Shown: positions 1 through 38,911 of the stretch, in pieces | Numbering within the stretch: position 1 is the stretch's first letter | Layout of the letters: every line of letters begins with the position of its first letter | DNA from: a virus | Taxonomy: Duplodnaviria; Heunggongvirae; Uroviricota; Caudoviricetes | Strand: one strand, 5' to 3' | IMG/VR virus record: IMGVR_UViG_2799112923_000002 | Location: 128,001 to 166,911 of that record | DNA length: 38,911 bases | Made by a program: the position numbers and the translations under genes | Notes under the pieces: generated by a model | What the model saw: only the letters and a program-made list of their open reading frames with translations | What the model was told of the DNA's origin: nothing | Databases searched by the model: none

Positions 1-2501
1 TTATCAACAAGAAATCCAAAAGCGTTTACATTTATTCCATCTCCAACTTGTGTTGAAAATCCAACATTATCTATATATTTAAGAGGAGTTTCTTCTGGAA
101 TATAAATTAATTTAGATGTAGAACTTTCTAAATTAGTTGTTTCATATCCAGTTGCAATAAACATTTGACTATTTCTTTGTAAATCACATTTATTAATAGG
201 ATCAATTGTAAACTCTGAACCACATAAAATAGATTGAAGTTGGGGATTAGTCATTACATCAACTGAAAGAAGACCTTGACCAAGTGCTTGACTTTGATCT
301 ATTTCTCTTTCTCTGAGTTCATATGTAGCTGTCGCTTCATCATCATTTACTTTAGTTTTTGTTAATTTTGTATTAACGTTTTTATTTGTTTTTAATGATG
401 TGCTAGTTAATGCAACTCCATTGCTTAAGCATCATTGGATACATTCATCTTTACAAGCGTTTACAACATCTGTATCTTCCCAATTACCAATTCTAGATTC
501 AGAAGAATACAATACAGAATCAGGATTTTGACCTTTTGGTCCAATAACCTCTACAACTTGACGCTTTCTTCCTATAAAGCTTGGTCATCATTGATAATGA
601 TACAAATAAATTTGATATTCTACATCATCTGATAAATTTGTAACAACATCTCCATTTATATTTATTGGAGTATATTTTAACTGCCTTCCTCCGTCTTCAC
701 CGATAGCATTCTTAGTAATAAAACTTTCTGTTACAAATTTGTTTTCATATTGAAGCATTGGAATAAACGTATTTTGATCAATTCCAACACCAAATCCTTG
801 ACATATTGTAATAGGTATTCTTTTCTGCCTTACAATAAAATATCCAACAATATCTAATGTTTTTAACTTTTCAATTGTTTCTGAAGGAATCTCAAAAGAA
901 AAATACATTGGCTTTACATCGTTTGCTTCTAATATGTTTACGTCGGGAGTTTTAAACACACCATAAATATTATCTAATTTAGTAGTATTAGTTAAAAATA
1001 CTCCGTCGTTATTAAGATTTTGAATTCTCGTTTCGCCTTCAGCTATTTCTGGAGACATGTGTCCTTCGCTAACATTAGTTTCAACAGGATCGTTTGGATT
1101 AGGTTTTGCAAATTCGCATCCTTTTAAATTAAAAACTTGTGTTAAACTACCATCAGATTTAATATAAACGATACCAAATCTATAAAGTTCATCTGGTCAA
1201 TAACCTAATTTATAATAAATATTTTTAGGATTATAATATTCACATTTATCTCCATCTGAAGTATAATTTCATACATTTACACTTCCAATAGGCTCAGATT
1301 GAGAAATAGAAGCAATAATATTATAACTTAAGTTTTGTAACTCTGGATTATTGATTTCAGCCGTTTCAATATTTCCTAAGAATAACATATTTTGCTGTTG
1401 TGCTTCAGTTTTAACAGCAGCAACAGAATGATACATTATATTCAATTCTTCTATGGAAATACTATTTTCTGCTTCAACTCCAGATATAGTTATTAATTGA
1501 TATCGATTTTCTTCAGCATTAGAATATGTTGATGTTTTTGATGCACTTATCTTATAAGGTTCAATGAGTTCTTTACATTCAACTAATCGATATCCATTTA
1601 AATCGCAATACTCTCGTGTGTAATATACATAAATTCTAGAATATCTATAATCTATGTTTGATAACTTTAACTTTATAAGTTTATCAGTAAGTTCATTTGC
1701 AAAAGCGCCTGATATTGTAGTAGGACTATTTGGAGTTCCTTTAAATACACTAACTATGCCGGATTCACAAACAATATCTGTTTTATTTCCGTCATCATCT
1801 CCAAATTTTATATAAAATGTATAATTACCACCTTTTAATTGCCCACCTTGTGATACATCTTCTAAATCAAGTTTAGGAAAAACAGTACTATTACTTATAA
1901 GTCTTGTAGTTTGTTCTACAGTGTCTTCATTATATATATTTGTTTCTACATCTTGGTTTCTATGAATAAATCTACCATTTCCATCGCCTATAACAGCAAA
2001 TCCAGAATTAATAATTCTTGGTGGATTTTTATCATCTGTCAAAATTAAATTTACAGATCCATCGTATGAAGGTTGAACTTCTATAGATACAGGATGTTCT
2101 TTATCGTATCCGTTTATCGCATTTGTTGAGAATGTATCTAGATTTTCATCTTTTTTCAAATTGAAAAGTGGTCTATATACATATTCAAAAGGTTTGTCTT
2201 CATAAAAATTGTCTCCACTTGGACTTAACGATGGAAATGATCCAATTTCAAATTTACCATCTTCGTTTATTGATACAATATAAATAATATCTCCAAATTC
2301 AGTTAATCCGATTGGATAGAATCCATCAGATAACCAAGTTGTTTGAATATTACCCATATCATTTTGTAAAGATAATTCATTACCATTATAAGTAATAAAC
2401 GTTCCGTTTAAGTTATCTGTAAGTACTGTATTTGGAGTATTCATCGGGTTTAAATCTTTATTTAACCCGTCTTTTCACACATTTGTCGCGGTTTCTTTCA
2501 T
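1..2501 (-). CDS. Tail muzzle / tail stabilisation protein (crAss Tstab, P22 gp10-like), 3' end outside window
   Basis: With TGA=W, one frame from ATG 2501 runs off position 1 and joins ORFs 1269..2444 and 588..1058. N-terminus MKETATNVWKDGLNKDLNP...LQNDMGN and the motif LGYW-PDELYRFGIV resemble crAss muzzle proteins. It follows the ring and IHF-like genes. Confidence 0.8.
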
Positions 2502-3039
2502 AACTTACAGGTTCGATTTCTCCATTTGAATTTCTTTTATAAATATATTCTGCATATTTAACTGTGTAATCTTTTTTAAACATAGTAAAACCACAATCTT
2601 CTGGATATTTAATTCTAAAGAAATGTTTTAATCTTCTATCAGCTTCACATTCCTCTAAAATTTTATAAAAAACTATTTTTTCAAAATAAATATTACGTCG
2701 TTTTTTACTATAAATAAAATTAAAATCGTTAAATACAGAATCGCTTAACCCAAAATAATAGTATCCTGAATATTTAGTTTTTGCTCTACGATACTTAATC
2801 CTTAATTTTATTTTTCATTTAAGTCTTGAATATTTCAAAAACAGTAACGTGTTATTGAATAATTTTCCAAAATACATAGTATATTTTGGATGTTTTAATA
2901 GAACGTCTCCTCCATACAGATTTAGCATATATAATGAAGAAAGTCCGTGTTTTATAATTTTATCAATTTGTTTCTTCGATAATTCTGGAAATTTCTTAAG
3001 GATTTTATCATAATACTTTTCACAAGTAGCTAATTCCAT
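2458..3039 (-). CDS. Basic conserved crAss-like protein, probable IHF/HU-like (193 aa)
   Basis: ORF 2815..3039 extended through TGA 2815 to TAA 2458. Very Lys/Arg rich. TAATG-coupled to the upstream gene. IHF-like call is from gene position in the crAss tail block. Confidence 0.5.
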
Positions 3040-3482
3040 TAATAATACATTTTTCCATTATTTATATAACTGTAAAACAGTTGTTTCATCTTATCATTTA
3101 TATATATTGGTTTTTCTCGATCTCCTCCACGATAATTATACGAAAAATATAATTGATACCCTTTAAATAAAGAGCTAAGAAAATCAATTCCCATAAATTT
3201 ACCTCTGGAATATAGTCTTTGAAACAAATCACCATCAAATACCTTTACATGTATCATCGCATGTCTATTTCCTTTTAATGGAAGGATAAAAGTCACATTG
3301 TTTTCGATTATATCTAATAATACAAAAAACATGTAATAAAGAAATATTTTGGCCAAAAATTCAACAGGGCATTCGCAATGATATATATCTCTGTATATTT
3401 TTGGTCCAATTCCAAGCGATTTATAATTTCAATTTTCAAATAAGTCTCGAGAAGTAAAACAAAATCCAGTATAGTATCACAT
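3039..3482 (-). CDS. Conserved crAss-like protein, probable IHF-like (147 aa), begins ATG-TGA (Met-Trp)
   Basis: ATG 3482 overlaps the TAA of the upstream gene (TAATG). Open with 2 TGA into ORF 3039..3356. Confidence 0.5.
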
Positions 3483-4171
3483 TATAATATTGGTTTTAAA
3501 CTCTTGCCATACTGTTTCCTATCTCATCTTACCTTAACATCTAAGATTCTGTCCATATCGTTTTGAGTAAAATGTTCTGGAATTCTAGCAGCATTGCACA
3601 ATCTTAGCCAGTCCTGTTGTATTACTTGAGCAAGTTTTATAATATTTCCATCACGTTTTTTTATGCCTTCTTTATAAAGTGTCATATATGCGACCCATGC
3701 TGCAACAGCGGCCAATTCTTTATCATTTAGTAATGGTAATTGATTTTCATCATCCATTAAAATACCGTGATAAACAACCATTACATGTTTGTAATCGTGA
3801 GAAAAATATAATACTCCATTACCTTCGTCGTATTTTACATATTTACCTCTAGTCCAGTATGGATCTTCATCTCACTTTCTAAAATCGATATAGCCTTCTG
3901 TCCAAAGAGAATCTATTGGAAGTCAATCTGACACATTACTTGTCATTTGAGCATCTGGTACAGGAACATGTACAGACTCTATTAAATCTACATTACAAGG
4001 TAGATTTAACTTTCCATCTACAACATTTCCAATATATCTATACAATCTTGTATGTTTATTTCCAATTCTACTTCATCCTTCTAGTGCGATATCTTCAAAA
4101 TCATCTTCTGAAGCAGATACTCCATATAAGGATTCTGCTAAACTATATGCAGCATTAAAATTATTTAACAT
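3482..4171 (-). CDS. Tail ring / tubular protein (229 aa)
   Basis: MLNNFNAAYSLAESLYG... open with 4 TGA to TAA 3482. Contains LPCNVDLIESV and DDENQLPLL...AVAAWVAYM, as in crAss ring proteins. TAATG overlaps at both ends. Confidence 0.65.
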
Positions 4172-4839
4172 TATCTAGGAGTTTGTGTATTAGGTAAAAC
4201 TTGAGAAGTTGGACCTCTATAATATCTGAGTTTTTGTTCAACAAGTCTTCTTTTAATTTCATTGGTAACAGAACCTAGTTCTAGGAACTCATGTGGATCA
4301 CAACAATTAAATTGTTCTAATTGTCGTGGATCTCTAAATACTGCAATAATTGATATATATTTTACGAATGGTGCATTAAATATCCATCCGTCATACATTC
4401 CGTTTTGATTGGGAGCCTTTTCTATATAAATGTATGGTTTATTGGCTCCACGTTTTTTATATTTACGATATTTTAGTCCGTCTAACGAATAATGTACATC
4501 GTATCTTATTTCTTTATCAACGGTACCAATTCATTCTATTGCATCATCTCCTAAATCATTCATTAGAATAGGAATTTCAAAATGCATTTCTGATTTTCCA
4601 GATGATGTAACACAACATTTAGCCGGATCTTTACAATCAACTTCTATACAGTTAAGTGCTAGCATTAAGTCATGAGGTTTTAATAAACCTTTAAGATACC
4701 ATTCTTTAATGATAGCCTCTCGTAGTTCAATGATTTCATCTTCAAGCTGTTCTATAGATATATTTGGATTTGCATTTGCATTTGAAAGTCCAGCATTGAT
4801 ATCATTAAGTACAGCGGATGCTAATTTGTTAATATCCAT
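4171..4839 (-). CDS. Tail ring protein (222 aa)
   Basis: MDINKLAS... joins ORFs 4531..4878 and 4171..4398 through TGA 4531. Motif IIAVFRDPRQL near the C-terminus. Starts just after a terminator. Confidence 0.65.
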
Positions 4840-4851
4840 GACTTTTAAATT

Positions 4852-4887
4852 AAAAAAGAGCGAGCGGAAAAGCTCCACCCGCTCCTT
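4852..4887 (-). terminator. Intrinsic terminator/attenuator after the auxiliary capsid gene
   Basis: Minus strand GGAGCGGGTGGAG-CTT-TTCCGCTCGCTCT hairpin followed by a U6 tract. Confidence 0.8.
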
Positions 4888-4910
4888 ATGATTTTATTTT
4901 TATCTAAATA

Positions 4911-5792
4911 CTATTCAGGTTCTGTAGGAGTGATTTCGCATTCTGCAAGAGCTGCATCGAAATCAGCAACAACATCACTCTTAACCCAGTAAATGTGACG
5001 AGTAACAGCATCAATCTTCTGACCAACACCAGAAAGGCCACCGAAACCAGGACGAGGAGAATCATATGCGAAAGAATACATCGTATAGATTGCACCAGGA
5101 ATAGGCATTTCATCAGAATTGAGAGCAGCATAACGTCTGTTGCCATAAGTAGGGAAACGATAGTTCTCTACAAGTTTGTCTCCAGTTCCGAAAGGAACTT
5201 TTGTTTCAGTGGTAGCATAATCGTCAGCAACTAATTCGTATCTGTCAAATGCGCAACCATCGCAAGCACCTTCGATAAGTTTCTCAAGTTTGGCACCTTC
5301 GAATTCCATTCCAAACATAGAAGCTGTAAGAACTACAGAAGTACCACTCTTAGCAACAGTGATGAATTTGTTATTAAAAGGAATAGCATCTTTAAGAGCT
5401 GCAAGAAGCTCATCTGCGAAGACACCACCGTCTTTGTGAGTGAAACCAACAACAACTGGCTTACCAAAAGAAGCCCAGTTAGGATATGCATACTCTGCAA
5501 TAGCAGCAGGATCAAGAAGTTTTACAAATACAGAGAATTGGAAAACATCACCAGCTGCAAGAGATGCAGGTGCAGTTACAGTAAGTGTTGCAAGTTGTCC
5601 ATCATAACCAGGAGTCTTAAAGACAACACCTTCTCCACGAGGGAAGATAAGATCTGAACGATAGTCACCTGCGCGTTCGATAACAAGGTGTTTTACACCA
5701 AGAGCGATATCATCATAAGTACCAATTCTCTTGTTGCCTTCAAGTGTACCAACATTACTGTTAATAATAACTTCGTGTGTGTAATTAAACAT
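4911..5792 (-). CDS. Auxiliary capsid / abundant structural protein (293 aa)
   Basis: Intact ORF, no TGA, codon style like the MCP, followed by a terminator. Third gene downstream of the MCP, as in the crAss head block. Confidence 0.6.
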   Translation of the reverse strand: MFNYTHEVIINSNVGTLEGNKRIGTYDDIALGVKHLVIERAGDYRSDLIFPRGEGVVFKTPGYDGQLATLTVTAPASLAAGDVFQFSVFVKLLDPAAIAEYAYPNWASFGKPVVVGFTHKDGGVFADELLAALKDAIPFNNKFITVAKSGTSVVLTASMFGMEFEGAKLEKLIEGACDGCAFDRYELVADDYATTETKVPFGTGDKLVENYRFPTYGNRRYAALNSDEMPIPGAIYTMYSFAYDSPRPGFGGLSGVGQKIDAVTRHIYWVKSDVVADFDAALAECEITPTEPE

Positions 5793-5816
5793 TTTTCTAA
5801 AAAATTAAAAATTAAA

Positions 5817-6719
5817 CTATTTACTATCCGCCGTAGGAATTCCGCCAACTGTCTGATTAATTGCAAAATGCGTTTGTAATCTTTGGTCACCTGCGTTTTC
5901 AAATAATAATTTCATAAATATATTTATTATTTCGTAGGCAACAGCATCTGGAAATTCACATTCAGGCGTAGTATCTCCAACGCCATTTACATCTTCCCAT
6001 GTTAAATTAATAATATCGGGAGTTTTCAAGTAATCTACATAAGCAACATCTGGAGAATAATATTTATTTGTTCCACAAAGAATCTCCATTAATATTCCTT
6101 CGTTACCTGTAAGAATATCTTTATTACAACATGGATCTAATGATTTTATCTCATCATGTTCTATAGGAGATTCGCAATCTCCTTTTGGACAAGGATTTAA
6201 TATACTATCTATTCCGATTTTTGTAGATACTTTCCCAGCTTCCATAGATGTGTTAATATAAAAATATGGATTTTTATAACTGGGCTTTAAATAGGCGTTA
6301 TTTATAATTGCTGGAAATTGATTTGCGGTTAATCTACGACAAAGAGAAAAAACACCCAAATCCTTTTTTAATTCTTTAGGAGGGCAATTCCTACTTATAT
6401 CATCATTACAAACTTTTACGAAATGTGTAGTGCAATTTAATACATGAAAGTAATCCGAAGGAAGAACAACTACATAATTCGCTTCTTCTTTAGGATGTAT
6501 AACTTTATCTTGTTTATAAATACTTAATTCTACACTTCGTTGTAATCAACGTAAATCGTCAGAGGTTTGCTGATTCAAATCAAATCTAGCATATGTTAAA
6601 TTTACATATTGAATGATAGCCTTATTGATTAAATAATTATACTCTTCTATTAATAAAGTAGGAGCCTCGTGTTTATTTTGCTCAACTAAGGCTGAGTCAT
6701 ATAGTTGAAGATGTGTCAT
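5817..6719 (-). CDS. Ring/neck structural protein (300 aa)
   Basis: MTHLQLYDSAL...EEYNYLINKAIIQYV...SDDLRWL (TGA) joins ORF 5817..6359. LPSDYFHVLN and DYLKTP...EFPD..AYEIINI motifs resemble crAss ring proteins. Confidence 0.65.
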
Positions 6720-6740
6720 AGGCTATCTTAATTATCACGT

Positions 6741-7583
6741 TTAATTCTTAGTTTTTGATGTCTTAGTCTCAGGTTTATCTACTGGCTGTACAAATTGGGG
6801 GAAAGTTGCATTTTTTATTTCTTCAAAAATAGATTTATTAGAAGGAGTCTTAAAGAATAAAATTACAGCATCGTCTGTCATACCTAAAACAGAATCTCCA
6901 TACATAAACACTCCATTCTTTTTGCGAATTATATTCTTATCTCGAGCTTCAATTAAAAGAAGTCGTAATGCAGTGTCTCCATTTGTATAAAGATCAATAA
7001 TCTTATTAGGACTCTTCTCTGCAACCTGATATAGGTAATCTTCTACATCAGAAGAAGGTGCATATTTCATATTCTTTCCAAGTAACTTACATTTAGTAAG
7101 TCTTCCGTCAACAGAATCTTCCTCAACATATCTGAAAGCCTGCATAATAAGTTTCTTTCTAGAAACGCTTCTTTCAGATTCTTCACCTGGTACGTCAATG
7201 TATAATTCAGCAGTACCATATTTCTTTGCATCGCCATCAATTAAAAGAACTCCATTTTCATCACGTGCATCTCTAGATGGTGCAAATAAATCATGATTTT
7301 TAATAGCGTTCCAAATATTTGCCTGTCTTTTATCGGCCAAATTAAAAGTTGTTCCATCAACAACAACTACATCTAAATCCTCCGGAATAAAATATGCAGA
7401 TTCAGGATCATTTCTTTCTGCATCCGATAAAACCATTTCAGAACGCCCATCCAATCCAACTCTAGTCTGTTTAACCCATGGCCAATTTAATCCATTAGGT
7501 TGTTTAGTTGGTTGAAAATGATATTCTTTTACTTTATAAACCGACCTAATCGTTATAACTTTATTATCCATATTATTTCTCAA
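6741..7583 (-). CDS. Conserved crAss head-block protein downstream of MCP (280 aa)
   Basis: Intact ORF, 3 Trp all TGG. Position directly after the MCP. Confidence 0.6.
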   Translation of the reverse strand: MRNNMDNKVITIRSVYKVKEYHFQPTKQPNGLNWPWVKQTRVGLDGRSEMVLSDAERNDPESAYFIPEDLDVVVVDGTTFNLADKRQANIWNAIKNHDLFAPSRDARDENGVLLIDGDAKKYGTAELYIDVPGEESERSVSRKKLIMQAFRYVEEDSVDGRLTKCKLLGKNMKYAPSSDVEDYLYQVAEKSPNKIIDLYTNGDTALRLLLIEARDKNIIRKKNGVFMYGDSVLGMTDDAVILFFKTPSNKSIFEEIKNATFPQFVQPVDKPETKTSKTKN

Positions 7584-7617
7584 TTATATATCTAAAACAT
7601 CAAATCTAAGAAAATGT

Positions 7618-7646
7618 AAAAGGCCCAGCCCTAAAACTGGGCCTTT
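7618..7646 (-). terminator. Intrinsic terminator/attenuator after the MCP
   Basis: Perfect inverted repeat AAAGGCCCAG...CTGGGCCTTT followed by TTACATTTT on the minus strand. Confidence 0.8.
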
Positions 7647-7673
7647 ATTCTATAAATTTATTCTATATTAATC

Positions 7674-9101
7674 CTAGAATAGAGGATTGCCTGTGTCTTC
7701 ACCAAGGAAGATTACAGAACGATAAGGATTATACATAGCAAGTCCTGCATAACCCCAAGCCACAATATGGCTACCAGCAACACGGCTAGATACTTCGCCA
7801 GAGCTAAGTCCATCACGACCACCAACACCAACGATCCAGTTGTGCATGAATTGTCCACCCTTGAAGGTTAACATTTCCATAGCTGGTTTGTTAGAGATAC
7901 CATCCTCAGTTAAGTCAACCATGACACCATAGTTGCGAGTAGGGAACTCTACATCAAAGGTTCTTTCAACCTTGAAGATAACTTTATTTCCTGCAAACTC
8001 ATAAGCATGATAGGTAGCACCTAATTCAACATAACCATTAGCTGCTTTAGAATAAAGGACAGCACCATCGGTTTTGTGCTCGACAAGCCAACGATCAAGA
8101 ACGGTGTTGACTTCGTTCCACATGCGAGTATTAACAAGGAATAAATAAGAATTACCAGTAGGTTTGATAGATTTTGCAACTAATGTTGCAAGTGCTTTTT
8201 GGAAATAAGCAACAGTTAATTTAGAGAAGACAAACTTGGTAGCAAAACGCTCGAGTTGAGCAATAAGACCATCAGCAGAAACGATAGGACGTCCGGTTTC
8301 AGGTTCATAGATCTTAGGTTTGCCATCTTTGTCAACATTAGATTTACCCCATACAAGAGCCATATCACGAGCTTCAAGATAGTTCTCGATAACTTGCTCT
8401 TCAGCTTTCTTTAAGGTGAACACGGGATCATCTTTACCACCATCTTTACCAGCACCAATCTGAATAAATACATCCTCAAGAGGTTTGTACATTGCAGAAA
8501 GATCGATGTCATTACGGTGTGTAGCAATGAAGGTACGATGTTTCTCAGTGTTGCTCTGATATTTGGTGTAACCCTCTTCATGTAACTCAGGCATATAGTT
8601 GGTTACAAATCTTGTCATCTCACCAGCAAGTGATGCAGGATCAATAGCGGAAGTATAATCTGAATCGTTAATCTTACCAATGACTAAGAACTCGTTATCG
8701 CGAAGTCTCTGAGGACGATTTAAAACGATGATAAGATCACGAGTCTTCTCAATGATAAATGTATCATACTTCTGATAGTAATTCTCAGGGAAATAGAAAA
8801 GAATGTCTGCACCGTTGCATCCATCACCTTCAACGCGAAGGATAGGAACTCTCTTGATACGGTTAACAGCAATGTTCCATTCTACAACAAAAGAATCAAC
8901 ATCTTTAAAACCATTCTTTGGTTTACCTTTTGTATATACATTTTGAAGTGCTTCGGTAAGATGTGTAATAGTGTACTGATCGTACAACGTTGAAACTAGA
9001 CCCATTCTAGCGGGCTTAACACTAAGGAATTTCATGAAATCTTCATAAGTTCTAGTATCAGCCATGTTAGGTCTAACAGTAGTAAAACCTGATATTCTCA
9101 T
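7674..9101 (-). CDS. Major capsid protein (475 aa)
   Basis: Size, highly-expressed codon style, a following terminator, and HK97-like crAss MCP motifs (EARDMALVWGKS, GRPIVSADGLIAQLE, YEFAGNKVIF). Preceded by an acidic scaffold-like gene. Confidence 0.85.
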   Translation of the reverse strand: MRISGFTTVRPNMADTRTYEDFMKFLSVKPARMGLVSTLYDQYTITHLTEALQNVYTKGKPKNGFKDVDSFVVEWNIAVNRIKRVPILRVEGDGCNGADILFYFPENYYQKYDTFIIEKTRDLIIVLNRPQRLRDNEFLVIGKINDSDYTSAIDPASLAGEMTRFVTNYMPELHEEGYTKYQSNTEKHRTFIATHRNDIDLSAMYKPLEDVFIQIGAGKDGGKDDPVFTLKKAEEQVIENYLEARDMALVWGKSNVDKDGKPKIYEPETGRPIVSADGLIAQLERFATKFVFSKLTVAYFQKALATLVAKSIKPTGNSYLFLVNTRMWNEVNTVLDRWLVEHKTDGAVLYSKAANGYVELGATYHAYEFAGNKVIFKVERTFDVEFPTRNYGVMVDLTEDGISNKPAMEMLTFKGGQFMHNWIVGVGGRDGLSSGEVSSRVAGSHIVAWGYAGLAMYNPYRSVIFLGEDTGNPLF

Positions 9102-9140
9102 ACTTTAAAATTATTAGTTGTTATTATTAAATACAGATAA

Positions 9141-10265
9141 CTAACCGTAAATATCGAATACTGTTTTAGCCTTCATTGAAGGTTTCCTACTCTGAGATTT
9201 AGGTTGAGTTACCACAGACGAATTATTTTCTTTGTTCTTATATTTATCCAGCTCTTTTTGTAAACTTGCCTTTTCTTTTCTTTCGTCTGCTAAAACTTTC
9301 TTCCAGTAGCGAGTAAGCCCGGTCAGATTATCTCTTTCACGAGTTCTATAATATGCAAGTTCTATGAGAGCTTGAGGATCTTCTAAATCACGTACTAATT
9401 GACTCTTCCCATCTTTATCTCTTTCGAGTAAATATCTCATCATTACATCTCTATCTGCGTCTTCAATTTGCAATGATAATGCATCCTGACTATTATCTTC
9501 AGGATCTAGCACAATTTCAGTGAAATCTGCCATTGCATTTTGTAAATTATTTTGAAGTTCTTGGAAACTTTGAGCTTCTATTTCTTCTTGTTGTTTAATT
9601 TCATCTTCTTCACGCTGTCTTAAGGAGGTTCTAATTGCATTAACTTCTTTTGTAAACAGTTCCTCGTTTAATTTTGCGGAATCAAGCTTTGAAGTAAGCT
9701 CTTCATCTGTGAATTCTGGATATTTATTTTTTAAATCTGCTAAATACAATTCATCATCCGTATAATCATCAATTGAATACGTTCTTTGATGAACTTGATC
9801 TGGATTCTGATTTAAATAGTCTTCAACTGCTTTCTGCTGATAATACTGAATTACATCATCAAGGGTTGCATTATTTTTTCTTAAATAATCAACAACCTGT
9901 TTTTCATAATCTGTAAAACCAGGATCAGCTAATTCTTTAAATACGTTAAATTTCTCTTCATTAGAAAGACTGTTAAAATCTCTTTCAACAATCTCTCCGT
10001 TTTCTCCCTCAAATTGTAATTTAGAAGGATCGGAAATACCGTATTGTTTTAAATATGCTGTAACAAAATCATCAGAGTCGTGTTGATCTGAATCATTGTC
10101 TATCTCTTCATTGTTTTCTTCGTGTTCTTCTGAATTGTTTTGATTAACAAAATCAGATAAGCCGAGTGGATCTTGTTCTATCACTTCATCCTCGGTGATC
10201 TCTTCATCCACATGTACGTCCTCATCAGAAAGGAGCGAATTAAAATTTTCGTTTTCAAATGCCAT
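9141..10265 (-). CDS. Acidic coiled-coil protein upstream of MCP, probable scaffold (374 aa)
   Basis: Very D/E rich and helical, with its own promoter, immediately 5' of the MCP. Confidence 0.65.
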   Translation of the reverse strand: MAFENENFNSLLSDEDVHVDEEITEDEVIEQDPLGLSDFVNQNNSEEHEENNEEIDNDSDQHDSDDFVTAYLKQYGISDPSKLQFEGENGEIVERDFNSLSNEEKFNVFKELADPGFTDYEKQVVDYLRKNNATLDDVIQYYQQKAVEDYLNQNPDQVHQRTYSIDDYTDDELYLADLKNKYPEFTDEELTSKLDSAKLNEELFTKEVNAIRTSLRQREEDEIKQQEEIEAQSFQELQNNLQNAMADFTEIVLDPEDNSQDALSLQIEDADRDVMMRYLLERDKDGKSQLVRDLEDPQALIELAYYRTRERDNLTGLTRYWKKVLADERKEKASLQKELDKYKNKENNSSVVTQPKSQSRKPSMKAKTVFDIYG

Positions 10266-10294
10266 AATACTTATTATTTCTTATTAAAACTCCG

Positions 10295-10326
10295 CAAATA
10301 TAAAAATAAATTTTGTAAATTCCAAA
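10295..10326 (-). promoter_or_regulatory. Bacteroidota sigmaA-type promoter for the scaffold/MCP operon
   Basis: Minus strand TTTG (10323-10326), 20-nt spacer, TATATTTG (10295-10302), matching the -33/-7 consensus TTTG-N19-21-TAnnTTTG. Confidence 0.75.
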
Positions 10327-10332
10327 TATATT

Positions 10333-10761
10333 TTAGAATATTGCAAGAAAAATTGCTGCAATCACTCCTAAACCAGTTGTAGTTTGTCAAAATATTACTC
10401 CTCTATTTGCTCTCTTCAATTGTTTTTCCAAATCGGAGACTACCTCCTGATTATTGGAATTTATTCGTTCTATTAATATATCTTTGTTTTCTATGATAAT
10501 TCTTTGAGATTCAACCATATCTTTAAGTTTGTCAGATGTTAAAGTTAAATCTTCAATAAGTCTATCATTGACAACATTTAAAGAATCGGATACTTCTAAT
10601 CTATAAAATGCTGTATTGATTTTATCCAGATCCGATTTATTTATCATAATCATAGTATCTACTACTTCAGATGCTATTTCTACATGCTTTACTTTATCTG
10701 GAAGCTGAGCAAATCCAATTAAAGGTAAAAATATTAAAAGTAAACAAATTAATTTTCTCAT
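10333..10761 (-). CDS. Signal peptide + coiled coil + C-terminal TM protein, spanin-like (142 aa)
   Basis: MRKLICLLLIFLPLIGFAQ signal. Read-through of TGA 10387 adds WQTTTGLGVIAAIFLAIF, then TAA 10333. Confidence 0.5.
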
Positions 10762-11084
10762 CTTTCTAAATTTCTCTTTAATTGTTCAACACCTTCAGAT
10801 GTAGATTTAGATACTACAACTTTATCTTTTTGTGTTATAATTTTACTTTTGATTTTATTTAAAGAGTCAATTTCCTCTTCTAATGTTTCTACTTGTAATT
10901 TATAAACACTTATTTGTTTTTCATATTCTTGATTAACATAAACCAATGAATCCACTTTTACAGTGTTCTCTAATTTTAGTTTATTAAGTTCTTTTACAAC
11001 TTTATTATATCTAAGATTTCCAACAATCAATAGAATTAACAAAAGTCCAGATATAATTAAATATAAAATTTTTTTATCGTTCAT
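10749..11084 (-). CDS. N-terminal TM + coiled-coil protein, i-spanin-like (111 aa)
   Basis: ILYLIISGLLLILLIVG anchor followed by heptads. TGA 10758 then TAA 10749. Overlaps the next gene. Confidence 0.5.
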
Positions 11085-11370
11085 CTTTTATTTCTTTAAG
11101 TGTACGTAATTCTCAAAATTTTTCTTTAAATCCTGCTTCTTTTTTACCTTCTGGAATTTTACCAGCTCGAACTCAATTGTCAAAAGTAGCTCTACTAATA
11201 TTTAAATAAGAACAAGCTTGATACTTACTTAGTTTATTCTTAGTATTAGTAACTCGATTTATAGTATCTAAAACTTCGTTCATTTCATCTTCTGTATAAT
11301 CTGTATTTCCATTATCAATTGCATCTACTACATTAAGTAGAGTTCTTTTTAAAGTTTCTTTTTTCAACAT
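11074..11370 (-). CDS. Excisionase/AlpA-like HTH DNA-binding protein (98 aa)
   Basis: LSKYQACSYLNISRATFDNWVRAGKIPEG...KEKFW. Both W are TGA and fall at family-typical positions. Confidence 0.75.
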
Positions 11371-11728
11371 GAGTCTTATTTTTAATTAAACATCCAACCA
11401 ATATAAACATTCCTATAAGTAATAAATAAATACATATCATTCATTTTCCTGTAACTGGAATCCCGATATAAAAATCGATTATATTTATAATATTAGCAGT
11501 AAAAATAAAATATAGAGGTAATCTATGTCATATACAGTACCCTAAAGAAAAAGAAAATAATAAAATTATTATAATTGCAAATACAGATTGTCCGAACAAT
11601 GTAGCTAAAAATACAGAATAAATACCAATACAAGATAGAATCAATTCTAGTAAATATCCAAACGCTAAACATCATGGAGCAAATTTTAGAGACAGTAGTA
11701 ATAATTTTTTATTAAATTCTTTTGCCAT
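11333..11728 (-). CDS. Multi-pass membrane protein (131 aa, ~4 TM), missed by the ORF track
   Basis: MAKEFNKKLLLLSLKFAPWCLAFG...LGYCIWHRLPLYFIF...GKWMICIYLLLIG. 3 TGA, basic C-terminal tail. Confidence 0.7.
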
Positions 11729-11927
11729 TTTCTATAACTTTTGCCTTTTGAGTTGGGCTAAATGGCCATACATTTCCAGCTCTGCCTCTTTTATTATTCT
11801 GTTCTTCTTCGTTTGCCTTTGAAATTTTCAAAGGTCTCACAGGTAATTCTTTTTTCGGAAGTTCCTCAAATCGCTTCTTTTTTGGAAATTCTGGACTTTT
11901 TTGACGTATTTTTACAATTTGTGCCAT
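11712..11927 (-). CDS. Small basic protein (71 aa)
   Basis: Intact ORF 27 nt downstream of a promoter. K/R rich. Confidence 0.55.
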   Translation of the reverse strand: MAQIVKIRQKSPEFPKKKRFEELPKKELPVRPLKISKANEEEQNNKRGRAGNVWPFSPTQKAKVIENGKRI

Positions 11928-11953
11928 ATTTACTAACTTTTTAACTTTTGCCG

Positions 11954-11984
11954 CAAATATAATAAAAAAATTTGTAAAAACAAA
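11954..11984 (-). promoter_or_regulatory. Bacteroidota sigmaA-type promoter
   Basis: TTTG (11981-11984), 19-nt spacer, TATATTTG (11954-11961). Context closely resembles the promoter at 10295. Confidence 0.75.
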
Positions 11985-12016
11985 AAAAAGATGGAGAATT
12001 TTTATTCCCCACCTTT
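11982..12016 (-). terminator. Intrinsic terminator closing the six-gene operon
   Basis: Minus strand GGTGGGGAAT-AAAA-ATTCTCCATC hairpin (with G-U pairs) then U8. The peptidase stop codon lies in the loop. Confidence 0.7.
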
Positions 12017-12427
12017 CAATTTTAATCTACAATGAACACATAAAAAATTTTTAGCAATCGGAAACATTGATTGACCTATTTCGCCAGTAAGATATTGATA
12101 TTCTTCTGAAAATGGATCAATTCCGTCATATTCACAAATATGCATTGCCAAATGTCCTTTTTCGTGATCAAAGGTATTTTGAAACTCTGCAGGAGATGAA
12201 GTTAACCCAATAACAATAACAGAACATCTACCTTTCAGATTAGAATATGTTAAACCTGTATTATATTGTTGTTTTACTAAACTCTCCGCAATTTCTTCTA
12301 ATTTCTTTTCTGTGCATCCTATTTCTTCTAATTCACCTAATATATCATCGATATAATAAGTATCAACTGCATAATAAACCGTAACATATCAGTCTCAATC
12401 TTCAAGGTAGAAATTCTGTTTAATCAT
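12002..12427 (-). CDS. HExxH zinc metallopeptidase-like protein (141 aa), missed by the ORF track
   Basis: MIKQNFYLEDWDWYVTVYY...NTGLTYS...NTFDHEKGHLAMHICEYDGIDPFSEEYQYLTG. HEKGH at 12152-12166 plus a downstream Glu. TAATG-coupled. Confidence 0.7.
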
Positions 12428-12837
12428 TATATCATATCCTCTCAAACTATTGGAGTTCCAGATCCAATACAGTCTGCATAAAATCTAGTAAACGGAAGTT
12501 CTGAATAACCATCTTGGTCGTCTACATAGTCTTTGATAAATAATGCCATATGTCGTTCATCTTCAATAGAAGATCCCATATAATCTGCCATACACATATT
12601 TGCCGCAAATACATAGTCATATCCAATCTTATTATCCACTTTTAAACTATATCGTTTTAAGATTTCATCAACTCCGTCCTTAGACATAGGTATAATAAAA
12701 TTCTTTTTTCCATTTACGTCCTTCTTATACATTCTAGAAACTGCTCAATCACACATTTTCTTTGAGAAGTGTCAACCGTAGACACTTAGATATTCCTCCA
12801 TTCCAGAAGGAAACTTATCTCTTGCATCTAGTCTCAT
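12427..12837 (-). CDS. Conserved helical hypothetical protein (136 aa)
   Basis: MRLDARDKFPSGMEEYLSVYGWHFSKKMCDWAVSRM...GTPIVWEDMI. 3 TGA. Extends ORF 12442..12732. Confidence 0.75.
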
Positions 12838-12839
12838 CT

Positions 12840-13028
12840 CTAACGATATCTACCTCTACTATCTCTCATTCTATAAGAACGCATTGATCCGCGTTCTCCT
12901 AACTCTTCCATAGCCGCTTCGTAGCCGTCTTCATAACCGCATTCGTATGCCTCTTCTACGGTTTTTTCTTTACGTCCCATTCTATAATCATGGTCGTAAC
13001 CCTCACGAATTTCCCACATTCTATTCAT
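12840..13028 (-). CDS. Small R/G/Y/E-rich protein (62 aa)
   Basis: Intact ORF. AYECGYEDGYEAAM helix and RDSRGRYR tail. Overlaps the upstream gene. Confidence 0.65.
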   Translation of the reverse strand: MNRMWEIREGYDHDYRMGRKEKTVEEAYECGYEDGYEAAMEELGERGSMRSYRMRDSRGRYR

Positions 13029-13527
13029 GCTTTACTCCTTTAAATTGCTCTATCAGCAAGTTCATAGTCCTTGTCATTTCATCCATCTTTTCACGCATAG
13101 ATGCCATTTCTTGTTGTTGAGCTTGTTTTTCTGCAACTTCTGGATTAAAATCGGATAGGAGTTTATCGTATTGCTCTATAAGAGACTTGTGATAACTAAC
13201 ACTATTTATTACGTCTATACTTTTTTGCTTTGAGCTCACTATTTCAGCGTTCATAGCATCTCTACTATCTGAAATTGTAATACTTTCCCCGTTACTATAC
13301 GAATCAGAAATATCTGCTTGTGCAGGTAAAGAATTATAATTTACATTAGTATCATTAACTTTAACAATTAAATCCACAATCATTTCTTGTGGTTGTCCAA
13401 AATTACTTGGGATTGGATATTTTGGTTTTGGAATAGGTTGATTTACAACATATCCGGTTTCCAATCTCGCATTATCGCCTTTATGAAGGATGTAAATTGG
13501 ACTATTTGGTCTTACTGATTGAAACAT
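13021..13527 (-). CDS. Hypothetical protein, beta domain + C-terminal coiled coil (168 aa)
   Basis: Intact ORF tightly packed in the operon. Confidence 0.75.
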   Translation of the reverse strand: MFQSVRPNSPIYILHKGDNARLETGYVVNQPIPKPKYPIPSNFGQPQEMIVDLIVKVNDTNVNYNSLPAQADISDSYSNGESITISDSRDAMNAEIVSSKQKSIDVINSVSYHKSLIEQYDKLLSDFNPEVAEKQAQQQEMASMREKMDEMTRTMNLLIEQFKGVKHE

Positions 13528-13530
13528 AAA

Positions 13531-13863
13531 TTAAACTAATAATTGTAATACACCGTTTTCTCTATCATAAAATACTAAATGAATTCCTTCTTCTAGTTCT
13601 GCTCCAGTAACAGCTACATTACCAAATGTAGTTACAGCAATTGTTGTTCCAGCTATACTTGGAACATTGAAACTAACTGGTAAAGAAGTGGTTGTAGGAG
13701 TTTGATCAATCTTGATCGCAATTAATCCAGAAAATCTTGGAGAAACTGCTGGAGAAGCATTAAAATTAAATACAACAGATGTTGTATTTTCAGTTATACT
13801 TCTACTTTCAAGACATGGAATTCCATTAATATTCACTCTATTATATACAAAACTCGTAGCCAT
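13531..13863 (-). CDS. Hypothetical all-beta protein (110 aa)
   Basis: Intact ORF with alternating hydrophobic pattern. Confidence 0.7.
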   Translation of the reverse strand: MATSFVYNRVNINGIPCLESRSITENTTSVVFNFNASPAVSPRFSGLIAIKIDQTPTTTSLPVSFNVPSIAGTTIAVTTFGNVAVTGAELEEGIHLVFYDRENGVLQLLV

Positions 13864-13886
13864 AGTATCAAGCCCCTCCTAAGCAA

Positions 13887-14744
13887 TTAAGCCCAGATTG
13901 AACCTGAACCATAGTAAGGATATCCATAATATCCATTTCCATAAAGAGTATAAGCAGGAACAGCGGTAAGTTGAGGATACTGTACAGAAACTGTTGAAGG
14001 TTGTGCAGCTTTAATTTCAGAAACTTCTTTCTGAATTGGAGCAAGCATCGCAGCAACAGCAGCTGTTTGTGCAGCATTGTCAATCTGTCCTTTGAGATTT
14101 GTATTCTGTGCTGTAAGAGAATCAATTTTATTTTGTAATTCACGCTCTTTAAGTGCACAGAACTGATCGTTCATTGCAATTGTTTGAGCATTAATTGCAT
14201 TGATTATATTACCAGCATTTCTATCTGCTTGTGAACCAAGTTGATTGGTTTGTTCGATAGTTTGAATTCTAGATTCATAACCCTGTTGTGTAGTTAAAAG
14301 ACGGTTCTCGCAGCAACATTCCTGAAGTTTAGCAACAATAGATGCATCTCCAGAAAGAATAGCATTCTGAACCTGTAAACCAGTCATTCCAGTTTGAGCA
14401 GCAACATTGGCGATAGCCATACGTGCATCATTAACTGCAGCAGACATTGTATTAAAATCAGAATTGAAAGTTGTGGCTAATTGACGAACATCTGCATCAG
14501 TACCATTGATTGCTTGAAGGATTACATCGGTATTATTATCATTGTTTAACATACCTGCAGCACCATTGCCACCAAAACCTCCAAAGCCACCCCAGCCACC
14601 GCTGAAGCCAGCACCAAGTAAAAATCCAATCAATGCACCACCTCATCCACCAAGGCCCCAACCATTATTTCCATTATTAAGGGCATAAGCTAAAGGAAGA
14701 GAATTACCTTCGTTGCCAAATACATAAGTTTTTTCTTCTGCCAT
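13887..14744 (-). CDS. Gly/aromatic hydrophobic segment + long coiled-coil protein with CCC motif (285 aa)
   Basis: MAEEKTYVFG...GWGLGGWGGALIGFLLGAGFSGGWGGFGG...LQECCCENR...YGYPYYG. One TGA extends ORF 13887..14633 to ATG 14744. Confidence 0.8.
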
Positions 14745-14798
14745 TTTATTTTAATGTTTAAATTTTTATTAATATCTATCATTTGTTGATCAACGATA

Positions 14799-14915
14799 CA
14801 AAGATAGTATATAAACAAGCAGAAGCCTAATGTTGCTAATAAATACTTTTTAATTAGTTAAATTATTGATTTTCAATCATTTATAAAATATAAAAATTAG
14901 TAAGACATTACTAAT
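14799..14915 (-). promoter_or_regulatory. -7 promoter element plus operator-like inverted repeat
   Basis: TATCTTTG at 14799-14806 (TAnnTTTG). ATTAGTAA-GACA-TTACTAAT at 14896-14915. Related half-site TTGCTAAT at 14833-14840. Confidence 0.55.
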
Positions 14916-14920
14916 GATAC

Positions 14921-14952
14921 AAAAAAAGCCCTCTGTTTACACAGAAGGCTTT
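14921..14952 (-). terminator. Intrinsic terminator ending the fibre/adhesin transcript
   Basis: Minus strand AAAGCCTTCTGT-GTAA-ACAGAGGGCTTTTTTT (GNRA loop, U tract). Confidence 0.85.
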
Positions 14953-14999
14953 AATTTTATTATTTACTTACTTTCTTTATTTTGTTCGTTCATATAAAC

Positions 15000-15386
15000 T
15001 TAAACTTCGATTCATCCATAAATACCAGGCTCTCATACATTATTATCAATAGACGATTCCCAATGTTTTTCATTATGTGCAACCTTATCTCCTTTCATAT
15101 AAGCATCAGATGCTCCGATTGGTTGTACCCACTCCGGTCATTCTTCAAGACTTACGACTTTAAATAATGCAGGAGTTTTATCAGGGGTTCAATCCGATTG
15201 AGTTTTATGTGCTTGTATAACTTTATACAAAATACCTAAATATTTATATCTTTGACCTATTGTAACATTTATTCCAATTTTTCAAGATGGAAATAAATTT
15301 ATATTTTCTACTGCTTGTTCATCTGGTTGTAATTCTGCAGCAGATTCTATCCTATGTCTATACGCTAAAGCTTCACTTCTTTTCAT
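15000..15386 (-). CDS. Tandem CBM5/12 (ChiC-type) carbohydrate-binding-like protein (128 aa), missed by the ORF track
   Basis: LFPSW...GQRYKYLGILYKVIQAHKTQSDWTPDKTPALF...WPEWVQPIGASDAYMKGDKVAHNEKHWESSIDNNVWEPGIYGW. 5 TGA and 2 TGG, at the conserved Trp positions. Confidence 0.8.
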
Positions 15387-15387
15387 T

Positions 15388-15672
15388 TTATTCTCCATTA
15401 AGTATTATATCCAGAGCTTGGGTATCAGAGATTTCAGGATCTACATAAGGTTCAGGTTCTGGTCAATCTTCAGGTTTATCTATTTCATCAAAATCTTCTA
15501 GTACGTCTTGATGTGGCGGATCTTGTAGAATACCACCAATATAATAAGAATAGCCAAGTCAAAACTCTTCTCCCATTATTTCATCTGATACTATTCTGCG
15601 AATTACTTTTCCTTCATTCGCAATAAGAACGGTAACATCCGTTATTCCATTATTTCTTATTTCTGTTCTCAT
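15388..15672 (-). CDS. Small acidic fibre-accessory/chaperone-like protein, copy B (94 aa)
   Basis: MRTEIRNNGITDVTVLIANEGKV...LGYSYYIGG...KPEDWPEPEPYVDPEISDTQALDIILNGE. Paralog of 16915..17196. Confidence 0.75.
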
Positions 15673-15674
15673 AA

Positions 15675-16850
15675 TTAAGGTATTGCTTGAATTTTACTTG
15701 CATAATTCGACCACACGGATGCAGATTGATATGCAGAAACACTTGCCGCCGGAACATAGATATTCGTAAGATTACTAAATCCGGCATCTCCACCACCTGA
15801 TATGTCAGGAGGAGTTGTCGCAAGACACGTCATATCTTTCAATAAAGGGCAGTCAGCAAACGCTCATTGCTCTATTCTTGTTACTGTAGATGGAATTGTA
15901 ATTTCTGGTAATGAGGAGCATTCTAAAAAAGCCGCCGCTCCAATTTTGGTTATCCCCTCATGTAAATTAACTTCTGTCAAACCCGTAAATTGAGAAAAGG
16001 TGCCATATCTTGCTGCAGGACTTCCTGTTCTTAATTCAGTTATATGTCCAAGGCTTGTTATCTTATAAATATAAGGATAATTAAATCCCCCGGCCCAACA
16101 ATTGTCATCAAGAAATGTTAAATTAGGCATGTATAATTCATCAAAATGAAGATTAACACAGCCCCTAAATGTCCACTGACGCAAAGCGGTGACATTCTCC
16201 ATATTGATGGTGGTCAAGTTGGTACATCCTCAAAAAGCACACGCCAGATCTATTGGATTATTTGGTAAAACAACTTCTCTTAATTCAGTACAATCTTTGA
16301 ACGTTGCATCATTCCAGGGAGCCGTTCCTTTTAATTCCGTTATAGAACCAAGAGATGCGACCTTTTTGATTTTAGTATTTTCAAATGAACCCCAATCTAT
16401 ATGTGTAAGGTTCGGCATGTATAATTCTCCATACAATCCAGAATTGCTGAATGACCACGTTGAAACAGATGTTACATTTTCCAGATTGATATATTTAAGG
16501 TTCGTACAACCATTAAAAGAATTAGTACCAATATATGCTACCGTTTCTGGTATTAACGCAGCAACAAGTGTCTCATCATTTTGAAATTCCGTATCTCCAA
16601 CTCTTGTATAGTTTGCGCCTACAACTTTTCGACCCCTACTATAAGTTGTAGCTCCATCATTCTCCGTAACAACCCAAGTCTGGATAGCCTGGTTGACTGG
16701 TAGTGGTGTAGGAATAGAATCTATTGTAGATGCAAGATTGGACAGATTCTGATTTGCTGATGCTGGCATTGTCGCACCCTTGTTGTTGCAAGAAGTGTAC
16801 GCCGCCGCGACCTTATTCTGCGCATTTTGTATTGCTGTTGCTATACTCAT
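15675..16850 (-). CDS. BspA-type leucine-rich-repeat (LRR_5) protein, copy 2 (391 aa), putative receptor-binding tip
   Basis: Joins 16230..16850 and 15864..16217 through 2 TGA. Repeats such as IGTNSFNGCTNLKYINL and IGAAAFLECSSLPEITIPSTV. C-cap ATTPP...IYVPAASVSAYQSASVWSNYASKIQAI. Confidence 0.85.
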
Positions 16851-16851
16851 A

Positions 16852-16912
16852 TTATAATGCGTTTATTAAAATTTCAAATATCATACATACATTTCACTTT
16901 ACTTCTTTTCAT
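16852..16912 (-). pseudogene. Chimeric duplication scar (start of CBM gene fused to end of fibre gene)
   Basis: ATGAAAAGAAGT (start of gene 15386) followed by AAATGTATGTATGATATT...TTAATAAACGCATTATAA (a deleted copy of the fibre C-terminus at 18457-18510). Confidence 0.7.
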
Positions 16913-16914
16913 TT

Positions 16915-17196
16915 TTATTCTCCGTTAAGTATAAGTTTCAGTGCTTGTTTATCTGAAAGTTCTGGATCAATATATGGCTCTGGTTCAGGCCAATCTTCTG
17001 GTTTATCAACTTCTTCAAAATCATCCATCGTATCCAAATGTGGAGGATCTTGTCTTACACCATTAATATAATAAGAATATCCAAGATAAATTTCGTCGGA
17101 TAAATTGGTAGTTCCTTTTCTACAAAGAACCTTATCTTTATCTGCAACAAGGACAGATACATCTTTAATGCCATTGTTCCTAATTTCTATATACAT
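16915..17196 (-). CDS. Small acidic fibre-accessory/chaperone-like protein, copy A (93 aa)
   Basis: Intact ORF, paralog of 15388..15672. Confidence 0.75.
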   Translation of the reverse strand: MYIEIRNNGIKDVSVLVADKDKVLCRKGTTNLSDEIYLGYSYYINGVRQDPPHLDTMDDFEEVDKPEDWPEPEPYIDPELSDKQALKLILNGE

Positions 17197-17198
17197 AA

Positions 17199-18455
17199 TT
17201 ATACTGGTATTGTTCCGTCTGGATTTAATTCATACATCTGTGAAGCATAAGTCGTTCAATTTGTTGCATTTTGATATGCTGAAATAATTGAATGATCTGC
17301 CGAATATGGTACATAAAATTTAAATGTTGTATTTGTATCAAAAAACATTCGTTGGCCGGTTTCGGGAGGGACTGTTGCTCTTACTATTACTGTATCTAGA
17401 TTATAACAGTTTTGAAATGCAAATTCTCCTATATATTCGCAGTTAGGGCCAATGTCTACATATTCTAATTCGGAACAACCAAAAAATGGAGCGCCACCAT
17501 ATATAGAACCTTGTATTGTAACAATTGATGGAAGATTTACAGTAGTTAGATTAGTATGCGTTAATGAAAATGTTTCTATCGTTTCAACGCTACTCATATC
17601 AAAATTACCAAGACTATTACATTCTCTAAAAGCATTATTGCGAATAACTGTTACGTTTTCTGTTCCAGTTACTGTTTCAAGACTTGTACAATAAAAAAAA
17701 GAAAAGTTACCTAGTTCTGTACAAGTTAATGGAAGTAACACTGTTTTTAAAGACGAACAGCCACTAAATGTTCCTCCTTCTGTAGTTGATGCACAATATG
17801 TTGTAGTAATTGTAGATTCTGATAAGTCAACACTTATTAAATTTGTACAATTCGAAAACGTAAAATCTCCGCCAAAAGCCGAAATATTAAGTTTTGCACT
17901 TCTAACCCCAGAGTGACGAAATACAGCTCGTGTTATAATTGGAATGCTATCAGGTCAAACGAGATCTATTTTAAGATTTGTACAATTATAAAACGCTAAT
18001 TGATCTACTCTAATAGCGTTACTTAAATCGATATATTCAAGGGATGTACATCCTTCAAACGCTCATTCATGAATTTGTTCTACATTTTCTAGATTCGTGT
18101 ATTTTAAATTCGTACAACCTTGGAAGGCGTGAGAACTAATTACATTTACTGTATCTGGAAGAAGAGCTTTTACTAATGTAGTATCGTTTTCATATTTTCT
18201 ACTTGGGAGTACAGTCATTATACCAACATATTCTTCTCCACGTGTATAAGTTACTACACCATCCTCTTCATTTCTATTTACTGTTTGAATAGTCTGATTA
18301 AATGGAATATCAGTTACAATTGTATCAATAGTTGGAGCCAAATTAGTTAAGTTTTGACTTCCTGCAGCAGGCATTGTTGCATCCTTGTTATTACAAGAAG
18401 TATATGCTGCTGCAATTTTTGTTCTTGCATTTTGTATTGCAGTTGTTATACTCAT
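17199..18455 (-). CDS. BspA-type LRR protein, copy 1 (418 aa), putative receptor-binding tip
   Basis: MSITTAIQNA... open through 3 TGA, joining 18063..18467 and 17256..17741. AFxGCTxL repeats. C-cap ATVPP...FYVP...AYQNATNWTTYASQ. Confidence 0.85.
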
Positions 18456-18456
18456 A

Positions 18457-19833
18457 TTACAATGCATTTATTAAAGTTTCAATATCTCCTATAATATCAT
18501 ACATACATTTTGCGCTAGGATATTGTGTATCTGTTGAAGACGATGATATTGAGGTAACTTTATTTGCCAAAACCTCTCGATCATCTAGAGAATCTTGGAC
18601 AGAATCACCATTATCATCTTGTATTCAACCAAATCCAACGCTTCCATCACCACGTACATTACCAGTAGAACGTACCATTATACCACCAGTTACTTCAACT
18701 TCTTTAACAAATTTTTTGAATCCATCTATAGTTTCATTTCCAGTTGTATGTACTACTCCAGAATTATCCGCCTTTGCACTAATAGCTGTATAAACACATT
18801 TTGCAGATGGATACTGAGTATGTGTATTAGATGATGATAAAGATGTAACTTTATTTGATGTAAACTCCATTCCACTTGGAGCATCTATAAGATCAGAATA
18901 CGTACCAGTTTTTGCAATTTTATGTAAAATAACCGTTCCACCAAGAGATTCTGATGCACTTACAGGTAATGCAGCAGAACTTGTTGTATTTAGTATTCCA
19001 GAACTTACAATTGCTATATTTCCACTGCCAAGTAAAGATTTATTATTTATCGTTTTTATATTTACACCAGATACAAGTTTATCTTGTTTATTTATATCTT
19101 GTGGATGTACGTGATCAGCTTTAGCATAATTTGGAGATGATCCAATATTAGCTATACCATCCATAACAGGATTTGTTACAGCTGCAGATGGAATATCAGG
19201 TTTATCTTTTAGATCTGTATACGATCCTGTTATTGCTACATTAGCAAAAGTTGGTTTATCTTTTAAATCGGTATATGATCCTGTTTTCGCTACATCTGAG
19301 AGTTCCGACATAAGATTACCAATATCTGCAACACTATCGGTTACCGCTGCTGATTGACCATTATAAACAACTTCGGTTAGTGTACCCTTATTTTTAGTAA
19401 ATCCTCAACCAGCAATAGTAGATTCTGTTGGAACCACTGGTGTTCCAATTAAATCAGAATACATTCCTGTTTTAGCAATTCTATGTAATTTGATTGAATT
19501 AGATAATGGTTCTGAGGAACTAACCCGTTGAGTAGTAGAATTGTTTGTATCTAATGTACCAGGTGCGTTCGGAATATCAACTGTAATTCTTGCCATACCA
19601 TCTACAATAGGTACTTCTTCATTGTTAAAAACTACTCCAGATAAAGTTCCGGCATTGCTTCAATATGTATTTTTACCATCGCTGGTTAATACTTGACCTT
19701 TTTCACCTTGCGTAAATATAGAAGAATCTGGTTCGGTACGAGTTTTTATAGTATCTATTCGTAATGTATCTGCAAAAATAGTATCGGTTACTCTTAAATT
19801 ACCACATACTAAAGAATTTTTTAATTGTGCCAT
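18457..19833 (-). CDS. Tail fibre-like protein (458 aa)
   Basis: MAQLKNSLVCGNLRV... open through 3 TGA. VAKTGSYTDLKDKP repeats, YAKADHVHP, KQDKLVSGVNIKTIN and VVHTTGNETIDG fibre motifs. Ends DIETLINAL. Confidence 0.8.
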
Positions 19834-19875
19834 ATTTAAAGATTTTAAATTACCAATTTATTGTTACAGAGTTAA

Positions 19876-22800
19876 TTATAATGCGTTAATCAGTGTTTCA
19901 ATGTCTCCAACAATGTCATACACGCACTTTGCGCTCGGATACTGTGTGTCTGTAGAAGAAGAGGAAAGAGAGGTGACTTTGTTACTCGTTTCTTCTTTGC
20001 CATCAAGAGAGTCTTGAACGGAATCTCCATTCCCATCCTGAATCCAATCAAAGCCCGTTGCAGATTCATTGTATATATTTACATCAATGAGGTCTACATC
20101 TCCACCAAATTCCGAGCTGGCGAAAGAACTGGAGCCCGTAAATGTTTTATTTCCGGCAATCGTTTCGTTCCCAGTATTATGAACTACAGCGGAGTCATTT
20201 GCCTTGCTTGAATCACTCGGGTGAACATGATCCTCTCTAGCATATTTGGTGGCAGTGCCAACTGCCGCAGTTCCATCCATTAATGGGGTTGCTGTAGCTG
20301 CTACCGCAGTCGCATTAAGAGTTAATGTATCGTTTGCATAAGAACTTGTAAGCCCAGTACCTGCAACAACCTTAGCTGTGGCCTCTCTTGTAACAACCGA
20401 CCAGACACCAGTTGATTTAAGAGTGTAAACAAACACCTGGTCACCCTGTTGGCTAATAGTGTGACTATTTACACTACGATAGTATTGGAATTCAACATTG
20501 GTAGGATTTGCTTGGTTGGTACCACCAACATATGCCATAAAGGCCATTCTACTTTGTGCGCCAGTAGCTGGATTCGCGTTTGATGATGCACGACAATAAA
20601 CAACTTTATTATCAGTATAGGCATCCATAAAATCCTGCCATGTGGAGTGGCCATAAGATAAGATGGTCATTCCTGTCATGAACCCACTGTCGTTGGTCAG
20701 ATCACTTGTCTTGGTAGGTATCGTTGTCGTATCAGGAAGCGCTCCAACGTCAGACGCAGAGAGGACAACATCGCCAGTCTGCGTGTTCACAGATGTCACT
20801 GGAGCACTCGTGATAAATCCGCTGTCATTCGTCAGATCGCTGGTCTTGGTTGGAATTGTTGGCTTTCCAATTAAATCACTATATGTACCTGTCTTTGCAA
20901 TCTTATGTAATGTAATATTTCCACTTAATGATTCACTAGATGAAGTTGACTGAGCCGTAGTAGCTGTAGTATTAAGTGTTCCTGGTGAGATAGAACTCAA
21001 TACATTATTATTATCGATGCTCAATCCACCACTAAGTGTTATAGCTCCATTTTTAGCTCCAAGTGACGTAACCGCAGTTTTTAAATATCCTTCGTTAGCG
21101 TGATCTCCCCAACTATAAGCAGTGTTACCATTTGATGCATAAGTTGCAATATTAGTATCAAGCGTTCAAGTATTTGCTGCAGTTTTCTTTAATATACCAC
21201 TAGTGCCGGATAATCCAGCAATGGCTGTTAAATCTGCATCTTTAGGCTGATAGCCACTTAAATCAATACTAGTGTCTCCAATTTTTGTCCAAGTATTATT
21301 GGCATAAACATATTCTTCATATTTGTCGGATCCAGATCCAGTAGGTCCAATTAAATAAAGCACATTACTTTGTGGATCTGTAACTGCAGAAGTACTGGCG
21401 GCAATTTCATAGCTAAATTGATCAATCGCTCCAATAAGATTATCGACTTCTGTTTTTGTATAAAGATTTGAAGATGTAATATTTGTATATGGTGTTACAC
21501 TTCCATTCTTATACCATACTAATTCTCCTTGCGTAACTAAATTAAATGTGTATAAAGAATTTGGATAACTAGAATTTCAATAAGGATATCCTATAAATCA
21601 ATATACATATTCCCCATTTTCGTTTTCAATAGTTGGTATATCTTGCGTTCAGACTCTTTGATACGTAGTATTGTTATAAGTTACGTCCATTGGTGCAAGA
21701 TAAAACAATCCATCAGATCCTATTGTTCCTCTTAAGTATATAGGTTTTCGTATAATTAAGCCAAGACTATTTGCTGCACCTGCACTTGCTACGCAGTTAT
21801 CACTGTATCTAAGATCTACTGAACAATGATTAATAGTGGTTGATATATTCATATCAGCATTTGCAGCAAACATTGAACTACTATTTGTATACCTTATCCC
21901 TTTTGTGTAATCAAATCCTTCAGTACAATATAATCTTGTTCCTTTCGCACTAATATTCGTTGTATTACTAGTTTGACTTGCACTGTATATAGACGGCCCT
22001 AATGCATTTCCTTCTTTATTAAATCCAATAATACTATATCCAGAAATTCTTATTCCTGTATTTTCATTTTTAGTGGCATTCTTTAAATAATTATACGTTT
22101 GTTGTGTATACGTATATGTATTATCATCAGCCGATTCATACAATCCTTGAGTTGTAGCAGTTAGATTAGTTCACTTTCCTGCTGAATTTGATGCACTAGT
22201 ACTAGTTGTATAATAGGTTGAATTTAATTTAAGATAATCTGTTCTGTATGCATCTGCCTCTATTTCTAATTCATCAGATAGAGTTACGGTGCAATTAATA
22301 GCTTCTTCTAAAATAACTTCTATTGTTCTAGAATAACGAGTATTTGCAACAGCACTACCAGAAGAATAATCGGTAACCGGAGTTGGAACATAAGAACTAA
22401 CTAAACTCACACCAATTTTATGACCATATCCTGCAGTATAACCTGCGGAAGTGGTTTCATGTATCATATGATAATAAATTGGTCTATATGATGTATTTTT
22501 TTGACTTTGGAAGAAATGGAAAGTATTATAAGTGCCAGCAGTACCATTTCAATTACAATCGTAAATCGCTCTTTCTAATAAACCTACATCTATAACAGAT
22601 GCAGATGATGAAGATTTATATTTTTGTGTTTCGTCATCAAGATGAATGTTTAATTTATATTTAACACTCCACTGAGAATCTCAACTATTTGGAGTAACTG
22701 TTAAAAAATAAAAAGATTGATTAGCATATGAATTATTATTTGGAGCAGAACCATTAGCTACACCTAAAACGCCAGTATATACTTTTTTCTGGGCAACAAA

Positions 22801-23148
22801 ACCTTTATACATTGATAAATTGTTAGTTGTATCATTATAAACATACTCTAACGTTCCATCAAATTTAGTAGCATGTAGTTCTCCATCTTCAGCGTATACT
22901 TCTGAATTAGTATATGTTTGAGGATTTGCGGATTGTTCTTGCGCACCAACTAAATAAAGTTTAGAATCACTATCTGTAGCACCTGCTGTATTCTTAGTAT
23001 CTGTTTTTGCATTAATTGCAGTATAAACACCTCCAGAAGTAACTACACTTGTACTACCTTCTGTAACAGAAGATGTGACTCCCGATATACGGGAGTCATG
23101 TATATCTTCTGTGCTATTATTTGGGAGTTTTATTTTCTGGATTGCCAT
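19876..23148 (-). CDS. Long tail fibre-like protein (1090 aa)
   Basis: Five track ORFs are in one frame and are separated only by TGA. IPTKTSDLTNDSGF repeats, VTSVNTQTGDVVL, YAREDHVHP. Ends DIETLINAL. Confidence 0.85.
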
Positions 23149-23160
23149 ATACGTTTAAAT

Positions 23161-24744
23161 TTAAGAAACAGTTACACTCAGATCTCCATATTTAGCTACT
23201 TTCACCTTATCGTTTGTTCCAACAGTAATAGTTTGTGCTGCAGCAGTACCAGTACCAACACCAGTAACAGCTGTAACCTTATCATTAGTACCAACTGTAA
23301 TTGCTGTACCAACACTACTTGTAGGCATTGCTGTAACAGCGTTAACTGTATCGTTTGTATCAGCTTCAACAGCTGCACCAGAAGCAGTAGGATTAGCAGC
23401 TTGTAAGTATGTAATACGTCCTGTTCCGGTACTAGTATTAGCGGTTAAAGTAACTGTAGGTTGTGTATTTGTAAATGTACTAGACGCACCAATAACATTT
23501 GCAGTTGATGCTGTACCTAAACCTGTAATTGCTGCTGCAGAACTTCCAATGGTAACTCCGGTAACAACAGCGTCACCTGTACCAGATTCACTTGTTGCAC
23601 CAGTAGCAACAGTAACAGCTGTACCAACTTTTGCAACAGTTTTATCACTAATAGTAACCGCAGTAACGATATCACTACCCGTTCCAGTTGAAGCGACTGC
23701 ACCAGTAGCAGCAGTAATTGCTGTACCAAGAGTGGTATTAGTTGCAGTGAGTGCTGTTCCAAGAGTAACTTTAGATGCTGTTACATCGCTTCCATTTCCT
23801 CCACCTATAATAAGTGTTTCAGAATCATTTCCAGTGCCCATTGTAAATGTTCAAGTAGATTTATTGGCAGTTACAGATGTATTACCTGTAACATTAGGAA
23901 TCGAAACAGAAGTATTACCTGTAACATTAGGAATAGACGTTGTAACAAGTTTGCTTGCAGTTTTTGTAACTTTAGATACGGATTCTGTACCATTTGTTGG
24001 TACAATAGATGTCGTAACAAGATTCTTTCCTGTTTCTGCAGATACAGATTTTACGAACGTATCTGTAGTAGGAGATGCATAACCTGTAACAACTGTTTTC
24101 TGATCTTTACTATTCCATGCAGCTCCACCTCCAGAAGCGGCAGCACTTAGATATCTTGTTGTTCCGCCTAAAGCAATTGTAGGTTGTGTTACAGTAAATG
24201 TTGTATCAGCACCAAGAACTGAATCTTTTGTTGGAGTACCATGTGTAACACTACCACTAGTTAATGCAAATGTCGTAGCTTCACCTAAAACTTTATCTGT
24301 TGTACCACCACTAAATGTTACAGCAGAAGTCGAATTTGTAAATGTAGTAGCTTCACCTAGAACATTATCACCATTACCTTTATTTAAAGTAACTGTATCT
24401 TTATATGCAAGCTCGCCAAGATTAGAAATATCAACATCTGTTGATCCAATTAATTCCCAAGCATATGTCTCAGGATCGGTACCTAGGCCAACAGTAACAT
24501 ATTCGTTTTTGGTATTTCCTGCAGCAGGATCATCACCAGGAATTAAATAAATATGTCCCAATGTATCTTCAGAAGCAGTTGGTAATTCATCAGCGAGTAT
24601 ATATCCGCCCTTTATAGCTTCTGCAATTGCGGCTTCAACTTCAGCTTTTGTATAAGTTTCTGATTTACGATAAGCATCGTTATCTTTTAAAATATAAGTA
24701 TTACCAGATGGTAATTTTATTTTACTAATATATAAATCAGCCAT
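23161..24744 (-). CDS. Thr/Val/Gly-rich fibre-like protein (527 aa)
   Basis: ORFs 23851..24744 and 23161..23841 joined by a single TGA. Internal repeats (IPNVTGNTSV x2, VLGEATTF x3, ITVGTNDKV x2). Confidence 0.75.
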
Positions 24745-24746
24745 AA

Positions 24747-25409
24747 TTAATTTCTATTAAATATTAATGTGTCTCCTATGACCTCTTCTGCATCGGTCAC
24801 ATTTAATTTATTGTTCCATTTATTACGTTCTTCGGCAGTAATGTGCCGAATGTTATCATTTATATGATCTAAGAAATCTTGTTTACTAGCTTCATCTGTA
24901 AAAGCAAGATCTTGAACATATCCATTACCAGATCCAATTTTAATTCCCGGGACGTTTATAATCTGTCCATCTTTTTCAATAGTTTCATAATCAGAATAAA
25001 TTATAATTGCTCCAGGTTCTGGAATATATCCTATAGCTTTATTTCAATTTTCAGTGGTATCGTATTTTATATTTAGAGATTCTAATTTTTCTTTTAATTC
25101 GTCTGTAAAAACATTTCCGCTATATCCGGCAAGTACAAAATCCCAATATATTGATTTCACACCTATACAAACACCACCATCATCAAATATTAAATTTATT
25201 GGTTCTGTATCCCTTGTTGCTAAATGACTTTTTGAACAGGCTAGTAATGCGGTTTTGTACACTACAAAATCACAACAATAATTATCATTAAAATAATGAT
25301 TACCTTGTTTCCACTCTCCTGCAAAATGGAACGATTTACCTTTTTCATAATCTCTTGTATGACCTGTTACAAAGGTACTTCCATAATTAACTTTTATATC
25401 ATTTAACAT
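24747..25409 (-). CDS. Fibre-associated structural protein (220 aa)
   Basis: Extended through TGA 25044. W...IPEPGAIIIYSD...PGIKIGSG resembles an Mtd_N/hyaluronidase-type N-domain. HITAEERNKWN fibre motif. Confidence 0.65.
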
Positions 25410-25423
25410 ATATAATTATCTTA

Positions 25424-27787
25424 TTAAATCGTATAAATACTTCCTCCTACATATATTGTTCATCCTCTTGCGTTAGCTTGTGATAAAGCCGAAGAAGTAA
25501 TCTTGCCACTTGCGCTTGCTGGAAGATATAAATTTGCGGATGAAAGTCCTCTGGTTAATTCTGATTTAAAAGGATCTGTTAACAAAATTCTTGCGCTCAT
25601 TGTATCAGCTCCTTGATTTTTAGTTATTGAAAATACAGTATATCCTGAATCAAGAACTTCGGTATGATCGCCAGATGTCAAAGTTTTTGTATTTCCATTA
25701 TTAACTAATGTAACTGAACAATTTGATAATGCTAAATTAAATTTCATAGTACCGCCTGTAATAGTCTTAAAGAAATTACAATCGCCATACGCATTAAATT
25801 CTATTGGAAGATTCCATCCATCTCCGGTTACACTTCAACCATTAAACGAATTGGTATCGTTTTCAAAATGAGCTGTGTCAGAAGTATTCTGTCGTAAATC
25901 AAATACATTAGATAACATATAATTAATGCTATCCGCATTTAAACTTTCAAGATTACCTGCATAGAGATTTTCATTTTTTGCATTATATCTCTTAACTCCA
26001 TCTAAACTCCAGCTACCCTTGTTTAAATTTTTAATGTATGCTGTAACAAGATTTGGAGCATAAAATACAGCATTATTGTAAACAACATCTGGTCCATCAT
26101 CAATAATATTTCATGCTACAGGTTCGACAAATTTCATATCTAAAATATGTCGTATTTCCAAAAGATTTCCGGATCTAAAAGCTCCATAACACATAGGTGC
26201 AACAGTAATTGTACTGTGTTTTGTATCAATTGTTGAAGCAGATGCATTTTGATAATTTCCAAATCTAGTTAATGCACTTCCATCTAAAGCATAGTGAATG
26301 TCGCATACAGGTTCTGATAAATCTGTGATTTCAGGTCAAGAATTAACTGCCATTAATTCATTAGGGTAATTAACAAGGCTCGATCCTTCAAAAGCTCCAA
26401 CAAAATCACAAACGTTCATGGTTTTATTAAAAGTAATATTACTAATACCTTGTGTTTGTCTGAAAGTATTATGTAAACTTTTTATATTACCGGTATTAAA
26501 AGTAATATGTAAATTCGTAGCTAATGAAGAATGATCAAACATACTTCCCATACTCGCAAGTAAGGTATCATAACCTTCTCGATCCAAACCTAAATTGAAA
26601 GTCACATAGAAATCTGTATAATCGCCTTTTGATTTTGCAAATAAGTGATCAGCAAACTTTGGATCGGTAATAGAAGTATAATAAAATGTATCGTATATCG
26701 TGCGACTTAAATCTGGAACTATTGGATTAGAATGGTGTTTCGTTAAATCTGCCCATACTTTAAAAGGAAATCCTGCAGTAACTAAATTTGATAAATTCGT
26801 TACTATTGGAAATCTTACATTATCGTATGGTTCTGAATACGGATAACCAGTAGTATATGCAAAATCATAATTTCTACCACTAATCACATAAGCTACATTT
26901 GATTCTCCATTGTAATCATTAATTATTTGATCGTGTAGACCTTGTATGTCTTCATAATAAGTTCCAGTTTCCTTAAATGCAAGTTTATGTGCAATTAAAG
27001 CATTTTCAAAAGTTCTTTCTTTATGATATACATTTTGTTCTTCTACATAAGCATCAAATCCTTCAATTGTAGAAGGGTCAATAGTATCACCCCGTTGTCT
27101 TTTAATTATTATTGGATTTGCTAAAGTAATAGTTCCATCAGCATCCGGAGTAGTATTTGTATAAATTATAATTGCAACTTGCCAATGATGATCTATACCT
27201 CCAGATGGAAAACTTTTTCATTCTGGCATAAAAAGAGAATAAGATGTTTTGTTATAAAGATGCCCAATCGCACCATATCCATAAGCATCTCCTCTTAAAG
27301 TCAGTTCATCGGCCAATACTTGAGTAGTGTCGTTTGTATAAACAACATTTTGTCGTACATCTGATACAACATTAATCTCCGCATTTACAGATGTATTATA
27401 AGGAAGTATACATGGGCCAACCAAACGTGCGTTCCATCAAGTTAATATAAGATTTGTTTTTGACACTTCTGTTAATTGTGCTCTAACAGCATCTGTCATT
27501 CCCATTAATTTTAGCATATTGATGCTTCTAGATCTATATGCCAATTCGTCTGCTGTAGGAGTGTTTCCACTACCAGATCCTACTAAATCAGACGTAACGA
27601 TTGGAACATTTGGTTTGAATTTTGAAATTATGATTCTATCAATTTGTATATCAATTCCACTAGAAGGCTGTTCTGTATTACGCGTTCAATCTAAAAAATT
27701 ATTAATTGCCGATCCTTCACTTATACCCAAAGGCCTATTAAATTTTAAAGCCTTTGGTGTAGTATCATTGTATTTTAGTCCTGCCAT
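25424..27787 (-). CDS. Large putative receptor-binding/tail spike protein (787 aa)
   Basis: TAATG-coupled ATG 27787. Joins 27218..27424, 26336..26887 and 25460..25747 in frame through TGA. Degenerate LRR-like segment. Ends ANARGWTIYVGG. Confidence 0.65.
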
Positions 27788-29082
27788 TATCCATTATTTT
27801 GAGCTGTATCTACGATAACATAAAGAACATTAGATTGTAAAGTACCAGCACTTTGCATATTATCGTATTCTACTTGTGTACAACGAATGTAATTCATGTT
27901 TCCTCCACCTGGAGATGTAGCATTTACCCATCCGGATCCATTATATAAAAGAACTTGGTTATTTGATGGAGAACTGATAGTAACACCCGGTATATCATTA
28001 AGACTTGTTATTGCAGCAGGTATTGTTGGCTTGTTTAATAAATCGTTATAGCTACCAGTTTTAGAAACTTTATGAAGATTGATTGTACCAGAGAATGATT
28101 CTGATGCGCTTGTTGACTGAGCAGTAGTATTTGTTGAATTTAAAGAACCAACTGTACCACCGCCACCTGATATCTCAAGATTTCCACTTCCAAGAATAGA
28201 GTTACCGTTGATTGTTTTAATATTAGTACCAGATACTAAAGCGTCTTGTTTTCCATTTCAATTACTAATATCTGAAGAAGTAATATTTTTTGCAGCAGAA
28301 GCTGAGAAAATAGGATCAGTTTCTTCTACAGATCCGTCATTTCAATTATTAATATCTTGTTGAGTAATTGCTTTTACCCAACTTGGTACGGTAGGGTCTG
28401 CTTCAGAAGTAACAACTGTTCCTAAATCTACAACACCATTCGAATCAGGATTCTTTGTAGTATTATTTAATTTTACACCGGTTACAGTACCAACATTAGA
28501 TGTTTTACTATTCCAATTTTGTATATCAGAAGCACTAATACTTGCAGCACTGGATGCAGAAAATATTGGATCTGTTTCGGTAGTTAAGTAACTCCCTTCA
28601 ATTGTAGAAACTCTATTAGATACATCAGATATCTTTCCATCAAGAATTCTACCTTGATTTGCAGATAATGCTTGATCAGAAGCGCTTGAATTTAAATGAT
28701 CTACAATTGGAATACTAACCTGTCCAATTTCGATTCAGGTTTCACCTCCATCCGTAGAATAACTTAAGAAATCACCATCGATTTTAAATTTAAGATCGTC
28801 TCAATCGTCTGCAGAAACCGAACATAATACAAATGACCAATATTGTGAATCGACATCTACAGGATTGTCTCCATCATAAATCAATACTGGCTCTACATTA
28901 GCGTCTGATAAATGGTTGCGTTTACAAGCAAGAATCACATTTTTATATGATACAAAATCGGTTACGTAATCATCATTATAATAATAAGCACCTTCTTTCC
29001 AAGGGCCCCTTCATTCAAACGAATGACCTCTTACAGGATCTTTTGAACAAGGATTTTTATATGAATTACAACAATTTCCCAT
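27787..29082 (-). CDS. Tail/head fibre protein (431 aa), entirely missed by the ORF track
   Basis: MGNCCNSY... with 5 TGA. YSTDGGETW, ALSANQGRIL, ETDPIFSAS..I..DI.NWN repeats, KQDALVSGTNIKTINGNSILGSG. Ends TQVEYDNM...VLYVIVD. Confidence 0.8.
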
Positions 29083-29087
29083 TTAAT

Positions 29088-29255
29088 TTATATTAAGGTT
29101 ACGTTATTATGAATTACATGCTCGTTGTATAACATTAACTTGCATATAAGTTTCATCTCTTTTATTCTTTTTTCATCCACAGGATGACCTAGTTCTCAGT
29201 TTCTTAACTCTTCTAAGAACATTTTATATAAGTTATCAACACTAATCGCATCCAC
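29088..29255 (-). CDS. Small hypothetical protein (55 aa, GTG start)
   Basis: (M)DAISVDNLYKMFLEELRNWELGHP... fills the gap and overlaps the upstream stop. Confidence 0.45.
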
Positions 29256-29931
29256 AACGAACCGCTTTTACTTTTAAATCCTTACATAAACCGCCACATT
29301 TACTTAAGGCGTTTAGTATTCTCTCAGCTTCCAAAAAATTACATTTGCGAATTAAATCTTTTAAGATAATAATCGCTGTAAATAAAATATCTGTATCAGA
29401 GGTTCTATTATTTTGACAAGCGCCTCTACAATTGTTTTTTAAATAATCGTTTAATTCGTTTTTAGCTTTTACTAAATAACATTTAATTAGATTATATATT
29501 GAGAAAACTCTATCATCAAATCAGAATGAATTATTAGTTCTGCACTCTTTTACAGTATTGAATGCTTCATCGAAACATGCGATATGCTGGCCTTCTGCAT
29601 CAATGATATAAATATGCTCTGTATCAGTGTAACATATTGAATCTCCAGCATGACCTTTTAATGGAATTACAAGTTTTTGATATAAATATAATCCATCTCC
29701 GGGTATTTCAAAAGTTCTACATCTTTCTAAACATCTAATATCTGTAACAAGTGTTTTATAGGTAGCAAGGACTTGTGCATCAACTCCATCGTATGAAAGA
29801 ATCCTTTCATATATTACATGGTTTAGATCTAAGCCTTCCTCTTCGATTCATTCCTCATAATGAGAATGATCTACAGCATATAAATCACCGTCGTTATTAA
29901 TTCCAAGCTCAACACAAAGTCTACTATCCAT
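29242..29931 (-). CDS. Cys-rich hypothetical (tail hub/structural?) protein (229 aa)
   Basis: TAATG-coupled to the portal. 2 TGA. Ends EAERILNALSKCGGLCK...RCGCD. Confidence 0.65.
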
Positions 29932-32150
29932 TATACGTCTCTTATTTGATCATTATATGGATTACCGTCCCTAATTTGCAGAATTTCTGCTTGAAGTTGT
30001 TTTTCTTTAACTTCGATTAGTTTGTCGTTATAATCCTTCTTATCGCGAGCAATTCTATCTTCAATCTGAACTCTTTGCTGTTCAATATCCATCTTTCTAT
30101 TGGAATTATTTTGAAGTTGCTTTTGTAAAGATTGAATTTGTTCCTCGTATTGCTTAATTTGTTTTTCGTATTGTTTTTGTTGTCCAGTAAGTTGTTCAAC
30201 TTGTTGTTGTAATTGTCCAAGCATATTATTTTCTGATTTCTTATCTGCAAGAGCTTTAGCAAGATATCGTTTAAGCTGTGTCATATTTTTTGCTCTAACA
30301 ATTTCAATCAAATCTACCGGATCGATAAACTGAGCTTTGATTAATTCTGTAGTAGAAGCTTGTAGTTGTTCTCTCATTTGATATGATTCTGAACTATCTT
30401 CTATATGAATATCAAAATCAGTCATTCTATAGTGTTCAGGTAATGCAGTAAAAGTTTTTACTAAACGATCTCCTAAAACTATTGTTCCAGTAATACCATC
30501 TTTGTAAACATATTTTGCTTCATTTAATAGATCATAGTTTACTTCTTTATACATAAGATCCATTCCATGAAAATACTGTTTTGTTAATAATGTAGATTGA
30601 TGAATTCCAACCTTAACATTACTTACTGCATCTCTTTGTTCGATCTGTCCAAGTTTTTCAGCAAACACTCCAGTAATTGCAGATGCTTGCGCTTCAATAC
30701 TTTCTATTGCTATTTGAATCGCTTGAATAGATTGAGCCTTAATTGTATCATCAAATCCATTAAATGTTGTATTAATTAACTGTGAACCTTCTTGTGACGA
30801 ATCGTATAATGCAATTCCGTTCTTTTTATAAGCTTGCCATTTCATTACACGTTCAGGCATATCCACACCTAAAACAACAGGAATATGTGCAATATCAATC
30901 CAATCTCCAACAGTACCACTAGTTGCAATAAGATTGTCTCTAGAATAAAGTAAAAGATCGTATCGATCTTGAAGATTCATTGTTGACATCATTAAACTAT
31001 AAGGTTGTCCGTTTTTATCATTAAAAAACATACCATTTATATTTAATGAGACATCTTTTGGATTAGTTCTACTTTGAATATAATATTTAGATTCACCTGG
31101 AGTAATATATATCTCATTAGCAATTTTTACTCCAAAATGAAGTACATTTCTCCTTTGTTTCTTATCTCATTCGATTCATTCACACTCAAATACTTCTATT
31201 AAATCCGAATTGTGATAATTGTAAGTTCCTGATTCATCTCAGGGGAATAAAGGGTGAATTTCTCGTCCTGCTAAAATACCTGGCGTTCTTTCATGCGGTT
31301 TTCCTAACATATTGCCATCAGGATCGTATAATGCACCTGTCGTTCTAACAACGATCGCTCTATCACCTCGATCTCGTCTTGAATATATAGAATTTATTTT
31401 TTCTAATGCTTCATCGCCTAAATCATCAGCATATTCTGTAAGAATTTGTTCTTTTGTAAGTCATCTTCTTACAACAGCTCTTCTTGATTTATTTAGATAA
31501 AATTCATTAGGGTTTCGTTCTATAAATGTATCAACAGGATTTAAAATTTCAAGATTTATATCATCTCCTTTAGGTTTCGTTCTATAATAACAAATACCTC
31601 CAATAAGAAGGTCTGTAAATAACTCTCGCATCTTATTTTTAAGATCAATATCTCTTGAATTTTTAATATACGCAAGAATGTTTTGCGCAGCTATTTCATA
31701 ATCAGAAACATATGTATTTTCTATTTCCGATTTAATCTTTTGCATTTGTTTTTCAATGAATGGATCGTTCACTGGTTGCTGATTATTTAAAAGTATATTT
31801 ACAATTACATTTTGTAAATACTTTTTCAAAAAATCATATAAAGCTTTATCTATTTTTAATTTTTTATCTCTAAAAATATTTGAGACGGTTTCGTCGTCTT
31901 TACAAGTAACTTGTAATTCCGGATCTAGTTCGAGATATTCACCTACAAGCACATCTATATGCTTTTTAATTAGAGGGGTGAATCCGACAGATGTTGGAAC
32001 GCCAATACCGTAATTTTCCTCAATATGTCTAAACTGATCAGCATCTCTAACACCATGATAATAATTATATGCTTTTTTGAGTGCTGTTTTGTCATAAACT
32101 AAATCACCAATACAGCGATTTATTTGTTCAATTTCTTTTTGTTTTACCAT
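29931..32150 (-). CDS. Portal protein (739 aa)
   Basis: ORFs 31461..32150 and 29931..31031 joined through 4 TGA. AYNYYHG...PLIKKHIDVLVGE and ITGVFAEKLGQI..RDAVSNV motifs, C-terminal coiled coil. Downstream of TerL. Confidence 0.9.
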
Positions 32151-32440
32151 CCTAATTCTAATTCACCATTCTCGTTACATTGAAGTACAGGGAGTTCTCT
32201 AGTTGTTTTTCAGTACTTAACTTCTTCTAAACGTCTTTTTCTCATTTCACGTTTAACAAACTTTTTGAACTTTTCCTCATCTCCTTGTATACTCATGACT
32301 ATCGGCGGAACAAGTTCTCTATTTAAATAAAGATAGAGTGTTCACACATCATCTTCATGTCCAACATGGAATTTGGTAATATAATCTCGATCCGTTGTGT
32401 CATCAATTATTTGTTTAATCTCTTCTTCTAATTCCGTCAT
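32144..32440 (-). CDS. Hypothetical protein between TerL and portal (98 aa)
   Basis: MTELEEEIKQII... with 2 TGA. Overlaps both neighbours. Confidence 0.65.
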
Positions 32441-34677
32441 TGTATTTCGTATTTACTTTTATTTGGAATAGCACCATGATGTAAAACACCGTTTTCATCT
32501 CGATACCATCCAAAATCGACTCATTGCGCAGATAAATCAACGGTCTTTGTTGGTTTTAAACCGTATAATTCTTCATCGCCAATCTCACAACATTCCATAG
32601 CTGCAATAATATCAAACTTTCGTTTGTTTGCATAAGAGTATTTAAGAAGTTCGTTGAGCATGTCTTTAAAATCTATTGTGTATCAATAGTCTTCTAAGAA
32701 TGCTGCAACTAATTCCAAGCCGTGTTTGATTACGGCTTCAGTTGCAGGAATACCTATTAACTTTTTAACAGCTCCCATTTTTTTAACTTTGGTTGACATA
32801 GCAAACTCTGGACGAGCCATTAATAAATCATCAGCTTTTCTTTCTTGTAAATATCTTTGAAAAGAGAATTTTGTGTATTCAAGCATTGCTTGACAATTAT
32901 ATCATACAAGAAGTTTATGTGCAGTTTCATAAGCAGCTCTAATTTGTCTAGGTCGTGCTTTATACATTGCAACATATTTTGGTTCATCCATTCCTCGTAT
33001 TCGTTTTTTAATAACAATACAGAAATCTGACACATCTGCATCTGTTGCAGAATCTTCAGAGCCTTGATCAATAGCATCTATACCAGCAACATAAAGATTT
33101 TTATAAGATGCTCCATCTGAAGTTGTCATTGGTGGTTCGACTATTAAAACGTCTCCATGAGGACTTTCAAAAGCATTTACTTTAGAATACATTTTATCAG
33201 AAGTTTTATCCCAAGTAAGAAGATACCGTTTAGGTTCTGTATAACCTTGATTAGACATTATTTGTGCCATTCTAGCTGCAACTAATTCAGCATCAAACAT
33301 GTTTTCTCCAGTTTTTGAAAGTGCTTCTTCTGGATTAAAACAATGTTCTGCACATTCGTCTAAATAATCTTGACCATGAAGTGTTTTACGATATTCTTCA
33401 TAATGTTTCTTAAATTCAGGATAATTTGTAACACCTCTTTTATCTAGATACTGACTAACTAAAGCAAACTTATGACACGGTAAAAAGAAGCACGTTAACT
33501 CTGGTTTACCATCAATAGTATCATAATTCTTATAAGGAAGTATTTTTCCTCCTTTTGGGTTTTTGAACATTGTGGCAAGGCCTTCTAAAGCCATATCATC
33601 ACCTCCAGTACCTAAGAATATTTTTGTACCGAAGTGTTTACCACCAAGTTCTACAAGAGCGTCTCCTTGAATTCAAGATTTGGATAAAACTGGATTAGAA
33701 CCAGCTTCTTCGTATACTAAACGGTCTGTACGATCACCTCTAATTTTTCCTGGCTTATCTGCAATAATAGAGTGAATTTCTGACATTCATCCAAATTCTA
33801 CACCGTCTTTTGTTTTCTTTGAAGCACGTTTTGTAGTAGCGTTATCTACAACTTGTCTTACATGTCGAAAACCATAGGCATTTACATTTAATCAGTTCAA
33901 TTGATACCAGCATTTAGCTCTTAAGGATCCAAGCTTTTCATCATCAAATGCTGTCAGAACAACGCGATATCCAGGATTAGAAGTATAAGGCCTTACAGAC
34001 ATTGCCGCTGTCATTTCAGACCAACCAACACCTCTAGCTTTTAAAGCACCTACATTTAATGCAAGCTTTTCTGCCATTTCAACATAATGGAATCATTCAT
34101 ATTGTTTGGATAAGAAACTTGGAAAATCATATTCACGACCTGTACCGGCTACTGCATCTTCGAGAACCGTTTGCATCCGATAATAGTTTAGAAAGTAATA
34201 ATGGTCGCCAGTAATTCTATATTTTCCAATTGTTAATCCGTTAACAATCCTATCCATTTCTCTATTTCAAAACTTTTTATTAGGAATAGTTCCATTTGGA
34301 AATTCTGTATATTTTCCTTTTGCTCGAAATGTTCTTGCTACTTCTGTAAAAAGTTCTGGATCAAAGTCTAAGCCTTGATCCATTGTAATAGGTCTATATC
34401 CTGTAATTTCATAAGACAATTCTGGATCAAAATACTTGATTTTTTCATCAATAGGTACATCTCATTCTGCATTTTTTCGTCTATGGTGAACTCATATCTG
34501 ATCTATAGGTTCGTCCGGAATAGAATCGTCCATTGATTCCAATTTCTTTTTCTTGTCTTCAAATAATTGTCTTATTAAACTTTCTTCATAATTCTCCGTA
34601 AATTTCGGCATTCTTTTACGCTTCTCTAACGGAGTTTCTAATTTTTTCTTATCACTCTTAGCCATATTATTCCTCAT
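32428..34677 (-). CDS. terL: Terminase large subunit (~749 aa)
   Basis: One frame with about 11 TGA. ITGDHYYFLNY, Walker A-like LKARGVGWSE, Walker B LVYEEAG, motif III GTGG, nuclease YVAGIDAID and C-terminal FDIIAAM. Confidence 0.95.
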
Positions 34678-34686
34678 TGTTTAGGA

Positions 34687-35259
34687 TTAATCAAATAATC
34701 CTAATTCAACATCTCCACGCAGTTTAGATTGTGCTGCAAGATCTGTTTTATGTTGCAATTCTAACTCTTGTAACTGAGTTCTCATTTTACTTATTTCTCC
34801 AATAGATGCAAGAACATCTTTTGCTTTATGAATTGGTTTACCTTCAATGTCAACTTCACTGAAATCAATATTATCCAAATAAACCTGAAATTTATAAAGT
34901 GTTCTATATGCAACTTTAATTGAAGTTAAGATGGGATCAGAATCCTGAAGTTCTTCATATTTCTGATAAGCTGCAGCAAAATCTGGGTCTTGAAGATCTT
35001 TCTCTGTAAGTCCTGAATCTGCCATAGCTTCTTCTTGCCTATCTTTTATTGGAGATTTAAAATAAGGGGATTTAAAATCGAGAACCAGGTAGATATATGT
35101 AAATTCTTTATAAGCTCTAAGTCTTTTCTCTCCGGTTTTGTCTTCTTTACATTTATTTCTATCTGGTTCTCAGAGTTTTGCAAATTCTTTAACTAATAAT
35201 ATGGTATAATCATCTATTTGAAGAGTGTTTGTCGCATTATCAAATATAAAGATTTGCAT
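34687..35259 (-). CDS. Conserved protein upstream of TerL, putative terminase small subunit (190 aa)
   Basis: MQIFIFDN...EFAKLWEPDR...AYKEFTYIYLVLDFKSPY. Extends ORF 34687..35025. Confidence 0.55.
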
Positions 35260-35267
35260 ATATTATC

Positions 35268-37328
35268 TTATTTAGTTTTATTCTTATAATAATTTCACCA
35301 TTTTTTAGCTCTCTCAAATCCATCAATATCATCTACATAATACGGTTTAGCATTAGTATCTCCACCAGGATAGCTATACGTTCTAGTTACGCTAAACTGT
35401 TCTGAATTTGGTCTTTTAGCCATTACAGTAAATGTTGAATCTTGTTTCGGTGTATCATTATGTCTAATATTTAAAGATATTGTACCTTTTGGAGAAGTTA
35501 TTAATTGGTTAACATTATCCTCAGTTTCAAACTTTATTGGATCGTTGTTTTTTTTAAAAAAGCCAGTTTGTTCTAAAGTTTTTCATTCTGGTTCTACTAC
35601 TACTTCTGGCAGTTCATATAAAGATTCCCCCTTCTGTGCTTTTTTAACTTTTCCTCCACATTTTAAAGTTTTAGATATATCCTTTCCAAGTTGTCCGCTT
35701 TGTTTACTTACTGGAACAGGTGTTTGAATGTTACGATATCCATTTATAATCGCTTCTGGTAACTCTGTACCTAAATATCCAAGAGTATAAGATGACTGTG
35801 GTTTTTTGTTACCTGTAACGGTAATTTCTGGTAACATGTTTCCTAAATAACCTAAAGTATGTGTTTCTGGTTTAGGACGATTACCTATTACTTGTACTTC
35901 TGGAAGTTCTGTTCCTAAGTAACCTAAAGTGTACGATTGTTGTGGTTTATGCCCAGTAATTTCAACTTCTGGTAACATATTTCCCAAATAACCAAGCGTA
36001 TAAGACTCTGGTTTAGAACGATTTCCAACAACCTCAACTTCAGGAAGCTGTGTACCCAAATAACCAAGAATATAGCTTTCAGGTTTAGCACGATGTCCAA
36101 CAACTTCTACCTCTGGAAGTTCAACTAAATTATTAGATCTTTGTCCAATAACAGTAACTCCTGGAAGTTCTACAGTATTAGATTTTTCAGCTAAATTAGT
36201 ACCATACGATTTACCTCTTCAATTAAAAGTTTTAGCACCTGATTTCCTACTTTGTGCGAAAGCTTGTGCAAAACTTAAATTGTCTAAAGGTTGTTCTTGA
36301 GTAGAAGCTATTGGTTGTGAAATTGGTTCTTGAACAGATACTTGAGTGGGAGTTTGTGATCTTAAATCACCTTCTTTAATAGGAGTAATATTTCCAAATG
36401 TAGATGCTGTTGGAACGTTTATACTTCTTTCTGCTGGAGTAATACCAGCTGCCATTTCTCTAGCTCTTTGTCTAGCTTCTTGTCCACGAAGGCCCATAGC
36501 TCTTGCAGCATTCATTGCATTAGCCATAGCAAATGAAAACTGTTCATTATTTTCAGACATTCCGTTTACTCTCGCTAGTTCTCTAGCTTGACGACGTGTA
36601 AGCCTAGTATCTACATCGTGTCCTGGAAGCGGAGTTAACTCTATATTACCACCTGATTGTTTAGCAGGAACATTAAATATACTTTGTCTAGCTTCTTCAT
36701 ATTCTGCAGCTTTTTCAGGAGTTATTCTTCTAGCAGCACCAAAATATTGAAAAGGTCTTGCAAAGATTCCAATTTCGTTTTCTAATTTTGGAGCTACAGA
36801 ATATTTAGGTGCAATTAAAGTTGTTCCATCAAATACTTGATAAGTTGGAGCATCTCCATTAGTAGGATGTACAGATCTAATTATTCCATTTTTAAATGGA
36901 TACCAATCAGTAGTATCTTTTTGTGTAATTATTCTACTAGCACGGTCTGATAATGTTTTACCACCATCATCTAATTTAATTCCTCCACATCCACAGTCAA
37001 CTCCACCACCTTTACCAAATTTTGTTACAAGTTGTTGTAGTTTTCCACCACATTTAAACATAGAGGGTTTAAAGATTTTTAATAATTCTTCTACAGCAGT
37101 AGATTTTGATTCTTCACTAGAAGAAGGATTGTTTATCGTGTTTGCATAATTAGATATTTGAGAAATCGTCTCTGGATTATCTTTTAAACTGTTAAGAACA
37201 TTAACAGCTTGTTCCATATCAATGCCTATTGCTTGAAGTGTATCTAAAAGATTTTCAGCGTTTTGTTCTCCTTCTATACGTTCTGCCTTTGTTAAACCCC
37301 CATTAGCAAATAATTGCATGTAATTCAT
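35268..37328 (-). CDS. Repeat-containing putative internal virion/cargo protein (686 aa)
   Basis: ORFs 36219..37328 and 35583..36059 in frame through TGA (SFAQAFAQSRKSGAKTFNWRGKSY). Multiple xxGG motifs. Tandem LPEV repeats. Confidence 0.7.
35735..36175 (-). repeat. Tandem ~23-24-aa coding repeats LPEVxVxG-x6/7-YTLGYLG
   Basis: Five full units plus partial flanking units, read directly from the translation. About 69-72-nt period. Confidence 0.9.
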
Positions 37329-37330
37329 TT

Positions 37331-37573
37331 TTAAACTTTTAAAAGATCTTTAGTAGAAAATAACTCTTCATGCATAACCTGATTTTTATCAAATCATCTA
37401 CATTTAATACCTAAGAATACATTTTCTATCTCGTTAGTTTCTTTATTTAATAAAGAGCGTGTACATTTTTCTATAACAAACATAATAGGTTTGTTTGGAA
37501 CATCGTGTTTAATTGTTACAATATCTCCAGGATTATAGAATACACGACCATCGTCATAATCATTATAAATCAT
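37331..37573 (-). CDS. YodC/DUF2158-like small beta-barrel protein (80 aa)
   Basis: FYNPGDIVTIKH..NKPIMFV...IKCRWFD...EELFSTKDL, where the W is TGA. Confidence 0.6.
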
Positions 37574-37576
37574 AAT

Positions 37577-37999
37577 TTAATCATTTTGTGTTCCTTTTGG
37601 AACGATTCGACATAATATATTTTGTTCATCAACTTCTCATAAGTTTTGCTTTCTAAATGGAACTGGTTTTAGAATATGTTTTACAACAAATACATCTTCT
37701 CCGACCTTCACATTTTTACAAAAAGGACCAACTGCGATCACTTTTGCACAAGCAATATATTCATCGTTTTCTTCAATTTCTCCACTTTCATTGGATTGAT
37801 ATTGTTGAGAACTCTGAACACCTATAATGAGACCTGATTCAGTTCTTTCAATTTTACGATAGGGATTTTCATCATAAGGTTGAACAACAACTCCTACATT
37901 GCAAGGAATTATATCAAAATCCCCAGTTTTAATTCCATCTAATTGTTTTTCAATAATTGTATCAGACATTAACTTATCTAAATAATCCATATTACCCAT
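37577..37999 (-). CDS. groES: GroES/Cpn10-like co-chaperonin (140 aa)
   Basis: IIPCNVGVVV, RTESGLII mobile-loop motif, AKVIAVGP...VKVGEDV. TGA read-through completes VDEQNILCRI. Confidence 0.75.
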
Positions 38000-38000
38000 A

Positions 38001-38219
38001 TTATCATTTTTTTAAAGAACAATGCTCATCAGGACTAGCAGTTTTTGCATGTAATTCACATCCACAATGTGAACATATATAACCACGTCCTAGTTTAATC
38101 TTATCATCACATTCCATACAAATTTGGAATCTTTCTCTCGATTGTTGTATATTTTTATGGAAGATAAAATTGTATCATCCTATAATAACTCTTCCTACTC
38201 AATTAATAAATCGTTTCAT
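38001..38219 (-). CDS. Cys-rich zinc-binding small protein, paralog 2 (72 aa)
   Basis: ERFQICMEC...CSHCGCELHAKT...HCSLKKW, ending TGA-TAA. Confidence 0.7.
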
Positions 38220-38434
38220 TATCATTTACTTACCACACAACGTGCACTAGGATCCTTTGTTTTCCATCTAAGTTTACATCCGCATCCTCTAATTCATCCG
38301 GATTTAGGAAGTCTTGAAACTTCTCCAGTTCTTGGATTCATTCATCTAGAACTATCACATATAGGCCCATAAGTGGAATCAATAGTCACCATCTTACATT
38401 TTTCACAAATTTTTAATCGTTCTTCACTTGTCAT
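38219..38434 (-). CDS. Cys-rich zinc-binding small protein, paralog 1 (71 aa)
   Basis: ERLKICEKC...C...GCGCKLRWKT...RCVVSKW, ending TGA-TAA. Confidence 0.7.
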
Positions 38435-38435
38435 A

Positions 38436-38911
38436 TTATCCTATTTTATATGGTTCTATTCTATCTAATTGTTCACGTATTTGAAGTTGATTTTTATAAT
38501 GCTTTATCATTCGTTCAACATCATTTTTACAATATTCCATTGGATATTCCGTTTGTTTACCAGATCTATCAATATGAATTATAGATAAACCTCTAATGTT
38601 AAGTTCTGGTTTTATTTGTTGTAATATCCAACAATATGTACTTAATTGAAGTTGATAATGTGCATAATTACAATCCATAAAGTTATTAAGAGGATATTTC
38701 ATACGTTGTACATCTTTTTTGTTTTTATCGTAGAAACTTCTTTTCTTAATTTCTTTATTAGTTTTTCAATCTAAACATCAAATATCATTTCCTTGTTTTA
38801 CAATTAAATCAGATTGTCCTGCAATTTTAAGTTTTCCATCTTCAGATGTTCAGGACATTAAAAATTCAGGATAAACTGCATTTGGAAGATCTAATTCAAA
38901 ATAATTTCTTG
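38436..38911 (-). CDS. PD-(D/E)XK (Cas4/RecB-like) nuclease, 5' end outside window
   Basis: PEFLM...IAGQSDLIV...CLDWKTN...HYQLQLSTY. The W of DWKT is TGA (38766-38768). Confidence 0.85.

Follow-up and report, generated by a model that had tools for sequence, protein, structure and literature searches.

A six-gene module that fits no described system was found to be an autonomous, horizontally moving, co-inherited unit, carried here by a divergent, TGA-recoded and virulent crAss-like phage. The window, i.e., the whole stretch of DNA analyzed, comprises 38,911 nucleotides of this genome, and the features of the cassette and its surroundings are compiled in Table 1. Bacteroidales phages, the crAss-like ones among them, are dominant in the human gut virome, while their lysis and persistence are poorly understood; the module ranks among the most widespread unannotated gene sets of these phages. 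Three observations are new here: the module is strongly linked to lysis genes, its codons argue for expression other than early, and it has a lineage-specific palindromic operator-like site. They point to a late, envelope-related role. We tentatively favor the reading of a late module with regulation of its own that acts on envelope or lysis.

Table 1. Cassette genes, predicted control elements and candidate regulator, with positions in the window.
Feature	Position	Strand	Evidence
Intrinsic terminator ending the upstream tail-fibre/CBM unit	14925..14952	-	12-pair stem and T-run
Inverted repeat TTAGTAAnnnnTTACTAA, upstream of promoter	14897..14914	-	Columns conserved in 7-sequence alignment of relatives
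Predicted Bacteroides-type -7 promoter box TATCTTTG (TAnnTTTG)	14799..14806	-	Conserved in relatives
Putative operator-like perfect palindrome GTTGATCAAC, 10 bp	14785..14794	.	4 nt past -7 box
Gene A, 285 aa, one TGA codon	13887..14744	-	phrog_16490, E 1.1e-33
Gene B, 110 aa, T/V/S-rich, conserved C-terminal motif YDRxNGxLQLL	13531..13863	-	Sequence, family
Gene C, 168 aa, predicted SH3/KOW-like beta barrel (1-87) and long helices (89-127, 129-166)	13021..13527	-	phrog_28898, E 3e-44; model
Gene D, 62 aa, MWEIRE start, acidic helix EEAYECGYEDGYEAAME, basic S/Y/R/G-rich tail	12840..13028	-	Sequence
Gene E, 136 aa, DUF7841, 3/3 Trp codons TGA	12427..12837	-	PF25223, E 3.3e-28; phrog_38431, E 4.4e-60
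Gene F, 141 aa from ATG (147 aa from upstream TTG), 2/2 Trp codons TGA	12002..12427	-	Alignment, model
Intrinsic terminator ending the cassette	11986..12017	-	Sequence
Predicted TATATTTG box after cassette terminator, serving the next unit	11954-11961	-	Sequence
g98, small HTH_17 protein	11074..11370	-	Pfam HTH_17, E 1.8e-5

Translated with table 11 the region is fragmented; with TGA read as tryptophan it resolves into six contiguous, coupled minus-strand ORFs (12002-14744), a reading supported by standard-code homologues, which carry Trp in the identical alignment columns. The start of gene F was corrected by family alignment from the TTG at 12445 to the ATG at 12427 (MIKQ...). An earlier note on this DNA had claimed a self-contained, tightly coupled six-gene operon with its own promoter/operator and two terminators, located between tail and head blocks. 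Each of these elements was recovered: a predicted -7 box, the palindrome and the two terminators were located, and no gap between genes exceeds 23 nt (A-B 23 nt, B-C 3 nt, D-E 2 nt), with two overlaps, one of 8 nt between C and D and one of 1 nt between E and F (TAATG). Upstream of the cassette lie LRR and CBM5/12 fibre-type genes; on its downstream side are a holin-like and an HTH gene, genes of spanin-like type, one of scaffold-like type, and that of the crAss capsid. The proteins do contain the CCC motif, a hydrophobic segment rich in glycine, the terminal RDSRGRYR of D and HExxH, and the note's description of C as beta plus coiled-coil agrees with the structural model of this protein (pLDDT 84.4), which combines a barrel with two long helices.

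Within the cassette, six of the ten Trp codons are TGA, which resembles the TGA share of Trp codons on the late strand (0.46-0.79), while a 30-kb plus-strand block contains 10 TGA versus 105 TGG codons. Recoded stops have been proposed to limit translation to late and lytic genes (bioRxiv 10.1101/2021.08.26.457843; PMC9523058). The cassette depends on the recoded TGA codon, read-through being needed by three of its six genes (A, E, and F), and its codon usage points to non-early, late-type expression.

The TAnnTTTG motif of the predicted promoter is not enriched across the window (54 copies found versus 56.6 expected), and six of its 27 minus-strand copies fall inside the few large intergenic gaps. 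The adjacent palindrome GTTGATCAAC is invariant among seven relatives and has one copy in the 166,911-bp genome, compared with 0.17 expected. In other lineages the equivalent site reads GTAAGCTTAC, GTAACGTTAC, or TGTAATTACA, the palindrome changes between lineages being symmetric. An analogous box and inverted repeat were found at the module of the B. thetaiotaomicron element described below.

Collinearity of A, E, and F was found in 99 of 102 non-identical loci carrying E, with C also present in 94, and the conserved order is A-B-C-(D)-E-F. In bacterial genome assemblies, searched with E alone, all 27 loci contained E and F in module order and 24 of them A upstream. Carriers among the crAss-like phages comprise Steigviridae (cr116_1), Intestiviridae (cr271_1), Suoliviridae, and zeta-like large crAss phages; the others include Parabacteroides prophages (module-bearing prophages occur in P. 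segnis, P. hominis, and P. leei), a 62-kb integrase-bearing element of B. thetaiotaomicron BFG-119, and the B. uniformis phage C3_41T2LP. Distribution within Crassvirales is patchy: ΦcrAss001 is devoid of the module and its endolysin gp30-gp31 site is uninterrupted, whereas cr116_1 of the same subfamily carries the module at this very site. In crAss-like genomes the module is found inside the structural block; in temperate phages it lies outside the morphogenesis genes, after the lysis cassette or adjoining the integrase. The copy in the BFG-119 element follows holin and GH108 by about 6 kb and adjoins the integrase, that in the Parabacteroides prophages adjoins opposite-strand early genes, and that in C3_41T2LP is preceded by recombination genes.

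Protein A, of which more than 5,500 sequence clusters exist at 90% identity, is glycine-rich and is predicted from its sequence to cross the membrane once and to form a long coiled coil. A conserved N-terminus (MAEEKTYVF) is followed by a glycine/aromatic-rich hydrophobic segment at about residues 28-62, which is clearly TM-like in many homologues and has no basic flank on either side, a long N/Q/A-rich coiled coil, an invariant CCC at 143-145, and a Tyr/Gly-rich C-terminus. Like the class I fusion proteins (influenza HA2, coronavirus S2), it presents a glycine-rich hydrophobic peptide and then a heptad-repeat helix, a resemblance to which the public "spike/glycoprotein" labels can be traced. 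Unlike in these proteins, a second TM anchor and an enveloped virion are absent, and the profile matches of A to HA2 (E 0.045) and S2 HR1 (E 0.12) are weak and not significant, so that the likeness is best read as analogy or as a composition effect. The labels attached to homologues of A in public databases ("outer capsid protein/viral fiber", "spike protein") rest on coiled-coil likeness and are misleading; a settled role of the module would correct them.

The family of B consists of 287 representative clusters, nearly all of about 60-170 aa and none with a multi-domain form, and a full-library profile search with B returned only short single-domain relatives of about its own size. An assignment of B as the gp29 head fibre was rejected based on the lack of similarity to gp29 of ΦcrAss001. 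The model of C matches best with EF-P domain I (Z 6.8, rmsd 1.8 over 58 residues), the fold search giving a generic SH3/KOW barrel and nothing more specific. As in A, the N-terminus of C is strongly conserved.

Protein E is the most conserved of the module, with a mean column identity of 58% in its alignment and 481 matches in IMG/VR, and a search for fused forms of E found none. Its partner F is predicted to be a minimal HExxH…E metallopeptidase of the gluzincin type, showing the features of this class in sequence and model: H94, E95, H98, E114, Y118, G121, and C136 are invariant (the first three and E114 across 30 sequences), and the model (pLDDT 92.9) places strands at 7-79, the HExxH motif on a helix at 85-107, and the Glu on a helix at 114-134. 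Comparison with the PDB revealed no solved relative (Foldseek E above 0.4, nothing above Z 5.2). The closest fold relatives in BFVD carry the computational labels PolyVal metallopeptidase or SprT-like, one protein annotated as "PolyVal metallopeptidase" being matched with an E of 1.7e-12 and a TMq of 0.83. With the small zincins known from phages and conjugative elements (PolyVal metallopeptidases, ArdC C-terminal domain, SprT-like proteins) F shares the small size, the phage-borne occurrence, and HExxH plus a Glu on the next helix, but it differs from them in being never fused, in being always paired with DUF7841 and in having no significant family match (no MPTase-PolyVal, ArdC-C, or SprT-like hit in Pfam at E ≤ 0.1; ArdC as PDB profile at a nonsignificant E of 1.9). 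Only three fused or polyvalent forms of F were found, which are likely gene-call artefacts. With respect to ImmA/IrrE (M78), there was no Pfam match, and the neighbor of F is always DUF7841 instead of an HTH protein. A role of F as phage endolysin was rejected, as F has no similarity to the L,D-carboxypeptidase of ΦcrAss001, and is further disfavored by the separate endolysins adjoining the module in other carrier phages.

Scans of the module proteins against Pfam, PHROGs, NCBIfam, and PADLOC returned families of unknown function only; no PADLOC defence model matched below an E of 0.0025 and none credibly. PDB profile searches with A, B, E, and F gave no significant match, and A matched no holin model in PHROGs or Pfam. 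Neither a signal peptide nor a lipobox, as expected of a spanin outer-membrane lipoprotein, was found in any of A to F, and five of the six proteins lack both a signal peptide and a TM segment. Furthermore, no module protein matches a virion part of ΦcrAss001 (head fibres gp21/gp29, rings, hubs, cargo gp45/46): BLASTP gave no alignment with gp29 or gp30 and a nonsignificant 22-residue match with gp27 (E 0.24), hhalign of B, C, E, and F against gp21-gp46 did not exceed a probability of 1.6%, and a tblastn search of the module against the ΦcrAss001 genome within the phage collection, which alone covered the part outside gp21-gp46, gave no match. A description of the module was not found in the literature on DUF7841, on PolyVal together with Bacteroides phage, or on the crAss "spike" and "outer capsid" labels. 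The note had recognized no crAss core gene among the six, and its statement that similar cassettes occur in unrelated Bacteroidota phages and prophages is borne out by the collinear copies in unrelated Bacteroidales phages and prophages. The two outcomes which the earlier note had named as speaking against its proposal, a lack of co-occurrence elsewhere and a mapping of the genes to known virion parts, were looked for and neither was found. Its mobile multi-component module stands; the functions it proposed, a membrane or fibre structure matured by the protease or a modifier of the host envelope or of dormancy, remain suggestions.

Linkage to lysis genes was evaluated in 21 independent contexts, defined by an identity of A below 60%, by inspection of the 3.8 kb upstream. 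At least 11 of them contain lysis-type genes just upstream of the module, namely homologues of endolysins (contexts L145, L021, L025, and L163), u-spanins (L145, L075, L161, and L163), and gp27/gp28 (L079), or 3-TM holin-like genes (L166, L170, L071, and L153). Among the matches listed, endolysin/amidase PHROGs represent 14 of 25 family rows and the sole function recurring across many of them. The cassette of the window is followed by a holin-like gene with 3-4 TM segments (g131) and by two spanin-like genes, and cr273_1, cr109_1, cr53_1, and PD691P6 are additional lysis-linked carriers. Complete lysis sets are present both beside the module and in its absence, which shows that it is not core lysis machinery. 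Alternatively, module and lysis genes could be linked simply because both sit where late operons end.

Spanins act by coiled-coil-driven membrane fusion. Comparable to spanins (two-component, lambda Rz/Rz1; unimolecular, T1 gp11), A combines a predicted membrane segment near its N-terminus with a long coiled coil and conserved cysteines, and is encoded beside lysis genes. In contrast to them, A contains neither a C-terminal TM nor an N-terminal lipobox, a lipoprotein partner is missing (B having no signal peptide or lipobox), and four further genes including that of a zincin belong to the module. Moreover, genuine u-spanin-type genes adjoin the module in the same phages, as seen for the P. segnis prophage, where a set of holin-like gene, endolysin, and u-spanin (lipobox, C-terminal TM) lies next to it, and for L145 with a separate upstream lipobox and C-terminal-TM protein. 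A is also unlike holins, the small TM proteins that make the membrane lesion in lysis, and carriers encode separate holin-like genes (e.g., a Phage_holin_4_1 protein in PD691P6 and an annotated holin in NZ_CP103284).

Under the favored reading of a late module acting on envelope or lysis, the module would most likely act on the host envelope at or close to lysis and supplement the holin, endolysin, and spanin set with an accessory or regulatory layer. A dimeric HTH protein would gate the promoter so that the module is made late; A would insert into the inner membrane via its glycine-rich segment and present coiled coil and cysteine cluster, much as membrane-fusion or spanin-type proteins are built, and B, C, and D would be soluble partners. 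F, in this scheme an active zincin coupled in translation to the highly conserved E, may cleave one of the module's own products or a host target, either an envelope protein or a regulator, and this processing would time or modulate lysis or egress. Counting against a role in lysis, five of the six proteins have neither signal peptide nor TM segment, no cytoplasmic zincin is known as a lysis component, and the module follows recombination genes in C3_41T2LP and lies about 6 kb from holin and GH108 in the BFG-119 element. A more elaborate version is possible, though by no means probable: a Bacteroidales-specific phage machinery, in which a gated "very late" operon builds, from A together with B, C, and D, a coiled-coil assembly anchored in the membrane; the zincin F and its DUF7841 partner would control or mature this assembly, and a lysis, egress, or lysis-delay step would be added. 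If true, such a step could matter for the persistent lifestyle, with little lysis, that crAss-like phages show. Cultured carriers (C3_41T2LP, the BFG-119 element, the Parabacteroides prophages) make the role directly testable, and any reading, be it lysis control, injected cargo, or exclusion, would give function to six "hypothetical" families.

The main rival, which we regard as doubtful, is a cargo packaged for the next infection: six proteins made late would be taken up into the virion and leave it together with the DNA, A being a membrane-penetrating pilot (fusion-peptide-like segment plus coiled coil) and F with E an injected zincin unit directed against host defences. The set of anti-restriction genes of phage P1, Dar, is multi-gene, late, and capsid-packaged. 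The module would then correspond, divided over several genes, to polyvalent proteins, or to this multi-protein Dar set, which it resembles as several small late genes forming one accessory unit, packaging being hypothetical for the module. Late codon usage, the location within the structural block of crAss-like genomes, the N/Q/T/S-rich composition of A and B, which is typical of virion proteins, and the strong N-terminal conservation of A and C, as expected of a packaging signal, argue for a cargo, as do the PolyVal/SprT-like labels of the fold relatives of F with the weak ArdC match. In the same direction, polyvalent proteins are predicted to be delivered together with DNA (PMC5512222) and the proteins of ΦcrAss001 include a cargo protein for which a TM helix is predicted (PMC10172136). 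Against it stand the empty comparisons with the virion and cargo proteins gp21-gp46 and with the genome of ΦcrAss001, the position outside the morphogenesis genes in temperate phages, the dedicated operator-like site, which is unusual for structural genes, and the lack of fused, polyvalent forms of F. Nor do the supplementary tables of a crAss metaproteome list any module peptides, although carriage of the module by its phages is not established.

We consider it unlikely that the module is a moron-type accessory operon directed against competitors or the host by superinfection exclusion, anti-phage or anti-defence activity, or conversion. With its own predicted promoter and terminator, and its presence in cr116_1 and absence from the otherwise collinear ΦcrAss001, it resembles lambdoid morons as a terminator-bounded unit between conserved blocks, and its patchiness within Crassvirales, its own regulator-like gene, and its siting at the distal end of late operons, by the integrase/immunity region (BFG-119) or by opposite-strand early genes (Parabacteroides prophages) would fit as well. 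It departs from morons in having six coupled genes kept across phage families, a palindromic operator-like site, and late codon usage. TGA read-through in three of six genes of a virulent recoded phage argues against early or prophage-state expression, exclusion genes do not usually show so strict a retention of six genes over thousands of variants, and no PADLOC defence match was obtained. Least of all do we expect an add-on virion surface structure with A and B as fibre or decoration and C to F as assembly or maturation factors: the public labels on A homologues, the coiled coil of A, the size and composition of B, and the equivalent place of the ΦcrAss001 head-fibre gene gp29 among lysis genes (PMC10172136) are outweighed by the nonsignificant HA2/S2 matches, the missing similarity to gp21/gp29, the strongly hydrophobic, often TM-like segment of A, and the location outside the morphogenesis genes in temperate phages, making this very unlikely.

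The small HTH protein g98 is a candidate for the regulator of the cassette, an inference based on synteny, as a homologue is encoded directly upstream of A in most other crAss-like lineages. In three non-crAss lineages, homologous DnaA-domain-IV-like HTH proteins are found upstream of the module, a further point in line with a moron-type operon. As a side observation, the putative recognition helix of g98 varies with the palindrome group, a covariation that is confounded by phylogeny and was not counted as evidence.

Under the standard code the region 12002-14952 falls into short broken frames; with TGA read as tryptophan, a continuous minus-strand gene array extends over the entire window. 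The recoding of this phage is genuine: family alignments place every TGA codon of genes E and F opposite tryptophan in homologues of standard-code phages. Based on Pfam matches to the crAss muzzle and major capsid proteins, the phage is a divergent crAss-like phage, and its size (whole contig 166,911 bp, the window being the final 38.9 kb) and code fit the large "zeta" group of crAss-like phages described in PMC12386605. The six-gene operon bounded by terminators and equipped with its own promoter and operator, as proposed in the earlier note, was recovered as six TGA=Trp ORFs (A-F) between two predicted intrinsic terminators, with a predicted -7 box and palindrome ahead of A. The family alignment sets the start of F at the ATG at 12427 (MIKQ..., 141 aa), having a one-base overlap with the E stop codon.

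Coordinates of the cassette, its predicted signals and neighbouring features in the window
Feature	Position	Strand	Remarks
crAss muzzle protein	3-2501		Pfam match
crAss major capsid protein	7674-9101		Pfam match
Putative lysis unit	10333-11728		next transcription unit after cassette; comprises the following four proteins
131-aa protein			3-4 TM segments, holin-like
HTH protein g98	11074-11370		HTH_17
111-aa protein			N-terminal TM, coiled coil
142-aa protein			signal sequence, C-terminal TM
Closing intrinsic terminator	12017-11986	minus	predicted
Gene F (ORF)	12002-12445	minus	TGA=Trp
Gene E	12427-12837	minus	136 aa, TGA=Trp
Gene D	12840-13028	minus	62 aa, TGA=Trp
Gene C	13021-13527	minus	168 aa, TGA=Trp
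Gene B	13531-13863	minus	110 aa, TGA=Trp
Gene A	13887-14744	minus	285 aa, TGA=Trp
Operator (10-bp perfect palindrome)	14785-14794		predicted; GTTGATCAAC
Bacteroides-type -7 box	14799-14806		predicted; TATCTTTG; between first terminator and A start
Intrinsic terminator upstream of A	14952-14925	minus	predicted
132-aa CBM5/12 protein	15000-15398		directly upstream of cassette

Genes A-F form one unit, and this module behaves as a mobile accessory unit. A tblastn search of A against deposited phage genomes returned 30 records; E, F, C and B, where found in these, lay downstream of A with the order kept. Scans of IMG/VR with A and, separately, with E yielded 136 loci, and bacterial genome assemblies scanned with an E homologue alone added 27. 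After removal of identical copies, 102 loci with E present and sufficient flanking DNA were evaluated: A, E and F were collinear on one strand in 99. C was detected in 94 loci, B in 74, and D, which is short and of low complexity, in 51; the A-to-F span ranged from 2.3 to 3.8 kb. The carriers comprise crAss-like phages (Steigviridae cr116_1, Intestiviridae cr271_1, several Suoliviridae and contigs of the large zeta-like type), prophages of 30-60 kb in Parabacteroides isolates (P. segnis, P. hominis and P. leei), a circular 61.9-kb element with an integrase from B. thetaiotaomicron BFG-119 that is deposited as a plasmid, and the isolated B. uniformis phage C3_41T2LP. The earlier note's statement that similar cassettes occur in unrelated Bacteroidota phages and prophages is thereby supported, the genes clearly co-occurring elsewhere. 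The module is absent from ΦcrAss001, where gp31 and the capsid gene come straight after the gp30 endolysin gene; cr116_1, a member of the same subfamily, has it between these genes.

The predicted control region was compared among seven relatives with A proteins about 70-91% identical to that of the window. The box and twelve bases, GTTGATCAACAA, were unchanged throughout this alignment, with drifting flanks. The palindrome GTTGATCAAC, four bases past the box, has a single copy in the 167-kb genome versus 0.17 expected. In other crAss-like lineages the palindrome at equal distance from the box is likewise perfect but differs in sequence (GTAAGCTTAC, GTAACGTTAC or TGTAATTACA); symmetry is kept through these changes, which fits a site bound by a dimeric DNA-binding protein. 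The position immediately upstream of A is usually taken by a small HTH gene. Among crAss-like phages this gene encodes g98, displaced in the window to the far side of the cassette; in C3_41T2LP, in the B. thetaiotaomicron element and in the prophage of P. segnis, its place is taken by a homologous 97-98-aa DnaA-domain-IV-like protein. We infer that g98 or the DnaA-domain-IV-like HTH protein binds the predicted operator; the g98 helix varies with palindrome type, a variation inseparable from phylogeny. In the B. thetaiotaomicron copy of the module, too, there is a TAnnTTTG box, with an imperfect inverted repeat behind it. Five relatives (loci L008, L012, L014, L010 and L011, at ~5880-5915) possess a second GC-rich stem-loop, AATCCCTGTAACTCAATAAGTTACGGGGATTTTT, between upstream terminator and promoter, whose equivalent in the window (14820-14870) has decayed to AT-rich sequence.

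The lysis cassette is the most consistent neighbour of the module. For 21 contexts chosen to have A proteins less than 60% identical, the scan covered 80 ORFs lying on the strand of A within the 3.8 kb ahead of it. Endolysin/amidase families made up 14 of 25 PHROG rows among the matches listed, representing the sole function recurring across many rows. An endolysin, a u-spanin homologue, homologues of ΦcrAss001 gp27/gp28 or a 3-TM holin-like gene was present in at least 11 of the 21 contexts, a lower bound built on homology to a handful of references and simple hydropathy rules. The order in the P. segnis prophage is tail protein, holin-like protein, endolysin, a protein with lipobox and C-terminal TM, HTH and A-F, with early genes on the opposite strand after F. 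Genome annotations point the same way: cr273_1 has an endolysin after the module, in both cr109_1 and cr53_1 it comes after holin and LysB-like genes, and in PD691P6 a DUF7841 protein precedes holin and endolysin. Exceptions are C3_41T2LP, with the module after recombination genes, and BFG-119, where it lies 6 kb past holin and GH108, adjoining the integrase. Apart from lacking a recognisable endolysin, the transcription unit that follows the cassette in the window resembles the lysis set of this phage; no endolysin was found anywhere in the window. Its 142-aa protein has no lipobox Cys and exists only by TGA read-through. The lipobox protein encoded upstream of A-F in the P. segnis BX2 prophage (L145, 6681-7085) is 134 aa long and, with its lipobox (AMSSC) and C-terminal TM, has a unimolecular-spanin layout; three further contexts from Bacteroidales phages contain homologues (L075, L161 and L163).

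Protein A combines an N-terminus that is conserved as MAEEKTYVF, a hydrophobic stretch rich in glycine and aromatic residues whose membrane-like character is plain in many homologues (e.g., WIIFLFFLMGW), a ~180-residue N/Q/A-rich helix containing an invariant CCC, a conserved QPxTVxVQYP segment and a Tyr/Gly-rich end. Its family is very large (5,512 clusters at E ≤ 0.001 among candidates scored), with no Pfam domain among the 120 best-scoring homologues listed. Public records label A "spike protein/glycoprotein" or "outer capsid protein/viral fiber"; in a profile search the corresponding hits to influenza HA2 and coronavirus S2 HR1 were not significant (E 0.045 and 0.12), and we read the labels as composition and coiled-coil likeness. 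Protein B is T/V/S-rich with a conserved end, YDRxNGxLQLL; a search of 1.8 billion representatives gave 287 related clusters, nearly all of about 60-170 aa and none multi-domain. The confident model of C (pLDDT 84) consists of an SH3/KOW-like barrel and two long helices; its best structural match, EF-P domain I (Z 6.8), is a common fold that is uninformative on function. D joins an acidic helix to a basic S/Y/R/G tail. E (DUF7841) is the best conserved member, being 64% identical between the window phage and Parabacteroides prophages, whose A proteins reach only about 28%.

The HExxH metallopeptidase announced for F agrees with invariant H94, E95, H98, E114, Y118 and G121 in the family alignment, where a C-terminal CxxC is mostly conserved. 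The model (pLDDT 92.9), with a four-stranded sheet, HExxH helix and Glu helix, has the predicted fold of a gluzincin core; F is a putative peptidase. Comparison with solved structures revealed no resemblance (Foldseek E above 0.4, best VIA Z 5.2), the Foldseek rows holding faint matches to the M1 aminopeptidase core. Among predicted viral structures, a homologue labelled "PolyVal metallopeptidase" matched at E 1.7e-12, followed by weaker matches to small uncharacterised Ralstonia, Serratia and Erwinia phage proteins and SprT-like entries. No Pfam zincin model matched F, and the ArdC profile was not significant.

The genes do not each map to characterised virion parts: B, C, E and F remained at probability ≤ 1.6% in profile comparisons with ΦcrAss001 gp21-gp46, and BLASTP gave no alignment of F with endolysin gp30 or of B with head fibre gp29, and a non-significant 22-residue match of A with gp27. 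Module-wide, membership was found in none of the known systems tested, the shared traits being the gluzincin motif, which gives F its catalytic class, and a moron layout of generic kind. In databases its families appear as unknown-function entries only (phrog_16490, A; phrog_28898, C; phrog_38431 and DUF7841, E), and a literature search found no published description. We rate the module as new in kind, with a function that we infer.

Regarding timing, a plus-strand 30-kb block outside the window (genome 30001-60000) is nearly devoid of in-frame TGA (10 TGA vs 105 TGG) and resembles an early region that keeps the standard code although the phage is recoded. TGA constitutes 36-79% of Trp codons in the rest of the genome, 46-79% on the late strand and 6 of 10 in the cassette. 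Stop-codon recoding is proposed to restrain the translation of late/lytic genes (bioRxiv 10.1101/2021.08.26.457843; PMC9523058); given this proposal and the TGA-rich Trp codons, an early function in the window phage seems unlikely.

Taken together, the evidence supports a self-contained, separately gated late unit, co-inherited with the lysis region and encoding one membrane protein and one active-looking zincin. On these grounds our tentative preference is an accessory envelope function around lysis, by which the module might, for example, time, inhibit or complete lysis or egress; A would be the membrane component and F/E the processing unit. This reading is held loosely, since full holin, endolysin and spanin sets adjoin the module, five of its proteins look cytoplasmic, and adjacency may mean only a shared place at late-operon ends. 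Late expression, the virion-like composition of A and B and the kinship of F to zincins of polyvalent proteins (PMC5512222) would also suit packaged cargo acting at the next infection, a somewhat less likely alternative with which the position in temperate phages and the dedicated predicted operator agree poorly. We consider a moron-type exclusion or conversion function doubtful: layout and integrase-proximal position fit, but TGA dependence in a virulent phage fits poorly and no defence model matched. A surface fibre with assembly factors is improbable, resting mostly on public labels that could not be substantiated.

Several carriers deserve separate mention. The Loutivirinae cr109_1 and cr53_1 (L002 and L171) lack E and F and have only A, B and C, which come after holin, LysB-like and "sigma factor/ubiquitin-like" genes; A-B-C may consequently be an older core and D-E-F a later addition. 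The BFG-119 element (L174; NZ_CP103284.1, "plasmid unnamed1"), filed as non-mobilizable, carries holin, GH108 lysin, large tail-like genes, the six-gene module, integrase and HTH repressor. It resembles the circular genome of a temperate phage, present here in a cultured strain. Seven contigs (L160, L164, L166, L168, L169, L170 and L152) on which the module accompanies g98, scaffold or capsid genes of crAss type have been assigned to MAGs labelled Bacilli, Acholeplasmatales, Lachnospiraceae or Anaerovoracaceae, and are probably mis-binned phage contigs. In the window itself, the 132-aa protein encoded upstream of the cassette contains two CBM5/12 carbohydrate-binding repeats; as its gene comes after those of two LRR_5 (BspA-type) proteins, it probably belongs to the receptor-binding tips of the fibres.

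Follow-up and report, generated by a model that had tools for sequence, protein, structure and literature searches.

Tandem LPEVxVxG motifs that resemble Bacteroidales TonB boxes, paired with YTLGYLG, in a hypervariable protein of a TGA-recoded crAss-like phage

TonB boxes of transporters and colicins engage the C-terminal domain of TonB by pairing with its strand beta-3. Group B colicins (B, D, Ia, and M) and S-type pyocins (S2 and S5) carry a single N-terminal TonB box together with receptor-binding and killing domains, and we know of no phage-encoded TonB box. Among phages, the T4 internal proteins IPI-IPIII are hypervariable and have a conserved N-terminal targeting peptide. In the SusC protein Bt1763 the TonB box is VDEVVV (PMC7782687), and TonB-dependent transporters have been proposed as phage receptors by computational docking alone (PMC10028833). 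In Crassvirales, gp45 and gp46 of crAss001 are the cargo proteins (PMC10172136). The Zeta crAss-like group has been described as well (PMC7886860, PMC12386605), with published host predictions that are mostly Bacteroidales (PMC12386605), and the literature yielded no report of a cultured phage of the Zeta-type lineage.

Here we analyzed 38,911 nucleotides (the window; positions 128,001 to 166,911 of IMG/VR record IMGVR_UViG_2799112923_000002) of the TGA-recoded, 166,911-bp genome of a gut phage related to crAssphage; the genome has terminal repeats. Its 25 tRNAs include the anticodons TCA and CTA, and long open reading frames (ORFs) sum to 52,983 aa under code 4 vs 29,435 aa under code 11. The first TGA of the gene studied here, P0001 (W370), aligns to a TGG tryptophan codon in the L009 homolog. 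We place the phage in the Zeta crAss-like type (proposed Echekviridae) with TGA read as tryptophan, a placement by traits alone (TerL and portal type, size, tRNAs, and code-4 late genes) rather than by a tree. Shine-Dalgarno motifs precede only 3 of 95 ORFs, and this scarcity, the crAss-type TerL and portal, and the literature (PMC7886860, PMC12386605) make a Bacteroidota-like host likely. The Bacteroidota promoter motif occurred five times in the window against 2.15 expected, which was not significant (at least five in 7 of 100 shuffles), and binning of related TerL contigs into metagenome-assembled genomes, which paired them with Faecalibacillus, Lactobacillus, Roseburia, Saccharibacteria, a methanogen, and others, was uninformative about the host. 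The features discussed below are as follows.

37577-37999, minus strand: GroES-like gene, upstream of P0001 at the position of crAss001 gp15 (phrog_3188, E 3e-5; synteny)
35268-37328, minus strand: P0001 gene, 686 aa (translation 35271-37328), open only with TGA as tryptophan
36939-37328, minus strand: N-terminal part of P0001 (aa 1-130), with MNYxQxFAxGG, a helical bundle, and then FKCGGKLQQLVTKFGKGGxVDCGCGG
36429-36611, minus strand: helical module TRRQAR...LRGxExRxRAREMAAG (aa 240-300)
36186-36296, minus strand: "W-module" LSFAQAFAQSRKSGAKTFNWRGKSYGTNL (aa 345-381), a helix and hairpin that contains the first TGA
36219-36221, 35583-35585, and 35295-35297, minus strand: the three in-frame TGA codons of P0001 (W370, W582, and W678)
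35727-36173, minus strand: repeat array (aa 386-534), two leading LPxVxVxG copies and five 23/24-aa units
35640-35663, minus strand: KCGGKVKK, a copy of [KRQ]xGG[KQ][IV], between the array and the eighth LPEV copy
35589-35612, minus strand: isolated eighth copy LPEVVVEP (aa 573-580), followed by the second TGA (W582)
35271-35531, minus strand: small beta-rich C-terminal domain ending in a helix (aa 600-686), containing the third TGA (W678)
34687-35259, minus strand: 190-aa gene (p190) directly downstream of P0001, homologous to gp16 of crAss001 (24% identical along its full length, E 2e-8)
32428-34677, minus strand: large terminase (TerL), 749 aa with 11 TGA codons (phrog_6681, E 3e-62)

Under table 11 the P0001 ORF stops at its first in-frame TGA (codon 370, 36219-36221), which precedes all the motifs at aa 388-580; the sequence-only reading was thus right to place the whole array after that codon. 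The MNYxQxFAxGG N terminus is the best-conserved part of the family, F91, G94, G95, K96, C112, G113, and C114 of the N-terminal part are near-invariant columns, and AlphaFold2 gave pLDDT values of 65-76 for aa 10-80; a fold search with aa 1-95 returned generic helical-bundle matches only. The helical module (pLDDT 86-94) is matched by most of the 201 representative hits discussed below, and the pattern F.W.GK.Y.T of the W-module (pLDDT about 90) occurs in 67 of 178 retrieved proteins. In the C-terminal domain, AlphaFold2 placed strands at 606-651 and a helix at 668-684 with pLDDT of only 41-53; tails resembling this domain are found in P0014, P0023, and P0035. Sequence searches recovered 39 homologs and, with the whole protein as a phmmer query against 1.8 billion representatives, the 201 representative matches, mostly through modules other than the array. 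No family for the whole protein or its pieces was found in Pfam, PHROGs, or NCBIfam, PDB sequence profiles gave no match, tblastn against 50,697 phage records returned nothing, and a P0001 profile matched neither the whole crAss001 record (E up to 1) nor MT835470.

The P0001 gene is hypervariable and occupies a variable slot between gp15-like and gp16-like genes, ahead of the terminase and portal genes. In related contigs, p190, TerL, and the portal are 70-96% identical, whereas the P0001 homologs share only an N terminus at 45-56% identity and have unrelated C-terminal parts; p190 alone is 92-96% identical in contigs whose P0001 homolog reaches only 45-56%. TerL itself is 28-29% identical to Crassvirales TerL and 46% to that of MT835470. 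We propose that P0001 is a mosaic accessory late protein that is mostly disordered. Like crAss001 gp45 and gp46, it would be late-expressed, partly disordered, and possibly packaged, although it shares no sequence homology with those proteins and its gene lies between the gp15-like (GroES-like) and gp16-like genes upstream of TerL, whereas the cargo genes are flanked by those for the muzzle and the virion RNA polymerase. As a hypervariable accessory protein whose gene has conserved neighbors and whose short N terminus is conserved, P0001 also recalls T4 IPI-IPIII, but it is much larger and not homologous to them.

Translation of P0001 gives exactly the eight LP(E/G)xxVxx motifs listed in the sequence-only reading, all at 35589-36167 on the minus strand, and the span it assigned to them (35590-36175) holds: LPGVTVIG starts at aa 388, LPEVEVVG at 404 and 428, LPEVEITG at 452, LPEVQVIG at 475, LPEITVTG at 499, LPEAIING at 523, and LPEVVVEP at 573, with leucine codons that start at window positions 36167, 36119, 36047, 35975, 35906, 35834, 35762, and 35612, respectively. 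The segment is not the low-complexity region it was taken for, however, but a diverged tandem repeat of 23-24 aa. Each unit consists of s-Y-T-L-G-Y-L-G, two free residues, L-P-E-V-x-V-x-G, and a basic linker, and the final unit ends in LPEAIINGYRNIQT. That YTLGYLG stretches separate the motifs proved correct, in that xYLG follows the motif in five units (aa 422, 446, 469, 493, and 517), but a mere linker it is not, being as constrained as LPEVxVxG. When the 167-kb genome is translated in all six frames, the pattern LP[EDQ][VIA].[VI].[GAP] is found eight times where 0.3 would be expected, and seven of these matches lie in the P0001 gene. A two-motif DNA pattern has two matches in the window against none in 100 shuffles, and these counts exclude a chance origin of the motifs. 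At the DNA level Tandem Repeats Finder reported 1.9 copies only.

These repeats are genuine and old. Comparison of the units with one another gave a pS of about 0.63-0.66, with synonymous sites near saturation, and pN/pS of 0.108/0.63 for LPEV.V.G, 0.091/0.65 for xTLGYLG, and 0.47/0.63 for the linker. LPEVxVxG and YTLGYLG are thus under equally strong purifying selection, and within LPEVxVxG, V4 and V6 are retained while positions 5 and 7 vary freely. An array survey, as the earlier reading had suggested, brought one further carrier, P0007, in a region search of 5.8 billion proteins, so that the array is limited to two protein clusters; a pattern scan of IMG/VR for a pair of motifs spaced by 72 nt turned up no further contig. 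The unit layout of P0007 matches that of P0001 (xYLG spacing of 24, 23, 24, and 24), and the two proteins are 58% identical in the array vs 39% across the wider alignment. At the array position of another homolog, P0002, lies a related 30-aa repeat with an aromatic Y.Y.DF followed by xxLPxTxVIGNK, and shorter forms of this aromatic/LP repeat occur in P0016, P0020, and P0022, indicating that an aromatic motif and an LP-strand motif have been paired more than once. The arrays of these four proteins end in ELPxVTVTPE-type variants.

Structure prediction gave no confident repetitive beta fold, and the array matched no fibre, solenoid, or cell-wall-binding repeat family. AlphaFold2 returned a pLDDT of about 30 over aa 382-628 of full-length P0001, and three units modeled alone with a repeat alignment reached 39, in a weak model that puts strands at YTLGY and EVQV. 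The array is thereby weakly predicted, from a shallow alignment, to be disordered or flexible, and this low confidence rests on only two real array sequences and is no proof of disorder. An outer-membrane beta barrel built from hairpins was considered and rejected, as the strands span just 6-7 residues and AlphaFold2 showed no barrel.

The reading that we tentatively prefer, and which we hold to fall somewhat short of probable, is that the array is a partner-dependent, two-motif beta-strand docking module within a mosaic accessory late protein. Each 23/24-residue unit would present two constrained strand-like motifs, the aromatic YTLGYLG and the amphipathic LPEVxVxG, joined to the next unit by a basic, proline-containing, freely varying linker, and would fold upon binding by adding beta strands to its partner. 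The two leading copies and five full units would then make up a multivalent extended binding module rather than TonB boxes on inert linkers. The array is old, restricted to one lineage, and carried in the C-terminal half of P0001. What was observed argues for such docking: the repeats and their age, the constraint on the two motifs, a layout that is conserved, the absence of an autonomous fold in the predictions, and a hypervariable gene. A fixed unit number in two diverged proteins, on the other hand, would be equally expected of a folded or oligomeric repeat domain. Strand addition as the mode of docking, a packaged or envelope-acting role, and the partner itself are what we infer beyond these observations. 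For the envelope role this is so because P0001 has neither a signal peptide nor a membrane segment (maximum Kyte-Doolittle 19-mer 0.84) and a profile search revealed no relative of it in the set of proteins that crAss001 virions are known to contain (PMC10172136). Among homologs in the variable slot, just 4 of 40 contain a weakly hydrophobic 19-mer.

A self-assembling beta-rich domain, in which hairpins of YTLGYLG, a turn, and LPEVxVxG stack as a solenoid or a homo-oligomeric fibre, would act as a fixed-length rigid spacer between the N-terminal modules and the C-terminal domain. We regard it as unlikely, yet several features fit it: two strand-like motifs per unit, each with glycines at its close, a unit number and a 24, 23, 24, 24 spacing that are conserved between P0001 and P0007, and the strands that the weak model puts at YTLGY and EVQV. 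Oligomeric fibre repeats typically score low monomer pLDDT, and the low values obtained here would be in keeping with such repeats. On the other hand, AlphaFold2 found no fold (pLDDT 30-39), the families of fibre, solenoid, and cell-wall-binding repeats gave no match, and homologs carry unrelated sequence at this place, which would be unusual for a load-bearing structural part.

The third possibility concerns the identity of the partner. In the idea from which this analysis started, P0001 is packaged and ejected into the periplasm as a multivalent TonB-box mimic, LPEVxVxG pairs with the C-terminal domain of TonB, and TonB-ExbBD then either draws the phage's cargo or DNA inward or has its TonB tied up or jammed. 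As judged from the sequence, the resemblance of the phage motif to the Bacteroidales TonB box appears specific: LPEVEVVGHR and LPEVTVNGYR are identical at 6 of 10 positions to LDEVVVVGYG of a gut Bacteroidales SusC-type transporter, the terminal copies retain G-Y, and 413,000 residues of comparator-contig frames contain just two instances of L.EV.V.G, both of them in TonB-box settings. This transporter, L155, which was fetched from gut metagenome sequence and carries STN, CarbopepD_reg, and Plug domains, reads ILDEVVVVGYGTQRK at its box. Like the box of SusC/RagA-type transporters, the phage motif has the L-x-E-V-x-V-x-G(-Y) core and would be a short stretch able to form a strand within a flexible region; a transporter has one box along with a signal peptide, Plug, and barrel, whereas P0001, made in the cytoplasm, has seven or eight copies without these, each paired with a conserved YTLGYLG. 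Relative to the transporter box, the phage motif has proline for D/E, and where the transporter has valine at positions 5 and 7 it has polar or unconstrained residues.

Further points on the side of a TonB mimic are the likely Bacteroidota-like host and the predicted disorder of the array, as in the translocation domains of colicins. Like colicins and pyocins, P0001 would be a foreign protein with a would-be TonB-box copy in a disordered region, to reach TonB past the outer membrane; unlike them, it has no single N-terminal box and no receptor-binding or killing domain. The same absence of a signal peptide or membrane segment means that access to the periplasm would require ejection from the virion, and the earlier label of a putative ejected virion protein gained no direct support, as P0001 has no crAss001 homolog and its gene lies outside the cargo block. 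Other points against TonB are the proline in place of the acidic residue before E, the equally conserved YTLGYLG that has no counterpart in TonB boxes, the sufficiency of one box in all known cases, the restriction of the array to two protein clusters, and the poor conservation of a single copy in the phage's tail-lysozyme-like protein (1 of 58 homologs). We consider the mimicry doubtful, and TonB is the only candidate partner that draws support from the sequence but has a low probability of being the right one. A gut Bacteroidales TonB of 227 aa, L040 (PF03544 at 79 bits), was retrieved from metagenome contigs through the motif MPKWKPG. A 1.3-Mb bin labeled Phocaeicola (G001) was set aside as a source of TonB, as it lacks TonB_C and its genus-mates, at 0.9-1.2 Mb with an rpoB of about 1200 aa, show that the label is wrong.

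Very improbable is the view that LPE|V and the xxGG motifs mark a core or internal protein cut to small peptides in head maturation. On its side, LPE|V agrees with the L/I-x-E rule by which T4-type prohead proteases cleave, seven of the eight copies have an unvarying L-P-E, packaging and head genes adjoin the P0001 gene, and, like T4 internal proteins, P0001 is hypervariable with a conserved N terminus (MNYxQxFAxGG). Against it, selection keeps V4, V6, G8, and all of YTLGYLG, none of which cleavage would require, a PHROGs search of the window ORFs gave no prohead protease (with poor sensitivity, even the capsid protein being missed), and we know of no report of head-protein processing in Crassvirales.

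If the TonB reading were true, docking of a phage protein to TonB would supply entry with a direct and testable energy source and would extend the colicin strategy to phages, for which we know of no described precedent. Even without TonB, P0001 belongs to an unannotated, fast-evolving accessory family that numbers about 200 representative clusters and occupies a fixed hot spot by the Zeta crAss-like terminase, and the conserved array of paired motifs makes a clean candidate for a module that interacts with the host.

Motifs of P0001 also recur in other proteins of the genome. The tail-lysozyme-like protein (PF18013; genome positions 13384-14889) carries ELPEVTVTPE, and we considered LPEV as a common tag of envelope-acting proteins, which was rejected in view of the 1-in-58 retention of that copy noted above. 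The xxGG motif [KRQ]xGG[KQ][IV], by comparison, is kept in 35 of the 58 homologs of the same protein. It occurs nine times in five proteins of the genome vs 1.0 expected, and it is common to P0001 and a candidate gp45-position protein (1486 aa, genome positions 118649-123109).

The LPEVxVxG and YTLGYLG repeats at aa 386-534 of P0001 (the array) are real, old, under selection, and very rare. All eight motifs listed by the sequence-only reading were found in P0001 at the positions it gave, and a TGA at 36219-36221 precedes every one of them, as it had claimed. A six-frame translation of the whole genome held 8 motif copies against 0.3 expected, with seven of the eight in the P0001 gene, which is laid out as follows:

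window 35268-37328, minus strand: P0001, 686 aa; codons 370, 582, and 678 are TGA
aa 388 and 404: two leading LPxVxVxG copies
array units: five of 23-24 aa, [sYTLGYLG]-xx-[LPEVxVxG]-[basic, Pro-containing linker]
array end: last copy, continuing into GYRNIQTPVP
after the last array copy: KCGGKVKK motif
isolated eighth copy: LPEVVVEP

Tandem Repeats Finder recovered just 1.9 copies, and the units were strongly diverged at the DNA level. By Nei-Gojobori counts, pS between units was ~0.63-0.66 everywhere, and pN was 0.108 in the LPEV.V.G core, 0.091 in xTLGYLG, and 0.47 in the linker. High pS throughout with low pN in both motifs shows an old duplication and purifying selection on LPEV.V.G and on YTLGYLG, which had been taken for a mere linker but has a pN as low as that of the motif core.

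Searches of Pfam, PHROGs, NCBIfam, and PDB returned no match for P0001. Its family is unnamed (39 matches by word-indexed search, 201 representatives by phmmer) and has these modules:

module 1: conserved N terminus MNYxQxFAxGG
module 2: Cys/Gly knuckle
module 3: TRRQAR helical module
module 4: W-module, SFxxAFxxARxxGxKTFxWxGKxYTT
module 5: variable middle, wholly different even between close relatives
module 6: tail KQGGQIEK...KCGGKTKKK, often present

Two large phage-like proteins, otherwise unrelated, each carry the W-module twice: P0127 (1329 aa) and P0130 (882 aa; TLPDLVVTGNRGR follows one copy). The module behaves as a mobile small domain. The 24-aa array was found in only one other cluster, P0007, which is 58% identical to P0001 in the array and 39% over a wider alignment. 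Unit spacing is the same in both (24, 23, 24, 24), which, with the higher array identity, argues that the array is orthologous and stable and not a product of recent slippage. P0002 has a 30-aa variant (Y.Y.DF-xx-LPxTxVIGNKSGY) at the same place, clusters P0016, P0020, and P0022 have shorter versions, and several distant family members carry single LP/EP-x-V-V-V-type strands after the W-module; a pattern scan of IMG/VR yielded no further contig with the array.

Gene order was the same in every related contig (exonuclease, GroES-like, P0001-type gene, 190-aa gene, TerL, portal). TerL and portal were 70-94% identical between these contigs, and P0001 homologs were 45-56% identical at the N terminus and unrelated beyond, so that P0001 is a hypervariable mosaic gene within a conserved frame. 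The downstream neighbor is:

window 34687-35259, minus strand: 190-aa gene between P0001 and TerL, homolog of gp16 of the reference phage crAss001 (24% identity, E 2e-8)

This gp16 homolog is far better conserved (92-96%) than P0001. A profile search of the whole crAss001 record found nothing P0001-like, which, given the gp16-like neighbor, makes the P0001 gene a lineage-specific insertion between gp15-like and gp16-like genes.

The best-supported reading, which we hold tentatively, is that the array is a partner-dependent docking array of two strand motifs in a mosaic accessory late protein. AlphaFold2, run on full P0001 with 31 homologs, modeled aa 245-300 as confident helices and aa 345-380 as a helix plus hairpin; pLDDT was ~30 across aa 382-628 and only 39 for three array units with a repeat alignment. 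These models are weak evidence that the array has no autonomous fold, its alignment holding two real sequences. We consider it unlikely that the array would act as a self-assembling beta-rich spacer.

The sequence-only reading had proposed a multivalent mimic of the TonB box, the transporter motif that docks onto TonB. In the SusC protein Bt1763 the box is VDEVVV, and its deletion abolishes function (PMC7782687). Our comparators, from gut-metagenome contigs, were a housekeeping Bacteroidales TonB (227 aa, PF03544 at 79 bits) and a SusC-type transporter (STN, CarbopepD_reg, and Plug domains; box ILDEVVVVGYGTQRK). LPEVEVVGHR of P0001 and LPEVTVNGYR, the last copy in P0007, each share 6 of 10 positions with the box LDEVVVVGYG. 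The open frames of the comparator contigs (413,000 residues) held L.EV.V.G twice, both in TonB-box-type settings; P0001 alone holds it several times, so the likeness is not trivial. However, the phage motif has proline in place of the acidic residue before Glu, its positions 5 and 7 are free instead of Val, and the equally conserved YTLGYLG has no TonB-box counterpart. Moreover, one box is enough for all known TonB-dependent proteins, and P0001, with no predicted signal peptide or membrane segment, would reach the periplasm only through putative packaging and ejection. A TonB-box mimic has real sequence support but appears rather improbable, and it is very doubtful that the repeats would be protease sites.

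The case for P0001 as a virion protein is circumstantial. Its TGA-containing gene heads the late block; no product of the gp15-gp17 region is among the reported crAss001 virion proteins (PMC10172136; PMC6235969). A second motif, [KRQ]xGG[KQ][IV] (longer form [FY]-[KRQ]-x-G-G-[KQ]-[IV]-x-K-x-Q-x-G), occurred in 9 copies against 1.0 expected, in P0001 and four other phage proteins:

window 35640-35663, 36651-36668, and 37035-37055: motif copies in P0001
genome 13384-14889 (tail-lysozyme-like), 15415-17130, 17108-18811, and 118649-123109 (1486 aa): the four other carriers

One carrier is a two-domain tail-lysozyme-like protein (PF18013); of its 58 homologs, 35 keep the motif, placed at domain boundaries. 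Another, of 1486 aa, occupies the place that cargo protein gp45 has in crAss001. The motif may serve a set of late proteins as a common signal for targeting, docking, or processing. LPEV was rejected as a general tag, since the lone copy in the lysozyme-like protein is kept in 1/58 homologs.

The virus record (166,911 bp, direct terminal repeats; the window is its last 38.9 kb) has 32% G+C and 25 tRNA genes, including two suppressors:

genome G000:C1 59870-59962: suppressor tRNA, anticodon TCA (TGA), 93 nt; ARAGORN calls it 'SeC', so a long variable arm is possible
genome G000:C1 41394-41466: suppressor tRNA, anticodon CTA (TAG)

Every long ORF of the window lies on the minus strand and is open only with TGA as a sense codon, and summed long-ORF length over the whole genome nearly doubles, from 29,435 aa (code 11) to 52,983 aa (code 4). 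Codon 370 of P0001 falls within a conserved F-x-W-x-G-K motif, where the homolog in phage-related contig L009 has TGG, which supports TGA = Trp. Despite suppressors for both codons, ORF content rises only with TGA recoding, a situation also described for phage Lera (PMC12386605). Terminase (phrog_6681) and portal (phrog_6547) belong to the Crassvirales type; TerL identity was 28-29% to cr1_1-type phages and 46% to MT835470. By size, tRNA load, two suppressors, and TGA = Trp in late genes, traits and not a tree, the phage fits the Zeta crAss-like group (PMC7886860; PMC12386605), whose predicted hosts are mostly Bacteroidales (PMC12386605).

Related phage contigs were scattered across many unrelated bins, and host assignment from these bins was rejected for their mutually unrelated taxon labels. 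One bin labeled Phocaeicola dorei, holding a 143-kb related contig (CAVGUB010000111.1), is only 1.3 Mb and lacks TonB_C; the other genomes of its GTDB genus measure 0.9-1.2 Mb and have an rpoB of ~1200 aa, and the label is evidently wrong. A Shine-Dalgarno motif was found in 3/95 ORFs, and such scarcity is usual for Bacteroidota and for the phages that infect them.

Four metagenome contigs fetched through a TonB-type motif, some labeled human gut, encode TonB_C and a TonB-box-like (D/E)-V-VVVGYG in one protein (L155:8648-10540, minus; L076:4869-6761, plus; L047:135-1343, plus; L119:2263-4080, minus), putting a docking domain and the motif it targets on the same chain. Three of the four also have CarbopepD_reg and a Plug fragment; a BlaR1/M56 start is present in two of those three and in L119, which lacks both domains. 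In related phages, TerL is interrupted (L011:2691-6065 and L031:3393-6764): one such TerL is a 1124-aa ORF with a ~370-aa insert, and another lies split on either side of an ORF that matches LAGLIDADG (PF14528) faintly. Both resemble insertions of inteins or homing endonucleases.
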